Assembly: GCA_963843375.1 (NCBI GenBank)
Contig: CAWJKT010000010.1
Location: 105,424-169,423, forward strand
Direction of reading: 5' to 3'
DNA from: an uncultured Pseudomonadota bacterium
GTDB taxonomy: Bacteria > Oederibacteriota > Muellerivitia > Muellerivitales > Muellerivitaceae
DNA length: 64,000 bases
Within the stretch, counting starts at the first letter, position 1. The number at the start of each line of letters is the position of its first letter. The notes under the pieces were generated by a model that was given only the letters and a program-made list of their open reading frames with translations, made no database searches and was not told where the DNA came from. This document shows, piece by piece, positions 1 through 64,000 of the stretch. The position numbers and the translations under genes are program-made.

Positions 1-43
1 GGCATGGAAGGGGTCGTGGGTTCGATCCCCATCGCCTCCACCA
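1..43 (+). tRNA. tRNA-Ala (anticodon GGC), 5'-truncated at window edge; 3' end with encoded CCA
   Basis: Counting back from CCA (41-43) in standard 76-nt numbering puts window position 1 at tRNA position 34. Anticodon at 1-3 is GGC; variable loop gggtc; T-stem gtggg/cccat with T-loop TTCGATC; acceptor 3' strand cgcctcc implies a G3:U70 pair (Ala identity); discriminator A. Confidence 0.6.
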
Positions 44-118
44 TTCTTTCTTGATGTTCAACTGATGGTCTTGAGATCAAAAAAGAGTCGTGTTTCTCAA
101 CTTGGATTAACAAAAAAG

Positions 119-150
119 CATCCGCATTAAATGGCGGGTGTTTTTTTGTT
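119..150 (+). terminator. Rho-independent terminator downstream of tRNA-Ala
   Basis: 7-bp stem catccgc/gcgggtg (one G-U pair) with an 8-nt loop, followed by TTTTTTTGTT. Confidence 0.55.
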
Positions 151-449
151 TTAGCAACATCCGAACCTAGGTTTTAATCGTTTTTTTAGCAAGCTTATCC
201 AAATTAACTCTTCCTTTTTCATCATTTAACTTACCCTTTTTCAATCAACTTTTTAAATGTTAGTCGAACACCCTTACACGGGGTTCGTTCTTCGAGAAAG
301 AGAAGGCCTTGCTAGGTATTTATTGGTTGCATACTATAAAATGACCATCGATTGAAAAATGTTTAAAAACCGGATTGTATTCTTTTCCAAGAATTACTTG
401 AATTTAGCTTGGTTACTTCAGGAATATATAAAACCTAAGGCGCTGAAAA

Positions 450-1595
450 ATGAGATCACGGGAAGAACTTGAAATAATTGAAGAACAAAGCCTGGCCTCG
501 TACGCTCAAAAATCCAGCCGGAGTAAAGGGCGTCAATACCCGGAAGCGGAGCATTCCTATCGAACAGCCTTCCAACGGGATAGGGATAGAGTCATTCATT
601 CTTCCGCCTTCCGACGCCTTCAATATAAAACCCAGGTGTTCGTCAATCACGAAGGGGATTACTATCGCACAAGAATCACCCACACGATGGAAGTCGCCCA
701 GATAGCCCGCTCCATAGCCAGAAGCTTGGGATTAAATCAGGACTTAACTGAGGCCATTGCGCTGGCCCACGACTTGGGCCACACTCCTTTTGGCCATTCC
801 GGAGAAAAAATCCTTAACGAGATTATGAAAAGTGATGGCGGGTTCGAGCATAACGCTCAAAGTTACCGGATCGTCACCCATTTGGAGGACCGTTATCCGG
901 ATTTCCGGGGACTGAACCTAACCTATGAGGTCTTGGAGGGGGTGGATAAGCATCGGACAAGGTACGACAGACCGGGCGGGGATGGGGAACAATATACTCT
1001 GGAAGCTCAAATTGTCGATTTGGCCGATGAGATCGCCTATACCTCCCATGATATTGATGACGGACTTACATCGGGTCTGCTGGATTTCGAGGGACTGAAT
1101 GAAGTTCCGCTTTGGAAGCGGAACATGGAAAAAGTAAAATCCCGGCACCCTCAACTCAGTAAAGATAAAATCAAATATCAAACCGTAAGGTTTTTAATCG
1201 ACGAACAAGTCACGGATTTGCTGGATGAGACCGTGAAGCGCATTGAAAAATTCAAGGTGCAATCGGTCGATAATGTCCGGAAATGCTTGGAAGAGTTGGC
1301 CTCCTTTTCGAATGATTTTCGCCAACAGTTTCTGGAAATGAAGAGTTATCTTTTTCAACATATGTACCGCCACAACCGGGTCACTCGGATGGAGGGCAAA
1401 TCAGCCAAAGTGATTCAGGAACTTTTTAAACTTTATGAATCCGATCCAACGATTCTGCCAACAAATACCCGGGAAAAAATCAAAAATAAGGCTGAGCCGG
1501 TAAGACGCATTATTTGCGATTACATTGCCGGCATGACGGATCGTTTTGCCATCGAGGAATTCGAGAAATTGACCGAGCCTTCCATCCGGGTTTAA
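450..1595 (+). CDS. dgt: dGTP triphosphohydrolase-like HD-domain phosphohydrolase
   Basis: 381-aa ORF with HD-domain motifs (HSSAFRRLQYKTQVF, RITHTMEVAQIAR, LAHDLGHTPFGH) typical of the dGTPase family; AAGG RBS upstream. Confidence 0.85.
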   Translation: MRSREELEIIEEQSLASYAQKSSRSKGRQYPEAEHSYRTAFQRDRDRVIHSSAFRRLQYKTQVFVNHEGDYYRTRITHTMEVAQIARSIARSLGLNQDLTEAIALAHDLGHTPFGHSGEKILNEIMKSDGGFEHNAQSYRIVTHLEDRYPDFRGLNLTYEVLEGVDKHRTRYDRPGGDGEQYTLEAQIVDLADEIAYTSHDIDDGLTSGLLDFEGLNEVPLWKRNMEKVKSRHPQLSKDKIKYQTVRFLIDEQVTDLLDETVKRIEKFKVQSVDNVRKCLEELASFSNDFRQQFLEMKSYLFQHMYRHNRVTRMEGKSAKVIQELFKLYESDPTILPTNTREKIKNKAEPVRRIICDYIAGMTDRFAIEEFEKLTEPSIRV

Positions 1596-1614
1596 ACGCT
1601 TCTCCCGGGGCCGG

Positions 1615-1644
1615 TTGACAGCCCTCTTTCTTTAACATTAAGAT
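1615..1644 (+). promoter_or_regulatory. Putative sigma70-like promoter (TTGACA, 17-nt spacer, TTAAGA) upstream of argD
   Basis: Perfect -35 TTGACA at 1615-1620; TAxxxT-type -10 after a 17-nt spacer; lies between the dgt stop and the argD leader hairpin. Confidence 0.3.
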
Positions 1645-1656
1645 GCCTCCATAAGT

Positions 1657-1695
1657 CCCCGTAAGCAAAAGGCTCACGGGGGCTTTTTCATTTTT
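1657..1695 (+). terminator. Hairpin plus T-tract (dgt terminator and/or argD leader attenuator)
   Basis: Stem ccccgtaagc / ggctcacgggg (one mismatch), loop aaaa, then CTTTTTCATTTTT, immediately before the argD RBS. Confidence 0.5.
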
Positions 1696-1712
1696 GAGCG
1701 AGGATCCAGACC

Positions 1713-2916
1713 ATGGAAACATTCCAAATTATCCAAAACGGTGACGATTATCTCCTGCCGGTTTATAACCGGCAAAAGATTGTCCTCATGCGTGGAGAAG
1801 GGGTCCATGTTTATGATTCCGAGAGGATGGTTTACCTCGATTTTTTTTCCGGAATTGCCGTAAACGGCCTGGGACAAGCCTATCCCGAGGTGGTCAACGC
1901 CATTATCGAGGCAACCAAGAAACTGGGACACGTTTCCAACGTTTATTACAACGAAACTAATGTTAAGTTGGCAAAACTATTGTGCGAAATTTCCTTTGCC
2001 CAAAAAGTATTTTTCTGTAATTCGGGCACGGAAGCGGTCGAGGCTGCCCTCAAACTTTCCCGGAAACATTTCAGGCAGCAAGGGAAAGATAAATTTGAGA
2101 TTATTAGTTTTTATCATTCCTTCCATGGAAGAACTTATGGTTCGATTTCAGCCACCGGACAAGTGAAGTACCAGGAGGGGCTGGAACCGCTCCTGCCGGG
2201 TATCAAGTTTGCGACTTTCAACAACATCGAAAGCGTGAAAGGGTTGATCACGGATAAAACGGCCGCCGTCATTATCGAACCCATTCAATGCGAGGGTGGC
2301 ATTCAGCCCGCCGACCCGAAGTTCTTAAAAGAATTACGGGACTTGACCAGGGATAAGGGAGTTCTTCTGATTCTGGACGAGGTCCAGACGGGTTTGGGCC
2401 GGACAGGTAAAATGTGGGCCCACGAACATTACGGGATAGAGCCGGACATGATGGTTTCGGCCAAGGCGCTGGGCGGCGGGCTTCCCATGGGGGCTCTTTT
2501 AGTGACCAATCAAGTTAGCCATGGTTTCAAACCGGGAGACCACGCTTCCACTTTCGGCGGAAACCCTATTGTCAGTGCGGCGTCCATCGCCACCATTGAA
2601 GCCATCCTTATGAAAGACTTGGTGACTCATGCGGCTAAAATGGGAGAAAAATTAAAACAAGGGCTGGAAGGTATCCAAAGGGAATATCCCAACCTCTTCA
2701 CCGAAGTAAGGGGTATCGGATTGGTCCTTGGAATGGAAATGACGCCGAAAGGCCGCCACGCTGGTTTCCCATTGCGCCAAATACGGGTTATTAGTTGGTT
2801 CAGCCCATGAAAATGTCCTGCGATTTTTGCCTCCGCTTATTATCACCCAGTCGGATATTGACCAGGCATTGGACAAACTGAAAAAAGCCATCACTGACGA
2901 TCTTAAGTCAGTCTAA
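1713..2916 (+). CDS. argD: Acetylornithine aminotransferase; apparent +1 frameshift near 2745-2780
   Basis: Class-III aminotransferase N-terminus. ORF 1713-2810 stops after ...PKGRHAG; the conserved C-terminus ([46 protein letters not shown]) continues in another frame to a TAA at 2914-2916. Confidence 0.85.
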
Positions 2917-2925
2917 GGACACTCC

Positions 2926-3861
2926 ATGGCCACTTTTCCCAAACACTTATTAACGTTAATGGAATTATCCCCAGGGGAAGTTTCGGATCTTCTGAATCTG
3001 GCGGCCAAAATCAAGAGGACACCAGATCAGTACTCCGAAACCCTGAAGGGCCAATGCCTGGCCATGATATTCGAAAAAAGCTCAACCCGGACGCGGGTTT
3101 CCTTTGAGACTGGAATGGTCCAACTGGGCGGTCACGCCCTCTTCATGAACAAGCAGGATCTTCACCTCGGCAAGAGCGAAACTGTGGCGGATACCGCCAG
3201 GGTCCTTTCGCGTTTCGTGCAGGGGATCATGATCCGGACTTTCGATCAAGAAACTGTTGAGGAACTGGCCCGGTTTTCGACTGTTCCCGTCATCAACGGA
3301 TTGAGCGACAGCCACCATCCTTGTCAGGCGCTCGCGGATTTGCAGACCATCCAGGAACACTTCAAGAAATTGAAGGGTCTTCAAATCGTATTTATCGGAG
3401 ACGGCAACAACGTCGCACATAGCCTAATGGTGGGTTCGGCCAAAACAGGGATTCATTTTAAATTAGTCTGTCCCGTGGGCTATGAACCCGATTCTTCGAT
3501 CCTGGCTTATTCCCAAAAAGAAGGGAAAAAAAGCGGAAGCCGGATAGAAGTGACTCATCAGGTTCAAGGGTCGGTTCAAGGGTCGGATGTGGTTTATACC
3601 GATGTTTGGACCAGCATGGGACAGGAAACCGAAAAAGCGAAAAGACTTAAAGATTTCAAAAATTTTCAAATCAACGAAAAACTTATGGCCCAATCTCCGA
3701 AAGCCATCTTCTTGCATTGTTTACCAGCCCACCGTGGGGAGGAAGTGAGCGCCGGGGTGATGGATGGAAAACAATCGAGGGTTTGGGACGAGGCTGAAAA
3801 CCGACTTCATGCCCAAAAGGCCTTGCTGGTGACTTTGATGGGTAAAAGAGGAAAAAAATGA
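2926..3861 (+). CDS. argF: Ornithine carbamoyltransferase
   Basis: STRTRVSFE carbamoyl-phosphate motif, HPCQALADL, HCLPAHRGEEV; 311 aa. Confidence 0.9.
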   Translation: MATFPKHLLTLMELSPGEVSDLLNLAAKIKRTPDQYSETLKGQCLAMIFEKSSTRTRVSFETGMVQLGGHALFMNKQDLHLGKSETVADTARVLSRFVQGIMIRTFDQETVEELARFSTVPVINGLSDSHHPCQALADLQTIQEHFKKLKGLQIVFIGDGNNVAHSLMVGSAKTGIHFKLVCPVGYEPDSSILAYSQKEGKKSGSRIEVTHQVQGSVQGSDVVYTDVWTSMGQETEKAKRLKDFKNFQINEKLMAQSPKAIFLHCLPAHRGEEVSAGVMDGKQSRVWDEAENRLHAQKALLVTLMGKRGKK

Positions 3862-5069
3862 GATCGCATATTAAAAAAGTAGTTCTTGCTTATTCCGGGG
3901 GGCTCGATACTTCCGTTATTATTCCTTGGCTAAAGGAAAATTATCGCTGCGAAGTGGTAGCTTTTATTTCTGACGTTGGGCAAGGAAAGGAAGTGGGCCC
4001 CGCTCGGGCCAAAGCTTTACGAACGGGAGCCATCAAGGCCATCGTAAAGGACCAGAGAAAAGAATTCTTGGAGGATTATTGTTTTCCGGCACTGCGGGCG
4101 CAAGCCAAATACGAGGGAACCTATTTGTTGGGAACTTCGCTGGCAAGACCGGTTATTGCCAAAGGCATGGTGGAAACAGCCTTAAAAGAGGGAGCCGATG
4201 CCATTGCTCATGGAGCCACCGGCAAAGGGAATGACCAGGTCCGGTTTGAACTGGCCGTGATGGCTTTGGCCCCACACCTGAAGATCATCGCTCCATGGAG
4301 GGAATGGGAAATCAAATCCCGGGAAGACGCCATTGATTACGCCCAGAAACATGGTGTGGAAGTACCGGTGACTAAAAAAAGGCCCTATTCGATGGATGGG
4401 AATCTTTGGCACCTAAGCCATGAAGGCGGGGAATTAGAAGATCCCTGGAACGCTCCATCCAAACATGTTTATTTGAATACCAAGGAACCCGCTTTGGCGT
4501 CGAAGAAGCCGCTGAATCTAATCGTTAGTTTTAAAAACGGTATACCCGTTGGGTTGAACGGAAAGAAGGTCGGTGCAGTCGCTTTGGTGGAAAAGATGAA
4601 TAAATTCGCTGCAAGCTATGGAATTGGCCGAATTGATATCGTCGAAAACAGGCTGGTTGGGATGAAAAGCAGAGGCGTTTATGAGTCTCCCGGCGCGACG
4701 GTTCTTTATGAAGCCCATCGGGCCTTGCAAAGCCTAACGGTGGAAAGGGAAATACTCCATCACAGCCAGGTCATGTCGGTTAAATACGCGGATCTCATCT
4801 ATAACGGCCAATGGTTTTCGCCTTTACGAGACGCCTTGGAAGCTTATTATCGTGAAATGCAGAAAAACGTAACGGGAGATGTCCGGGTGGAACTGAATCC
4901 GGGAAGGGTTATGGCCACCGGCGCCCGCTCGCCTTATTCCCTTTATCAACAAGACCTGGCAACTTTTGGGGAGGACGCGGTTTATGACCAACGGGATGCA
5001 GAAGGATTCATCCATTTGTTCGGACTGCCACTGATGGTAGTAGGAACTGTGAAAAGGAAGAACAAATGA
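3858..5069 (+). CDS. argG: Argininosuccinate synthase
   Basis: AYSGGLDTS PP-loop; 403 aa; 4-nt overlap with argF. Confidence 0.95.
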   Translation: MRSHIKKVVLAYSGGLDTSVIIPWLKENYRCEVVAFISDVGQGKEVGPARAKALRTGAIKAIVKDQRKEFLEDYCFPALRAQAKYEGTYLLGTSLARPVIAKGMVETALKEGADAIAHGATGKGNDQVRFELAVMALAPHLKIIAPWREWEIKSREDAIDYAQKHGVEVPVTKKRPYSMDGNLWHLSHEGGELEDPWNAPSKHVYLNTKEPALASKKPLNLIVSFKNGIPVGLNGKKVGAVALVEKMNKFAASYGIGRIDIVENRLVGMKSRGVYESPGATVLYEAHRALQSLTVEREILHHSQVMSVKYADLIYNGQWFSPLRDALEAYYREMQKNVTGDVRVELNPGRVMATGARSPYSLYQQDLATFGEDAVYDQRDAEGFIHLFGLPLMVVGTVKRKNK

Positions 5070-6466
5070 AGAAGACGTGGGGAGGGAGATTCCGAAAATC
5101 AACCAACCCTCAGGTCGAGGCATTCACCGAGTCAATTTCGTTTGACCAGCGGTTGGCGTCTTTTGACATTGAGGGAAGCTTGGCTCATGTCCAAACCCTA
5201 GTCAAGGCGAGGCTTTTAAAACCCTCCGAGGGAAAAAAGTTGTCAACCGGTCTCCAAAAAGTGAAAAAACTCCTCAAGGCCAGAAAACTACCAATGGATT
5301 CCAGCCAAGAGGATATTCACACGGCTATCGAGAGTGCCCTTACCCGGATCGTGGGACCTTTAGGGGGAAAACTTCATACCGGACGATCCCGCAACGATCA
5401 GGTGGCAACGGATTTACGCCTTTATTTGCGTCATGCGGTTAATGAAGCGGTACAAGCTGGCATTGAATTGTTGGAACTCTTGACGAGGCTGGCGGTTGAA
5501 GAAAAAGACACTCTTATGCCGGGTTATACCCATCTTCAAAGGGCCATGCCTGTTACTTTAGGCCATCATCTGGCCGCTTATGCCTTCATGGTGACCCGGG
5601 ACATGGACCGGTTTCTTGTCACTTGGGACAGGGCTAACTCTTTGCCTTTGGGTTCGGGCGCTTTGGCGGGAACCAACCACCCTTTCGACCGTCTGCAAAC
5701 GGCCAAACTACTCCGATTGAAATCGGTCGTTCAGAATAGCCTGGATGCGGTTTCCGACAGGGATTCTTACGTGGACTTTCTTTCGGCCGCCGCCATTACA
5801 CAGATGCACCTTTCAAGATTTTCGGAAGACTTGATTCTATGGGCCAGCACCGAATTCGGCTTTATCGAAATGGACGATGCATTTTCGACCGGTTCCAGTT
5901 TGATGCCCCAGAAGAAAAATCCGGATGTGGCGGAACTTGTCAGGGGCAAGGCGGGTCGGACGATCGCAAACCTGACCGGGCTTTTAGCGGTATTAAAAGG
6001 TTTGCCTTTGTCCTATAACCGGGATTTGCAGGAAGATAAACATTTTGTTTTCGATTCGGCGGATACGGTTGTGGCATCGTTGAAAACCATGGCCGGATTT
6101 TTGGCCTCGGTAAAATTCAATCGGGAAAAAATGGGTCAAAAAGCCGATGAGGATTTGACACTTTTGGCGACGGATTTAGCAGATGTTTTGGTTTCTCAGG
6201 GCATGCCCTTCCGCCGTGCTCACGAGGCTGTGGGTCTAGTCGTTAATTACTGCCTGGAACATGGAAAGCGAATCCAGGATTTAAACGATCAAATCCTACG
6301 AAAGTTTTCCGATTTGTTTCCCAGGGGAACCGCCGAAAATCTTTCGGTGAATCATTCCGTCAATCAGAAAAAGACGGTCGGTGGGACATCACCGCAAAAC
6401 GTCGTGAAACAATCTGTTTTGTTAAAAAATGAAATCACTAAAATAAAAAAAAGATTACCCCTTTGA
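5066..6466 (+). CDS. argH: Argininosuccinate lyase
   Basis: Fumarate-lyase family, SRNDQVATDLRLY; GSSLMPQKKNPD signature; 466 aa. Confidence 0.95.
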   Translation: MKKTWGGRFRKSTNPQVEAFTESISFDQRLASFDIEGSLAHVQTLVKARLLKPSEGKKLSTGLQKVKKLLKARKLPMDSSQEDIHTAIESALTRIVGPLGGKLHTGRSRNDQVATDLRLYLRHAVNEAVQAGIELLELLTRLAVEEKDTLMPGYTHLQRAMPVTLGHHLAAYAFMVTRDMDRFLVTWDRANSLPLGSGALAGTNHPFDRLQTAKLLRLKSVVQNSLDAVSDRDSYVDFLSAAAITQMHLSRFSEDLILWASTEFGFIEMDDAFSTGSSLMPQKKNPDVAELVRGKAGRTIANLTGLLAVLKGLPLSYNRDLQEDKHFVFDSADTVVASLKTMAGFLASVKFNREKMGQKADEDLTLLATDLADVLVSQGMPFRRAHEAVGLVVNYCLEHGKRIQDLNDQILRKFSDLFPRGTAENLSVNHSVNQKKTVGGTSPQNVVKQSVLLKNEITKIKKRLPL

Positions 6467-6473
6467 GGAATTC

Positions 6474-7722
6474 ATGACCGGGTTTCATTTAAAAAATAAC
6501 CACTGGTGTTCCGATGGAGTTATTCTTTCCACAATCGCGGAAAAAGTTGGAACGCCCTGCTATGTCTACAGCCTTCCGGCTTTTGAGGAAAGGTATCGGG
6601 AAATTGATCAGGCTTACCGATCCGTGCCTCATTTGGTGGCTTATTCCATGAAGGCCAACGGAAACCTGTCGGTTGTAAGCGCATTGGCCAAATTGGGGTC
6701 TGGGACCGACGTGGTTTCAGGGGGGGAATTGTTTAAAGCCCGCAAGGCGGGGGTTGCACCCAATAAGATCATCTTTGCGGGTGTTGGCAAGACCGATCGA
6801 CGAAATCGCTTATGGATTAAAAGAAGGCATTAGGTATTTCAATGTGGAATCCATTCCGGAAATCTTGGCCATCAACGATGTAGCACATAAAATGAAAAAA
6901 ATCGCGCCGATTGCCATTCGCTTTAATCCGGACGTCGATCCTAAAACCCACCATTACATTACGACCGGTAAAAAAGAGACTAAGTTTGGGGTTTATCTGG
7001 GTGATGTGGAAAAAGTCATAGAAGTTGTCCGCCAATGCCGGTGGGTTCATTGGACGGGTGTTCATGCTCATATCGGAAGCCAAATGACTCAAACCGGGTC
7101 GGTGGGCAAAGCCGCTAAAGTCATTGAAAAACTGGTCCTCCAACTTCGGCGGGAGGGTTTTCCCATCCATACCGTGAATTTAGGAGGCGGTTATGGAATT
7201 GATTACGAAGGCGAAAAGCCGCCCAAACCCTCCCAATACGCCGCCTTGGTTTTGCCAGTCATCAAGCGTTTGAATGCCACCCTGGTTTTGGAACCGGGCC
7301 GGTATATCTCTGGCAATTCAGGTGTGCTTTTAACCCGTGTCACCTATGTGAAACAAAGCGGGACTAAAACTTTCTACATTGTCGATGCGGGAATGGGGGA
7401 ACTCATTCGTCCATCTCTCTACGAGGCTTACCACCGAATTGCCCCGGCCATAGGCTCTCAAAAACCCGTTCAAAAGGTGGATGTGGTAGGCCCCATTTGC
7501 GAATCGGGTGACTTTTTCGCCAAGGACCGGCGACTTGCGGCGATGCAACGCGGGGATTTAATGGTTATTTTCTCCGCCGGGGCGTACGGCAGCGTGATGG
7601 GTAGTACCTATAACGCCCGTCCATTGCCGCCGGAAGTCGTCGTTCGAGGTTCCCGATTCCATGTGGCTCGCCAGAGACAAACTTGGCAGGATTTGGTCCG
7701 TTCGGAAAAAATTCTGTCCTAA
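6474..7722 (+). CDS. lysA: Diaminopimelate decarboxylase; apparent frameshift near 6785-6800
   Basis: Two overlapping ORFs (6474-6833, 6754-7722) together give a full Orn/DAP/Arg decarboxylase (…VAYSMKANGNLSVVSALAKLGSGTDVVSGGEL… then DEIAYGLKEGIRYFNVES…HAHIGSQ…CESGD). Confidence 0.85.
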
Positions 7723-7743
7723 GCCGGGTTTCAGAAAGTTCAC

Positions 7744-7772
7744 TTGCGATAGCGGGAAAAATTCCCTAATAT
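7744..7772 (+). promoter_or_regulatory. Putative promoter (TTGCGA, 17-nt spacer, TAATAT) upstream of dapA
   Basis: Hexamers with a 17-nt spacer in the lysA-dapA intergenic region. Confidence 0.3.
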
Positions 7773-7791
7773 AACTTTCACACAACTCCAA

Positions 7792-7809
7792 CCCCCAATC
7801 GGGGGTTTT
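7792..7809 (+). terminator. Rho-independent terminator after lysA / in the dapA leader
   Basis: CCCCC-AATC-GGGGG hairpin followed by TTTTGTTATTTT. Confidence 0.55.
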
Positions 7810-7840
7810 GTTATTTTGGGACAAAGGACCGGTAAATCGA

Positions 7841-8737
7841 ATGTTTCGTGGAGCTTATACCGCGCTGGTGACGCCATTTAAAAATGGACAGGTGGATTAT
7901 GGAGCCCTTGAGGCTTTGATTGAAAACCAAATATCAAAAGGTATTGACGGTCTTGTGCCGTGCGGCACGACGGGGGAATCCCCCACACTGACGGAAAAAG
8001 AACACGGGGAAGTTATTGCCTTTACGGTAAAGACTTCCCGGGGAAGGCTTCCAGTGATCGCTGGAACCGGCTCAAACGCCACTGCGGAAGCCATTCAACT
8101 CTCTCGGCACGCTAAAGAAGTTGGCGCTGACGCGGTTTTATTGGTTTGCCCCTATTACAACAAACCCAGCCAAAGAGGCCTCATCGCTCATTTCACCGCC
8201 ATTGCGGATGCGGTGGTTATTCCCCAAATTCTTTACAACATCCCTGGGAGGTCGGTGATCAACATGACTCCTGAAACTATTTTCGAACTTTCAAGGCATC
8301 CAAACATCGTCGGCGTCAAGGAAGCCAGTGGTAACTTGGAACAAATGACCCGGATAAGAAGTCTTTGTGCCCCCGATTTTTCCCTCATCTCGGGGGATGA
8401 TACTCTCACCCTTCCCGTTCTGTCGGTTGGAGGCACAGGAGTCATATCGGTGACATCCCATATAATCCCGCAGGAAACTTCCCGAATCGTGCATTCCTAT
8501 CTTGAGGGAAAAACCGACGAGTCCCGTGACCTTTTTATGAAATATTTTGATTTGGTTAAAACGATTGTTACCGCCGATGTGAATCCGGTTGGAATCAAAA
8601 CAGCTCTGGCCCTCCGGGGACAGGTGGCCGAGGAATTCCGGCTTCCCCTGGTTCCCGCATCCCCCGATGCCAAGGAAACCATCCGCAAGCAATTGGACCG
8701 TCATGGATTATTGGCGCCTGCTGGGCAGCGCCGATGA
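7841..8737 (+). CDS. dapA: 4-hydroxy-tetrahydrodipicolinate synthase
   Basis: GLVPCGTTGESPTL motif; start taken at the internal ATG (MFRGAYTALVTPF) 10 nt after AAGGA; the ORF-track start at 7808 overlaps the terminator. Confidence 0.9.
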   Translation: MFRGAYTALVTPFKNGQVDYGALEALIENQISKGIDGLVPCGTTGESPTLTEKEHGEVIAFTVKTSRGRLPVIAGTGSNATAEAIQLSRHAKEVGADAVLLVCPYYNKPSQRGLIAHFTAIADAVVIPQILYNIPGRSVINMTPETIFELSRHPNIVGVKEASGNLEQMTRIRSLCAPDFSLISGDDTLTLPVLSVGGTGVISVTSHIIPQETSRIVHSYLEGKTDESRDLFMKYFDLVKTIVTADVNPVGIKTALALRGQVAEEFRLPLVPASPDAKETIRKQLDRHGLLAPAGQRR

Positions 8738-9552
8738 GTGTGCGCTTAGCCGTATCCGGTGCTACGGGCCGGATGGGCCATACAATCCTTGAATTGGTTT
8801 CCAAAGACCCCCAATTTGAAATTACCGGTGCGTTAGAATCAAGTTCCCATGCGGCAGTTGGCAAAAGCCTGTCGGAAGTTTTGCCTTCCCTGGGAACGGG
8901 GTTTAAAGTCTCGGTAAATTCGGCCATTTCCCGATTGAATCCCAAACCCCAGGTTCTGATCGATTTCACCCAACCGGCGGCAACCTTGGGTTATTTAAAA
9001 GAGGCGGCGGCTTCCGGTATCGGATTGGTGATTGGAACCACTGGTTTTTCGTACCCCGAAAAAAAATTAATTCATGATGCCGCTAATACCATTCCAATAG
9101 TTATGTCCTCCAACATGAGCGTCGGCATGAACCTGCTTTTTGCCCTGGTGGAAGAAGCGGCGGCCAAACTGGGTCAAGATTACGATGTGGAAATCGTGGA
9201 AGCCCACCATCATTTCAAAAAAGACGCGCCTTCCGGTTCGGCTTTAAGCCTAGGGGAATCAGTAGCCCGTGCCTGGAAAGTGAACCTAAAGGATGTCGCC
9301 ACCCATGGCAGGGAAGGGCAGGTTGGGGAACGAAAAAAAGGAACCATTGGTTTTCATGCGGTCCGGGGCGGTGATATTGTGGGTGACCATACCGTCCTTT
9401 ACGCGGGCCAGGGCGAACGATTGGAATTGACACATCGGGCCAGTAGCCGGGAAGCTTTTGCGAGGGGAGCCTTAAAAGCGGCCCTGTTCCTTTCCACTAA
9501 AAGTAATGGATTTTATGACATGTTTGACGTCCTCAGTTTACGTAGTAAATAA
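8734..9552 (+). CDS. dapB: 4-hydroxy-tetrahydrodipicolinate reductase
   Basis: VSGATGRMG NAD(P)-binding motif, EAHHHFKKDAPSGSA; ATGA overlap with dapA. Confidence 0.9.
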   Translation: MSVRLAVSGATGRMGHTILELVSKDPQFEITGALESSSHAAVGKSLSEVLPSLGTGFKVSVNSAISRLNPKPQVLIDFTQPAATLGYLKEAAASGIGLVIGTTGFSYPEKKLIHDAANTIPIVMSSNMSVGMNLLFALVEEAAAKLGQDYDVEIVEAHHHFKKDAPSGSALSLGESVARAWKVNLKDVATHGREGQVGERKKGTIGFHAVRGGDIVGDHTVLYAGQGERLELTHRASSREAFARGALKAALFLSTKSNGFYDMFDVLSLRSK

Positions 9553-9597
9553 ATTTGAACCGCCAAGTTCACCTAAAAAGACAACGAAATTGTTCCA

Positions 9598-9626
9598 AAC
9601 AAGTTAGGGATTTATTTTAACTTGTT
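9598..9626. promoter_or_regulatory. 9-bp inverted repeat AACAAGTTA-(11 nt)-TAACTTGTT, candidate operator upstream of the FAH-family gene
   Basis: Perfect inverted repeat in the dapB-FAH intergenic region; no T-tract, so unlikely to be a terminator; a TTGACC hexamer follows. Confidence 0.35.
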
Positions 9627-9655
9627 GACCCTGGCGGCAAAAGATTAGGTTCTTC

Positions 9656-10423
9656 GTGAGAATCTCGCGACTTCTTCATAACGGCAAACCCCGCTGGGCC
9701 ATGATGCTGGAATCCGGGGACACTTACCGTCTTTTTCATTCCGACGAACCCTGGAACGACCAGACTTTTGACCCCAAATCCTATCCGGTTCATTCCGAAA
9801 ACCTTTTGGCTCCTGCCCTTCCAAGTAAAATTGTCGCCGTGGGTCTGAATTATCGCGACCACATTCAGGAAATGAAACATGAGGACCACAAGGAGCCGGT
9901 TCTTTTCCTGAAACCACCCTCCGCTTTGTTGAAACCGGAAGGTAAAATCCTGTATCCTCCCTCATCTTCACGCGTAGATTACGAGGCCGAATTGGCTGTT
10001 GTGCTGAAAAGCCGCTTGCGTAAAGCTGGCCCCAAAGAAGCCCTGGAAGCCGTTTGGGGATTCACCTGTTGCAATGACGTGACGGCCCGGGATTTGCAGA
10101 AAACGGACGGTCAGTGGACAAGGGCCAAGGGGTTCGACAGCTTTTGTCCCCTGGGTCCCTGGCTGGTAACGGATTTTTTGGAGAAAAACCAAAAAATATT
10201 ATGCCGGGTAAATGGGGAAACAAAACAATCCGCGAAGATTTCCATGAGGATTTGGAACACGGCTGAATTACTTTCTTTTGTTTCAAAAGTCATGACCTTG
10301 GAACCCTTGGATGTCTTGACTACGGGAACCCCTTCCGGGATTGGGCCCGTAAATCCGGGGGATATCGTTGAAGTTGAAGTAGAAGGAATTGGCATTCTAC
10401 GAAATCAAGTTGCAGCTATTTAG
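9656..10423 (+). CDS. Fumarylacetoacetate hydrolase (FAH) family protein
   Basis: 255 aa, GTG start; FAH-family fold signature (…VGLNYRDHIQE…YEAELAVVL…CNDVTARDLQ…). Confidence 0.85.
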   Translation: MRISRLLHNGKPRWAMMLESGDTYRLFHSDEPWNDQTFDPKSYPVHSENLLAPALPSKIVAVGLNYRDHIQEMKHEDHKEPVLFLKPPSALLKPEGKILYPPSSSRVDYEAELAVVLKSRLRKAGPKEALEAVWGFTCCNDVTARDLQKTDGQWTRAKGFDSFCPLGPWLVTDFLEKNQKILCRVNGETKQSAKISMRIWNTAELLSFVSKVMTLEPLDVLTTGTPSGIGPVNPGDIVEVEVEGIGILRNQVAAI

Positions 10424-10437
10424 ACGCGGAGGAACAA

Positions 10438-11604
10438 ATGGATTTCCCACAAGCCGAACGGATGAAAAAATTTCCACCTTATCTTTTTATCGAAATGGAT
10501 AAAAAGAAAAAAGCGGCCATCGAAAAAGGCGTGGACATCATAAGCCTGGCCATAGGCGACCCCGATTTGGCCACTCCCGATTTCATTGTGGAGGCCCTTT
10601 ACAAAGCCGCCAAAGACAAGGCCAACCACCAGTATCCGCTAGGGCCGGGGCTACCCAAGTTTCGCGAGGCCGTGGCCTATTGGTATGACCGCCGCTTTGG
10701 GGTCAAGCTTGACTGGAAAGATGAAGTGGTGGCCTTGATTGGCTCCAAGGAAGGAATTGGTCATCTTCCAATTGGGATCATCAACCCCGGGGATGTGGTT
10801 CTCATGCCTTCGCCTGGATATCCGGTTTATCATGCGGGAACACTTTTTGCTGGAGGTGAATCTTATTTCATGCCGCTTTTGGAAAAGAACAATTTTTTAC
10901 CCGATTTGGACGCCATTCCGACTGGATGTTCTCAAAAGAGCTAAACTGATTTGGACCAATTCGCCCAATAATCCCACTGCTGTCCTCGCGGGAAAGGATT
11001 TTTTCACCAAAGTGATTGCATTCGCCCAAAAACATCAATCTCATCGTGGCCAACGACGCCGCTTATACCGAAATCTATTACGACGGGGAAAAAGCCGATC
11101 AGTTTCCTGGAACTTCCGGGTGCCAAGGAAGTCGGTGTGGAATTTCATTCCCTTTCGAAAACTTTCAATATGACCGGTTGGCGTGTGGGTTTTGCCGTGG
11201 GAAACAAAAGCGTCGTGAAGGCTCTGGCCGATGTGAAAGGAAACCTAGATTCGGGTGTTTTCAACCCCGTCCAATACGCGGGAATTGCGGCCTTGGAAGC
11301 GCCCGATTCGGTCACGGAAAATATTCGTAAAATCTACCAGGAACGCCGGGATATTTTTGCCGCGGGTTTGAAAAAACTGGGATGGCAATTCCATGTTCCC
11401 AAAGCCGCTTTTTACTTCTGGGTCAAGGTGCCAAACGGCATGACTTCCGCCGATTGGTGCGGAAAGGTATTGGAAGAGGCTGGAATCGTAGTCACACCGG
11501 GCAACGGATTTGGCAAGGAAGGCGAAGGCTATTTCCGCATGACCATTACGGTGGATAAAGCCCGCCTGGAAGAAGCGATACAAAGACTAGGAAAACTCAA
11601 ATAA
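10438..11604 (+). CDS. dapL: LL-diaminopimelate aminotransferase; at least 3 apparent frameshifts
   Basis: Three overlapping ORFs (10438-10944, 10739-11173, 11137-11604) tile a class-I aminotransferase with DapL-type N-terminus (…KFPPYLFIEMDKKK…); SLSKTFNMTGWRVG PLP-lysine motif. Confidence 0.75.
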
Positions 11605-11619
11605 GATGACGGTCGGTTG

Positions 11620-11646
11620 TTGATAAGGCCATTAGTTATCTATAAT
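11620..11646 (+). promoter_or_regulatory. Putative promoter TTGATA-15 nt-TATAAT upstream of folK
   Basis: Strong hexamers but a short 15-nt spacer. Confidence 0.3.
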
Positions 11647-11690
11647 CCTCTGCACCAACCGTCTACCAGCGGCTAAAAGCTGGGAATTAA

Positions 11691-12132
11691 ATGGCTTTGG
11701 TTTATTTGTCTTTAGGGTCAAATTTGGGTAATCGGGACTTAATACTTAGCACAAGCCCGGAAGGCCATCGAGAAATCATTTTCCATCGTCCGATTCTCAA
11801 AGTTTACGAAACCGAACCCGTGGATGTTACGGACCAACCCTGGTTTTTGAACCAAGTGGCCGAATTGCAGACCGACTTGGCGCCGGAAACTTTGCTAGAA
11901 TGGGCACGGGTTTTGGAAAGCCAAGCCGGACGCCAAAGGGACATCCCCAAAAGGCCCACGGACTTTGGACATTGATATATTGCTTTATGATGACTGGATT
12001 TTGGATGTCGAAGAGCTGGTGTTGCCCCACCCGCGCCTGGAGCAACGACGGCATGTTTTAGTACCTTTAATGGAACTATCGCCGGAAAGGATCCTTCCGA
12101 CCACGTCAAAAAACGGTCCGGGAAGCCCTTGA
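11691..12132 (+). CDS. folK: 2-amino-4-hydroxy-6-hydroxymethyldihydropteridine pyrophosphokinase (HPPK); apparent frameshift near 11950
   Basis: N-terminus MALVYLSLGSNLGNR…; after a frame change GPRTLDIDILLYDDWILDVEELVLPHPRLEQRRHVLVPLMELSPE matches the HPPK core. Confidence 0.75.
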
Positions 12133-12166
12133 AACAAGTAAAAGACTTCGGCACAGGTTAAAACCC

Positions 12167-12810
12167 ATGCTTCACCATAAATATATCGCGATCGAGGGTC
12201 CGATTGGTGTGGGGAAAACCAGTCTGGCGGATATCCTCGCCAAAAAACTAAACTCCCGTTTGATATTGGAAGGTGCGGAAGAAAATCCATTCATTACCGA
12301 GTTCTATAAAGACATCAAAAAACACGCTTTCCAAACCCAAATGTTTTTCCTTCTTTCCCGATACCGCCAACAGCAGGAAATGACCCAAAGCGACCTTTTC
12401 CAGCAAGGCATTGTGAGCGACTACGTTTTCGCCAAGGACCGGATTTTCGCCAACCTAACTTTGGACGACAATGAGTTAAAACTTTATGAACAAATTCATT
12501 CCATTTTAGGTGGCGGGTTTTGAAACCCGATTTTGTCATCTATCTCCAGGCTTCCACTGATGTTCTCTTGAAACGAATCTCCATGCGGGGTCGGAAATTT
12601 GAAAACCAAATCACAGGGGATTACTTGGCGGAATTGAATCAGGCCTATAACTATTATTTCTTCCACTATCAGGAAACTCCTTTGATGGTCGTCAATACAA
12701 GTGAGATCGATTTTGTCCACCGGGACGCGGACCTGGACGATCTTTTGACTCACATGGCGAAAGTCACCAAGGGAACGGTTTATTACCAACCCGTCAGCGT
12801 GAAAAAATAA
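12167..12810 (+). CDS. Deoxynucleoside kinase family protein; apparent frameshift near 12510
   Basis: P-loop IAIEGPIGVGKTS plus dNK-type motifs; two ORFs (12167-12523, 12520-12810) join into one ~210-aa protein. Confidence 0.75.
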
Positions 12811-13626
12811 TGTCCGCCAAACAAACACCATATTGGATTTCCAAAACAAGTGCGACCGGGGTGAAAAACTCGTTGTGGTGACGGCTTATGATTATTCCAT
12901 GGCTTTGGCGGTTGATGCCGCCGGGGTGGATGCCATTCTCGTGGGGGACAGCCTTTCCATGACCATGTTGGGCCGTCCCAATACTCTTTCGGCCACGATG
13001 GATGAGATGATCCACCACACCAAGGCGGTTACAAAGGGGGTCAAGAATGCCCTTATTATAGGGGACCTACCTTTTCTTTCTTATCAACTTGGGACTGGAA
13101 GAGGCTTTGGATAACGCCGGAGCCTTCCTCACCGAAGCTGGAGCCCAAGCGGTGAAACTGGAATGGTGTCCGCAAGCCCCCGAAGTAACGGCCTTTTTGG
13201 TTGAGAATGGGATTCCGGTCATGGGCCACGTGGGTTTTACCCCTCAACATGTTAACCAATTAGGGGGCTATCACTCCCAAGGTAAGGACAAGTCCACTGC
13301 CTTAAAATTACTTCAACAAGCAAAAGCATTGGAAAAGGCGGGCGCTTTTTCGGTGGTTTTGGAATTGGTGCCGGCAGAAGTGGCAAAAAAAATAACCGAT
13401 TCACTTCGAATTCCAACAATTGGTATTGGTGCCGGACCCTTATTGTGACGGCCAAGTCCAGGTCCTTCACGACCTTTTGGGATTGCTTCCCGACTTTCAT
13501 CCCAAACACGCCAAAGCTTATCTTAAACTGCACGAAGCTATTCGTGATGCCGTCCAACAATATGCCTATGGAAGTAAGAACCCAAAAATTCCCCAAGTAA
13601 GGCATCATCCCAAAGGTCCCCAATGA
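12810..13626 (+). CDS. panB: 3-methyl-2-oxobutanoate hydroxymethyltransferase; at least 3 apparent frameshifts
   Basis: Pieces in three frames: MSAKQT…, [44 protein letters not shown]…MIHHT…, then [24 protein letters not shown]… and a C-terminal segment; start ATG overlaps the kinase stop. Confidence 0.75.
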
Positions 13627-14468
13627 AAACTATCGTAGCTCCTTTCGAAGTCCATAAGCTTGTCCGGAAATGGCGTCAAACCCAAAAAACAATTGGTTTT
13701 GTACCGACGATGGGCGCCCTCCATGAAGGTCATTTGGAATTGGTGCGGACCTGCCGCAAGCAAAACAAGATACCGTTGTTTCGATTTATGTGAATCCCCT
13801 CCAGTTCGGTCCCCATGAGGATTTCAACCAATATCCCCGGATGATGGAAAAGGACTTGGAACTCCTCCAAAAAGAAAAAGTTCATTTGCTTTACAACCCA
13901 ACGAACCGGGAAATGTACCCGAAAGGATTTTCCACTGAAATCAAAGTTAAGGGACCACTGGTCGAAGGTCTTTGCGCGCCCTATCGCCCCGGACACTTTG
14001 ACGGCGTGGCCACGGTGGTGGTTAAACTTTTGGGAGCCGTTCAACCCGACCGGCTTTACCTTGGCCAAAAAGACGCACAACAAGCCGCTGTCCTAAAAAA
14101 GGTGATCGCAGATCTTGAACATTGCGACCCAGACAGTGACATGCCCAATCGTCCGTGAACATGATGGACTGGCCATGAGCTCCCGGAATCAAAAATTAAG
14201 TTTGGAAGGACGGAATATTGCGCCTGTCCTTTACAGAGCGTTGAAAGTGGGGAAGAGCATCGTGGAATTGGGAGAAACCGAGTAGTCGAAAAAGTGCTGG
14301 AAGAAATAAAAAAAGTGATTGCTGATGAACGTAAAGTCAAGATTCAATACTTGGAGGCGGTAAAAGCCGAAAGCTTGGAGCCTGTAAAGCGAAATAAATC
14401 CGGGCACGACTGATTGCCTTGGCGGCCTACCTTGACAATGTCCGGTTGATTGACAATATTGTTATCTA
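13623..14468 (+). CDS. panC: Pantoate-beta-alanine ligase; about 4 apparent frameshifts
   Basis: [37 protein letters not shown]… (HxGH), then in other frames …[16 protein letters not shown]…[10 protein letters not shown]…[10 protein letters not shown]… and …SSRNQKLS… ending …[15 protein letters not shown]. Confidence 0.7.
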
Positions 14469-14601
14469 ACAGAAAACCGATTGTTATTTCGAATCGCAGA
14501 AAGACGGAAATGACCTTAAATAAGGCATTGCTTCTTGAAGGCTGGATGCGTCCGGTCTTTCGGTTAAACTGTCGAATATTGAATCCCAATTCGAGGAAAA
14601 C

Positions 14602-14976
14602 ATGGCCCGTACATTCGTTAAATCCAAGATCCATCAAGTGAGTGGTTACTCAAACCGAACTTTGGTACGAGGGAAGTATCACGCTGGATTCAAAATTGAT
14701 GAAAGCCGCAGACATCGCCCCTTATGAGCAGGTTCACGTCTTGAATCTTAACAACGGCAGCCGGATCGCTACTTATGCCATTGAAGGGAAAGCCCAATTC
14801 GGGGGTCGTGTGCATGAACGGGGCGGCGGCCCGGCACACTGAGATCGGTGACAAGCTCATCGTTCTTGACTTATGAAAGTTTTCCCCAGGCACCTTCCGC
14901 CGGTTATTCTCCGACCGTAGTTTCGGTCAACGCGGAGAACAAAGTCACGAAGGTAAAGAGAGGAAGCTTGACCATG
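14602..14976 (+). CDS. panD: Aspartate 1-decarboxylase; about 3 apparent frameshifts, true stop unclear
   Basis: MARTFVKSKIH… then YEGSITLDSKLMKAADIAPYEQVHVLNLNNGSRIATYAIEG… then NGAAAR…; the reading frame runs into nadA, so the native stop is lost or fused. Confidence 0.6.
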
Positions 14977-15909
14977 TCACTTGACCTGTTTTTAGATGAC
15001 ACGGAACTTATTGCCCGCATCCAGGAACTGAAAAAGGAGCGAAAGCCATTATTTTGGCCCATAGTTATGAGCGGCCCGGAAGTACAGGATATCGCTGATT
15101 ATGTCGGGGATTCTCTGGAACTTTCCCGTTTGGCGGCAAAGACGGATGCCGATGTCATCGTTTTTTGCAGCGTCCATTTCATGGCGGAAACCGCCAAAAT
15201 CCTTTCACCCCAAAAAACCGTTTTATTGCCCGCCGCTGAAGCGGGTTGCCCACTGGCCGATATGATCACGCCCGCCCAATTGGAAGCGGAAAAAGCCAAG
15301 TATCCGAATGCCGCGGTGGTGGCCTATGTCAATTGTTCCGCCGAAATCAAGTCCATGGCCGACGTCTGCTGTACTTCGGCGAATGCCCTTCAGGTCGTAA
15401 ATGCCATGCCCCAGGAAGAAATTCTTTTCGTGCCCGACCACCACCTGGGCCGCTGGGTGCAGACCCAGACGCATAAAAAAATGATCCTCTGGGCAGGCTG
15501 CTGTCCGACGCATCAGCGGATGAAGCCCAAGGACATCATCGCCCTCAAGCAGGAACATCCGGACGCGGTCGTGGTGGTCCATCCCGAGAGCAACGAGGAT
15601 ATCTGCAACATGGCGGACGCCATCCTTTCGACGTCCCAAATGCTGCGTTATTGCCAGGGCTCACCGGCCAAAACCTTCATCATCGGCACCGAAATGGGTA
15701 TGCTGCACCGTCTGCGAACATCCATGCCGGAAAAAAGTTTCCTTCTTCCGACCAAAAGTCTTATTTGCCCCAACATGAAAATGACCCAATTGGAAGATGT
15801 TTACGAGTCCTTGAAGGAACTCCAACATCCCATCGAAATTCCCGAACCCATCCGGATCAAGGCGCTCAAAGCTCTCGACGGCATGTTGGCGGCGGTTCCC
15901 ACGAAGTGA
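14974..15909 (+). CDS. nadA: Quinolinate synthase A (with a compensating indel pair at ~15047/15078)
   Basis: ATG after an AGAGGAAG RBS; conserved …EVQDIADYVGDSLELSR…VHFMAETAKIL…; a 10-codon stretch reads KPLFWPIVMSGP where the family consensus AIILAHSYERP is recovered by -1/+1 indels. Confidence 0.85.
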   Translation: MSLDLFLDDTELIARIQELKKERKPLFWPIVMSGPEVQDIADYVGDSLELSRLAAKTDADVIVFCSVHFMAETAKILSPQKTVLLPAAEAGCPLADMITPAQLEAEKAKYPNAAVVAYVNCSAEIKSMADVCCTSANALQVVNAMPQEEILFVPDHHLGRWVQTQTHKKMILWAGCCPTHQRMKPKDIIALKQEHPDAVVVVHPESNEDICNMADAILSTSQMLRYCQGSPAKTFIIGTEMGMLHRLRTSMPEKSFLLPTKSLICPNMKMTQLEDVYESLKELQHPIEIPEPIRIKALKALDGMLAAVPTK

Positions 15910-16742
15910 AAAGGGCTCCATCCAGGCGCCTTGGAATCGTCGGTTGTGGCGCCATCGGTTCGCTGGTAGCCCGTCTCCTTGAAAATAAAAAATCTTCCTT
16001 TCGCGTTACCGCACTTTTCGACATTAACCGCTCATCCGCTGTTGGACTCTCAAACAAATTGAAATCTCGACCTGCTATTTGTGCCCGGAGTAAGTTCCGT
16101 TGCTCGAGAAATGCGACATCGTTTTGGAAGCGGCTTCCGTTCCGAGCGTCGCTTGCTATTGCTATTTCCGCATTGAAAAAAAAGAAACCCATCGTGATGA
16201 TGAGCACCGGGGGATTTCTTCTTCATCAAAAACAATTGGAAAAACTAGCCCGGCGTTACCGGACCAAAATTCATCTTCCCTCAGGAGCCCTTTGCGGATT
16301 GGACGGTTTAAAAGCCGCCCGGCAAATCGGTGAAATAAGGGAATTGCGCATCACCTCCACTAAACCATCCAAGGAGTTTTGAGGGGGCTCCCGGTTTAAC
16401 CTCATGCTCAAAAACAAATTGCTTTCCAAAAGAAAAACCCCTTTTTATCTTTATCGCGGGGATGTTTGGGGAGCTATCCATCGTTTTCCGGCTAATATCA
16501 ATGTGGCCGCGACAACGGCTTTGGCTTCTGGAAATCCCCAAAAACTCAAAGTTCGGATCATGGCCGATCCAAAAACCAAATTTAATCAGCACGAAATTCA
16601 TGTTTCAGGTGATTTTGGCGAGTTGACAGCTGTCTCTCGCAACTTTCCTTCAAAGCAGAACCCCAAAACCAGCGCCTTAGCCATACAAGCGGCCCTCGCG
16701 CTCTTTGAGCGTTTGGAAAGTTATGTGGAAGTGGGAAACTGA
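15906..16742 (+). CDS. nadX: L-aspartate dehydrogenase; about 4 apparent frameshifts
   Basis: GTG start overlapping the nadA stop (GTGA); LGIVGCGAIGSLVARLL Rossmann motif; downstream segments in other frames (…LLEKCDIVLEAASVPSVA…, …FPANINVAATTALASGNPQKLKVRIMADP…HEIHVSGDFGELTA…NPKTSALA…). Confidence 0.7.
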
Positions 16743-17728
16743 TGCCAGAACCATCGACTACCGGCGTTCCCTGCGCGATTCAAATAAGGAATCTTTCGAA
16801 AACATATAAAACCGGTTTTTGGTTCACCCCCAAAATCACTCACGCCCTTAAAAATCTTCACTTGGATGTTTACGAAAATCAGGCTTTCGGCCTAATGGGT
16901 CTTGAATGGGGCCGGAAAAACAACGGTTATTAAGTTGGTCTTGGGTCTTTTGAAACCTACGAAAGGATCCATTGAGGTTTTAGGCGGAAAAATTTCCAAT
17001 AGTCAAGTCCGCAAGCAAATAGGATATCTTTCCGAATTGCCCTATTTTTCCAAACAGCATACCGGTCAGGGAGTTACTTGAATATTTTGGCTCCTTGCAT
17101 GGCTTAGTCGGGTTAGCCACTCTGGCCCACCGGGTGGATGAAATTTTGAATTAGTCAGAATGACTCCGACCTGCCAAAGATAAAGTTTCCGGATATTCCA
17201 AAGGAATGCTCCAGCGCATCGGAATAGGTCAGGCGCTTATTGGAAAACCCACAACTCCTTATTTGCGATGAACCCATGAGTGGCCTGGACCCTGTGGGTT
17301 ACAAGGAGATGCGGGATATATTCATCGACTTGAAAAAAACAGGAACGACCCTTTTTCTAAACACCCACATCTTGGATGAAGTGGAACGTATTTGCGATCA
17401 GTATCGGAATTCTCCATGACGGAATGTTGAAAGAAACGGTACCTACATGTCCAAAATCCTGGAGTCTTCCGTTCCGGTGGATTATTGGGTGGATGTGGAG
17501 AAGGCGGAGGCGGCCAAATTGTCGGGCATGCCGTTTCAGGACGCTATCCACCATAATGGTGGGGTTCAAATAACGGGTTTGGTGCTTGCGGAAACCCTCG
17601 CTCTTTTAAACTCCCGAAAAGCCAAAATAAAGGGAGTGCGGCCCCTTTCCTCATTGGTGGAGGCTTATTTCCTTAATGCGATCGGGGCTCAAGACCATTT
17701 GACCCGGTCCCTTCGGAGGAGGAAAAAC
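16742..17728 (+). pseudogene. ABC transporter ATP-binding protein (ABC-2 type), multiply frameshifted
   Basis: Walker A region corrupted (…GLMGLEWGRKNNGY vs expected GxxGAGKTT, recovered in another frame: TVIKLVLGLLKPTKGSIEVLGG…); signature LSGGMLQRIG-like and Walker B/H-loop segments appear in shifted frames; no clean stop before the permease. Confidence 0.55.
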
Positions 17729-18507
17729 ATGAATCGAATTCTAGCCGTAGGAAATTTTACTTACCGGGAATTGATCCGAAGCAAGATGCTGTTTATTTGG
17801 CTAATTAGCGTGGTAGTATTTGTGGTCTGGCTTTTCTTTTGTCCATCCTGAGTTTTGGCAGCGTCCTTGAGATATTCATGGATTTGGGATTAACCGGAAT
17901 GGAAATATCGGGGTTGTTGGTTCTCGATTTTAAGTCTGGCCGTGACCTACACGACGGAAATGGATCAAAAAGCCATTTACCTCCATTTAGCCAAACCCCT
18001 CACGAAGGGAGAATATCTCTTGGGTCGAATTCTGGGTTTTTATGGGGTGATTTTGTTGGTGGTACTCGGGATGGGTTTGGTGGTAGTCGGATTGTTGTTT
18101 TTGTCGGGGGTGGCCAGATTCCCCCGCTCTTTCTACGATTGTGTTGTTTTCATCCTATTGGAAATGTTCGTCCTAACCGATTCTGGGGTTGACTTATCCA
18201 AATGATCGCCACTTCCATGGTAGGAGTCGTGCTTTACACCTTTCTTCACTATTTTCCTGGGCCATTGCATCGGTGAAGTGGAATGGCTTTTAAACCAGCA
18301 AATCGCCCAATGGGTTAAAGTTCTTTTGAAGATGATTTATTACATCTTCCAAACTTGGAAGTTTTTAATTTGAAAGACCGGATTTATGATCCCACCATGG
18401 TTTTGGGTTGGACCCAGTGGCAAGAAGTCCTCCTTTACGCCTTGGCTTATTCTTTAACCGTCTTTCTGATCGGATGGATGAATTTGGAAAAAAGGGAATT
18501 TAAATGA
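17729..18507 (+). pseudogene. ABC-2 family permease, multiply frameshifted
   Basis: MNRILAVGNFTYRELIRSKMLFIWLISVVVF… then TM-rich pieces in other frames (…KPLTKGEYLLGRILGFYGVILLVVLGMGLVVVGL…) to a stop at 18505-18507. Confidence 0.5.
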
Positions 18508-18603
18508 ACACGAGTTCGCTTTATGACAGGATTTTAAATTGGGCACCGGGGTTGATTATGGTGGCTGTTTCTAACCCAGGCTTTTCTTTCCCGATCTAGA
18601 ATC

Positions 18604-19216
18604 ATGGGTACATCCCGAATCTTTCGAAGTTGGCGGGGTCATCAAAAAATGGATCAAAGAGTTTCATCCACTTTACGAGCCGTGGCTTTTTTAAGCGGAT
18701 ACAAAGTGCTCGTGGGACATGTCTTTTGGATTGAGGTGATTCAGTACTATGGGGACTCAGATAACGCGGCGACTCGCGTTTTTCAAAATTATATGATTAC
18801 TGCAGTTTGGCTTCGGATCTTAATCCCCAATTTATCTCCATTTATACCTTTGGCGGCCGCCGCCTTGGCGTTTCATTTGAAACGAATCGACGAAGGCGAC
18901 GCAATTATTGGAAAAAGGGATAAAGTCCAATCCCCACGCCGAACGGCTTAAGTTTCTCCTGGCCGCCATTCTTTACCAACACACCGAAAAGGAAGAGGAT
19001 TTGATTCCAGTCCTTGAGGAGGAAGCGGGGCGCCCTGACGCACCCCCGATGCTGGTGAACATATTGGCCAATACGTATAAAAAAGTGGGCCGCTACCAGG
19101 ATGCCATCCGGGTTTGGAAAAAAATTCTCCAAACTGGTGAAACGGATATGCAAAGGATCACGGCCGCCCAAAAGCTTCAGGAGCTTTACCTGATTACCAA
19201 GGTTGCCAAGCCTTGA
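18604..19216 (+). CDS. Hypothetical protein (two ORFs possibly joined by a frameshift near 18910)
   Basis: ORFs 18604-18951 and 18908-19216 are co-directional and overlapping; no recognisable family. Confidence 0.3.
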
Positions 19217-19232
19217 GGTTCTGGAATACTCA

Positions 19233-20171
19233 ATGATCCATCTTGTCACCCTTAATCCCGCGTTGGACTTGGAACTTCGATTAAAAGAACCGATCCAGGG
19301 AAAAATTGGGGAGGTTTTGGAGTCGAACGTGGAAGCTGGCGGCAAAGCTCTCAATATCGCCCGATTTTTTCGAAAATGGAGGATACCGGCCAGGACCTGG
19401 TTGGGAACCGGCGGGGGAAATCACCCCACCCATCATCTTTATCGTTCTTTGCTGGCAAGGGAAGGACTGGCCCCCTATTACCTCAGTTCAAAAGTTCCCA
19501 TCCGGTTAAATGTAGTGGTGGAAAACAATCGAAAAACAAAAAAATATAATCATCCCGGTTTCGAACTGGATTTAGGAGAATTCGGCCGTTTGGATAAGGC
19601 AGTTAAAAAAGATGATCTATTGGTAATGACGGGCCGACTTCCCAAGGGAATGAATCCAGCCCTTTATGGGTCTTGGATACAAGTCTTCAAGCGCAGAGGT
19701 GTTTGGACAGTGGTCGATAGCTCAGGCCCGGCTCTTCGAGAAGCTCTTAAGGCCAAACCTTGGTTTTTCAAAGTGAATCTTTACGAATTTTCGGAATCGA
19801 TTCACCGCAAATTATCCGGGTTAAAGCAGGTTTATCAATACTTGCCAAACCTCTTTAAATCCGGTCTTTTCCACGGAGCTGTGACGAATGGAATCGAAGG
19901 CGCGTTGCTTTGGAACGGTAAAGAAGTTTGTTGGGTCAAGTCTCCCCAAAAGGTAATCGGACGTATGGTCGTGGGAGCGGGAGATGGTTTTTTAGCGGGA
20001 TATTTAAAGAGCCGGCAAACTGGAAAAAACTTCATCGAATGCGCCCGCCTGGCATCCGCCACCGGCACGGCGGTTGCTTTAACCGGAATTATGGGCTTTG
20101 AACCTCGATTAATCTCCCGTTTAGCCAAAAGCATAAAAGTGAAAAAGTTTAAGGATCTCAATGAATCTTGA
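19233..20171 (+). CDS. PfkB-family carbohydrate kinase (1-phosphofructokinase/tagatose-6-P kinase-like)
   Basis: MIHLVTLNPALD N-terminus, GGKALNIAR, C-terminal GAGDGFLAGYL motif. Confidence 0.75.
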   Translation: MIHLVTLNPALDLELRLKEPIQGKIGEVLESNVEAGGKALNIARFFRKWRIPARTWLGTGGGNHPTHHLYRSLLAREGLAPYYLSSKVPIRLNVVVENNRKTKKYNHPGFELDLGEFGRLDKAVKKDDLLVMTGRLPKGMNPALYGSWIQVFKRRGVWTVVDSSGPALREALKAKPWFFKVNLYEFSESIHRKLSGLKQVYQYLPNLFKSGLFHGAVTNGIEGALLWNGKEVCWVKSPQKVIGRMVVGAGDGFLAGYLKSRQTGKNFIECARLASATGTAVALTGIMGFEPRLISRLAKSIKVKKFKDLNES

Positions 20172-21456
20172 AAATCGAATGATTTATTCCGTTTCTGAGC
20201 TTCTTCAATCCGCCCGAATGCTTTTGGAAACCAAGTTTCCGAATATTCTGGTCCAAGGTGAAATAACTGATTTCAAACATCATTCTTCCGGTCATATGTA
20301 TTTTTCCCTCAAGGACGAGAAAAGTGTTTTACGATGCGCTTTTTTCAAAGGCAATAACTTTGGGCTAGCCTTCAAGCCCGAAAACGGCTTAAAAGTGGTG
20401 GCGGGAGGTCTTATCACGATCTACCAAGGCTACGGCCAGTTTCAAATGAATGTTCAGTTGCTGGAGCCTCAAGGTGTGGGCGGCCTTCAATTAGCCTTTG
20501 AGCAGTTGAAAAAGAAACTGGCCGAAGAGGGCCTTTTTGATCCGGCAAGAAAAAGACCTCTCCCCAAGTACCCAAAACGAATCGCCATTGTTACCTCGGG
20601 GCAGGGAGCGGCCCTGCAAGATTTTTTGAAAATTCTTGCCACCCGGGTTGGAGTTGAGGACTTTGATGTTTTCGACGTCAAGGTTCAGGGTAAGGAAGCC
20701 CCTGTTGAAATCATTTCTGCTATCCGGGAAATTTCTGAAAAAGCGCTCCACGATGTTCTGGTTTTAACCAGGGGTGGAGGCAGCCAGGAAGATCTGGCGG
20801 CCTTCAACGACGAAAGGGTGGTGAGAGAGCTGGCCTCCTCAAGCGTCCCGACCATTTGCGCCGTAGGACATGAGGTGGATTTCAGCCTTTGTGATTTCGT
20901 CGCAGATTTGCGGGCTCCGACTCCGACGGCAGCGGCGGCTATGCTGGCCCCCGGACGGGATGAGGTGGAGTCGGAAATCGCCAATCTGGCTTTGCGGTTA
21001 AAAGACGCCTTGAATGACTTGGTTCAGGAAAGAAAAAGAGACCTTCAAGAACTGTCGGGAATTCTTCAAGAACGCCGACCTGATTATTTAATCACTGAAG
21101 CCCGTCAGAACCTGGACCGCAGAACAGAAGATTTACAGGAAGCTTTACTGAAAGCACTTCAAGATAAGAAACTAATTCTTCAGCGTTTCGGGGATTTTCT
21201 TTCCCGCGCCACACCCCTACAGGCCGTCAAACCTTTCCGTGAAAAGATCCATGGCCTGGAAGCCCAATTACAAGCCTACCATCCTTATGGCCCATTGAAA
21301 CGGGGATATGCGGTGGTCAGCCTCAAAAAGACAGGTGAAATCCTGCGTTCTCCTAAGGGTTTGAAAAAGGGCGACCGTCTTGGCATTCAACTTCAGCAAG
21401 GAACCCTGGAATCTGAAGTGAGCGGCCTTGATGAACAAGGGGATTTGCTTTCGTAA
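20161..21456 (+). CDS. xseA: Exodeoxyribonuclease VII large subunit
   Basis: OB-fold N-terminus (…ILVQGEITDFKHHSSGHMYFSLKDE…), catalytic region, coiled-coil C-terminus; 431 aa. Confidence 0.9.
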   Translation: MNLENRMIYSVSELLQSARMLLETKFPNILVQGEITDFKHHSSGHMYFSLKDEKSVLRCAFFKGNNFGLAFKPENGLKVVAGGLITIYQGYGQFQMNVQLLEPQGVGGLQLAFEQLKKKLAEEGLFDPARKRPLPKYPKRIAIVTSGQGAALQDFLKILATRVGVEDFDVFDVKVQGKEAPVEIISAIREISEKALHDVLVLTRGGGSQEDLAAFNDERVVRELASSSVPTICAVGHEVDFSLCDFVADLRAPTPTAAAAMLAPGRDEVESEIANLALRLKDALNDLVQERKRDLQELSGILQERRPDYLITEARQNLDRRTEDLQEALLKALQDKKLILQRFGDFLSRATPLQAVKPFREKIHGLEAQLQAYHPYGPLKRGYAVVSLKKTGEILRSPKGLKKGDRLGIQLQQGTLESEVSGLDEQGDLLS

Positions 21457-21588
21457 ATGAACTTAACGATCTACAAAAGCGCTTTTTCGGTAATTTGGCT
21501 CGTTATGAGATTCGTTTGCATTTAAAAGATTTAAAAAATCTTGGCCTCAAATGAATTCCGCTTATATCATCAGTCCCCGGAGGTAGGC

Positions 21589-23544
21589 ATGAAGGCTTTC
21601 GTAAAGTCAATGATGCTCCTTACTTCCATAGGTTTGGTTTCAATTCCATCCATTCTTCGTTCAGAAGGAACAATGCCAGAGAATCATTATAAAAATTTCA
21701 AAACTGCCATCTATATCGTGGTCAACGCGACACGTTCCTTTTCCGATCTCAAACGGCTACAACGGGAATTCGATCGAACCATGGCCCAGGTCAAATTCGA
21801 CAAGGTCTATCTGGAAGTCTACCGAGACAAACAATTTGCCGACGAATCGAAGTTGGATGGCATCAAAAAGTTTTTCACGGACCATGGGGTGGAAGTTTGG
21901 GGTGGAATTACCCTGGCCAAGGGCGGGCATGGGGGCCAGTTCGGAACTTTCGATTATGAGAATCCGGAGGATAGGGCCGAATGCAAGAAAGCCGTGGAAA
22001 TGGCCGCTCGGCATTTCGACCATGTCATTCTGGATGATTTTTTCTTCTATACAAGCAAATCCGACGCTGATATCTCCGCGAAGGGCAAGCGTTCCTGGAC
22101 GCAATACCGGCTGGATACCATGCGCAAAGCTTCCAGGAACCTCGTTCTCAAACCCGCAAGGACCATCAATCCTAATATCAAGATGATCATCAAGTACCCT
22201 AATTGGTACGAGCATTTTCAAGGGCTCGGCTACGACCTGGAAAAACAATCCCAAATGTTTGACTACATTTATACCGGGACAGAAACCCGTGATCCAACGA
22301 TCACGGATCAACTTCTCCAGCAATACGAGAGTTATGAAATTTTCCGCTACTTTAGCAACATCCGTCCGGATGGAGGCAATCTAGGTGGATGGGTTGACGT
22401 CTACAGCACCCGTTACGTGGATCGTTACGCCGAGGAATTGTGGGACACCCTTTTTGCCAAAGCACCTGAAATTACCCTATTCAATTGGGCTCCGATGTCC
22501 GAAACCCGTGCCTTGGATCCGGGAAACCGGGAAACCTGGAAGAACTTAGCGACAAGTTTTAATTGGGATGAAATGATCAAGACCTATAACCCAGCTCCCG
22601 GGGATACCGCCCCACCTGGGTGGGGAAGAGCGGCGGGTTATTCGCTGGAGAAAGTAGACCGGGTCTTGGGAATGCTGGGGAATCCCATCGGCATCGCCAG
22701 TTACAAGCCTTACCAGTCAACAGGAGAGGATTTCCTCCACAATTACCTGGGCAACATCGGGATTCCCATTGAGCTTCTACCCGAGTATCCCAAGGACGCC
22801 GATACAATCCTGTTGACTGAATCCGCAAAATTTGACCCCCGGATTGTTTCCAAGATCAAGTCCAGCCTGAAAGCGGGCAAGAACGTCTTCATTACCTCGG
22901 GACTTTTGAAGGCTTTGCAGGGGAAGGGGATCGAGGACATCGCAGAGCTGGAGTGTACCGGGCGAACGGTCTCCATTCATGATTTTATCAACGGTTACGG
23001 GGCCGGGAACGGAACCCCTTTAAACGACCCAAGTCACGAAAACCCATCCATTCTATTTCCGGAAATCCGGTTTTTCACGAACGATACCTGGGGGATCATC
23101 CGAGGTGTGGCCACATCCAAGGGATTCCCAGTCCTGCTTATGAACCGGTATTCCAAAGGCATCCTTTATGTGATTACAATTCCCGAAAACATTTCCGATC
23201 TCTACAATCTGCCGCAGGGCGTGGTGACCGCGATTAAAGGCTACCTTCAGGGCGATTTTCCGGTTCGGATCGATTCCCCCGCCCAGGTGGCTCTCTTCGC
23301 CTATGACAACAACAGCTTCGTGGTGGAATCTTTCCGATCCGAGCCCTGTGACGTGACGGTGACTTTGCCGGGAGAAACGGTTAAGTTAAGAGACGTTCAA
23401 CTTGATGTGCGGGTGGATGCCCAACCCGTCGCGACCCCCGACCTGAATAATTGGTGGGCCCAACAAAACCCCGAACCGCCAAAGAGGAATTTCAAAGTCC
23501 AAATAGCACCTCATTCCTACCGGGTTTTCTCCATCGAAAAATAG
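21589..23544 (+). CDS. Secreted protein of unknown function (~650 aa), inserted between xseA and xseB
   Basis: Start taken at ATG 21589 after a GGAGGT RBS; N-terminal signal peptide (MKAFVKSMMLLTSIGLVSIPSILRSEG); no family recognised with confidence (possible glycoside-hydrolase-like TIM-barrel N-terminal region). Confidence 0.7.
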   Translation: MKAFVKSMMLLTSIGLVSIPSILRSEGTMPENHYKNFKTAIYIVVNATRSFSDLKRLQREFDRTMAQVKFDKVYLEVYRDKQFADESKLDGIKKFFTDHGVEVWGGITLAKGGHGGQFGTFDYENPEDRAECKKAVEMAARHFDHVILDDFFFYTSKSDADISAKGKRSWTQYRLDTMRKASRNLVLKPARTINPNIKMIIKYPNWYEHFQGLGYDLEKQSQMFDYIYTGTETRDPTITDQLLQQYESYEIFRYFSNIRPDGGNLGGWVDVYSTRYVDRYAEELWDTLFAKAPEITLFNWAPMSETRALDPGNRETWKNLATSFNWDEMIKTYNPAPGDTAPPGWGRAAGYSLEKVDRVLGMLGNPIGIASYKPYQSTGEDFLHNYLGNIGIPIELLPEYPKDADTILLTESAKFDPRIVSKIKSSLKAGKNVFITSGLLKALQGKGIEDIAELECTGRTVSIHDFINGYGAGNGTPLNDPSHENPSILFPEIRFFTNDTWGIIRGVATSKGFPVLLMNRYSKGILYVITIPENISDLYNLPQGVVTAIKGYLQGDFPVRIDSPAQVALFAYDNNSFVVESFRSEPCDVTVTLPGETVKLRDVQLDVRVDAQPVATPDLNNWWAQQNPEPPKRNFKVQIAPHSYRVFSIEK

Positions 23545-23593
23545 GCCTGTCTTAAGGTACACTAAGACTTTAAATTTACCTGAGGATTTATAG

Positions 23594-23818
23594 ATGCCAA
23601 CACAGCCCGCGTTTGAAGATTCACTCACAAAACTTGAAGCTATTGTCGAAAAAATGGAATCGGGCGACCTCAAGTTGGAGGACTCATTAAAGCTGTTTGA
23701 AGAGGGAATGAAACTCACAAAGGAGTGCAATTCCCGTCTTAATGAAATTGAAAAAAAGGTCAAATTGCTTTTGAAGAACGCCTCGGCCAAATCCAAAGAC
23801 GAAGATTCCAAAAGCTAA
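23594..23818 (+). CDS. xseB: Exodeoxyribonuclease VII small subunit
   Basis: 74 aa, FEDSLTKLEAIVEKMESGDLKLEDSLKLFEEGMKL typical of XseB. Confidence 0.85.
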   Translation: MPTQPAFEDSLTKLEAIVEKMESGDLKLEDSLKLFEEGMKLTKECNSRLNEIEKKVKLLLKNASAKSKDEDSKS

Positions 23819-23823
23819 CCCGG

Positions 23824-24720
23824 ATGTCTTTTTCCATACAATCCTACCTGGAACAAAAACGCCATGTGGTTGACCAAGCGCTCCAAAAGGTCTTCCGTGA
23901 CGGATTCCCTTGCCCTTCGACTCTTTGGAACAGCATGAAGTACAGCGTCTTTGCAGGGGGCAAACGCTTACGTCCTATCCTTTGCTTGGCATCGGCGGAT
24001 GCGGTGGGTCTTGCTCACAAGGACGCCCTTCGGATCGCCTGCGCTTTGGAATTGATTCACACCTATAGCCTCATTCATGACGATTTGCCATCATTGGACG
24101 ACGATGATTACCGGCGCGGACGCAAGACCAACCACAAGGTTTATGGCGAAGCTATGGCCCTTTTGGCCGGAGATGGACTCCAAACCCTCGCCTTCGAGTG
24201 GATTTCAAATCCCGCCGCCTACAATGCCCGTTACCGCAAAAACATCCCCCAAACCATATTTGAACTGGCGCATTACGCCGGCTATCCCGGCATGGTTGGC
24301 GGTCAGGTGGATGACGTCCTGGCGGAAAAGCAAAAACCTTTGTTGTCCAAAGTGCTTTCCATCCACCGCCGTAAAACCGGAGCCCTGCTTCTTTCTAGCG
24401 TCAGGCTTCCGGCGCTTTTGGCGGGTGCCCCACGTCCAAAACTTATGGCCTTAACGGATTATGGCTGGTCGGCGGGCTTGGCTTTCCAGATCGTGGACGA
24501 CATACTGAACGAAACAGGGAACCGCAAAACATTGGGCAAATCCACCGGGAGCGACCGAATCCGGGGAAAAATGACTTATCCCGCGGCAATTGGTTTGGAA
24601 AAGTCAAAAAGAGAAGTCGACAATCTTACCCAGAGGGCCGTAAAAGCCTTGAAGCCCTTGGGAGAAAAAGGAATACCACTGGAAGAACTTGTGCATTACA
24701 TGGCTTGGAGGACAAGTTAG
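23824..24720 (+). CDS. ispA: Farnesyl diphosphate synthase (polyprenyl synthetase)
   Basis: First and second Asp-rich motifs (LIHDDLPSLDDDDYRRG; FQIVDDILN). Confidence 0.9.
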   Translation: MSFSIQSYLEQKRHVVDQALQKVFRDGFPCPSTLWNSMKYSVFAGGKRLRPILCLASADAVGLAHKDALRIACALELIHTYSLIHDDLPSLDDDDYRRGRKTNHKVYGEAMALLAGDGLQTLAFEWISNPAAYNARYRKNIPQTIFELAHYAGYPGMVGGQVDDVLAEKQKPLLSKVLSIHRRKTGALLLSSVRLPALLAGAPRPKLMALTDYGWSAGLAFQIVDDILNETGNRKTLGKSTGSDRIRGKMTYPAAIGLEKSKREVDNLTQRAVKALKPLGEKGIPLEELVHYMAWRTS

Positions 24721-24722
24721 CC

Positions 24723-25178
24723 ATGAAACCATTGAATGAAAAGGGATCGGTAAAAATATTATATGCAACTACGGTGGCTTGGGTCATTGCACAGGGCTTT
24801 AAGGTTTTGATATATTACGTCCGGCACCGAAAGATCAATTTCCGGTTGTTTGTGGGTACGGGAGGCATGCCAAGTTCCCATTCAGCTTTAGTCTGTTCCC
24901 TTGCCACGGCCATTGGCCTGGAAACCGGATGGGATTCACCGGTTTTCCTGCTGTCAGTTGGGATGGCCCTGATCATCATGTCGGATGCGGCAGGCGTACG
25001 TCGAGCGGTGGGTCAACAGGCTCAAATCCTCAATGAAATTATGGACGATCTGAATAGTTCCAGGCCCGTTCCCGACAAAAAGCTTAAGGAACTGTTGGGT
25101 CATACACCGGTTCAAGTATTTATGGGCGCCCTCTTGGGTATTATTGTGGTTTTGGTGATGTACCATTGGATGCAATAG
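24723..25178 (+). CDS. Divergent PAP2 family (DUF212, YuiD-like) membrane protein
   Basis: FVGTGGMPSSHSA, MSDAAGVRR and LKELLGHTPVQVFMG match the YuiD/DUF212 family. Confidence 0.8.
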   Translation: MKPLNEKGSVKILYATTVAWVIAQGFKVLIYYVRHRKINFRLFVGTGGMPSSHSALVCSLATAIGLETGWDSPVFLLSVGMALIIMSDAAGVRRAVGQQAQILNEIMDDLNSSRPVPDKKLKELLGHTPVQVFMGALLGIIVVLVMYHWMQ

Positions 25179-25186
25179 GAAACGAA

Positions 25187-27103
25187 ATGTACGAATATTT
25201 GGATAAAATAATCTCTCCAGCTCACTTGCGGGCCTTGCCGGTCGAGGCTCTTCCCAAAGTGGCTGAAGAACTGCGTGATTTTCTCGTCACTTCTGTCTCC
25301 CAAACTGGGGGCCATTTAGGCTCCAGTATGGGCGCGGTGGAGTTGACGCTGGCCATGCATTATGTTTACGACACCCCCCAGGACCGAATCGTATGGGACG
25401 TGGGGCACCAAGCCTATGGCCATAAAGCTATCACGGGTCGCCGGGAAAAGTTCCCCACACTCCGTCAATTTCAGGGACTTTGCGGCTTCCCCAAGCGCAA
25501 CGAAAGCGAATATGACACTTTCGCTGTTGGCCATGCGGGTACGGCCCTCTCAGCCGCCTATGGAATGGCTAGAGCCCGGGATATCCAGAAAAAAGATTTT
25601 CATGTCGTGGCGGTCGTGGGGGATGCGGCCATTTCCAACGGCCTTTCCATGGAAGCTCTGAACAATATCGGTGATCACCCTAACATGAACATGACGGTTA
25701 TCCTGAACGACAACGAAATGTCCATTTCACCCAGTGTGGGGGCGATGACTTCCTACCTCAATAAAATCCTTGCCGGTAAATCCTATAATGAGGCCAAGAC
25801 CCATGTGGAGCGGTTCATCGACCGTATTCCCAAGGTCGGCCATCAAATGCTCCAAATGACCCATCACGCCGAGGAAGCCCTCAAAGGATTCGTGACCCCG
25901 GGTACGCTTTTCGAGGAATTGGGCCTTCGCTATTACGGCCCTATCGACGGTCACGACTTGCGGACCCTGGTTGAGATCTTTAAGAAAGTTAAGCAATTGA
26001 AGGGTCCTATCATGTTGCACGTCGTGACCCGGAAGGGAAAGGGCTACAGTCCGGCGGAGGAAAACCCTGAGAAATTTCATGGGGTGACGGTGTTCGATAA
26101 GGAAACCGGAAAAAGCACCGCGGTTCCAGTTACCGGCGCGGCTCCTGCTTATACGAAAGTATTTGGCGACGCTATGATCGAACTTGCTAAAAACAATCCG
26201 AAGCTGGTCGGAATTACGGCGGCTATGCCAGAAGGAACCGGATTAAAAAAATTCGGGGAAATTTACACCGACCGTTATATCGACGTGGGCATTGCGGAAA
26301 GCCACGGCGTTTGCATGGCGGCGGGACTGGCTTGCGAGGGCATCAAGCCGGTAGTGGCCATATACTCCACTTTCCTTCAAAGGGCTTATGACCAGATCAT
26401 CCATGACGTCTGCCTGCAAAAACTCCCAGTCGTTTTCGCCCTCGACCGGGGCGGCCTTGTGGGCGAGGATGGGGAGACCCACCAAGGCGTTTATGACCTT
26501 TCCTATCTTCGTTGCGTGCCCAACATGGTCGTAATGGCTCCTTCGGACGAGAATGAGATGAGAAACATGCTTTACACCGCCGTCGAGTACAACGGGCCTA
26601 TCGCTTTGCGGTATCCCCGGGGGAACGGAGAAGGGGTGAAAATTGAAGAAGGGTTCAAAAAACTTGAGATCGGCAAAGGAACCCTCCTTGAAGAAGGCAA
26701 AGATTACGCGCTCCTTGCGATCGGCCGTATGGTGGGCGTGGCGAAAATCGCCCGTGAAATGTTAAAGAGAGAGGGCCTGGAAGGAACTGTTGCTAACTTT
26801 CGTTTCGTGAAACCCTTGGATGAAAAGCTTCTGGTTTCTATTGCTCAAAAAACAAAGGTCCTCGTCACCTTGGAAGAGAACTCAGCCATTGGAGGTTTTG
26901 GCAGCGCCGTACTGGAAGCCCTCCAAAAAAACGGGATAACGGATTGCGCGGTAAAATGTATCGGCATTCCCGACCGTTTTATTGAGCATGGAAAACCTCA
27001 GTTACAGCGGGAATTGTGCGGCCTCGAACCCCCCCAAGTAGCTGAAATCGTCAAAAAAATGTTGAAGGACCAAACCCCTTTCATGTTGGGAGTCGTATCC
27101 TAA
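25187..27103 (+). CDS. dxs: 1-deoxy-D-xylulose-5-phosphate synthase
   Basis: TPP-binding region (…HLGSSMGAVELT…GDAAISNGLSMEALN…), transketolase-like pyrimidine and C-terminal domains. Confidence 0.95.
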   Translation: MYEYLDKIISPAHLRALPVEALPKVAEELRDFLVTSVSQTGGHLGSSMGAVELTLAMHYVYDTPQDRIVWDVGHQAYGHKAITGRREKFPTLRQFQGLCGFPKRNESEYDTFAVGHAGTALSAAYGMARARDIQKKDFHVVAVVGDAAISNGLSMEALNNIGDHPNMNMTVILNDNEMSISPSVGAMTSYLNKILAGKSYNEAKTHVERFIDRIPKVGHQMLQMTHHAEEALKGFVTPGTLFEELGLRYYGPIDGHDLRTLVEIFKKVKQLKGPIMLHVVTRKGKGYSPAEENPEKFHGVTVFDKETGKSTAVPVTGAAPAYTKVFGDAMIELAKNNPKLVGITAAMPEGTGLKKFGEIYTDRYIDVGIAESHGVCMAAGLACEGIKPVVAIYSTFLQRAYDQIIHDVCLQKLPVVFALDRGGLVGEDGETHQGVYDLSYLRCVPNMVVMAPSDENEMRNMLYTAVEYNGPIALRYPRGNGEGVKIEEGFKKLEIGKGTLLEEGKDYALLAIGRMVGVAKIAREMLKREGLEGTVANFRFVKPLDEKLLVSIAQKTKVLVTLEENSAIGGFGSAVLEALQKNGITDCAVKCIGIPDRFIEHGKPQLQRELCGLEPPQVAEIVKKMLKDQTPFMLGVVS

Positions 27104-28087
27104 ATGCCGTTTCTCAACCGTAGGGTTTGTTTATTTCTTCTTTTAGACGCGGCCATTCTCCTGGCTCTCATGGGAATTTTTACCGCCATTAATCACGCCT
27201 TTGTTCCGGCGCCCAATACCTTAAGCGAAAAAATATCCATTACACCGACGGTGGCGGCTATCCCCCAAACCATCACCGCCCGCAAAACCGGCCCCATTGT
27301 GGAATCCCAACCCGGTGAGGAATTTGACACCACAAAACTTCGGTCCAAAACAGTCAAAGTCGTAGCCCATGCCATTGCTATGGGTGAAAACTATTGGACT
27401 ATTGCCAAAAACAACAGCATTGATATCTACACCCTCATTGGGGCCAATCCGTCCATGCCTTTCAAGGCCAGGATCAAACAATCCCTAAATCTTCTTTCAC
27501 GAAAAGGCATTCTTTATACCGCTCAAAAAGGGGACGATATTTCCAAGATCGCCCAAGCTTTGGGAACGGACGAGAAAACCATCAGGTCGGAAAACGGCAT
27601 CACTTGGTGGAACAACCTGAAAGAAGGCGATGTTCTTTTTATCCCCGCCGTTAAACCGATTTTCATGGTCAAAGATTGGAAGGATTATTTCAGCAAGCGG
27701 GGTATTTTTGGTGACCCCTTAGGAAGATGGGGAAGGATCAACTCCCCTTTCAGTTTCCGTACTGACCCGATCACGGGTGAAATCCGCCACCATAATGGTG
27801 TGGATTTGAAGGCCAAATATGGTGATCCCGTCTATGCCGCGGCTGGGGGAAAGGTGATTTTCACCGGGGTTTCGGGCGGTTACGGGAACTTGATCATCAT
27901 CGCAAGTGCAAACTCCTTCCACACCTATTATGGGCATCTTTCCAAAATTTACGCCAAACAGGGCCAAAAAGTGCGGCGGGGAATCCTCATTGGCCGGGTC
28001 GGCGCCACCGGCCGCGTGACCGGCCCCCATCTCCATTTTGAAATCCGCAAGAACGGAAAACCCGTCGATCCTTTGTTGTATATTTAA
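27104..28087 (+). CDS. M23-family metallopeptidase with LysM domains
   Basis: N-terminal TM/signal region, two LysM-like segments, HNGVDL…GHLSKI…HLHFEI M23 zinc motifs. Confidence 0.85.
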   Translation: MPFLNRRVCLFLLLDAAILLALMGIFTAINHAFVPAPNTLSEKISITPTVAAIPQTITARKTGPIVESQPGEEFDTTKLRSKTVKVVAHAIAMGENYWTIAKNNSIDIYTLIGANPSMPFKARIKQSLNLLSRKGILYTAQKGDDISKIAQALGTDEKTIRSENGITWWNNLKEGDVLFIPAVKPIFMVKDWKDYFSKRGIFGDPLGRWGRINSPFSFRTDPITGEIRHHNGVDLKAKYGDPVYAAAGGKVIFTGVSGGYGNLIIIASANSFHTYYGHLSKIYAKQGQKVRRGILIGRVGATGRVTGPHLHFEIRKNGKPVDPLLYI

Positions 28088-28285
28088 AATCAAATAAGGC
28101 TCTTAACCCATAAAACCCCAGGGACACCAGGATAATCGAAAATAAGCTTAACTTTGACTCCTATTGAACCTCTTTGCTTTTAATCATTCTTATTGCCTTT
28201 TATGCCTTCGTGGTTCAAAAGCTTTATCGGATTGGTTTTTTGGAAGGTTGAATTCGCTGGTTTAACCTTGTAATGTAATAGGCCA

Positions 28286-31200
28286 ATGGATCCAAGATTT
28301 GTCAAAGATACGGGCACAGAGACTTATACCGGCAACGAACTGATTCTCAAAGGCGGTCTGGAAGCGGGGATGAACCTTTTAACCGGTTATCCCGGTTCCC
28401 CCGTGGCGGATGTTTTCGAAGCCGCCGTCAATGCGACCCCCTACCTTAAAGAGCATGGCATTCTCGCCCAAATTGCCAACAATGAGGCCCTCTCCGCCGC
28501 AAGGTTGAACGGGGCTCAAATGGCTGGACTGCGGGCCATTACAGTCATGAAATCCGTAGGGTTCCACGTTGCCGCCGACGCCCTAGTGGCGGGAAGCCTG
28601 GCAAAGAAAGACCACAAAGGCGCTGGGGTGATCGTCATCGGCGATGACCCCTGGAGCGATACCACCCAGGTGCCGGTCGATTCCCGGCGTCTCTCCGACC
28701 ATTTGTTCATCCCCGTTTTGGAACCGGCTACTTTTCAAGAAATTAAGGATTGGATAAAGGTCGCCTTCGAGCTTTCAGAAGAAGCTGATCTTTTCATCGC
28801 CTACCTGCTTATCACCTATACGGCCGAAGGCGGGGGAAGCGTGGATGTCTATCCTAATCAACCTCCCAAAGGCGCTACGACCCTGAACAAGGTTACCATC
28901 GACAGTTCCAAGTTTGACATCACCCATTCCATAGTCCTGCCACCGCACACCATCCCTCTGGAAAAAGAAGCTCTGGAAGTGAAGTTCCCCCGGCTCCTCG
29001 AATCCGCACGGGCTAAGGGCATCAATAAAATAATTCCGGCCAAAGAAAAGAGTTTTGCCTTTATCACGGCAGGGGCTTCTTACACCTACCTGGAGCAGGC
29101 CCTGTCGGAATTTGGCTTATCGGGTAAGTTTCCGATCCTGAAATTAGGCCTCACATTTCCGGTGGATCCCCAAGCGGTCGAGGAAATTCTGAAATACTCC
29201 GCCACCCTGGTAGTGGTGGAGGAAAAACGCCGTTTTATCGAAAGTCAGGTTCGAAATATCGTCATGGACCTTTACCAATCCGGTAAACTCAAGGAAATGC
29301 CGACGGTCTGGGGCAAATCTTTTCCCGAAGGACTGGAAGGCTTTACTGAAGGCAAGGGGTTAAGCCCGGCAGTGGTCATGACTACCTTGGCACCTCTCTT
29401 GAAACATTTCGAGCTTTCCACCCCTAAGGTGAACAAGGAAATCCAATTCATCAAGAGCCTGGACGACCTGGAAGTGAACATACCCAAACGCACCCCGTCT
29501 TTCTGCCCGGGATGTCCACATCGGGATTCCTCCTCGGTCTTCCTCCAATTGGTGGCGGATTTTAAAGACCCCGTCTACATGAAAAAGAACCACAAGCAAG
29601 GCCCTCTCGACATTCTTTTCCACGGGGATGCGGGTTGTTACGTTCTTCTTTTCATGCCCCCCAATGGGCCATTAATGCACAACTATATCGGCATGGGCCT
29701 GGGTGGCGGCACGGGCGCTGGCTTGTCGCCTTTTTCGACCAACAAATCGGTTTGTTTTATTGGTGATTCTACTTTCTTCCACTCCGGGCTTTCGGAAATC
29801 TCCGATTCCATCAAGAACAACCAGGATGTGCTTTACGTGGTTTTGGACAACAAGACTACCGCCATGACCGGCCACCAGCCCCATCCGGGAATGGAGTCCG
29901 ACCTGATGGGCAATCCCACTTTCGGCCAGGATATCGAAAAGGTTCTGAAAGGACTGACGAAAGGGAACGATCTCACCATTGCGCGAGTGAATCCTGAGAA
30001 GCGTGATGACTATCGGTTCCTGCTAGAGGATATGATTTTGGAACCAGGTGTGAAATTCGTCATCGCAGACAAGGAATGCGGCATTACTTATCACCGCCGC
30101 AAGCGTCGGGAAGTCAGCCAATTCAAGGCCAAGCATGGCTACCTGCCCGTCCAAAAACGCGTCAATGTGAACGACCATACCTGCGAATATTGCCTGGAAT
30201 GCACCCGATTGACAGGTTGTCCGGGTCTCGCCATAGAAGACACTCTTTACGGCCCTAAAATGTCCACCGATCTTTCCTATTGCGTTTCCGATATGGCCTG
30301 CACCCGAATCAAAGCTTGTCCGGCCTTCGAGGAACTCACCATCGTCCGTGCCCACAAACTGGAAAATCCTGTTTTGCCCGATCCGGGCCAAATACCGGAA
30401 CCTCAGCCTTTTGCATTCGAAGAAGACTGGCGTGGTTATATTGCCGGCGTCGGAGGGATGGGTATCGGTAGTTCCACCGCGGTTCTAGTGCGTGCCGCTG
30501 AAAAGCACGGCTACCACATAACTTTTTGTGATAAAAAGGGAATTGCCATCCGCAACGGCGGAGTCTATTCCCAAGTAACCTTTTCTAAGAAAAAAAAGGT
30601 GGTCTCGCCCCTGCAACCCCAGGGCAAATCCAATCTGCTTTTGGGCCTGGATATTCTGGAATCTGCACGGGGCCTAGACCCTCGTTTGAATTTCCGCATG
30701 GGTTCTAAACAATATACCCATTCGGTGGTGAATACCCACAAGACTCATACGATTTTAACTCTGATGGGAAAAGACGATTTCAGCCCGCTGGAACTATCCG
30801 AGCTTTTCAAGAAATACACGATGGATTATTTTGGTGCCGATATGAGCGCCATTGCCGAGCATTACCTGGGAAATAAGGTGTTCGTAAACGTCCTGCTTTT
30901 GGGTGTGGCTTTCCAAAGGGGCCTTTTGCCCGTCACTCTCCACGAAATGGTTGATTCCATCAAGGACAACTTCAACCCCAGCGCCGCCAAGCACAATATC
31001 GACGCCTTCCATTTGGGCCGGGATGTGGCAGTCCATCCGGAGAAATACGATGCCGAGGTCCGGCTAAGTTTCCAGGAAATTGTGATGAAGAAGACTGCGT
31101 TTTTGGGCGGAAAACGCGCTGAAGTCTATCTGAATATGACCAAGGAATTCCTGAAACTTTGGGAAGGAGATGAGGATACAAGAGTTCAATTTGCCAACCG

Positions 31201-31828
31201 TCTTTACGACCTAATCGAGTTTGAAGACCCCGGCTATGCCCGCAAGTACCTGGACAGAATACTGGCAACCCTTCAAAAGGACTCGAAAGCTGCAGATTTC
31301 TCGGCCACTAAGGCGGTCGTGAAATATTTACATAAGGTCATGGAAATCAAAGACGAGGTCTATGTGGCTCATCTATTGACCAGCCCGGAGAAGTACGAGA
31401 AGGATGCCAAACGCTACAAGGTGGATTTGGCCAACGGTGACAGGATCATTTACAAGCACTTCAACCGCCCTCATTTCGATATTTGGGGAATGAACATAGA
31501 GTTCGATTTCAACAGTCGCGACTGGATGTTAAGGATAATGAAACACATGAAATTCCTACGCCGCCTCATGCCCGCATGGCATAAACGCGAAAAGGGTTTT
31601 AGGGCCTGGTATGAAGCCCTAGTGGACCGTTTTGAGTACACTAGCCCCGAAATGTACGAGCGTTGGGTAGCTGTTCTTTCCTTGCCGGAGGAGGTCAGGG
31701 GATACCGTTTGGTTCGTTACCCCAAGATGGAACAGGCTATGGAACAAGCCGAGAAGATTCTTTCAGGAACAGCCTTGGCGCCCGCCTTCAATCCCGCCAA
31801 CCCGCCGAAACAACTTTCTAAAGTTTAA
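28286..31828 (+). CDS. Indolepyruvate:ferredoxin oxidoreductase family protein (fused IorA/IorB-like, 1180 aa)
   Basis: Fused 2-oxoacid:ferredoxin oxidoreductase architecture; TPP-binding GDSTFFHSGL, Cys clusters (CPGCPH…; C…C…C…CP). Confidence 0.85.
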   Translation: MDPRFVKDTGTETYTGNELILKGGLEAGMNLLTGYPGSPVADVFEAAVNATPYLKEHGILAQIANNEALSAARLNGAQMAGLRAITVMKSVGFHVAADALVAGSLAKKDHKGAGVIVIGDDPWSDTTQVPVDSRRLSDHLFIPVLEPATFQEIKDWIKVAFELSEEADLFIAYLLITYTAEGGGSVDVYPNQPPKGATTLNKVTIDSSKFDITHSIVLPPHTIPLEKEALEVKFPRLLESARAKGINKIIPAKEKSFAFITAGASYTYLEQALSEFGLSGKFPILKLGLTFPVDPQAVEEILKYSATLVVVEEKRRFIESQVRNIVMDLYQSGKLKEMPTVWGKSFPEGLEGFTEGKGLSPAVVMTTLAPLLKHFELSTPKVNKEIQFIKSLDDLEVNIPKRTPSFCPGCPHRDSSSVFLQLVADFKDPVYMKKNHKQGPLDILFHGDAGCYVLLFMPPNGPLMHNYIGMGLGGGTGAGLSPFSTNKSVCFIGDSTFFHSGLSEISDSIKNNQDVLYVVLDNKTTAMTGHQPHPGMESDLMGNPTFGQDIEKVLKGLTKGNDLTIARVNPEKRDDYRFLLEDMILEPGVKFVIADKECGITYHRRKRREVSQFKAKHGYLPVQKRVNVNDHTCEYCLECTRLTGCPGLAIEDTLYGPKMSTDLSYCVSDMACTRIKACPAFEELTIVRAHKLENPVLPDPGQIPEPQPFAFEEDWRGYIAGVGGMGIGSSTAVLVRAAEKHGYHITFCDKKGIAIRNGGVYSQVTFSKKKKVVSPLQPQGKSNLLLGLDILESARGLDPRLNFRMGSKQYTHSVVNTHKTHTILTLMGKDDFSPLELSELFKKYTMDYFGADMSAIAEHYLGNKVFVNVLLLGVAFQRGLLPVTLHEMVDSIKDNFNPSAAKHNIDAFHLGRDVAVHPEKYDAEVRLSFQEIVMKKTAFLGGKRAEVYLNMTKEFLKLWEGDEDTRVQFANRLYDLIEFEDPGYARKYLDRILATLQKDSKAADFSATKAVVKYLHKVMEIKDEVYVAHLLTSPEKYEKDAKRYKVDLANGDRIIYKHFNRPHFDIWGMNIEFDFNSRDWMLRIMKHMKFLRRLMPAWHKREKGFRAWYEALVDRFEYTSPEMYERWVAVLSLPEEVRGYRLVRYPKMEQAMEQAEKILSGTALAPAFNPANPPKQLSKV

Positions 31829-31982
31829 CAATGTGCTGAACCCCCGTTTTTCCTTCAAAAAAAACAGAGGAATGGAGACGTTTCAAATTCCTTTGCGTTT
31901 AGAAAATCAGCATCTTGTTAATCAGGGAACTTAATCACCCACAACCAACTTTTTGGAACTTGTTCACTCAGGGATTCAATTC

Positions 31983-32555
31983 TCAATTAGGACGCGGATT
32001 TCTTCGCCAGAACTCAGAACTGGCCTCGGGCATTTTCTTGTAAATGTTGTTCAAATGCGTCTTCAGAGTGGCCTTTGAAATGGACAATCTCTTGACGATT
32101 CTGGAATTGGTAAATCCTTGGATACAAAGATTGGCTATTTCCAATTCCCGCTTGGTTAAATCTTTGTTCCTGAATCTCTTGAGCCATGCGTCATATTTCT
32201 GCTGGAGGGGATACAACATCACCATTCGGTAAGGAACCGCATTGAAAAAAAGAACGTCAAAAAACTGGTTTCCCACCTTTTGGTTCGAAAAATATTGTAT
32301 CCCATCCTCGCCGAGGGGCCTCCCCAGGTTTTTTTCGCAGGACACGACACAGGTTTGTGGGCAATCCATTCCGGAAAAATTCCCGCAAAGTTTCTTGCAG
32401 ACCAAGTTTTGGAAATAAACCCTGGTCCCCGACCTTAATAGGCAAATACTGGTGCGGTTTTTCTTTAGAGCTTCCTTAAACCAAACGATCATTTTCCACC
32501 CGGAGGGTTGATTGTGGGTTCGTTCCTTTAAACGGACAATGAACTCCTGTCGCAT
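31983..32555 (-). CDS. LuxR-family transcriptional regulator (C-terminal HTH) with Cys-rich N-terminal region
   Basis: C-terminal LTKRELEIANLCIQGFTNSRIVKRLSISKATLKTHLNNIYKKM (LuxR/GerE HTH); N-terminal half contains CKKLCGNFSGMDCPQTCVVSC. Confidence 0.7.
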   Translation of the reverse strand: MRQEFIVRLKERTHNQPSGWKMIVWFKEALKKNRTSICLLRSGTRVYFQNLVCKKLCGNFSGMDCPQTCVVSCEKNLGRPLGEDGIQYFSNQKVGNQFFDVLFFNAVPYRMVMLYPLQQKYDAWLKRFRNKDLTKRELEIANLCIQGFTNSRIVKRLSISKATLKTHLNNIYKKMPEASSEFWRRNPRPN

Positions 32556-32623
32556 TAAACGTTAAATGATTCTAAAACAATATGATTCGCATCAGGTTGG
32601 GATAAAACTACCGGGGTGAAGCG

Positions 32624-33286
32624 ATGACCGCCGTAACTAATGGAATGACCGTTTATACCGCCAAACAGGAAATGGCCAACTGCTTAACGGCTGGAATGGG
32701 AGTTGTCTTGGTTGGTGCAGGAACCATCTTTTTGATCGTTTTAGCCTGTCTTGAGGGAAATGCCTGGCATGTCGTAAGTTTCAGTATTTATGGCGGAACA
32801 CTAGTCCTGCTTTACTTGACAGCCACCCTTTACCACAGCTTCCGATCGCCTGGGGTTAAAAGGTTTTTTGAAAAACTGGACCATTCGGCGATATTCCTCC
32901 TGATAGCCGGCACTTATACCCCTTTCACCCTGGTAATTTTAAGAGGTGCCTGGGGCTGGTCACTTTTCGGGATAGTTTGGGGGATAAGCCTTTTGGGAAT
33001 TGTTTACAAACTCTTATTCACCGGACGTCACCGGGTTTTTTCAACCCTTCTCTATATTGGCCTAGGTTGGATGGCGCTTTTGGCCTTTAAGCCCCTGATG
33101 TCCGCCCTTTCTATCAGAGGAATGATTTTGTTGTTCTTGGGTGGAGTCAGTTACAGTTTCGGGACGGTTTTTTACCACCGAAAAAATTTTTATTACAGTC
33201 ATGCGATTTGGCACCTTTTCGTCTTGACCGGAAGCCTCTTCCATTACTTTGCGATTTTGTATTACGTTTTGCCCACGAAAGTTTAA
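32624..33286 (+). CDS. Hemolysin III / PAQR family membrane protein
   Basis: 7-TM protein with HlyIII-family motifs (…LYHSF…, LDHSAIFLLIAGTYTPF, …HLFVL…). Confidence 0.85.
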   Translation: MTAVTNGMTVYTAKQEMANCLTAGMGVVLVGAGTIFLIVLACLEGNAWHVVSFSIYGGTLVLLYLTATLYHSFRSPGVKRFFEKLDHSAIFLLIAGTYTPFTLVILRGAWGWSLFGIVWGISLLGIVYKLLFTGRHRVFSTLLYIGLGWMALLAFKPLMSALSIRGMILLFLGGVSYSFGTVFYHRKNFYYSHAIWHLFVLTGSLFHYFAILYYVLPTKV

Positions 33287-33310
33287 CCTCTAAAATATTT
33301 TAACTTTTGT

Positions 33311-34008
33311 TTGAAAGACAATTTCTTGATCGCCGTCGCGAACCCTTCTCCCCGCTGTTTGTTCGTTTATCCCCATTTTACTTCCCAGTCCTTTTGGAAT
33401 TACCGAGCCACCTGTGAGGTGGTAGGTGCCAAATATCCCACAGCCCCCCTAGGACTTATCACCGTGGCAGCCATGCTTCCCCCGGAATGGGAAATTAGGC
33501 TTAGCGACCTGAATGCGGAGGAACTGGACGTACGGGATGTGGAATGGGCCGACATTGTTTTTCTTGGGGGAATGATTGCTCAACAGCCTGATCACTTATA
33601 CCTCATCGATTATTTCAAATCCTTGGGGAAAATAGTTGTCGTGGGAGGCCCGACGCAACATCGAGTCCCCGCCTTTACGATAAGGCCGACTATCTTGTGC
33701 TTGGGGAAGCCGAGGTGACAATGCCCCTATTCCTAGCTGATTTCGCCAAAGGTAAAGCCGGACATTTTTACGAAACAGGTGGTTTGAAAGCAATTATGGC
33801 TGACGGTCCAATGCCTCGTTTCAAACTGCTGAGGTTCGACAACTATCTCCATGTGGGAATCCAATGGAACCGAGGATGCCCCTTCATGTTCAAATTTTGC
33901 GACATCATCGAGCTATTCGGACGGATTCCGCGTGGAAAAAGTGTGGATAAGGTGCTGGAGGTTGCATATATTACGGGTTGTTGCGATTTTACCGATTCTT
34001 TTGTGTGA
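33311..34008 (+). pseudogene. B12-binding radical SAM protein (DUF4070-type), N-terminal fragment only, frameshifted and truncated
   Basis: B12-binding domain (…LFVYPHF…FWNYRATCEVVGAKYPTAPLGLITVAAMLPPEWEIRL…VVGGP) and start of the radical-SAM core (…RGCPFMFKFCDIIELFGRIPR…) in two frames; ends abruptly at ~34000 where the GC-rich MFS gene begins; a full-length protein would be ~480 aa. Confidence 0.6.
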
Positions 34009-35283
34009 TTGAAGAATGGAGGGGAGATGGAAGAGCAACCTGTAAAGTTGTACTCGTACAGATGGGTAGTGCTCGCGGTGTTCATGCTCATAAATGTCAT
34101 GGTTCAAGTGCTGTGGATCTGTTACGCGCCTATCGCAACGCTGGCGGCCACCGCCTACGGAGTGAAGCGTGAAGACATCGATCTCCTGGCGAACATGTTC
34201 ATGCTTATCTACATCGTTGTCGCTTTCCCGGCGGCCTGGGCAATTGATACTTACGGTTTCAAGAAAGCGGTCGGATTCGGCGCCTCATTGATGGGAGCTT
34301 TCGGACTGCTCCGTGCGCTGTTTCCCACGAATTACACTATGGCGGTGGTGGGATCGATTGGTATATCGGTCGGACAACCTTTTCTTTTAAATGCGTTCAC
34401 CAAATTTGCTGCCCTTTGGTTTCCGCAAAAACACAGAGCAACCATAACGGGCGTCATTTTTCTTGCTGTGTTTTTAGGTATCGGGCTTGGCGAGGTGCTG
34501 GGACCAGGATTGGTTTCTGCCTGCGGTTTTGCAGGAATGCAGCTCATCTATGGAATTGTCTCGGCAGTTTCAGCCTTGTTGTTCCTTGTTCTGGCACAAT
34601 CTGAGCCGCCAACACCGGCGAGCCCTCCGGGAGAGGAGGTTCGCGCGCTTGTGCTTGACAGCCTGAAGCAAATCCTAAAAAACAAAGACGTCTATATCCT
34701 CTCTCTCGCGCTGTTCCTGGCCAGCGGCATTGTGAACGGTGTGTTTACCCTGATTGACGGACTCGGAAAGGAGCTTTCGCTCACTGTAGACCAAGGTGTG
34801 CTGCTGACGGCTTTGTTGCTCCTCGGTGGAATCGTCGGTAGTATTGCGATTCCCGCGGTTTCGGACGCCTTAGGACGTCGGAAGCTGGTGCTGCTCATTT
34901 CGGTCTTTCTAGCAGTACCGGCCACGCTCGGTTTGGTGCTCGGGAGAGGCTTCGCATTCGAGATCATTTGTTTCTTTGTAATGGGCTTCGCGGTCACAGG
35001 CGTGACGCCGGTGGCCTATCAATACGGCGCTGAAATCACTTTTCCGGCTCCCGAGGGTACGAGCAATGGGATTTTCGCCCTGGTCGTACAGGCATCCGGT
35101 CTTCTGATAGTCCTGATGGACGCATTCCGGGGAACGTTCCATAACTCCTACATCCCATCGTTTGTAGGCCTCGCGCTGTTGCTGGGGGGAGCAGCCTTCC
35201 TCATGCTATCACTCTCCGAGTCCCCGAAGATGGCTCGATCATCGATAGCCGCTGAGTCGGAAGTAATATCAGACGGACTGTAG
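34009..35283 (+). CDS. MFS transporter (12 TM), GC-richer than its surroundings
   Basis: 424-aa ORF with 12 predicted TM helices and an MFS-like loop (…ALGRRKLVLL…); codon usage visibly richer in GCG/CTG/GGC than neighbouring genes. Confidence 0.8.
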   Translation: MKNGGEMEEQPVKLYSYRWVVLAVFMLINVMVQVLWICYAPIATLAATAYGVKREDIDLLANMFMLIYIVVAFPAAWAIDTYGFKKAVGFGASLMGAFGLLRALFPTNYTMAVVGSIGISVGQPFLLNAFTKFAALWFPQKHRATITGVIFLAVFLGIGLGEVLGPGLVSACGFAGMQLIYGIVSAVSALLFLVLAQSEPPTPASPPGEEVRALVLDSLKQILKNKDVYILSLALFLASGIVNGVFTLIDGLGKELSLTVDQGVLLTALLLLGGIVGSIAIPAVSDALGRRKLVLLISVFLAVPATLGLVLGRGFAFEIICFFVMGFAVTGVTPVAYQYGAEITFPAPEGTSNGIFALVVQASGLLIVLMDAFRGTFHNSYIPSFVGLALLLGGAAFLMLSLSESPKMARSSIAAESEVISDGL

Positions 35284-35353
35284 CGAAGCCCCTTGGCTAG
35301 TGGATAAACGGCGATCAAAGACCTCTTATGCCTTTATTAATGTGGGGTATTAA

Positions 35354-35728
35354 GTGAATCCAGTCCTCAAAAAACTCCAATTCAAGGGCCAAAGTCCCGT
35401 ATTGTTGATAGCGGCTCCTGCGGAGTTTCGAAAGATCGCAAAAGATTTCAAGGTCCCACTTCATACCGACCCAAAAGGGCAATACGAATTTATTCTTTGT
35501 TTTGTCACCTCCTTGGCCGAAGGAGAAAAAATATCTAAACGCCTTAAAAAAGCGGTTGGTAAAAAGACCGTTATGTGGATTGCATATCCCAAGGGAACCT
35601 CGAAAAAGTACCACTCTGATTACAACCGAGATACTGGGAACGCACTGATGGAGAAGCGGGGTTTTACAGGTGTTTCATTGGTGGCCTTGGATGCGGATTG
35701 GTCCGCAATGCGTTTCAAAATATTTTGA
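35354..35728 (+). CDS. DUF3052-like small conserved protein
   Basis: VLLIAAPAEF, FILCFV, MWIAYPKGTSKK, VSLVALDADWSAMRFKI match the DUF3052 pattern (recalled from memory, not searched). Confidence 0.5.
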   Translation: MNPVLKKLQFKGQSPVLLIAAPAEFRKIAKDFKVPLHTDPKGQYEFILCFVTSLAEGEKISKRLKKAVGKKTVMWIAYPKGTSKKYHSDYNRDTGNALMEKRGFTGVSLVALDADWSAMRFKIF

Positions 35729-35832
35729 TGAACCTGCAATTTATTATTCGGCCATCCCGAACAAAAAATCCATCTAGAAACAAGCATTTTTCTAATGACA
35801 GTTTTGATCACAATGAGGCGAGGAGGATTTAA

Positions 35833-36219
35833 ATGAGGATTAAGCTAAACAGCGTATTCGTAGACGACCAAGAAAAGGCTCTTAAGTTTTATACAGAAGT
35901 CTTGGGTTTTGTTAAAAAAGTTGATTTCCCCGTGGGGACATTTAAATGGTTGACGGTTGTCTCTCCTGAAGAACCAGACGGAACACAATTATTGCTTTCG
36001 CCGAATGCCAACCCTACTTCAAAGACTTATCAAAAATCAATTTTTGAACAAGGAATACCTACCACCTCATTTGCGGTGGACGATGTTCAAAAAGAATATG
36101 AAAAGCTTAAAAAACTCGGAGTAAAGTTTAGGCAACAACCGGTAAAAATGGGACCGGTAACTCAAGCGGTTTTTGATGATACCTGTGGAAACCTAATTCA
36201 GATTGCAGAGAAGGAATGA
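35833..36219 (+). CDS. VOC (glyoxalase/bleomycin-resistance/dioxygenase) family protein, low-GC gene
   Basis: 128 aa with a paired beta-alpha-beta-beta-beta module pattern (…FYTEVLGF…; …VKFRQQPVKMG…TCGNLIQI); notably AT-rich. Confidence 0.8.
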   Translation: MRIKLNSVFVDDQEKALKFYTEVLGFVKKVDFPVGTFKWLTVVSPEEPDGTQLLLSPNANPTSKTYQKSIFEQGIPTTSFAVDDVQKEYEKLKKLGVKFRQQPVKMGPVTQAVFDDTCGNLIQIAEKE

Positions 36220-36249
36220 AAGTCTTTCCACAACGGGGAGGGTAAAAAG

Positions 36250-37032
36250 TTGAAAATAATCGGAAAAGAAATATTGGTAGTGCTGGGACTTATAGTCGCT
36301 ATAAGCATTCCAGCGTATTTACTCCGACTTCTCTTTAAGTACTACGCTTTGTTTTCGTCCGTCGACCCCTTTGGGACTACTTGGAAAGGAGTGTGGATCC
36401 TTCAGGCCTCTACCTTGGTGGGCGTTCTCGTGACCGCCCTCTATACGAGCTGGCTGTTCTCCCTAAAACCCTGGCAAGGATTTGAATTCATGGGATTCAA
36501 AAAGCCTGATGGGAAACAAATCCTAGTTGCTTTATTGGCTTCTTTGCCTACCGCTTTGAACATGTGGTATGCCCTTCATTCAAGTCCTGGCGCAGCTTTG
36601 ATTCAGGGTTGGGGACCCCACCTTCTTTTTTCTTTTCTTGGTAACGGGGTTGTCGAGGAAGGCTTTTTTCGCGGCTTTTTCTACCATTATTTTCGAATGA
36701 ACCACTCTTTTGAGGGAGCTGCTTTGGGTTCGAGCCTTCTTTGGAGCTTGGCGCATCTGTCAATGTCCAGTGCCTTCGGCTCTTTTTGGGTCTCCATGAT
36801 CTTGGCCCTCGTTTTGGGTTTCCCCTTTGCCTACCTTTTTGAAAAAGGGAAGAATGTCCTTTGGGGCTGTATGCTGGTCCACATGGTTCTTGATTCATCC
36901 CAGTTATTCAAAAATCCAGATGGAACCGGTCTTAATTTAGGAAATCTCCAGGTTGTGAGTCTTTTGCTCACCACAGCCCTTATTTTTATTCTGCCAAGAT
37001 GGGTTATGAAATCGGATCGATCAATTCAATGA
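36250..37032 (+). CDS. CPBP family (CAAX/Abi) intramembrane metalloprotease
   Basis: EEGFFRGFFYHYF (EExxxR), LLWSLAHL (FxxxH), MVHMVLDS (HxxxD) motifs in TM helices. Confidence 0.8.
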   Translation: MKIIGKEILVVLGLIVAISIPAYLLRLLFKYYALFSSVDPFGTTWKGVWILQASTLVGVLVTALYTSWLFSLKPWQGFEFMGFKKPDGKQILVALLASLPTALNMWYALHSSPGAALIQGWGPHLLFSFLGNGVVEEGFFRGFFYHYFRMNHSFEGAALGSSLLWSLAHLSMSSAFGSFWVSMILALVLGFPFAYLFEKGKNVLWGCMLVHMVLDSSQLFKNPDGTGLNLGNLQVVSLLLTTALIFILPRWVMKSDRSIQ

Positions 37033-37036
37033 TAGA

Positions 37037-37064
37037 TGTCCACGACGGGGACCCGTCATGGACA
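37037..37064. repeat. Palindromic repeat copy R1 (tgtccacgacgg-ggac-ccgtcatggaca)
   Basis: 28-nt near-perfect palindrome (12-bp stem with one mismatch, 4-nt loop) beginning 4 nt after the CPBP stop; carries the core TGTCCACGACGGGGACCCG. Confidence 0.6.
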
Positions 37065-37110
37065 TGGAAATATTAGTTAATGAGGACTACGTTTTTCGAA
37101 GGGAGGCGTT

Positions 37111-37521
37111 TTGAGAAAAAACAAGGCCTTTTCAAATGATCTCGGGACTTTGCCCGTCACTATTTATGGAGGGGTTCCAGGCGCATTGTCGTTGTTCGGG
37201 TTGGGATTTTGCCTGGCATTTATTGTCGTCTTTTTACAAGTAACTGGGGACATTGTTCCCTTGTGGGCATGGCTGCTTTTTGGTTCCATGTCTTTTTTTA
37301 TGTTTTTAATGGGAATGGTGATTCTTGAAAACCGCATCCAGGTTAACGAATCGAGTTTGTCCTTGTCCCGCATGCACTGGAACCTATTTTCCCCGCCATA
37401 CTTGAAAATTCCTTGGGCCGACATCCGGAAAATCGATGCCAGCCAAAAGAACATCAAACCCGGCCGATATGGCCCTAACCAAATAACGTTGGTCCAAATT
37501 TTTCACAGCAGCTCGGAATAA
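37111..37521 (+). CDS. Small membrane protein (2 TM plus soluble C-terminal domain; possibly bacterial PH-domain/YdbS-like)
   Basis: Two hydrophobic helices then …RIQVNESSLSLSRMHWNLFSPPYLKIPWADIRKID…; family assignment tentative. Confidence 0.45.
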   Translation: MRKNKAFSNDLGTLPVTIYGGVPGALSLFGLGFCLAFIVVFLQVTGDIVPLWAWLLFGSMSFFMFLMGMVILENRIQVNESSLSLSRMHWNLFSPPYLKIPWADIRKIDASQKNIKPGRYGPNQITLVQIFHSSSE

Positions 37522-37664
37522 CCAGCGGAGATAAACGTAACCTTATTCAAGTCGAATCCCCAATGGCCAGTTATCGAAAAACCATCCTAGAGAAAGTGGG
37601 TGAAGTTCGGATCACGGAATCGGCCGGAAGGATTTTGGGGCGGGCGAGTCTTCATTAGAAACTT

Positions 37665-37693
37665 GCCCACGACGGAAACCCGTCGTGGACACC
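37665..37693. repeat. Palindromic repeat copy R2 (ccacgacgg-aaac-ccgtcgtgg)
   Basis: Perfect 9-bp stem with a 4-nt loop; on the reverse strand it reads TGTCCACGACGGG…, matching the core of R1/R3/R4. Confidence 0.55.
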
Positions 37694-37720
37694 TAAATTT
37701 AGAATTGTGTACATAATTAT

Positions 37721-37748
37721 TGACATAGTAATAAGAAGCATTATATTG
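37721..37748 (+). promoter_or_regulatory. Sigma70-like promoter (TTGACA, 16-nt spacer, TATATT) for the Phd/VapC operon, with adjacent TGTACA palindrome
   Basis: Consensus -35 and a strong -10 about 40 nt upstream of the antitoxin start. Confidence 0.45.
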
Positions 37749-37788
37749 AAGGGGTCGAAGGTTTTATAGCTTTCAAGAAGGTGGTCTT

Positions 37789-38067
37789 ATGCGAGTCGCG
37801 GGAGTAAGAGAATTTAGGGATCACGCGCCGGAATTTTTGAGCGGCGACGACCTTGTCTTTGTGACCAAACACGGGAAGGTTGCCAGCCTTTTGGTTCCGA
37901 TGTCTAAGTCGCAGGAACTTCCCTTGGAATTGCGGAGGGAGCTTTTAACGAACCTGGGTTCTTCCATTTCAAATCACCTCAAAAAATCAGGCGTCACTGA
38001 GCGGACGGTAACACATGACTTTGAAACATGGAGAAAAAGCCACCGGGCAAATCGCCGCGGACGCTAA
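37789..38067 (+). CDS. Phd/YefM-family type II antitoxin
   Basis: MRVAGVREFRDHAPEFLSGDDLVFVTKHGKVASLLVP N-terminus typical of Phd/YefM; the 3' end overlaps the PIN gene and the true stop is uncertain. Confidence 0.7.
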   Translation: MRVAGVREFRDHAPEFLSGDDLVFVTKHGKVASLLVPMSKSQELPLELRRELLTNLGSSISNHLKKSGVTERTVTHDFETWRKSHRANRRGR

Positions 38068-38446
38068 CGTCCTCCTTTCCGCCGCAACCGGGAGGGCCGC
38101 TCTCAAAGTTTTCATCCATTCCAACCTTGAAGTCATATCCACATCCTTGAACATCAAAGAAGTTTGGGAATATCTTCCCGTAATGGCCGCGAAATATGGA
38201 ATAGCCCCTGAACTCATGGAAAGCCAATTTCAATTATTAGCTGTCAGGGAATACGAACTCAGGGATTACCAAGGATCATTGGCTATAGCTCGAAGAAAAA
38301 TTGGAAAACGAGACCCGGATGATATTGATTTGCTGGCTTTATCTCTTGATCTGGGAATACCCCTGTGGTCAAACGATGGTGATTTTTCGGGAACCGGCGT
38401 TGAATGGTATACCACGGCTCAACTTCTTAAAAAGTTAGAGCTTTAA
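38015..38446 (+). CDS. PIN-domain (VapC-like) toxin
   Basis: Acidic PIN residues in DANVLLSA … DPDDIDLLALSLDLGIPLWSNDGDF. Confidence 0.75.
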   Translation: MTLKHGEKATGQIAADANVLLSAATGRAALKVFIHSNLEVISTSLNIKEVWEYLPVMAAKYGIAPELMESQFQLLAVREYELRDYQGSLAIARRKIGKRDPDDIDLLALSLDLGIPLWSNDGDFSGTGVEWYTTAQLLKKLEL

Positions 38447-38460
38447 TATGCGGCTTTAGG

Positions 38461-38479
38461 TGTCCACAACGGGGACCCG
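38461..38479. repeat. Repeat copy R3 (tgtccacaacggggacccg; right arm degenerate)
   Basis: 18/19 match to the R1/R4 core, 15 nt after the PIN stop. Confidence 0.55.
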
Positions 38480-38623
38480 GAATGACAGGCTACTTGTAAG
38501 GTTTTACATCTTCATTAAGGGTCATTTGGGCGACGAAAAGGCTACTGGGGCGGGCACTTGTCGCCAAAATGGATTAAGCATAAAATGCTTTTAATTGTCA
38601 GGAAGAAACCAAAAGGCATTGAG

Positions 38624-38923
38624 ATGAAAACAGCCATCCAAATCGACAAAGAAAAAATAGCTGAAATATGCCGAAGACACCATATCCAAAGGCTGTCCCT
38701 TTTTGGATCGGTCTTGCGGGATGATTTCAAGCCCGACAGCGACGTGGACGTACTGGTGCAATACCAGCCGGGCCAGGCCGTTGGTTTCGAGGTTTTTGAC
38801 ATCGAAAAGGAACTATCGGACCTGTTTGGCCATGAAGTGGATTTGGTGACTGAAAAATACCTTAATCCACGCCTTCGGGAACGCGTGCTCAATTCGGCGG
38901 AAGTCCAGTATGCAGAGGGATGA
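38624..38923 (+). CDS. Nucleotidyltransferase (MNT) antitoxin of a HepT/MNT pair
   Basis: LFGSVLRDDFKPDSDVDVLV (GSxxRGxxxxxSDxD) nucleotidyltransferase motif. Confidence 0.75.
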   Translation: MKTAIQIDKEKIAEICRRHHIQRLSLFGSVLRDDFKPDSDVDVLVQYQPGQAVGFEVFDIEKELSDLFGHEVDLVTEKYLNPRLRERVLNSAEVQYAEG

Positions 38924-39248
38924 CCGGGTTTATATCGGTCATATGTTAGATACGGCCAAAAAAGCCATCCTGAAAATTCAAGGCCGGAAACAAGAAGAGT
39001 GCGAAGCGGACGAGGATTTTTGCATCGTCCTGGCCCATTACGTTCAAACTTTCGGGGAGGCCGCCCGACATGTAAGCCCCGCCTAACAATCCGCTCACCC
39101 CAATATTCCCTGGGAAAAAATCATCGGGACGCGCCATAAAATTGTTCACGATTATTTGAGCGTGGATTATGGGGTCGTCCTGGGGGTTGTCTTCAGGGAA
39201 TTTCCACCGTTAATCCCCATCTTGGAAAAATACCTGGCCGAGATTTAA
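38910..39248 (+). CDS. HepT (DUF86) toxin; apparent frameshift near 39080
   Basis: MQRDDRVYIGHMLDTAKKAILKIQGRKQEECEADEDFCIVLAHYVQTFGEAARHVSP… then, in another frame, …HPNIPWEKIIGTRHKIVHDYLSVDYGVVLGVV… (HepT Rx4HxY-type C-terminus); 14-nt overlap with the MNT gene. Confidence 0.65.
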
Positions 39249-39283
39249 ATTCGAGTTTTCGGGCTTATTTTGCCGAAACAACC

Positions 39284-39302
39284 TGTCCACGACGGGGACC
39301 CG
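39284..39302. repeat. Repeat copy R4 (tgtccacgacggggacccg; 19/19 identical to R1 left half)
   Basis: 36 nt after the HepT stop; right arm not conserved. Confidence 0.6.
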
Positions 39303-39392
39303 CCTTGAACAAAGAAAAAGAACTGATTTGGCGGTCTGAAATGTGGAGTCTCTCGATTGCGATTTCTGGAAAAAGGTCGTAGGATTTAGGTC

Positions 39393-39743
39393 ATGCAAAA
39401 ACTGATTTTGATAATTCAACGAATGGTCTTGGTGTTTGGGTTCTTGGTGTCCCTGGTGCCCTGTTATGCTTGTCAGCAAGAATCAACCCCTATGAAGGCT
39501 TGTTCTATGTGCCACATGGAGCTTCCGATGAGTTGCTGCCATCACTCCAAGCCGACGGATCCCTTGTGCCAAATTGTGAACCAGCCGGCAGTTACACTTT
39601 CCTCAGTAAATCCGTCGATTGCGGCCACTACGGTGACTGCAAAAAGAATATTTCAACCGCCGTATTTGCCGATATTTAAGGCGGCTCCGGTTATCCAAAT
39701 CGTTGAATCTCCTCCACGAAGTTCTCCTGTCCTTAGAATCTGA
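39393..39743 (+). CDS. Small exported Cys/His/Met-rich protein (putative metal-binding)
   Basis: Signal-peptide-like N-terminus (…MVLVFGFLVSLVPCYA|C…); mature region CQQESTPMKACSMCHMELPMSCCHHSKPTDPLC has 8 Cys plus His/Met clusters. Confidence 0.55.
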   Translation: MQKLILIIQRMVLVFGFLVSLVPCYACQQESTPMKACSMCHMELPMSCCHHSKPTDPLCQIVNQPAVTLSSVNPSIAATTVTAKRIFQPPYLPIFKAAPVIQIVESPPRSSPVLRI

Positions 39744-39824
39744 TCCATTCCTTTTGCGGTTGTGAAAGCGAAAGCCGGTTGGCTTCCGCTTAATTGCGCT
39801 TTTGCGCTCAAAAGGAGTGGGACC

Positions 39825-41198
39825 TTGAAAAGCTTAAATAAGTACTCATCCGATTTTTTACCTGTACTTGGGCGGTTTTACCGCCCAAGTACACGACTTC
39901 TGCTATTGCCAGTCCTGACGGCTGTTTTCTTCATTTCACCCTGTTTTATTTCGGGTCTTTGGGCCGACTCGATGATGGACAAAATGATGCCTTCCATGAA
40001 AGAAGACGGCATCCTTTTGAATCCTACCCCAGACTTAGGTGGGATGGAACTGATGGACGTGGATATGCAGATGGTCATGCCCTTCGCCTTGCCCCACATG
40101 CCCATGAGCATGCTGATGCTTCACGGCTATGGTTTTGGGGAATGGATCACGGAAGACGGTGCCCGTGGCCGTACGGCTTTTTCAGGACCCGACATGTTCA
40201 TGGCCGATCTTGGAACGACCCTGGATGACCATCAATACCTCAACTTGGACTTAATGCTGACCAGCGACCTTTGGGCTGTGCCTGCCGCAGGAATCCCCGA
40301 ACTCCTGCAAATCGGCGAGGACCAGGCCAACGGCCAGCCTTTTATCGACGCTCAGCACCCACACAGTTCACCCATCATGGGCTTAACTCTCAGCGACACC
40401 TTTACCTTGGACGCAAGTGATAAAAGTGCCCTTAAATTATTCGTTGCGCCCCGGGGCGAAAGTACCGACGGGCCAATCGCTTTTATGCACCGGATTACAG
40501 GCATGGTTAATCCTGACGTGCCTTTGGGACACCATATCGGCCAAGACGTAGGTCACATTACGAGCACCGTTTTGGGCGAGTCGCTAAAACTGGGTAGCTT
40601 CCATATCGAGTCCTCGGTTTTTAACGGTTCGGAACCCAACCCTACTCAGGTGGACCTACCCATCGGCCCGATCAACTCAGTGGCAGTCCGGGGCATTGAG
40701 GAATTTGCACCGAACATCATGCTCATGGCTTCTTACGCCTGGGTGGGTACGCCCGAGCCGGGCATCGCCAATGACCAGCGCTATTCCGCCTCCCTTTACA
40801 CGCACACCCTACTTAGCGACACATGGACTTTTCATAACACACTTATCTATGGGGGTATTACCAATATCGACCACGTATTCCAGTTGAGTTCTTTTTTGGA
40901 TGAGTTTTTATTCAGTAACACTGTGGAAGACATATTCGCGCGCGTCGAAGTACTTCAACGCACACCGAATCAATTGGATATCCCCGACATTCCTAACGGC
41001 AATACGGGCCAATGGGTGAGCGCTTTGACGTTGGGGTACAGCCATCAGCTTGAGGCCTGGGATGGATGGGAATTGAGGGCGGGATTTTCCGTGACCAACG
41101 ACCAGCTTCCCGTGGACTATCAGGCATCTTATTCAGGAAACCCCTTTACCTATAAAGTGTTCTTCCAGTTGGGAGGCACCCAGTCTTATCAGCTTTAA
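39825..41198 (+). CDS. Met-rich outer-membrane protein, CopB/PcoB-like (putative copper export/resistance)
   Basis: TTG start 7 nt after an AAGGAG RBS; signal peptide (…RLLLLPVLTAVFFISPCFISGLWA|DS); Met-rich motifs MMDKMMPSM and MELMDVDMQMVMPFALPHMPMSMLMLHG; long C-terminal region with beta-strand-like alternation. Confidence 0.55.
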   Translation: MKSLNKYSSDFLPVLGRFYRPSTRLLLLPVLTAVFFISPCFISGLWADSMMDKMMPSMKEDGILLNPTPDLGGMELMDVDMQMVMPFALPHMPMSMLMLHGYGFGEWITEDGARGRTAFSGPDMFMADLGTTLDDHQYLNLDLMLTSDLWAVPAAGIPELLQIGEDQANGQPFIDAQHPHSSPIMGLTLSDTFTLDASDKSALKLFVAPRGESTDGPIAFMHRITGMVNPDVPLGHHIGQDVGHITSTVLGESLKLGSFHIESSVFNGSEPNPTQVDLPIGPINSVAVRGIEEFAPNIMLMASYAWVGTPEPGIANDQRYSASLYTHTLLSDTWTFHNTLIYGGITNIDHVFQLSSFLDEFLFSNTVEDIFARVEVLQRTPNQLDIPDIPNGNTGQWVSALTLGYSHQLEAWDGWELRAGFSVTNDQLPVDYQASYSGNPFTYKVFFQLGGTQSYQL

Positions 41199-41239
41199 GC
41201 GAGCAGTGATTTTAAATAAATAAAAAAAGGGAGCGGAAA

Positions 41240-41608
41240 ATGAAAAAGGCAATGATGATTTTGTTGGCGGCGACGTTGATGGTTTTAGCGAGCGTTAAAT
41301 TATGGGCTCATGGAGATGATAAAACATCCGATCAAAACTTGACAGGGGAAGTGGTCTGCCTTAACTGCTATTTGGCGCATGGGGGACAAGGGAATGTCCA
41401 TGTCAAATGCGCGAAACAATGTTTTGTCAAGGGTTTGCCGGTTGGTTTGAAAGTCGGGGAAAAACTTTATTTGTTGGTGGGGGAAAAACACGGAACCGCC
41501 AATAAGATGATGGCTCCCTATGCCGGGAAACAGGTTACGGTTTCCGGCCATCTTTTTGAGCAAGAGGGAATGAGTATGTTCGAGGTTGAAAAAGTTAAAA
41601 AAAATTAA
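41240..41608 (+). CDS. Exported Cys-rich periplasmic protein of unknown function (CxxC…C…C)
   Basis: Signal peptide MKKAMMILLAATLMVLASVKLWA; VCLNCYLAHGG…VKCAKQC. Confidence 0.55.
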   Translation: MKKAMMILLAATLMVLASVKLWAHGDDKTSDQNLTGEVVCLNCYLAHGGQGNVHVKCAKQCFVKGLPVGLKVGEKLYLLVGEKHGTANKMMAPYAGKQVTVSGHLFEQEGMSMFEVEKVKKN

Positions 41609-41676
41609 GGCTATTGCTGAATAATATTTTTGTACCTTAAAGTAAAGTTTAATTTTTTCTGATTATTGGTTATTAT

Positions 41677-42558
41677 TTGGCCGTGACCCGCTACTTTACC
41701 AACAAACAACTATTAAACCCTCCCATCAAACGTGCAGCCTATTCGGATCGCACCGCCTGGATCATGTCACAATGCTCCGAATTGGCCTATGTAGAAGAAC
41801 CTGTTTTGTTGAAGAAGAACTTGGCTGAAGGGGATTTCACCCTTCTCAAAACATTCGTCTACCAACCCAAGCGCATGAACGCCTACCTGGCCCTATCTAT
41901 CAAGCACAAGTTGTCCGTATTAGCTTTTAAGGGCACTGTACCTTCCGAATGGCCCACGGTTCAGGTTGATTTGGATTTTCGCTATTACCACACGAAAAAT
42001 GGGGTTTTTCACCAGGGATTTTATGATGCTTTCAAAGCTATGGAAAAACCCATCAACCGAAACCTAGGGTTAGTGCGGGGACTGCCCATTTACATTACCG
42101 GACATAGTCTTGGAGGCGCATTGGCGACCATGGCGGCCATGAACCTGACCGAAACCGACCGAGTGGCAGCCTGTTACACTTTCGGTGCGCCCCGCATTTG
42201 CGACCTGAAAACCATCATCCATTTTTACAAAATACCCATTTATCGGGTGGTCCATGCCGACGATATTGTACCGTCCCTGCCGCCGCCTTCAATGTTCGGA
42301 GGCTATGCCCAGATCGGCGACCTACGCTATATTACCGATAATTTCGAGTTGATCCCCGGTAGCGCGGCGGTTTGGTTGCGCTTATGGCTTCAAATTAAAA
42401 GCTTCCTCCTCTTGCGTTGGAAGAATTCTATTGCGGATCACATGATCGACTTTTATGCAAAGATTCTGCAAAGGATTGCCGAGGACAGAGAAGAACGTCG
42501 ACTGCGCCATAAATTCGGGAAATTGGCTTCAAATATATTTGCAGCAACTAAAAAATAG
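41677..42558 (+). CDS. Lipase class 3 (alpha/beta hydrolase) family protein
   Basis: Nucleophile elbow GHSLGGALA and VVHADDIVP typical of the Lipase_3 family. Confidence 0.8.
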   Translation: MAVTRYFTNKQLLNPPIKRAAYSDRTAWIMSQCSELAYVEEPVLLKKNLAEGDFTLLKTFVYQPKRMNAYLALSIKHKLSVLAFKGTVPSEWPTVQVDLDFRYYHTKNGVFHQGFYDAFKAMEKPINRNLGLVRGLPIYITGHSLGGALATMAAMNLTETDRVAACYTFGAPRICDLKTIIHFYKIPIYRVVHADDIVPSLPPPSMFGGYAQIGDLRYITDNFELIPGSAAVWLRLWLQIKSFLLLRWKNSIADHMIDFYAKILQRIAEDREERRLRHKFGKLASNIFAATKK

Positions 42559-42595
42559 ATTCCAACGTTCCAATTAGATCGCGAGAAGTTTCTCA

Positions 42596-42640
42596 AAGAA
42601 AAAGCCGTGGATTGTTAGATCCCGGCCTTTTTTGTTTAAA
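42596..42640. terminator. Bidirectional intrinsic terminator between the convergent lipase_3 and gpx genes
   Basis: A-tract, imperfect GC hairpin (gccgtgg…ccggc), T-tract (CCTTTTTTGTTT). Confidence 0.45.
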
Positions 42641-42651
42641 GATTTTTAAAA

Positions 42652-43218
42652 TTATTTTGAAACGGCAGCCTGGATGTCAGCGTCGAAATCTTCTGGTTCA
42701 ATTTTCGTAACGATCCTTTTTATGGGATGGCCATCCCGGTCGATCAGGAATTTTGTGAAATTCCATCCGATGTCCAGTTTTCCATCCGGGTCCGGTTCCG
42801 AGGTTTTAAGGAACTTGTAAAGAGGATTGGCATTGTCCCCGTTGACTTCAATCTTATCGAAGAGAGGGAATGTCACGTTGTATTTGCTGGTGCAAAAGGT
42901 CTTAATTTCTGCGTCCGTTCCCGGTTCCTGTTCCTTGAATTGGTTGCAGGGGAATCCCAGGATGGCAAAGCCTTTTCCCTTATACTTCTCATATAGCTTT
43001 TCCAAACCGGTATATTGTGGTGTATGGCCGCATTTGCTGGCAACGTTTACGATAAGCAAAACCTTTCCCTTGTATTTGGAAAGGGGAACCGTATTACCAT
43101 CGATATCCTTCATCTTGAACGAATAAACCGTGTCGGATTTCGTTTCGTCGGCCAAAATGGCGGAAACCGATAGGCAGACAAGTAACGCTCCAAGAATCAT
43201 TCCAAAACATTTCTTCAT
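42652..43218 (-). CDS. Glutathione peroxidase (exported/lipoprotein-like)
   Basis: NVASKCGHT (peroxidatic Cys), LGFPCNQF, WNFTKF motifs; start taken at MKKCFGMILGALLVCLS. Confidence 0.85.
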   Translation of the reverse strand: MKKCFGMILGALLVCLSVSAILADETKSDTVYSFKMKDIDGNTVPLSKYKGKVLLIVNVASKCGHTPQYTGLEKLYEKYKGKGFAILGFPCNQFKEQEPGTDAEIKTFCTSKYNVTFPLFDKIEVNGDNANPLYKFLKTSEPDPDGKLDIGWNFTKFLIDRDGHPIKRIVTKIEPEDFDADIQAAVSK

Positions 43219-43500
43219 AATATTGCCCCCTATCCAATGGTTGATTTCATTATTACGCCATGGGTTCATGAAAAAATCTAGAGGGGTTGTTGATTTTAGG
43301 TGATCCCCTTGAACCGAAATGTAAATGGTTTCACATAATTTTACCTTTAATTGACTTTCAAGTTTCAGGATTATTAATACAATGCTTAGAAAAGGTCATT
43401 TATTGTCGGTAGAATTTCGATACTTTCGTCAAAACGACACTCGCCTGATTAATGAATCGTCTAAAGCTTACTATCAACATTTCACTTAGATCAGGATAAT

Positions 43501-43965
43501 ATGGTCGGCGAATCAACTGAAGACTCAAAACCGGTGAGTATTCTCCTGGTTGAGGACGACCTAGGCGATGTCAAATTAACGATGGAGGCTTTCAAGGCTT
43601 TCCATGTTCCTTTGAAGGTATCACGGGTTCGGGATGGGGAAGAAGCGGTCAACTACTTGCGCAAAAAAGGAGAGTTTCAGGAAGCGCCCAGGCCCGATCT
43701 GATCTTCCTCGATCTGAAAATGCCGAAGAAAAACGGGTTTGAGGTGCTTTCCGATATCAAAAACGACACTAACCTGGAAGCCATACCTGTGATGATTCTA
43801 TCTGGTTCCAGATCACCCGAAGATATTCAAGCCGCTTACGAGGCCAAGGCCAATTTTTACATCACGAAACCCGCCAAAGTTGATGAGTTTTTTGCTGCAA
43901 TGAACTATGTCGAGGAGTTCTGGCTTAAGAAGCGGGAATTTGCCCCCGAAAAAGATTCGGTTTAA
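43501..43965 (+). CDS. Stand-alone response-regulator receiver domain (CheY-like)
   Basis: ILLVEDDLGD…, phospho-acceptor in FLDLKMP, K in YITKP. Confidence 0.8.
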   Translation: MVGESTEDSKPVSILLVEDDLGDVKLTMEAFKAFHVPLKVSRVRDGEEAVNYLRKKGEFQEAPRPDLIFLDLKMPKKNGFEVLSDIKNDTNLEAIPVMILSGSRSPEDIQAAYEAKANFYITKPAKVDEFFAAMNYVEEFWLKKREFAPEKDSV

Positions 43966-43976
43966 AAAAGGCCACT

Positions 43977-45164
43977 TTAAACGGCTTGTCCGGCGGCCCA
44001 TCCTGAGGCCCATGCCCATTGGAAATTGTATCCACCTAATTGGCCCGTGACATCCACTACCTCACCTATGAAATAGAGCCCAGGCACTTTTTTGCATTCC
44101 ATTGTCTTGGATGAGAGTTCGTCCGTATCCACCCCCCCCTTGGTGACCTCGGCTTTCGAATAACCAATCGTCGCCTCCGGAATGAATGTGTAATCTTGAA
44201 TTTTCTTGCAAAAATCTTCGAGTTTTTTATCCGTAAGTTTATCGATAACTGTACCCGGGGTAAGTTCCAATTCGCAAAGCCGCTCTGCCAAACGTTGGGG
44301 TAGCCATTCTTTCAAAAGCGTCTTGATCTCGACCTTTGAGCCACCTTTTTTGTGATTCAGAAACCATCGGACCAGCTTTTCAAGGCTTTGGCTGGGAATA
44401 AAGTTGATTTTTAAAGTATTGTCCCTATTCCAATAGAGGGAAGCCTGTAAGGCGGCGGGACCGCTTAAGCCGGTGTGAGTGAAAAGGATATTTTCCCGGA
44501 AAGAGACCTTGCCGCAGGTTATTTGGGCGTCTGTTGAAACCCCTGTCAGATCCCCGAATTTTTTCAAGTCGTTGGCCTTAAACCGGAAACCATCCAGGGC
44601 GGGAAAGGGCAAAACTATTTTTAAACCGAACTGTCGAGCGAGGTCATAACCGAACCCAGTGGCCCCGATTTTGGGGATGGAAAGCCCTCCTGTGGCGACG
44701 ACCAGGGAATCAGAGGTAAATTCCTCCTTATCGCTTTTGACTTCAAATTTGCCGTTTTTCGATACCGAAGCGATCTGTTGGTTTAAATAAACCTGGACAC
44801 CCGCCTTGTGGCATTCCTCTTCCAACATTCCCACAATATCCTTGGCCGAACGGTCGCAAAATAGCTGCCCTAGTTTCTTTTCGTGATAGGGGATTTGGTG
44901 GGCTTTCACCATTTCAATGAAATCCTGGGGAATGTAACGGGAGAGGGCCGATTTGGAGAAATGAGGATTCTGGGAGACGTAGTTTTCAGGCCCGATGTTC
45001 ATATTTGTGAAATTACAGCGCCCACCTCCCGATATAAGGATTTTGGCCCCCACCTTTGGGGAATGGTCTAAGAGGACCACCTGGCGGCCCCTTTTGCCTG
45101 CCTCGATGGCACACATCAGTCCTGCTCCTCCGGCACCGATAATGATGACGTCAAAGTTTTTCAT
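43977..45164 (-). CDS. NAD(P)/FAD-dependent oxidoreductase (HI0933/YhiN/BaiN family)
   Basis: N-terminal DVIIIGAGGAGLMCA dinucleotide-binding motif, GGGRCNFTN family signature. Confidence 0.85.
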   Translation of the reverse strand: MKNFDVIIIGAGGAGLMCAIEAGKRGRQVVLLDHSPKVGAKILISGGGRCNFTNMNIGPENYVSQNPHFSKSALSRYIPQDFIEMVKAHQIPYHEKKLGQLFCDRSAKDIVGMLEEECHKAGVQVYLNQQIASVSKNGKFEVKSDKEEFTSDSLVVATGGLSIPKIGATGFGYDLARQFGLKIVLPFPALDGFRFKANDLKKFGDLTGVSTDAQITCGKVSFRENILFTHTGLSGPAALQASLYWNRDNTLKINFIPSQSLEKLVRWFLNHKKGGSKVEIKTLLKEWLPQRLAERLCELELTPGTVIDKLTDKKLEDFCKKIQDYTFIPEATIGYSKAEVTKGGVDTDELSSKTMECKKVPGLYFIGEVVDVTGQLGGYNFQWAWASGWAAGQAV

Positions 45165-45270
45165 GCCGAAAGTTTAGCAGGCAATTTAAGTGGAATCGTT
45201 AATAATCCTGTACTTAAAGAGGAGGTTTGCCAATTTAGAAAAATGACCTCGAGGATGTTAAAGAAATACT

Positions 45271-46491
45271 TTAACGGACTTGGCTTAAAACCTTCAGCAA
45301 GACGGTACCATGGGGGGGCACCGAAACGGTATAGCTGTCATTAAAAATCCCGAGGTCTTGGTGGTTCCAAAGATCCCGAACTGAAGCCGGACCAGGGGGT
45401 AGCCCCAGGTCGCTCCATTTAGCTGTAATGGAAGAAGTGCCAGTCGAGCGATTTAGAAGGGCCACAGCTCGGCTATTGGGGCCTTCCAGTACTTTGGAAT
45501 AGACATTAGAACCCTGACCATCATCCGCCACACGGACACCCTGCAATCCCCAGGGGTCCTGGTCTACGGCAATGACTTCCCGGTTCAGTAAAATATCAGC
45601 GGTTTGCGGGGACATGGTTCGCAGATCGTTTCCAGCAATAAGAGGCGCGGCCATGATCGCCCATAAGCTGAAATGGGTGCGGTATTCGGTGTCGGTCATG
45701 CCTCCATTTCCGATTTCCAGCATATCCGGGTCGTTCCAAGCACCAGGACGAGCATATGAAGCAACTTGTTCGTTGTTGTCGAAAGCGCCAATCATGGAAC
45801 CCCAATCATCATGAATGTCCCCGCCAGTCCGCCATAAATTGCCGGTTTCGGGCATCCAATTAAGGAAGCCCCAGGCGCAAATGCTGAATACAATAGGCCG
45901 ACCCGCAGCCGTTAGGGCGTCCCGCATTTTTTTATAATCTCTGGCTTGGTTCGAAAAGAAAGGAGGATTGCAGTTGTCGTATTTCAGGTAATCCACACCC
46001 CAATCGGCAAAATCTTTCGCATCCACGGTTTCATACCCATAAGAGCCCGCTTTGCCTTGGCAGGTCGCATTTCCACGGTCCGAATAAAGCCCAAGTTTAA
46101 GTCCCTTGGAATGGATAAAGTCCGCCAGCCCTTTAATACCCTCGGGGAAAGCGGACGGATCCGCCTTTAAATGACCGTCTTCACGGTTTGGAAGTTCCCA
46201 ACAATCGTCAATATTGACATATTGGTACCCTGCGTCTTTCATGCCGTTAGTAACCATGGCGTCCGCGATTTCTCGGATAAGCTTGTCGCTGACCACACAT
46301 TGGAACTTATTCCAGGAATTCCATCCCATGGGAGGGGTAATGGCTAATTCATTTCGGTAAGAAGGACTTGATTGGGAGTTGGTGGAGCTATTAGTTCCAC
46401 AACCAAACTCCGACAAGACAATTGTTAGAAAAAGGCATAAACTCAAAAATAGTGTTCGTTTCACGGGCCTTATTGTAACCAATCCTTTCAT
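45271..46491 (-). CDS. Alpha-galactosidase (GH27), lipoprotein-like signal
   Basis: PPMGWNSWN, YVNIDDCW, GH27 catalytic region; start taken at MKGLV… to avoid overlap with recN. Confidence 0.8.
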   Translation of the reverse strand: MKGLVTIRPVKRTLFLSLCLFLTIVLSEFGCGTNSSTNSQSSPSYRNELAITPPMGWNSWNKFQCVVSDKLIREIADAMVTNGMKDAGYQYVNIDDCWELPNREDGHLKADPSAFPEGIKGLADFIHSKGLKLGLYSDRGNATCQGKAGSYGYETVDAKDFADWGVDYLKYDNCNPPFFSNQARDYKKMRDALTAAGRPIVFSICAWGFLNWMPETGNLWRTGGDIHDDWGSMIGAFDNNEQVASYARPGAWNDPDMLEIGNGGMTDTEYRTHFSLWAIMAAPLIAGNDLRTMSPQTADILLNREVIAVDQDPWGLQGVRVADDGQGSNVYSKVLEGPNSRAVALLNRSTGTSSITAKWSDLGLPPGPASVRDLWNHQDLGIFNDSYTVSVPPHGTVLLKVLSQVR

Positions 46492-46525
46492 TGATAATTT
46501 ATTTTCTCCAAAATATATTGGGTCC

Positions 46526-48241
46526 ATGCTTCGACAGCTTTCCATTAAGAATTTCGCCATTGTCCAGTCGGTCACCATGGAATTCGGCCCGGGTTTTAAC
46601 GTCCTCACGGGGGAAACCGGCGCGGGAAAATCCTTGATCGTGGACGCACTTTATTTCCTTCTGGGAGACCGGATGAATGCGGATATGCTTCGCGCCGGGG
46701 AAGATCGGGCTGTTGTGGAAGCTCTTTTTCAACTGCCCTTGAAAAGTTCCACCTTTAAAAAACTATCGGAATGGGGCATCGACGCCAGCCATGGGGAATT
46801 GCTCATCAAAAGAGAATTCAACCGTTCTTCCGGAAAAACCCGTAGTTTCGTAAATGGGGAAATGGCAACCGCTTCCATGGTTTCCGAACTGGGGGATTGG
46901 CTGGTGGATATCCATGGCCAGCATGAACACCAAGCGATCTTCAATGTGGGTCGACACCGCCAATTGATCGATTCCTTCGGGCATCTTGAAAAACCGCTGG
47001 AAAAAACAAACAGTGCCTATGAAATTCTTGCGGGTTTGTTGGTTGAACAATCCCGTCTTGGCGGGGATTCCCGGGAAATCGCCCGCCGGACTGATCTTCT
47101 CCAGTTTCAAGTACAGGAAATCGAGGCCTCGGGCGTGGAATCCCTGAACGAGGAAGAACTCCTAAAAAAATACCAGTTAATGAAACACGCGGAAAAGATC
47201 ACGAAATACCTGACCGAAGCCCAAGGATTATTGGACGAGGAAGGCGCTGGCGGCGCTACGGGACTTTTTGGAACCGCGGTGTCCCGCTTGATGGATTCGG
47301 CAAAACTGGATCCGGATTTGGGGAAAATGGTTGAAGTCTCCAAAGCAGCGCAGGAAAGCCTGAACCAAATCTCTTTTGATATTGCCCAAAAGTTGGAGTC
47401 TTATTCTTTTAGCGAGACGGAATTCCAGGAATTATCAGATCGAGTCGATGGACTGAATTCCTTGAAAAAGAAGTACGGTGATTCGGTGGGGGAAATCGTG
47501 AAGTACCTCGGCCAAATCCGAGAGGAACTGAAGAACCTGGAAGACCGGGAAGGACGGTTGGGAGCCCTTGCAAATGAAATTGAAAAGGCGGCGGAACAAT
47601 ATCGCCTGGCTTCAAGCCAATTAAGCTCGAAGAGGGCGCAATCCGGCACCGAACTGGCGGACCAAGTCCAAATCACACTCAAGGAATTAGGCTTGACCCA
47701 CGCCCAAATGGGGGTCCAGTTGACGCCTTTGGAAGAGTCCAACAGCCCGGTCATCGAAAAAGGAAAGCGGCTTCACCTTTCCCCGATGGGTTGGGACAAA
47801 GTAGAATTTCTTTTTTCGGCTAATCCGGGCGAACCGCTTCGGCCTCTGGCAAAGGTCGCCTCGGGCGGCGAAGCTTCACGGGTAATGTTGGCCCTGAAAA
47901 CGGTTCTTACCGAGAGTGATGAGGTGCCGACGCTTATATTTGACGAGATTGACACGGGTGTTGGCGCCAGAACTGCCCCCACCGTAGCCAGATTGTTGAA
48001 TCATTTAGCCGCTTCCAAGCAGGTTTTATGCATCTCCCACCTGGCACCCATCGCTGGATTGGGAGAAAATCACTTCCAAGTCCTCAAAGAAATCATCGAT
48101 TCGAAAACCTCGGTAACTGTCAACCGTTTAACGGAAAACGCCCGAATCGATGAATTGGCCAAAATGTTGGGCGGGGAACCCATTTCCGAAACTTCCCGTA
48201 CCCATGCCAAAGAACTCTATGCTAGAATGCGCGTCAAATGA
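46526..48241 (+). CDS. recN: DNA repair protein RecN
   Basis: MLRQLSIKNFAIV…GETGAGKS Walker A, coiled-coil middle, C-terminal SMC-like signature (…ASGGEASRVMLAL…IFDEIDTG). Confidence 0.9.
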   Translation: MLRQLSIKNFAIVQSVTMEFGPGFNVLTGETGAGKSLIVDALYFLLGDRMNADMLRAGEDRAVVEALFQLPLKSSTFKKLSEWGIDASHGELLIKREFNRSSGKTRSFVNGEMATASMVSELGDWLVDIHGQHEHQAIFNVGRHRQLIDSFGHLEKPLEKTNSAYEILAGLLVEQSRLGGDSREIARRTDLLQFQVQEIEASGVESLNEEELLKKYQLMKHAEKITKYLTEAQGLLDEEGAGGATGLFGTAVSRLMDSAKLDPDLGKMVEVSKAAQESLNQISFDIAQKLESYSFSETEFQELSDRVDGLNSLKKKYGDSVGEIVKYLGQIREELKNLEDREGRLGALANEIEKAAEQYRLASSQLSSKRAQSGTELADQVQITLKELGLTHAQMGVQLTPLEESNSPVIEKGKRLHLSPMGWDKVEFLFSANPGEPLRPLAKVASGGEASRVMLALKTVLTESDEVPTLIFDEIDTGVGARTAPTVARLLNHLAASKQVLCISHLAPIAGLGENHFQVLKEIIDSKTSVTVNRLTENARIDELAKMLGGEPISETSRTHAKELYARMRVK

Positions 48242-48294
48242 GGGTGCCTGCCTGAGATAGGCCCTTGAACAAATGAAAATTCGGAGGATTTAAT

Positions 48295-49146
48295 ATGAAG
48301 TTTTGGAGCCGATTTGTTGGCACTAGTTTGATTTTCGCCTTGGCCTTGAGCTTTGGAACCGCGAATGCGGCAGCGAAGAAGAAAAAGAAAATGGAAAAAG
48401 AGGTTGTCCACCACGCGAGGGTGGAAAGACCTCATCCCATTGAAGGGGCTGATTTGAACGGCCGTCCGGGTTATTTTTTCGCGGACACAGCAAATACGCC
48501 TAACCAAGGCCAAATCATGGGAGCCGCCCACGTATGGTTCGATTCGGCTTTCAACGGACTCAGCATTCCTTTTGGCGGAGCTTATGGAATAACCGATCAG
48601 ATTCAGGTCCATGCCAGCAGTTCTTTTTATGCCGCAGGGGGGCTCAGTGGATTGAATTTCCTGACTTTCGGCGGGAAGTATGGCTTCAAGCATGTCGCCC
48701 CGGGCCTGAATATCGCCGCAGGGTTGGATCTTTCAATAGGGCCATTATATGTTGCGAACGCAAGTGCGTTAGGTTTTGATCCTTATGGAATCGTCACTTA
48801 TACCTTCATAGACGGGCTTCAGTTGAACGGCCAATTGGGCGTATTCGTTCCGGGCGGAAGGAGCTATGCGAATCCTCTCTACGGAATCATACCAAACCAA
48901 CCACAAAATATTTCTTTAACGCCTCCAGCTTATCTTCAATTTAATGCGGGGGCAGCCTATCCCTTTGATCCAGATTTGACTGGAATTGCTGAACTTGCGG
49001 TTAATGGAGAAGGGAACGCTGCTACTCCTTTAATCGTTGGTCTTCGCACAGGACATGACGTGCAACTTCAAGCCTTCGGCGGGTTGGACTTAGCCGGACA
49101 AGTCGGCGTTTTAATCGGTGGTGGCGTCGCTCTTTTTTCAAAGTAA
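48295..49146 (+). CDS. Secreted Gly-rich protein, probable outer-membrane beta-barrel
   Basis: Signal peptide (…ALALSFGTANA|A), alternating hydrophobic pattern, C-terminus …GGGVALFSK. Confidence 0.5.
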   Translation: MKFWSRFVGTSLIFALALSFGTANAAAKKKKKMEKEVVHHARVERPHPIEGADLNGRPGYFFADTANTPNQGQIMGAAHVWFDSAFNGLSIPFGGAYGITDQIQVHASSSFYAAGGLSGLNFLTFGGKYGFKHVAPGLNIAAGLDLSIGPLYVANASALGFDPYGIVTYTFIDGLQLNGQLGVFVPGGRSYANPLYGIIPNQPQNISLTPPAYLQFNAGAAYPFDPDLTGIAELAVNGEGNAATPLIVGLRTGHDVQLQAFGGLDLAGQVGVLIGGGVALFSK

Positions 49147-49161
49147 TAGATCCCTTAAAAA

Positions 49162-49198
49162 AGCTGGTTCCTCTTGGATTGGGGAGCCAGCTTTTTTA
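49162..49198 (+). terminator. Rho-independent terminator after the outer-membrane-protein gene
   Basis: 10-bp stem agctggttcc/ggagccagct (one G-U pair), 11-nt loop, TTTTTT. Confidence 0.55.
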
Positions 49199-49211
49199 TT
49201 ATCAGGACACC

Positions 49212-49691
49212 ATGAACCCATTAACCTACCGGAGGGCTAGGCCTTCCGATACAAGGTCCATTCTCAATCTGATCAACCATTACTCCGCCAAAGGATTGAT
49301 GTTGCCCCGATCTTTTTCCCAGGTGATTGAAAAGGTAAGGGATTTCACAGTGGCGGTCGAGGAAACCCATTCCCAACCCCTCAAAGGGGTCGTCGCCCTT
49401 CATGTCGTCGGAGAAGACCTCGCCGAAGTCCGGTCCCTGGCCGTTGAGGAGGCGCTACAAGGACAAGGTATTGGCAGGAAACTACTCCAACATTGTTTTG
49501 ACGATGCCAAGGAATTGCGCCTTCAAAGAGTTTTTACCCTCACGTATCAAACCGAGTTTTTCTCAAAATTGGGTTTCGCCAAGGTCGAAAAATTAACCTT
49601 ACCTCAAAAAATTTGGGGTGATTGCGTCCATTGCGCCAAGTTTTCCGATTGCGATGAAATAGCCATGTTGCTTAACATATCGAAATCATGA
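49212..49691 (+). CDS. GNAT-family N-acetyltransferase, short N-acetylglutamate synthase (ArgA)-like
   Basis: ~160 aa GNAT with acetyl-CoA motif (…LAVEEALQGQGIGRKLL…), resembling single-domain ArgA; start taken at MNPLTYRR downstream of the terminator. Confidence 0.65.
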   Translation: MNPLTYRRARPSDTRSILNLINHYSAKGLMLPRSFSQVIEKVRDFTVAVEETHSQPLKGVVALHVVGEDLAEVRSLAVEEALQGQGIGRKLLQHCFDDAKELRLQRVFTLTYQTEFFSKLGFAKVEKLTLPQKIWGDCVHCAKFSDCDEIAMLLNISKS

Positions 49692-50410
49692 CAGTTACTA
49701 CTTCCACCCACCCCCAACCAAGTAAAAAATCGACGCGACCTACAGTCTGGAGACAGTTTGCCAGCAAATACGTTGACATATTGATCTGCGGGTTCATTTC
49801 CTGGGTGGTTTGTTTTACTTTTGGATGGCATTCCTATTGGTCATCCCTGACCCTGTTTTTATTCTTCGGCGAATGGTTTTGGTGCCGGGACCGCCTGAAT
49901 CCTACGGCGGGAGAATATTTTCTGGGGATCCGGTATCTCACCTCTTCCTCCAGCCAAGTGGTGGCCGATATCCAAGTTATCAACGCCAAATTAAAACTCA
50001 ACGGTTTCTTGCTGACTGGCGGAGTAGTGGAGCTGACGCTCGCCATCTTCCTGTTTTCTGGATGGACTTTTCTTTCACAGGCTCCCGCTTTCGGATTTTA
50101 TCTCGCCCCCCCGCTCTCGTTGGTTTATTGGGCACTGGCAGGTTTCGCCTTTTTTCTCTGCAGTGGCTATCTCTTGAGCGGTTCCAAATTGGCCTTCTTT
50201 GTCGTTCCGGCCGTGCATCTTTTTTTCCTGGTGGATCTTTTTTTGAGTCACCCTCTCTGGAACAATCTTTTGCAAACCGGAGACTCGGTAGTTTCCGGCC
50301 TTGTCCATGTCACCCGGACACAACCTTTTCCATTATTGGATTTGTTCATCCTCTGGAGCATCTATATCCTGGGGACGCTTATTTTTTCCCGCAAACATTT
50401 GGCAAATTGA
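49688..50410 (+). CDS. Integral membrane protein (multi-TM, possibly RDD-family)
   Basis: Several hydrophobic segments; family uncertain. Confidence 0.45.
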   Translation: MTVTTSTHPQPSKKSTRPTVWRQFASKYVDILICGFISWVVCFTFGWHSYWSSLTLFLFFGEWFWCRDRLNPTAGEYFLGIRYLTSSSSQVVADIQVINAKLKLNGFLLTGGVVELTLAIFLFSGWTFLSQAPAFGFYLAPPLSLVYWALAGFAFFLCSGYLLSGSKLAFFVVPAVHLFFLVDLFLSHPLWNNLLQTGDSVVSGLVHVTRTQPFPLLDLFILWSIYILGTLIFSRKHLAN

Positions 50411-50493
50411 ATTAAAAGAATATTTCACTCCTGTTTAAAAGATGGGTTTTTCCCTTATAATTCTCGTCTTCGCAACCTTTTTGAAAGGCCGGT

Positions 50494-52999
50494 ATGGAAG
50501 CCTATAATTTCACTGAAATCGAAAAGCGTTGGAAAAAACAATGGGTCGAAAAGGGCATCTTTGCCTGCGATCTCTCAAAAACCGATAAAAAATACTATAC
50601 CCTGGTCATGTTTCCTTATCCTTCCGGGGATTTCCTTCACGCCGGCCACGGGCGAAATTACATCATCGGGGACGCAGTCTACCGTTACTTTAAGGCACAG
50701 GGACGTAACGTCTTGAATCCCATGGGCTTCGATGCCTTCGGCCTCCCAGCCGAGAACGCCGCCATTCACAAAGGCATTCATCCCGAGGATTGGACTCTTA
50801 AAAACATTGAGCGCATGAAGGGCCAGTTTTACGATTGGGGAATGGGTTACGACTGGGACAAGGAAGTGGTTTCCTGTCTTCCCGATTATTACCGCTGGAC
50901 CCAATGGATTTTCCTAAAACTTTACGAAAAGGGCCTGGCTTATCGAAAAAAAGCCTATGTCAACTGGTGCCCTTCCTGCCTGACGGTTTTGGCCAACGAA
51001 CAGGTGGTGAATGGCCAATGCGAACGTTGTGACTCCATCGTCGAGCAAAAAGACCTGGAACAATGGTTCTTCAAGATTACGGCCTATGCTGACCGGCTTT
51101 TGAAGGATATCGACCGCCTGGAATCCTGGCCCGATCGGGTCAAAACCATGCAGCGAAACTGGATTGGCAAGAGCGAAGGCGCCGAGGTCCAATTCAAGGT
51201 GGAAGGAAAGAACGAGACCATTACGGTATTCACCACCCGACCTGACACCCTTTTTGGGGCGACCTACATGGTCCTAGCCCCGGAGCATCCCCTGGTATTG
51301 TCTCTTGTGAAGGGAACGGACAAAGAAGCCGAAGTGAAATCCTTCGTGGAAATGGTAAAAAAACAGAGTTCGCAGGATAGGGTAGGGGAGAGCGCTGAAA
51401 AGCTGGGTTTGGAAACGGGAATCCGGGCGGTCAACCCAGTTAACGGAAAATCGATTCCGGTCTACTTGGCCAATTATGTCCTCATGGATTACGGAACGGG
51501 AGCCATCATGGCGGTACCGGCTCACGATACCCGGGACTTCGACTTTGCTCAAAAATACGGCATTCACATTGTTCAGGTGATCGACCCGACGGATGAAGTC
51601 AAACACGCCTGGAAAGCCTCCAATCATACCTACGATCCCAAGGGGGAAGCTTATACGGATGACGGTAAACTGGTGAATTCAGATTTTCTGAACGGCCTGA
51701 ATGTTGAAACCGCGAAGAAAAAAATGACCGCTTGGCTGGAAGAAAAAAAGATGGGGAAAGCGGCGGTAACCTATCGCCTGAGGGACTGGCTCATATCCCG
51801 CCAACGCTACTGGGGAGCGCCCATCCCCATGATTAATTGCGAAGCCTGTGGCTGGGTGTCGGTTCCGGAAAAGGATCTGCCGGTCCTTTTGCCGCGGGCC
51901 ATTGAATTTAAGCCAACCGGAGAATCACCGTTGAAATCGGTCCCGTCCTTTGTGAATGTCTTCTGCCCCAAATGTGGGGGGAAAGCCCGTCGAGAAACGG
52001 ACACCATGGACACCTTTGTGGATTCCAGTTGGTATTTTCTGCGTTACGTATCGGCAAAAAACCAACAAGAAGCCTTCACCACCCCAACAGCAAACAAATG
52101 GCTTCCCGTGGACCAATATATCGGCGGGGTTGAACACGCTATTCTTCACCTTCTGTATTCACGGTTCATTACGAAAGTTTTAAAGGACCAGGGATTCATC
52201 AATTTTGACGAGCCTTTCAAGCGGCTTTTCACCCAGGGAATGATCACCAAAGGCGGGGTTAAAATGTCCAAGAGCAAGGGCAACTCCGTCCAACCCGATG
52301 AGCTGCATCAAAAAATACGGCTCGGATACTTTCCGGCTCTATACTCTTTTTATCGGCCCACCCGAACGGGACGCCGAGTGGGACGACCGGGCCGTGGAAG
52401 GTCCGTTTCGTTTTTTGAACCGTATTTGGAAATTTTTTCAGGAAGTGATGGAAAGACCGGACTTTGCCCAGAGTGAAAAACCCGAAGCCACGACCGAAGC
52501 CGACAAAGAAATCCGACGCAAAACTCACCAAACCATTCAAAAAGTGACGGTGGACATGACCGAAGGTTTCAAATTCAACACCGCAATCAGCGCTATGATG
52601 GAAATGATTAATTTGCTTTATGATTACAAAGAACAACCCGGCGCCAAAACCCCTCTTTTGCGAGAGGCTTTGGAGGCTCTGGTGAAACTTTTAGGGCCTT
52701 TTACCCCCCACGTGGCCGATGAAATGTGGAGCCGTCTGGGCGACGGGAAGAATCTCTTACAAGCCGGATGGCCTCAGTTTGACCCGGCATTGTTAAAATC
52801 CGATGTGGTGGAAATTCCCGTGCAAGTTAACGGCAAGGTGAAAACCAGGGTAAATATCGCCGTGGGATTGGCGGAGGAGACAGTGAGGGACTTCCTATTA
52901 AAAGAGGAAAAAGTCTTGAAGTTTGTCCGGCCCGAAACCGTCCAAAAATTGATTTGGGTGAAGGATAAATTGGCTAACTTTATTGTGAGAACAAATTGA
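50494..52999 (+). CDS. leuS: Leucyl-tRNA synthetase; apparent frameshift near 52290-52320
   Basis: HAGH (HIGH) motif, editing domain, KMSKSKGN then, in another frame, …[24 protein letters not shown]… and the anticodon-binding domain to the stop at 52999. Confidence 0.9.
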
Positions 53000-53532
53000 A
53001 TACTTATTTCTTAGGTCTGAAATCATTCGGAATTCGGCGATTCGCCTGTTTTTTGCTTTTACTCATTGGCATAACGGGGTGCCACCCCGCCGCCCTGGTC
53101 ATTCCTTCTTACATCCAAAACGTGGGCGTTGACCTTTTTGAAAACCGAACCAGTTACTATGGATTGGATACGATCTTTACCGAGGCCACGATTCGGCAAT
53201 TTCAAATCGACGGAAGGCTACCGATTGAAACGGCGGATAAGGCCGATATGGCCGTAAAGGTCATCATCCGTCAATATATCCGGGAGCCTCAGCTTTACGC
53301 CAATAACACCAATTACGTCCTCGAATACCGTTTGTCCGTTGTCTATGATCTGGCGGCCATCGACCAACGGGAAAAGAAAACGTTCCTTGAGGACACGGGA
53401 AAGGTCCATAGTATTTATTTTTATACTCCCCAATATACGGGAGCGATCCCCGAAACCGAGGACCAGGCGATTACCCAACTTGCCAGTGACATGGCTTACA
53501 CCATTGTCCGCCGTGTTTTAGAAGGAAATTGA
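52996..53532 (+). CDS. lptE: LptE-like LPS-assembly lipoprotein
   Basis: Lipobox (LIGITGC); conserved leuS-lptE-holA position; small beta-rich protein. Confidence 0.55.
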   Translation: MNTYFLGLKSFGIRRFACFLLLLIGITGCHPAALVIPSYIQNVGVDLFENRTSYYGLDTIFTEATIRQFQIDGRLPIETADKADMAVKVIIRQYIREPQLYANNTNYVLEYRLSVVYDLAAIDQREKKTFLEDTGKVHSIYFYTPQYTGAIPETEDQAITQLASDMAYTIVRRVLEGN

Positions 53533-53603
53533 CCGGTGTGTCAAGTCAAACGGAACTTAGAATCTGCAATTTTTAGTTTGAAACCAAAAGACGAGAGGTT
53601 GAC

Positions 53604-54326
53604 ATGAACGGATTGAAAATTAAAAATTTCACATTAATTATTTTGGCTCTCATGTCTTTTACTTTGGCGGGAAGCGCAGGAGCTGATCTGGAGTGGATCA
53701 CCGGTGGCGTTCCTAAAAACGCTCCCGACAAGCCCTCTTCCACGGGCGTGAAAGACGCCCCTCCTGAAGCATCCTCCAGCAGTCCGACGGTTAACCAGGA
53801 CATCATCGTGAGCCATTTGATCACCTGCACCAAAATCGTGAACCAATATCCAGTCGACAGCGTAAACTATTTTTATTTAAACAAAAACGATCAAATTTGT
53901 TATTTCGCTTATTTTTTAATCAAACCTTCCAGTCGAATCCATACTGCGACGGTGGAATGTTTTTCACCGACGAATCTTCGTATCGCGAAATTCGACCAGG
54001 AATTCCAGGTGGGATTCACCGACCGACTTTTGACGATCCAGGACGAAACCTACCAATGGTTCCTGGTGGACCTTACCCTGGGGTTGGACCATCTTCACTC
54101 CGAGTATGGCCAAACCGGCTTGCCAAGAGATGTGGGACTTTACACGATCCACTTAAGCGTGGACGGCCAATTGGTGGGAATCACCTTTTTTTATGTGAAA
54201 CCCGAGGAAACTAAAAACGCCACCCCCGTTGCCACCATACCTCCGGCTCCAAATGCCAGCCTCTTGCCCGTAAGAACCCCTTACACCACCCAACCCATTT
54301 CACCCATACCTCAGGGTATCCCTTGA
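53604..54326 (+). CDS. Secreted hypothetical protein (Pro/Ser/Thr-rich C-terminus) between lptE and holA
   Basis: Signal peptide MNGLKIKNFTLIILALMSFTLAGSAGA; no recognisable domain. Confidence 0.5.
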   Translation: MNGLKIKNFTLIILALMSFTLAGSAGADLEWITGGVPKNAPDKPSSTGVKDAPPEASSSSPTVNQDIIVSHLITCTKIVNQYPVDSVNYFYLNKNDQICYFAYFLIKPSSRIHTATVECFSPTNLRIAKFDQEFQVGFTDRLLTIQDETYQWFLVDLTLGLDHLHSEYGQTGLPRDVGLYTIHLSVDGQLVGITFFYVKPEETKNATPVATIPPAPNASLLPVRTPYTTQPISPIPQGIP

Positions 54327-54358
54327 TCCACTTCGTTTCGTGAAAGAGGAAGGGGACC

Positions 54359-55390
54359 ATGTACTTCGACGACTTTTTAACCCGTCTTAAAAAAAATGAT
54401 TTGCCCCGGGTTCTTTTGCTTTTTGGTGATTCAGAAGGGGTTTTATCCGAAGGCCTTCAAAACATCCGGGAAAAATTTCGCGAAATGGCGCCCGATGGAA
54501 CCTTACAGGTTTTTGACGGACAAGAAATAAACCTTGGGGAAATGTTGATGGCTGCCCAAACATCCTCGCTTTTCGCCACATCTCAGTTACTCGTTTTGCA
54601 GCATGGCGAAAAACTCCTTGGAGGTCATTCGGAGGCGGCTATAGATCGCCTAAAGGATTACTTTTCCAATCCCAATCCTTCTTCCATATTGGTTTTCCTG
54701 GCGCCCGGGATGCGAAAAACCGCGAAAGCGGTAGCAGCCGTGGAACGGATGGGCTGGGCAGTTCAGTGCTCCGATATCCCAGATTGGAAAATGGCGGGCT
54801 GGCTAAAACAACAGGCTCAAACCGTTGGGCTCCAACTTCCCGAAGACGCGGCCCAACTCTTGATCCAAAAAGTTGGGTCCGACATCGCTTATCTCAAAAG
54901 CGCCCTGGAGCAACTTTCCATTTACGCCCATCCGCAAAAATCCATTTCGCATCAATTGGTAATGGAGCTTCCTGTTCCCGGGATAGAATCCGGTATATTT
55001 CAATTTTTGGATGCGGTTGGGCTGCGTCAAACCGAAAAAGCTCTCAAAGTGTTGAACCAGTTGGAAGACGGAGTGGACGCCGGAACCGTCATCATGCTTT
55101 ATGGAAGGGTTCGGGAACTGCTTTTAATCGCCCTGGGTCGGTCGAAAGGCTGGGACCAAACGAAGACAGCCGAGAATCTGGGTTTGCATCCCTTTCGACT
55201 TAAAAGTCTTTGGGATCAAGCCGCCCAATTCTCCGTGGAAGATCTCAAAAACGCCTTAATGGATTTAACACATCTTCAAGCGGGGGTTGTCACAGGGCGA
55301 TTGGGCAAAGCAGTGGCCCCGGTTTATCTGGAATGTTGGGTTTTAAAGTGGGGAAAAAACCGGATGGCCCTGAAAGCGGCCACCCGGTGA
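54359..55390 (+). CDS. holA: DNA polymerase III delta subunit
   Basis: HolA family pattern (…VLLLFGDSEGVL…), conserved position after lptE. Confidence 0.8.
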   Translation: MYFDDFLTRLKKNDLPRVLLLFGDSEGVLSEGLQNIREKFREMAPDGTLQVFDGQEINLGEMLMAAQTSSLFATSQLLVLQHGEKLLGGHSEAAIDRLKDYFSNPNPSSILVFLAPGMRKTAKAVAAVERMGWAVQCSDIPDWKMAGWLKQQAQTVGLQLPEDAAQLLIQKVGSDIAYLKSALEQLSIYAHPQKSISHQLVMELPVPGIESGIFQFLDAVGLRQTEKALKVLNQLEDGVDAGTVIMLYGRVRELLLIALGRSKGWDQTKTAENLGLHPFRLKSLWDQAAQFSVEDLKNALMDLTHLQAGVVTGRLGKAVAPVYLECWVLKWGKNRMALKAATR

Positions 55391-55392
55391 TT

Positions 55393-55653
55393 TTACTTTT
55401 TGAACTTTTTGTGGATAAAAGACGAAAGACGGGAAACTTTGCGGGAAGCGGTGTTTTTCTTAAGAATCCCGTGGGATTGGGCCTTATCCAGGACATGCAT
55501 GGCTTCCTTCAGCTTTTGGGCCGCTTCTTCAGCTGTTTTGGCGGCAAGAACGGCCTTCATGGCAGTGCGGAGTTTGTTCTTTTCAGCGGAATTACGCGCC
55601 GTACGCGTTTTAGTGCGGCGGACGTCTTTGATCGACGACTTAATGATCGGCAT
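55393..55653 (-). CDS. rpsT: 30S ribosomal protein S20
   Basis: 86-aa basic protein MPIIKSSIKDVRRTKTRTARNSAEKNKLRTAMKAVL…. Confidence 0.9.
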   Translation of the reverse strand: MPIIKSSIKDVRRTKTRTARNSAEKNKLRTAMKAVLAAKTAEEAAQKLKEAMHVLDKAQSHGILKKNTASRKVSRLSSFIHKKFKK

Positions 55654-55720
55654 GGATCCTCCAAAAAATTAATCAGCGGCTTCCTAAAATGGAGGCATAT
55701 CGTAAACGAAGGGGGAGACA

Positions 55721-57358
55721 GTGTCAATCACGGTTCCATCACCCCAGTCTGAGCCGAGCCAAAATGACGCGAAGACCCGTTTGGGCGGGCATTTTCGACT
55801 GGTCACAACCGCCACGTCCATCAGCCGTATCGCGGGATATTTGCGAGATACCTTGAACGCGAATCTTTTTGGCGCGGGTCTGGTTTCCGACGCCTACTTT
55901 ATGGCGGTACGAATACCCAGCCTGCTTAGGGACCTATTTGCGGAAGGTGCTCTTTCGAACGCTTTCGTTCCCGCCCTGACGGCCCGGTTAGAGAAGGAAG
56001 ACCACCAAGACGCTTGGGAATTGATGTCTCAAGTTTTTTCACTTTTATTCCTCGTAACGGGTTTGTTGACGGCCTTGGGTATTCTTTTGGCCCCTCAAGT
56101 GGTGGGAGTAATCGCCCATGGTTATGTGAAAGATGTCGACAAGTTTCAGCTGACCATTCAGTTGACCCGCATCTTATTTCCGGTCTTGATGTTTGTTTCT
56201 TTTGCCGCTCTTTGGATGGGAGCCCTCAATTCCATGCACCGCTTTGCGACACCGGCGTTCGCTCCCGTGTTCATGAACTTGACGCAAATAGCCATGGGAA
56301 TTGCGCTTTTGAAGTTTTGGAAAAGCAACAACCCGCAAGAGGAAATCCGGAACATACAATTATGGGCCTGTTCCATGACCCTTGGGATGTTTTTTCAGTG
56401 GATTTCGCAACTTCCAGAGGCTTGGAAGGCTGGAATCAAGGTCGTTTGGTCCTGGCCTCCCCGACATCCCGGAATCGGGGAAATGATGAACCTCATGGGA
56501 CCCGCCATCGTCAGCCAGTCAGTCCTGCAAGTCAACTTACTGGTTAACCAGTTCTTTGCCTCCTTCCTCACTACCGGCTACGTCAGTTATCTTTATTATG
56601 GAAACCGGCTTTTCCAACTACCCTTTGGAATTTTGGGAGTTTCCATCGCCACCGTGACCTTTCCGCTTTTGGCCCGCCAATCCAACACCGGAAAGATGGA
56701 AGAATTTTCACAAACCTTAAGCCGGGCGTTATCTGCGGGGTTATTTCTGATGATCCCTTGCACCGTGGGAATTTGGATCGTGGCCAAACCGGCATGCCGG
56801 CTGGCCTTTGAATATGGCCGCTTCACTCCTGAGGCGACGCAAATGGCCGCCGAGGCAACGGCTCTATATGCTCTTGGCTTGGTGGGATATACCGGCGTCA
56901 AGATACTTTTACCCGCTTACTACGCCCGTCGCAATGCCCGTAAACCCCTTGCTACATCCTTGGCGGCGATAACGGCCAATGCCGGATTAAACCTTTTGGC
57001 ATTTTTAACCGTGAATGATTCCCACATCCGTTTTTGGGGATTGGCGCTGGCTTCCGTCCTGGGTTCCTTAATCAACTTAATTCTTCTTCTATGGGGAATT
57101 GAAAAAATCAACATCCATCTGGATTGGAAATTTTTGAGGTTGGAAGCGCTAAAGATCTTATTGGCCTCCACGCTGATGGGCCTCGTCACTTGGGTCACAC
57201 TTCAAGAAATCACAAAAATTCATTTACCCGGTAGCCGGCTTTTTGATTTTCTAATTCCGGTAATGCTTGGGGGAATAGTATATTTCGGTTTGGCAAAAAC
57301 GCTGAGACTTAATGGGTTGGAGTGGGTTTTGGGACGGGCCAAGGGCAAGGTCGCGTGA
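55721..57358 (+). CDS. murJ: Lipid II flippase MurJ (MviN)
   Basis: 14-TM MOP-family protein, MurJ N-terminal motifs (…SRIAGYLRD…GAGLVSDAYFMAVRIP…); divergent from rpsT as commonly conserved. Confidence 0.9.
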   Translation: MSITVPSPQSEPSQNDAKTRLGGHFRLVTTATSISRIAGYLRDTLNANLFGAGLVSDAYFMAVRIPSLLRDLFAEGALSNAFVPALTARLEKEDHQDAWELMSQVFSLLFLVTGLLTALGILLAPQVVGVIAHGYVKDVDKFQLTIQLTRILFPVLMFVSFAALWMGALNSMHRFATPAFAPVFMNLTQIAMGIALLKFWKSNNPQEEIRNIQLWACSMTLGMFFQWISQLPEAWKAGIKVVWSWPPRHPGIGEMMNLMGPAIVSQSVLQVNLLVNQFFASFLTTGYVSYLYYGNRLFQLPFGILGVSIATVTFPLLARQSNTGKMEEFSQTLSRALSAGLFLMIPCTVGIWIVAKPACRLAFEYGRFTPEATQMAAEATALYALGLVGYTGVKILLPAYYARRNARKPLATSLAAITANAGLNLLAFLTVNDSHIRFWGLALASVLGSLINLILLLWGIEKINIHLDWKFLRLEALKILLASTLMGLVTWVTLQEITKIHLPGSRLFDFLIPVMLGGIVYFGLAKTLRLNGLEWVLGRAKGKVA

Positions 57359-57909
57359 AAAGTCGAAGTTGGTTTTTGAGTGCAAAGTGGGGATTTTTCC
57401 GAACAACCGGTGGATGGTGCGCGGCCGCTTGGACCCGCAAGGGACTTTCGGTTTTGGTATTACCACAAAAAAGCAGGGCCCAAGCCTTAAAAAGGATTCA
57501 TGAATATTTGCCCCCGGTTCCCGAAAACTTCTGGATTACCCCGCCTGCGAAGGTTCCTCAAAAATTTCAACGCCAAACCCGGGCCGCCTTAAAGGGCAAC
57601 CCCTTTCGCATGACCGATTTTGACCTTTCTTTCCTCACCTCATTTCAACAAAGGGTTTTGGTCGCTACCTGTCAAATTCCATGGGGACAGTTCCGGACTT
57701 ATGGCTGGGTCGCAAGAAAAGCAGGGTCTCCCCGAGGCTTTCGTGCTGCGGGTCAGGCCTTAAACCGTAACCCCATTCCCATCTTCATTCCCTGTCATAG
57801 AGTTATCGCGGCGGATAATCAAATCGGTGGTTATGGAGGAGGCCTCAAATGGAAGAGAAAACTCTTGAAAAATGAAGGCGTAACGGTAAATCAAAGCCTC
57901 GTATGGTAG
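57355..57909 (+). CDS. ogt: Methylated-DNA-protein-cysteine methyltransferase
   Basis: PCHRVI active-site motif, …FQQRVLVATCQIPWGQFRTYGWVA…; GTG start overlapping the murJ stop (GTGA). Confidence 0.8.
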   Translation: MKSRSWFLSAKWGFFRTTGGWCAAAWTRKGLSVLVLPQKSRAQALKRIHEYLPPVPENFWITPPAKVPQKFQRQTRAALKGNPFRMTDFDLSFLTSFQQRVLVATCQIPWGQFRTYGWVARKAGSPRGFRAAGQALNRNPIPIFIPCHRVIAADNQIGGYGGGLKWKRKLLKNEGVTVNQSLVW

Positions 57910-57966
57910 TTACAGAGCCGAAAAGCTTTGATAAAATACCAACCTACGACTTTTCTAGGGGGCCTG

Positions 57967-59775
57967 ATGCTTCAGGGGAACATTGATAAATACAAGCTCC
58001 TCGAGATCAAGGGAAGCGGCACTTTTGGAACGGTTTGGTTGGCCGAGGATACCTGGATCGGGAAAAAAGTAGCAATTAAAATCCCCCACAATCAAAAAGA
58101 AGAATTCACCACCCTCATTGCGGAACCCAAGCTTTTGGCTTCCCTGGACCACCCCAATATTGTCCAAATCCTAACCGTGGACAAAGCCGAAAACATCTTT
58201 TTCATGGTCATGGAGTATGTTGACGGGAAAAACCTGGCCCAATTGATCCAGGAAACACCTCTCACCTACAAAGAAGCTGTTGATATTGTCATTCAAATTC
58301 TAACAGCTCTCCAATATGCCCATGAGAAAAACGTCATCCATCGCGATCTGAAACCCGGTAACATCCTCCTCACTTCCGATCGAAAAGCGAAGATTACCGA
58401 TTTCGGGACCGCCTTCATTCAAGCGGGAAAAACCGGTGCGGGAATCGGCGGAACCCTTTATTACATGGCTAAGGAACAAGTCCTGGGCCACCCGGCAAAA
58501 GCCTCGGACGTCTATTCGGTGGGAGTCATTCTTTATGAGATGGTGACCGGGAAACTTCCCTTTTATGACGAAGTTCCGATGGTGGTCCTGAACAAAATAT
58601 TGAAAGATGACGTACCCGAACCCCACAAAATGAATCCCAGCATACCCAAAGAACTAGAAGCGGTTATCATGAAGGCACTGCAAAAAGAGGTCTCGAAACG
58701 ATATCAATCCGCTTTTGAAATGAAACAAGACTTGGAAAAACTTCCACCTGGAATTCTCACAGCCCCAATCGGAATCGGAAGCAAAACCCAAGACGTCCTC
58801 ACTCACACCATTATTCAAGAGGCCGATAAAAAACAAGCCATCAAAGAAGTGGGGGACATCAACACCCTTAGGTATCAGGGCTACCATTACAAGTTGGTCC
58901 GAACAATCGGGACTCGGGGTAAAGAAGAAGGAAATTTTATTTCCCCGGTGGGGGTGGCCGTCGATTCCCAAAAGAGAATTTATGTTTGCGACTCCATGAA
59001 ATGCTGCGTCCAGGTTTTTGATTTTGAGGGAAAAATCCTTTACTCAGTCGGAAAATTCGGGAAAGAAGTGAGTGACCCTAAAGAGGTTTCCTTTCTCATG
59101 CCCGCTTCAGTTGCGGTGGACCAAGGAGGAAATTTAGTCGCCTTGGATGCCAAGACCTGCAACGTCCAGATTATTGGGAAAATGGGCCAGCTTCTGGCGA
59201 AATTCGGGGAACCTGCTTCTCCAACCACGGGAAAAATAGAAATCGGAACGGGGGGCTTTTTCCATCCCCAAGCACTGGCGTTAGACGATAAGGATAATAT
59301 TTATGTTTCCGACACGGGAAACCATCGTATCCGGGTTTTTAATCCCGCGGGAAAGGTTTTGAATAAATTCGGTATTCAGGGGGCCCGTTTGGGCGAATTT
59401 AATTGTCCCGCCGGATTGACGTTGGATAACGCTCAAAATTTGCTGGTAGTGGATGAAAAAAACTACCGCGTTCAAATTTTCACCACAAAAGGTGTATTTA
59501 AAAACAAATTCGGGAAGAGGGGAACGGGCCGGGGAGAGTTTTCCGCTCCTATCGGCGTTGCCACCGATTCCAAACGAAATATTTTCGTGACAGACCGGGA
59601 TATGAGGATTCAAGTTTTCGATCCCGAAGGGTATTATTTAACTGAATTTGGGACGCCCCAGGGCAATTACAAAATAGCGCCCAAGTATTATGGCCTGACC
59701 ATCGACGCCGAAAACAATCTCTATGTTACGGATATCGCCAATTGTTCCGTTTTAGTTTATGCTTTGAAGAAATGA
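57967..59775 (+). CDS. Ser/Thr protein kinase with C-terminal NHL-repeat beta-propeller
   Basis: GSGTFGTVW, VAIK, HRDLKPGNILL, DFGTA kinase motifs; ≥5 NHL-like repeats (…ISPVGVAVDSQKRIYVCDS…; …HRIRVFNPAGK…). Confidence 0.85.
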   Translation: MLQGNIDKYKLLEIKGSGTFGTVWLAEDTWIGKKVAIKIPHNQKEEFTTLIAEPKLLASLDHPNIVQILTVDKAENIFFMVMEYVDGKNLAQLIQETPLTYKEAVDIVIQILTALQYAHEKNVIHRDLKPGNILLTSDRKAKITDFGTAFIQAGKTGAGIGGTLYYMAKEQVLGHPAKASDVYSVGVILYEMVTGKLPFYDEVPMVVLNKILKDDVPEPHKMNPSIPKELEAVIMKALQKEVSKRYQSAFEMKQDLEKLPPGILTAPIGIGSKTQDVLTHTIIQEADKKQAIKEVGDINTLRYQGYHYKLVRTIGTRGKEEGNFISPVGVAVDSQKRIYVCDSMKCCVQVFDFEGKILYSVGKFGKEVSDPKEVSFLMPASVAVDQGGNLVALDAKTCNVQIIGKMGQLLAKFGEPASPTTGKIEIGTGGFFHPQALALDDKDNIYVSDTGNHRIRVFNPAGKVLNKFGIQGARLGEFNCPAGLTLDNAQNLLVVDEKNYRVQIFTTKGVFKNKFGKRGTGRGEFSAPIGVATDSKRNIFVTDRDMRIQVFDPEGYYLTEFGTPQGNYKIAPKYYGLTIDAENNLYVTDIANCSVLVYALKK

Positions 59776-59782
59776 GATTCCG

Positions 59783-61354
59783 ATGACCACATCCACCACT
59801 CCCGAGCCAGCCATTCCCGGAAGAATTGTTCTTACGCCGCCAAAATCGGGTGGAAAACCACAAATTATCATTACGGTTCTGGCCGGTCCCGAACAAGGGC
59901 ATGTTTTCAAAATCGCTCGGCCTACAACGACGATGGGTCGTTCCAACACCTGTGAGGTGGTCATTACCGACCCTTTGGTTTCCCGCCAACATTGTCAAAT
60001 TTTATTGGGAATGGGAGGGATAACCCTTAAAGATTTGGGCAGTACAAACGGCACTTTCCTGAATGGCGTAAAAGTTAACGAAAGTCCCTTACGAAACCAG
60101 GATGTTATTTCCGTCGGAGGTACGAGGTTACGCTTCGCGGTTGAGGTAACCAAAGATGAGACGGATTCGAAGACGCCCAAAATCGATGAGTTAGCCCATA
60201 AAAAACTTTTAACGCTTTACGAAGTCGGAAATATCGTCAATTCGGTACTAGAACTAAAAACCCTTTTAAACATCATCATGGCCATGGCTATCAAGGTCAT
60301 GCAGGCCAACCGCGGATTCCTGCTTTTAAGGGAAAAAACCGGAGAACTGAAACCTGTAGCCACTCATGCTTTGACGCCAGCGGAGGCGCAGGCACCTTAT
60401 AGCCAAACCATCGTGGACACGGTCTTAAAAGAAAGGGTTCCAGTGCTGGTTCTGGACGCCGTTCATGATGTCCGTTTCGCCAACAGGGACAGCCTCAAGG
60501 CTCTGCCGCTTTCTTCGGTCATTTGCGTGCCCATTTGGGAAAGAGAAAATATCGTCGGGGTTATCTACGTCGACAAGGCGGAAGGAACCACCACCTTCAA
60601 CGAAGAGGATATGTACTTCCTTTCGGCCTTCGCCAACCAAGCGGCGGTGGCCATAGCCAACGCCAAGCTCTTTGACGACGTGAGAAGGGAAGAGCGCCTT
60701 CGGACATCACTCCAGCGGTATCTTTCACCCAACATTGTGGACGACATGGTTCAAAATAACGATATTGCCAGTTCCCTGGGCGGCGCCAAGAAAAAAATTT
60801 CCGTCTTATTCTGCGATATTCGGGGATTCACGACCTTGACTGAAAAAGAACCTGTGGAAACGATCGTTAGTCTTTTAAATGAATATTTCAGTGCGATGTC
60901 GGACGTGATTTTTGCTAACCACGGCACCTTGGATAAGTTCATCGGCGATGCCATCATGGCCATTTATGGAGCGCCTTTGGAATTGGCAGATGGTGCTTAT
61001 AAATGTGTAAAAACAGCCATTGAAATGAGAGCCAAGTTGGCCCTCTTAAATGAAAAGTGGAAGACCGAAAAGAAACCTCAAATTCAAGTCGGGTACGGTA
61101 TCAACACGGGGGAAGCCATCGTGGGCAACATCGGTAGCGAACGACGAATGGAATATACCGCTATCGGCGACATGGTTAATGTCGCGGCTCGGGTAGAAGG
61201 GGAAACAGAGGGAAACCAAATATTTGTAACCGAAGAAACCTTTCAGGAATTGGGAAATCGCGTGCAAGTTAAAAAGCTTAACGCCGCCAAGCTCAAAGGT
61301 AAAACTTCCAAGGTCCAAATTTACGAAGTTACAGCATTAAATCCTGTTCCTTAA
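59783..61354 (+). CDS. FHA-GAF-class III nucleotide cyclase (adenylate/guanylate cyclase) multidomain protein
   Basis: FHA (…MGRSNTCEVVITDPLVSRQHCQIL…GSTNGTFLNG), GAF (…ANRGFLLLREKTGELKP…), cyclase domain (ISVLFCDIRGFTTLTE…FIGDAIMAIYGAP…). Confidence 0.85.
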   Translation: MTTSTTPEPAIPGRIVLTPPKSGGKPQIIITVLAGPEQGHVFKIARPTTTMGRSNTCEVVITDPLVSRQHCQILLGMGGITLKDLGSTNGTFLNGVKVNESPLRNQDVISVGGTRLRFAVEVTKDETDSKTPKIDELAHKKLLTLYEVGNIVNSVLELKTLLNIIMAMAIKVMQANRGFLLLREKTGELKPVATHALTPAEAQAPYSQTIVDTVLKERVPVLVLDAVHDVRFANRDSLKALPLSSVICVPIWERENIVGVIYVDKAEGTTTFNEEDMYFLSAFANQAAVAIANAKLFDDVRREERLRTSLQRYLSPNIVDDMVQNNDIASSLGGAKKKISVLFCDIRGFTTLTEKEPVETIVSLLNEYFSAMSDVIFANHGTLDKFIGDAIMAIYGAPLELADGAYKCVKTAIEMRAKLALLNEKWKTEKKPQIQVGYGINTGEAIVGNIGSERRMEYTAIGDMVNVAARVEGETEGNQIFVTEETFQELGNRVQVKKLNAAKLKGKTSKVQIYEVTALNPVP

Positions 61355-61444
61355 TCTTTTTCATTAATCCTCCTAAGACCTTTAAAACAACCGTACTTTT
61401 GACTAAATTGAGCTTGCGCTATCCCGATTTGACCACTGGAATCC

Positions 61445-63289
61445 ATGTCCAAAATAAAAACCCTCCCTGAAAAAGTCATCAACCAGATCGCTGCGGGCGA
61501 AGTGGTGGAAAGGCCTTCTTCCGTCATTAAAGAGCTCATGGAAAACGCCTTGGATGCCAAAGCCACATGGATCGAAGTGGAAATTAAGGAAGGTGGCCTC
61601 AAGCTCCTTAAAGTAACTGACAACGGAGAAGGAATGACCCCGGAAGATGCATTACTATCCATTCAAAAACACGCCACCAGTAAAATTTTCTCGGTTGATG
61701 ACCTTTCGAACCTTAATACATTCGGCTTTCGTGGGGAGGCCCTGGCCAGTATCGCTTCGGTATCTCATTTTGAGTTATCCACCCAAACCAAAGACTCGCT
61801 TTCAGGTATTTCGGTCAAGATCATGGGTGGAGGTGCTCCCAAGAGCTTCGAAACAAGCCGCCCGGTTGGGACGACCATCACGATTGCCAATCTTTTCTTC
61901 AATACACCCGCCCGGTTAAAATTCATGAAAAAACAATCCACCGAGGAACACCATATTCACACGGTGGTAACAACTTATGCATTAGCCTTTCCGCAGGTCG
62001 GCTTTAAATTAACGATTGATGGCAAGGAATCGCTCCAAGTTACTCCCTCTGATTTTCCCGCCCGTCTTTCCAAGATTTTCGGCAAAGAATTAGCTTCCTC
62101 ATTTCTCCCGTTGGATTTCCAGGGGTCAGGTCTCAAAATCCATGGAGTAGTCAGCGCGCCCACCGTGACCAAGCCAACCCGCGAAAACATGCTTTATTTC
62201 GTCAATCAACGTTGGATTTCCAATATCTCCCTGGGCCACGCGCTCATGACGGCTTTTCATTCACTTCTTCCCACCCGCCGGTTTCCAGTAGCTGTACTTT
62301 TCCTGGAAGTGGCGAAAGATCAGGTGGATGTAAATGTCCACCCCACCAAAAAAGAAATAAAATTCGCAAAAGATCGGGAAATATACGACGCGGTGGTCCG
62401 TTGCGTTCGCAACGCTTTACTTTCCGCCCCAGGATCATTGCAACCAAGCGGTTCAAATCCATTACCAAGTCCTTCTTTTGCCCCAAGCCATTCGAGATAT
62501 CCTCACAATCCCTCCCAACCCTTTGTTTTGCCCGAAGGCACCCCAGTCTTGTCTTCCGGTCCTCCGGCCGAAACTCTCCTTGACCGAATTGCCCAAAAAA
62601 TCCTTCCCGAAGGAGGCAGGCAAAGGGAAGAACATGTATCCTTTGATTCACTCGGCTTTGAAAAAACCACCTTACAAGCCCGAAGGATCGATTCACATAC
62701 CCCGCTTTACAATTTCAGCCAGCTCTTTAATACCTTTATTGTTTTCCAATCCGACCAAGAAATGTTTATTGCGGACCAGCACACCGTACACGAGAGGCTT
62801 AATTACGAAAGGTTGATGAAAGCCGTTCGGGAAAGGAAACTGGAAATCCAACCTCTCTTAGTCCCCGTCACGGTTGAATTGAGCGCCAAGGAAGCCCAAG
62901 TTCTCAAAAACAATCAAGAAATCCTGATGGAACTTGGGATGGAAGTTACGCCTTTCGGCGGAAATACTTTTTTGGTCCGTAGCGTTCCCGCTGACCTGGC
63001 GGGAAAGAACTTGGTGACCATTGTGAAAGATTTGATTGATGACTTGGCTTCCCAGGACGCTTCCGGAATCAAATCAGCTAACCGCCTAGATCAAGCCAGG
63101 GAAAGAACCGCCACCTTCATGTCTTGCCGTAGCGCCGTTATGGCGGGGGATCGCTTGAACGAAGACCAAATGAAAAGACTTATCGATCAGATGCGCGAGG
63201 CCAACCTCCCATTTACATGCCCTCATGGAAGACCCACGATTCTTTCGATTCCTCTTTCCGACCTTTACCGGCGTTTTGATAGACACTAG
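61445..63289 (+). CDS. mutL: DNA mismatch repair protein MutL
   Basis: GHKL ATPase motifs (…AAGEVVERPSSVIKELMENALDA…DNGEGM…), C-terminal dimerisation/endonuclease domain. Confidence 0.9.
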   Translation: MSKIKTLPEKVINQIAAGEVVERPSSVIKELMENALDAKATWIEVEIKEGGLKLLKVTDNGEGMTPEDALLSIQKHATSKIFSVDDLSNLNTFGFRGEALASIASVSHFELSTQTKDSLSGISVKIMGGGAPKSFETSRPVGTTITIANLFFNTPARLKFMKKQSTEEHHIHTVVTTYALAFPQVGFKLTIDGKESLQVTPSDFPARLSKIFGKELASSFLPLDFQGSGLKIHGVVSAPTVTKPTRENMLYFVNQRWISNISLGHALMTAFHSLLPTRRFPVAVLFLEVAKDQVDVNVHPTKKEIKFAKDREIYDAVVRCVRNALLSAPGSLQPSGSNPLPSPSFAPSHSRYPHNPSQPFVLPEGTPVLSSGPPAETLLDRIAQKILPEGGRQREEHVSFDSLGFEKTTLQARRIDSHTPLYNFSQLFNTFIVFQSDQEMFIADQHTVHERLNYERLMKAVRERKLEIQPLLVPVTVELSAKEAQVLKNNQEILMELGMEVTPFGGNTFLVRSVPADLAGKNLVTIVKDLIDDLASQDASGIKSANRLDQARERTATFMSCRSAVMAGDRLNEDQMKRLIDQMREANLPFTCPHGRPTILSIPLSDLYRRFDRH

Positions 63290-63342
63290 GAAATTTTATA
63301 ACTTAAATGTTATGTTTTAAATTCAAAGGCGACAATCCACCC

Positions 63343-64000
63343 ATGTCCGATAACTCAAACCTTATTACCTTAAAACTAAAAATGCCTATTCTGGTCGGTC
63401 CCACCGGGGTGGGTAAATCCGAGATTGCTTTTCTTTTAGCGAAACGGTTGAAAGCCGAAATCATTTCAGCGGACGCCTTTCAAGTCTATCGGGGCTTAGA
63501 AGTGGGAACAGCCCAACCCTTAAAAGAATGGCAAAAAGAAATCCCTCATCATTTAATCGGAACTAGGGATCCCGGGGAAAATTGGAACGCCGTGGAGTTT
63601 GCCCGGGAGGCAAAAAAAATAATAGATCACCACTTGAACCTGGGAAAGTCTTTAATATTGGTGGGGGGAGCTGGTTTTTACATTCGAGCCTTGGTGGAAG
63701 GGCCTCCCGGCGGAAATTCTCCCCGACCTGAACTCCGGTCCTTTGTCCAAGAAAAAGTAAAGGAATTGGGAAATGAAAAGGCCCTAGCGTGGCTTCGGGA
63801 AAAAGATTCTGCCGCCGGGGAACGTCTTCATGTAAATGATATTCAAAGGATTTGCAGGGCCTTGGAAAAAACCTTTGAAACAGATGTAACGAAAATGGAT
63901 TACATACCTATCGGGGCAGAAAATGTTTTGTTTTTTGGTTTTGAAAAGTCCAGGGATAAACTGGATGAACTCCTGCGGATCCGGAGCGAATCTATGTGGC
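63343..64000 (+). CDS. miaA: tRNA dimethylallyltransferase (3'-partial; runs off window)
   Basis: P-loop ILVGPTGVGKSE and DAFQVYRGLEVGTAQP typical of MiaA. Confidence 0.85.
   Translation, partial: MSDNSNLITLKLKMPILVGPTGVGKSEIAFLLAKRLKAEIISADAFQVYRGLEVGTAQPLKEWQKEIPHHLIGTRDPGENWNAVEFAREAKKIIDHHLNLGKSLILVGGAGFYIRALVEGPPGGNSPRPELRSFVQEKVKELGNEKALAWLREKDSAAGERLHVNDIQRICRALEKTFETDVTKMDYIPIGAENVLFFGFEKSRDKLDELLRIRSESMW

Follow-up and report, generated by a model that had tools for sequence, protein, structure and literature searches.

The locus considered here consists of three genes on the forward (+) strand of a 64-kb window, the term used for the whole stretch of DNA that was analyzed. ORF1 (39393..39743, +) encodes a 116-residue protein, a candidate CutF-like exported leader or sensor peptide, and is followed on the same strand after a gap of 81 nt by ORF2. 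The longest ORF2 reading frame runs from a GTG at 39762 to 41198 (+; 478 residues), but the real start is TTG 39825 rather than GTG 39762. The TTG lies 7 nt downstream of a GGAG Shine-Dalgarno (SD) sequence, is the position at which the database protein P0001 also begins, and corresponds to an ATG in two related loci (L092 and L095); GTG 39762 is not conserved. The corrected ORF2 (39825..41198, +) specifies a 457-residue precursor of a predicted ~16-strand outer-membrane barrel. ORF3 (41240..41608, +) starts 41 nt after ORF2 with its own SD sequence, GGGAG, and encodes a 122-residue protein with a predicted OB fold and a predicted signal peptide at residues 1–23. By eye, all three N-termini are Sec-like, with a basic n-region preceding 12–20 hydrophobic residues, and in both ORF2 and ORF3 the signal ends in LWA followed by D or H. 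The first-pass annotation of this DNA was right to describe three co-directional genes whose products look exported.

It was right, too, in assigning none of the three to a named family: Pfam and NCBIfam scans gave no family match for ORF1, ORF2 or ORF3, the latter producing two sub-threshold matches (DUF4431 and DUF5818). Profile searches of solved structures in the PDB returned nothing for the ORF2 alignment (A1) or the ORF1 alignment (A6), and for the ORF3 alignment (A2) returned matches through an HMBD domain only. Conserved homologs exist for each gene (694 for ORF2, 25 for ORF3, and 24 cluster representatives for ORF1), and the pattern is therefore beyond chance. A Pfam scan of ~25 flanking ORFs (28–49 kb) found no metal ATPase, multicopper oxidase, RND pump or metal regulator, confirming the earlier remark that no classical regulator or pump lies nearby, and homologs of the metal gene clusters known from related loci were found nowhere in the 64-kb window. 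Rfam had no match across the whole window, and promoter and terminator scans of the window did not differ from shuffles.

ORF1 carries 7 Cys in 116 residues, arranged as C24xxC27, C37xxC40, C48C49H50H51 and C59; the motif previously read as CxxxxC is in fact CxxC. The Cys/His/Met cluster (residues 24–59; 39462..39569, +) is conserved across 24 relatives, with C24, C27 and C49 invariant and C59 present in at least 90%. Conservation extends to the N-terminus, where a basic n-region (K3, R10) and a 12-residue hydrophobic core lead into PCxxC. At the other end, the Pro-rich basic tail SPPRSSPVLRI and its stop codon (39708..39743, +) form a proposed translation-pausing motif: every one of the 24 relatives terminates in LRI, and 19 of them have PP among the last 15 residues. 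The linker joining cluster and tail is fixed in length and barely conserved in sequence, the last conserved Cys lying 55–58 residues from the C-terminus in 22/24 relatives. Family members are 108–127 residues long, except for a 166-residue entry with an over-long annotated N-terminus, and a metagenome search for further relatives yielded one short contig.

The RNA between ORF1 and ORF2 adds another distinctive feature. A 13-nt anti-SD arm, UCCAUUCCUUUUG (39744..39756, +), begins at the first base past the ORF1 stop and is predicted to pair with an SD arm, CAAAAGGAGUGGGA (39808..39821, +), which holds the GGAG at 39814–39817; two small inner hairpins (39766–39791 and 39796–39807, +) also belong to the predicted fold. 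The minimum free energy of this intergenic fold is −36.7 kcal/mol (z −2.76), and the predicted anti-SD/SD duplex reaches −20.1 kcal/mol compared with −10.6 ± 2.6 for shuffles. The ORF1–ORF2 pair recurs in four lineages (the window and three others), and for the pairs in L092, L095 and L096 the same closing helix is predicted, with duplexes of −24 to −26 kcal/mol that none of 1000 shuffles equalled. ORF1-like genes also stand 93 nt upstream of the OEP gene of a CusA/CzcA operon (L003) and 165 nt upstream of a YtkA-like gene (L085). An SD helix is predicted ahead of each of these genes, with a different sequence and spacer length, and across the other loci the helix precedes three different downstream genes, although the L003 duplex surpasses shuffles by a small margin only (12% of them are as good). 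Covariation in the helix is almost nil, a single change (G-U to G-C) in four closely similar sequences, and the test is uninformative because the four ORF1–ORF2 intergenic regions are ~91% identical and L003 was misaligned by MAFFT. Multicopper-oxidase operons in L004 and L089 are likewise preceded by ORF1-like genes; an antisense tatA lies between the two, so that short-range unmasking of an SD sequence cannot be universal for the ORF1 family.

CutF, the obvious point of comparison, has reportedly escaped detection as a protein in vivo and is said to complement only in cis. The published rules for CutF-like proteins call for fewer than 150 residues, an N-terminal signal, a Cys and/or His motif, a PP among the final 15 residues and, no more than 1000 nt downstream (mostly <100 nt) on the same strand, a gene that usually serves metal homeostasis, and the proteins listed come mostly from Pseudomonadota and Bacteroidota (PMC9973294). 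Like CutF of Rhodobacter capsulatus and the CutF-like/DUF2946 leaders CopL, CruR and CzcI (PMC9973294), ORF1 is under 150 residues, with a Cys motif and a Pro-rich, basic C-terminus, and its N-terminus looks Sec-type by eye. Its relatives also precede metal-homeostasis genes (OEP/CusA-type pumps, a multicopper oxidase), and it shares with these leaders a stem-loop, predicted here, that hides the downstream SD sequence (PMC9973294). It differs from them in having PCxxC and CCH in place of the CxxxC of CutF, in its invariant LRI C-terminus, in preceding an outer-membrane barrel of an unannotated family, and in coming from the candidate phylum FCPU426, outside Pseudomonadota and Bacteroidota. Nor is there a detectable DUF2946 sequence match (PF11162, the CutF family), either for ORF1 at E ≤ 0.1 or for any of the 24 family members with a cut-off as loose as E ≤ 1, which leaves homology to CutF unproven.

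The first-pass annotation had instead suggested a buffering role. On such a reading ORF1 would be a stable Cys/His/Met peptide or chaperone, periplasmic or anchored in the membrane, that buffers metal and acts in trans with ORF2 and ORF3. The Cys-rich composition, weak lipoprotein-signal matches in 5 of the 24 family members, the co-occurrence of ORF3-like genes in four loci and the lack of a co-directional gene directly downstream in L004 and L089 are all compatible with such a role. However, a stable buffer offers little reason for an invariant C-terminus, a fixed 55–58-residue non-conserved spacer and an anti-SD sequence right past the stop codon. Bufferin and metallothionein were tried as identities for ORF1 and rejected, as their models gave no match. 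We regard the buffering role as improbable: ORF1 is probably not a metal buffer and is more readily understood as a sensor or leader of the CutF-like kind that undergoes co-translational export and controls translation of ORF2. A leader or sensor of this kind would also explain the absence of a regulator near the genes.

For ORF2, the AlphaFold2 model (pLDDT 81) is a beta-barrel of ~16 strands behind a predicted signal peptide (residues 1–47), in agreement with the beta-barrel first suggested. The Met-packed N-terminal region noted earlier is equally real. This segment (residues 49–100; 39969..40124, +) has 14 Met in 52 residues, or 27% as against 2.7% in other window ORFs, and the next-richest 52-residue stretch of any window ORF has 6. 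Its core, MEVWDVxMGMxMPLPMxxMPMxMLMLHG, is conserved throughout the ORF2 family, and the segment is partly structured in the model. Two long loops carry further motifs. The first (residues 147–183; 40263..40373, +) contains DAQHPHSSP, in which D175, A176, Q177 and P179 are invariant and H178 and H180 are present in at least 90%; the second (residues 213–248; 40461..40568, +) contains HRxTGxxNPDxPLGHHxGQDVGH and, judging from the DSSP strand order of the model, would sit where 16-stranded porins have loop 3. Conservation of the Met-rich segment and of the His motifs holds for 28 diverse homologs from this unannotated family of ~700 members.

The likening of ORF2 to CopB/PcoB did not survive closer comparison. 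There is no Pfam match to CopB/PcoB (PF05275) at E ≤ 0.1, hhalign of A1 against Klebsiella PcoB gives a probability of 0.18%, and ~16 strands are predicted as against the 12 of PcoB. PcoB is a 12-stranded barrel with a disordered, poorly conserved N-terminal domain (PMC9210255; PMC12509749), whereas the Met-rich segment of ORF2 is conserved and modelled as structured. ORF2 does not lie beside a PcoA-type oxidase: neither the window ORFs that were scanned nor the neighbour families most often seen around ORF2 homologs included a multicopper oxidase. What the two share is an outer-membrane beta-barrel behind a Met/His-rich N-terminal region and metal-resistance contexts, and the resemblance is architectural only. 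With the 16-stranded porins (OmpF/OmpC/Omp32/BpsOmp38) ORF2 has in common a comparable number of strands and a long loop where loop 3 lies, but it differs in its extra N-terminal Met-rich element, its His-rich loops and the lack of a porin Pfam match; it shares a fold class with the general porins, not a family. General 16-stranded porins are nonetheless the best Foldseek matches of the model, and porin swapping would fit induction by a metal sensor. ORF2 might accordingly be imagined as a low-permeability replacement porin that limits influx under metal stress and has no metal-specific channel function. Those matches are weak (TM ~0.48, best 0.49 at 8% identity; 7–11% identity overall), however, and the family-wide conservation of Met and His motifs, together with the joining of homologs to metal chaperones and regulators in operons, speaks for direct metal handling, which makes the replacement porin a highly improbable account.

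The genomic neighbourhoods of ORF2 homologs fall into metal-related and lipid-related settings. In Bdellovibrionota-type genomes the homologs lie among genes for CsoR, HMA, a CopA-type ATPase and CusA/CzcA. Among 216 genes located no more than two genes from 59 non-Mla homologs, the Pfam families seen most often are YHS (7), E1-E2 ATPase (7), HMA (6), HMBD (6), CsoR (5), MauE (5) and DUF305 (4), with OEP, MerR, Cation_efflux and ACR_tran also represented. The pumps are of CusA/CzcA type and the ATPases of CopA type or Cd/Zn type, and certain homologs overlap CsoR or HMA genes by 1–4 nt. The closest relatives (57–81% identity), by contrast with these metal neighbourhoods, reside in mlaEFD operons, translationally coupled to mlaE-mlaF-mlaD, and the adjacent MlaD protein has a helical-needle domain. 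The window ORF2 nests within a clade whose other members are mlaEFD-coupled and not coupled to metal genes; the window ORFs that were checked included no Mla genes. Such a non-metal setting lay outside what the first-pass annotation could see.

In chloroplasts the Mla-like TGD1/2/3 proteins act together with the barrel protein TGD4, and in E. coli the barrel enzyme PldA and Mla cooperate. With these as precedents, ORF2 could serve mainly an MCE (MlaE-MlaF-MlaD-needle) lipid transporter, as its partner in the outer membrane, or could be an enzyme of outer-membrane lipid asymmetry. The copy in the window would then be an ortholog or paralog that has been displaced, and its conserved His, Ser and Asp residues would serve catalysis or lipid handling and not metal binding. 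The position of the window ORF2 inside the mla-linked clade favors this, as does the placement of the homolog's start at −47 to +41 nt from the MlaD-gene stop in all 12 loci in which an MlaD gene was identified. The entire block from L9 to GltX is syntenic in FCPU426, though, and ORF2–mla adjacency there may thus reflect general conservation of synteny. Beyond FCPU426, homologs with the same motifs overlap CsoR/HMA and follow Cu ATPases and HME-RND pumps, and in the window and three other lineages ORF2 is under the predicted control of a Cys-rich CutF-like leader. On balance a primary role in lipid transport or asymmetry appears rather unlikely for the gene studied here.

ORF3 brings evidence of a different kind. 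The VCLNC...KCAKQC motif is present as originally described, and the Cys/His cluster to which it belongs (C40, C43, H47, H54, C57 and C61; residues 40–61; 41357..41422, +) is located on two helices inserted in the predicted OB fold; the four Cys of the window protein could alternatively form disulfides. Twenty of 24 ORF3 homologs end in an HMBD domain (PF19335), for which the N-terminal domain of Cu P-type ATPases is a further match. The window ORF3 stops short of this domain and corresponds to the uncharacterized OB-fold part only. All five independent contexts examined for ORF3 homologs are metal systems: they directly follow an RND permease in L003, L087 and L091, and end MCO-YtkA-Haem_bd operons in L004 and L089/L090. 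ORF3 resembles CusF and the periplasmic OB-fold proteins (YgiW/BOF) in being a small exported OB-fold protein, and its relatives end CusA/CzcA-type operons, a position in which one would look for a periplasmic metallochaperone. The site of CusF is Met2-His-Trp, whereas the candidate ligands of ORF3 are Cys and His on the inserted helical pair; most ORF3 relatives differ from CusF also by their HMBD fusion, and the CusF_Ec profile did not match ORF3 at E ≤ 0.1.

ORF1-like and ORF3-like genes bracket a metal module in the window, L003, L004 and L089; a 406-residue protein of L004, considered as a relative of ORF2, was rejected for lack of any similarity. The three genes do not travel as one conserved unit. 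ORF1 and ORF2 are paired in four lineages, ORF3 is missing after ORF2 in L092, ORF3 homologs accompany other metal modules, and an ORF1 or ORF3 homolog occurs in none of the 78 ORF2 homolog loci from genome contigs. The metal-handling role first proposed for the module is supported by independent genomic context for all three genes, and it is the mechanism that needed correction. The Cu(I)/Ag(I) specificity and export function first suggested for it are not established; the neighbours of relatives include Cu-type and Zn/Cd-type ATPases as well as CusA/CzcA pumps.

The architecture of the locus, the RNA pairing predicted here and elsewhere, the modelled folds and the associations with neighbouring genes lead us to favor, at a probability of roughly 0.6, a self-contained metal-stress unit composed of a CutF-type leader, a gated outer-membrane barrel and a periplasmic metal-binding protein. 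We infer metal binding, pausing and induction by metal, as well as the identity of the metal and the direction of flux. ORF1 would be exported co-translationally as a CutF-type leader peptide and, because of this proposed mode of export, its Cys/His/Met cluster would reach the periplasm before the ribosome has finished decoding the SPPR...LRI tail a fixed 55–58 residues downstream. Metal bound to ORF1 would slow both export and translation of the tail, and a ribosome paused there would cover the 13 nt past the ORF1 stop that otherwise pair with the ORF2 SD sequence. The freed ribosome-binding site would permit synthesis of ORF2, and that of the co-transcribed ORF3 would probably follow. The Met-rich N-segment and His-rich internal loops of ORF2 may then provide a metal-binding path across the outer membrane, and ORF3 may act in the periplasm as an OB-fold Cys/His metallochaperone or buffer, a kind of protein usually found with heavy-metal RND pumps and multicopper-oxidase operons. 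A bolder conjecture, and one we think would probably fail, casts the ORF2 family as an unrecognized class of outer-membrane conduits that dock onto periplasm-spanning machines. Such conduits would form the outer-membrane end of an MlaD-needle MCE transporter in FCPU426, would have been recruited to heavy-metal export in Bdellovibrionota and the window, and here would have come to be governed by nascent-chain metal sensors that form a new subfamily with a fixed ~57-residue ruler.

Little is understood of how metal efflux crosses the outer membrane, and the transport direction of PcoB itself is disputed. The ~700 unannotated barrels described here, with their conserved Met and His motifs, are candidates for the outer-membrane part of copper and heavy-metal homeostasis in Bdellovibrionota, Myxococcota and FCPU426, and the coupling of the closest ORF2 relatives to mlaEFD raises the separate question of how MCE systems reach the outer membrane in those phyla. 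If the proposed unit functions as envisaged, sensing of the CutF type would extend to a candidate phylum and to a new class of target, an outer-membrane barrel, and an exported nascent peptide would report periplasmic metal to its own ribosome, with the fixed spacing from Cys to C-terminus furnishing a testable prediction on the geometry of the ribosome tunnel and translocon.

ORF calling recovered the three co-directional genes of the first-pass annotation, in place on the plus strand, namely ORF1 (39393–39743; 116 residues, 7 of them Cys), ORF2 (39825–41198; 457 aa) and ORF3 (41240–41608), each with an N-terminus that by inspection appears Sec-like. The longest reading frame for ORF2 opens at a GTG (39762) that is not conserved; the related loci L092 and L095 both carry an ATG at the position aligned with the TTG at 39825, which has a GGAG 7 nt on its 5′ side and is where the database protein P0001 (457 aa) begins. 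The Met-packed N-terminal region earlier noticed in ORF2 is borne out by residues 49–100, where 14 of 52 positions are Met; Met makes up 2.7% of the other window ORFs, whose richest 52-residue stretch has 6. Pfam and NCBIfam scans at E ≤ 0.1 assign none of the three to a family, two sub-threshold matches for ORF3 aside, as the first reading had anticipated, and a PDB sequence search with ORF1 and ORF2 profiles gave no match. The reported absence of a nearby metal pump, oxidase or regulator also held when the ORFs on either side (about 28–49 kb) were compared with Pfam. The metal gene clusters of related loci have no homolog across the whole 64 kb window, and Rfam yielded no family at gathering score over positions 1–64000.

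Profile searching, run exhaustively over 1.8 billion representatives, returned only 24 relatives of ORF1, nearly all of 113–122 aa. Their alignment displays a basic and hydrophobic N-terminus, an invariant PCxxC, a CCH-type motif, a Cys at the C59 position, a poorly conserved stretch and, forming the very end of the protein, SPPRxxLxLRI. LRI ends the protein in all 24, and PP lies within the last 15 residues in 19. Between the last conserved Cys and the C-terminal residue, the linker is near-fixed in length (57 residues in 15/24, 55–58 in 22/24) and barely conserved in sequence. This architecture recalls CutF, a small protein exported through Sec that has a Cys motif and a C-terminus rich in Pro, and whose co-translational export is slowed by metal so that the ribosome opens a stem-loop masking the SD of the downstream gene, cutO (PMC9973294). 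A published rule set for CutF-like proteins asks for a length below 150 aa, a signal peptide, a PP among the final 15 residues and another gene close by on the same strand, and their commonest neighbours are OEP, CusA, CusB, TonB-like receptors and PCuAC (PMC9973294). ORF1 has the length, the PP and the neighbouring gene, and by eye also a putative signal sequence. Pfam DUF2946 matched none of the 24 relatives, even at E ≤ 1.

The 81-nt spacer between ORF1 and ORF2 is predicted to fold with an MFE of −36.7 kcal/mol (z −2.76). In this fold CAAAAGGAGUGGGA, which includes the ORF2 SD, pairs with UCCAUUCCUUUUG, an arm that begins one base past the stop codon of ORF1, and the resulting helix encloses two small hairpins. 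The arm-to-arm duplex scores −20.1 kcal/mol in the window, compared with −10.6 ± 2.6 for shuffled arms, and −24 to −26 kcal/mol in L092, L095 and L096, where 0/1000 shuffles were as good; the spacer is 91% conserved vs 85% in flanking coding DNA. The SD-masking design recurs with other sequences and spacer lengths in L085, where the spacer is 165 nt long, the next gene is YtkA-like and CCUUUUUGAG pairs with CUCAAAAAGG (0.4% of shuffles as good), and in L003, where 93 nt separate the ORF1-like gene from an OEP gene and the helix appears in the MFE fold, its duplex test being only marginal. Because covariation is nearly absent, amounting to a single G-U to G-C change, support for the SD helix is thermodynamic and positional, not evolutionary.

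The three genes do not travel together as a conserved unit. Homology at the DNA level with L092, from a sister lineage, covers window 39356–41201 (L092:2196–4044; 84.6%), spans ORF1, the spacer and ORF2 exactly and ends at the ORF2 stop codon, and ORF1 and ORF2 behave as a cassette of two genes whose flanks differ. L092, L095 and L096 each have an ORF1-like gene 5′ of an ORF2 homolog (59–89% identity); the 78 ORF2 homolog loci on genome contigs all lack an ORF1 or ORF3 homolog. ORF3 has its own SD and starts 41 nt past the end of ORF2, and with so short a gap and no terminator-like site in it, the two are probably co-transcribed. On the 5′ side of ORF1, two toxin–antitoxin-like pairs, a small ORF with a PIN_2 protein (37789–38446) and a nucleotidyltransferase (38558–38923) with a short overlapping ORF (38910–39086), suggest that the region directly upstream is variable. 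Beyond ORF3, after an AT-rich gap of 68 nt, lies a class-3 lipase gene (41677–42558, plus strand), and then a minus-strand glutathione peroxidase gene (42652–43269) with a signal-like N-terminus.

ORF1-like genes elsewhere precede other genes: the YtkA-like gene of L085, the OEP gene of L003, part of a CusA/CzcA operon whose last gene is an ORF3 homolog fused to HMBD (PF19335), and the multicopper oxidase (MCO) loci of L004 and L089, which they head. The latter, a conserved arrangement (L004:3392–8799, L089:777–6454), run from the ORF1-like gene, missing from the source annotation in L004, through an antisense tatA gene between it and the oxidase, to the MCO, a ~410-aa protein (no Pfam match, no similarity to ORF2), YtkA, Haem_bd, ORF3:HMBD and HMA/YHS. 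The intervening tatA counts against short-range SD unmasking as a rule for the whole ORF1 family. The L089 contig has a second ORF1-like gene (11639–12007) beside an integrase of IS type and a P-type ATPase region with HMBD, so that one genome may contain several metal modules under leader control.

The 25 members of the ORF3 family, ORF3 included, share invariant C43, H47, H54, C57 and C61; a C-terminal HMBD, lacking in the window copy, is present in 20 of the 24 others. In the AlphaFold2 model (pLDDT 83) ORF3 adopts an OB fold whose two-helix insert bears the five residues, and Foldseek found weak OB-fold matches only, YgiW among them. All five independent contexts examined contain metal systems. 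In L087, L091 and L003 the homolog lies immediately 3′ of an RND permease, that of L003 being of CusA/CzcA type, and in L004 and L089/L090 it closes the MCO operon, which has a divergent tatA on its 5′ side and HMA, YHS or an HMBD-ATPase in the vicinity.

None of the 694 ORF2 homologs, from FCPU426 (the window's candidate phylum), Oligoflexia, Bdellovibrionia, Myxococcota and some gammaproteobacterial MAGs, is named. Across 28 diverse members, the Met-rich segment MEVWDVxMGMxMPLPMxxMPMxMLMLHG, DAQHPHSSP and PRGESTDGP…HRxTGxxNPDxPLGHHxGQDVGH are family-wide. The AlphaFold2 model (pLDDT 81, pTM 0.78) predicts a barrel, consistent with the first-pass guess, of about 16 long strands, with short even-numbered turns and His motifs on long loops 147–183 and 213–248; its strand order would place the latter at the loop-3 position of classical porins. 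The CopB/PcoB likeness noted earlier does not extend to family membership: Pfam gave no match, hhalign against Klebsiella PcoB reached a probability of 0.18%, and PcoB has 12 strands. Foldseek against the PDB retrieved general 16-stranded porins (TM about 0.48, 7–11% identity). A role for ORF2 as a stress porin appears very improbable.

ORFs were called in 78 ORF2 homolog loci and the neighbours clustered. Sixteen FCPU426-type loci share a housekeeping synteny, in full L9-DnaB-Alr-MlaE-MlaF-MlaD-[ORF2 homolog]-…-RadA-IspD-IspF-GltX, and in the 12 with an upstream MlaD gene, whose product bears a helical-needle domain, the barrel gene starts −47 to +41 nt from the MlaD stop. Such overlapping or abutting mlaE-mlaF-mlaD arrangements occur in L005–L018 and L093 (e.g. 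L093:3507–7317). These homologs may be outer-membrane partners of an MCE transporter, and a neighbor-joining tree places window ORF2 inside this Mla-linked clade. The main rival to a metal function, a lipid-transport or outer-membrane-asymmetry role, draws on this coupling of the closest relatives to MCE genes; we consider it unlikely. Within two positions of the ORF2 homolog in the 59 loci outside the 16 (216 genes), the commonest Pfam families are YHS (7), E1-E2 ATPase (7), HMA (6) and HMBD (6), then CsoR-type repressors (5), MauE (5) and DUF305 (4), with OEP, MerR, Cation_efflux, Haem_bd and ACR_tran also present. Neighbouring RND pumps score as CusA/CzcA family, neighbouring ATPases score as CopA-type (L027, L054) or Cd/Zn-type (L001, L003, L022), and some homologs overlap a CsoR or exported HMA gene by 1–4 nt. 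Of about 54 loci without the Mla link, at least 21 have a recurrent metal cluster within four genes. A Bdellovibrio-type synteny (L053, L063, L068, L070; e.g. L068:527–7140) runs CusA/CzcA pump, 135-aa unknown, OEP, 141-aa unknown, HMA-MauE fusion, ORF2 homolog; neither unknown has a Pfam match. Neighbourhoods and tree together therefore associate the ORF2 family strongly with metal genes in several phyla and, in the phylum to which the window belongs, with MCE genes in a way that has no explanation so far. Neither the ORF2 family nor that of the OB-fold part of ORF3 is annotated, and their link to metals is well supported but indirect.

We propose that ORF1 would sense periplasmic metal while itself being exported. 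The ~57-residue spacer would be roughly enough to bridge the ribosomal tunnel and translocon, so that the Cys cluster would already be periplasmic while the C-terminal tail is decoded; pausing at SPPR…LRI would hold the ribosome over the anti-SD arm and release the ORF2 ribosome-binding site. That ORF1 is instead a stable buffer seems improbable. We read ORF1 as a new subfamily within a class of regulators already described, new also in its phylum and in its target. Under such control, ORF2 may provide a Met/His-lined route for soft metals through the outer membrane, inward or outward, much as both import and efflux have been argued for PcoB (PMC9210255, PMC12509749), and ORF3 may serve as a chaperone or buffer in the periplasm.
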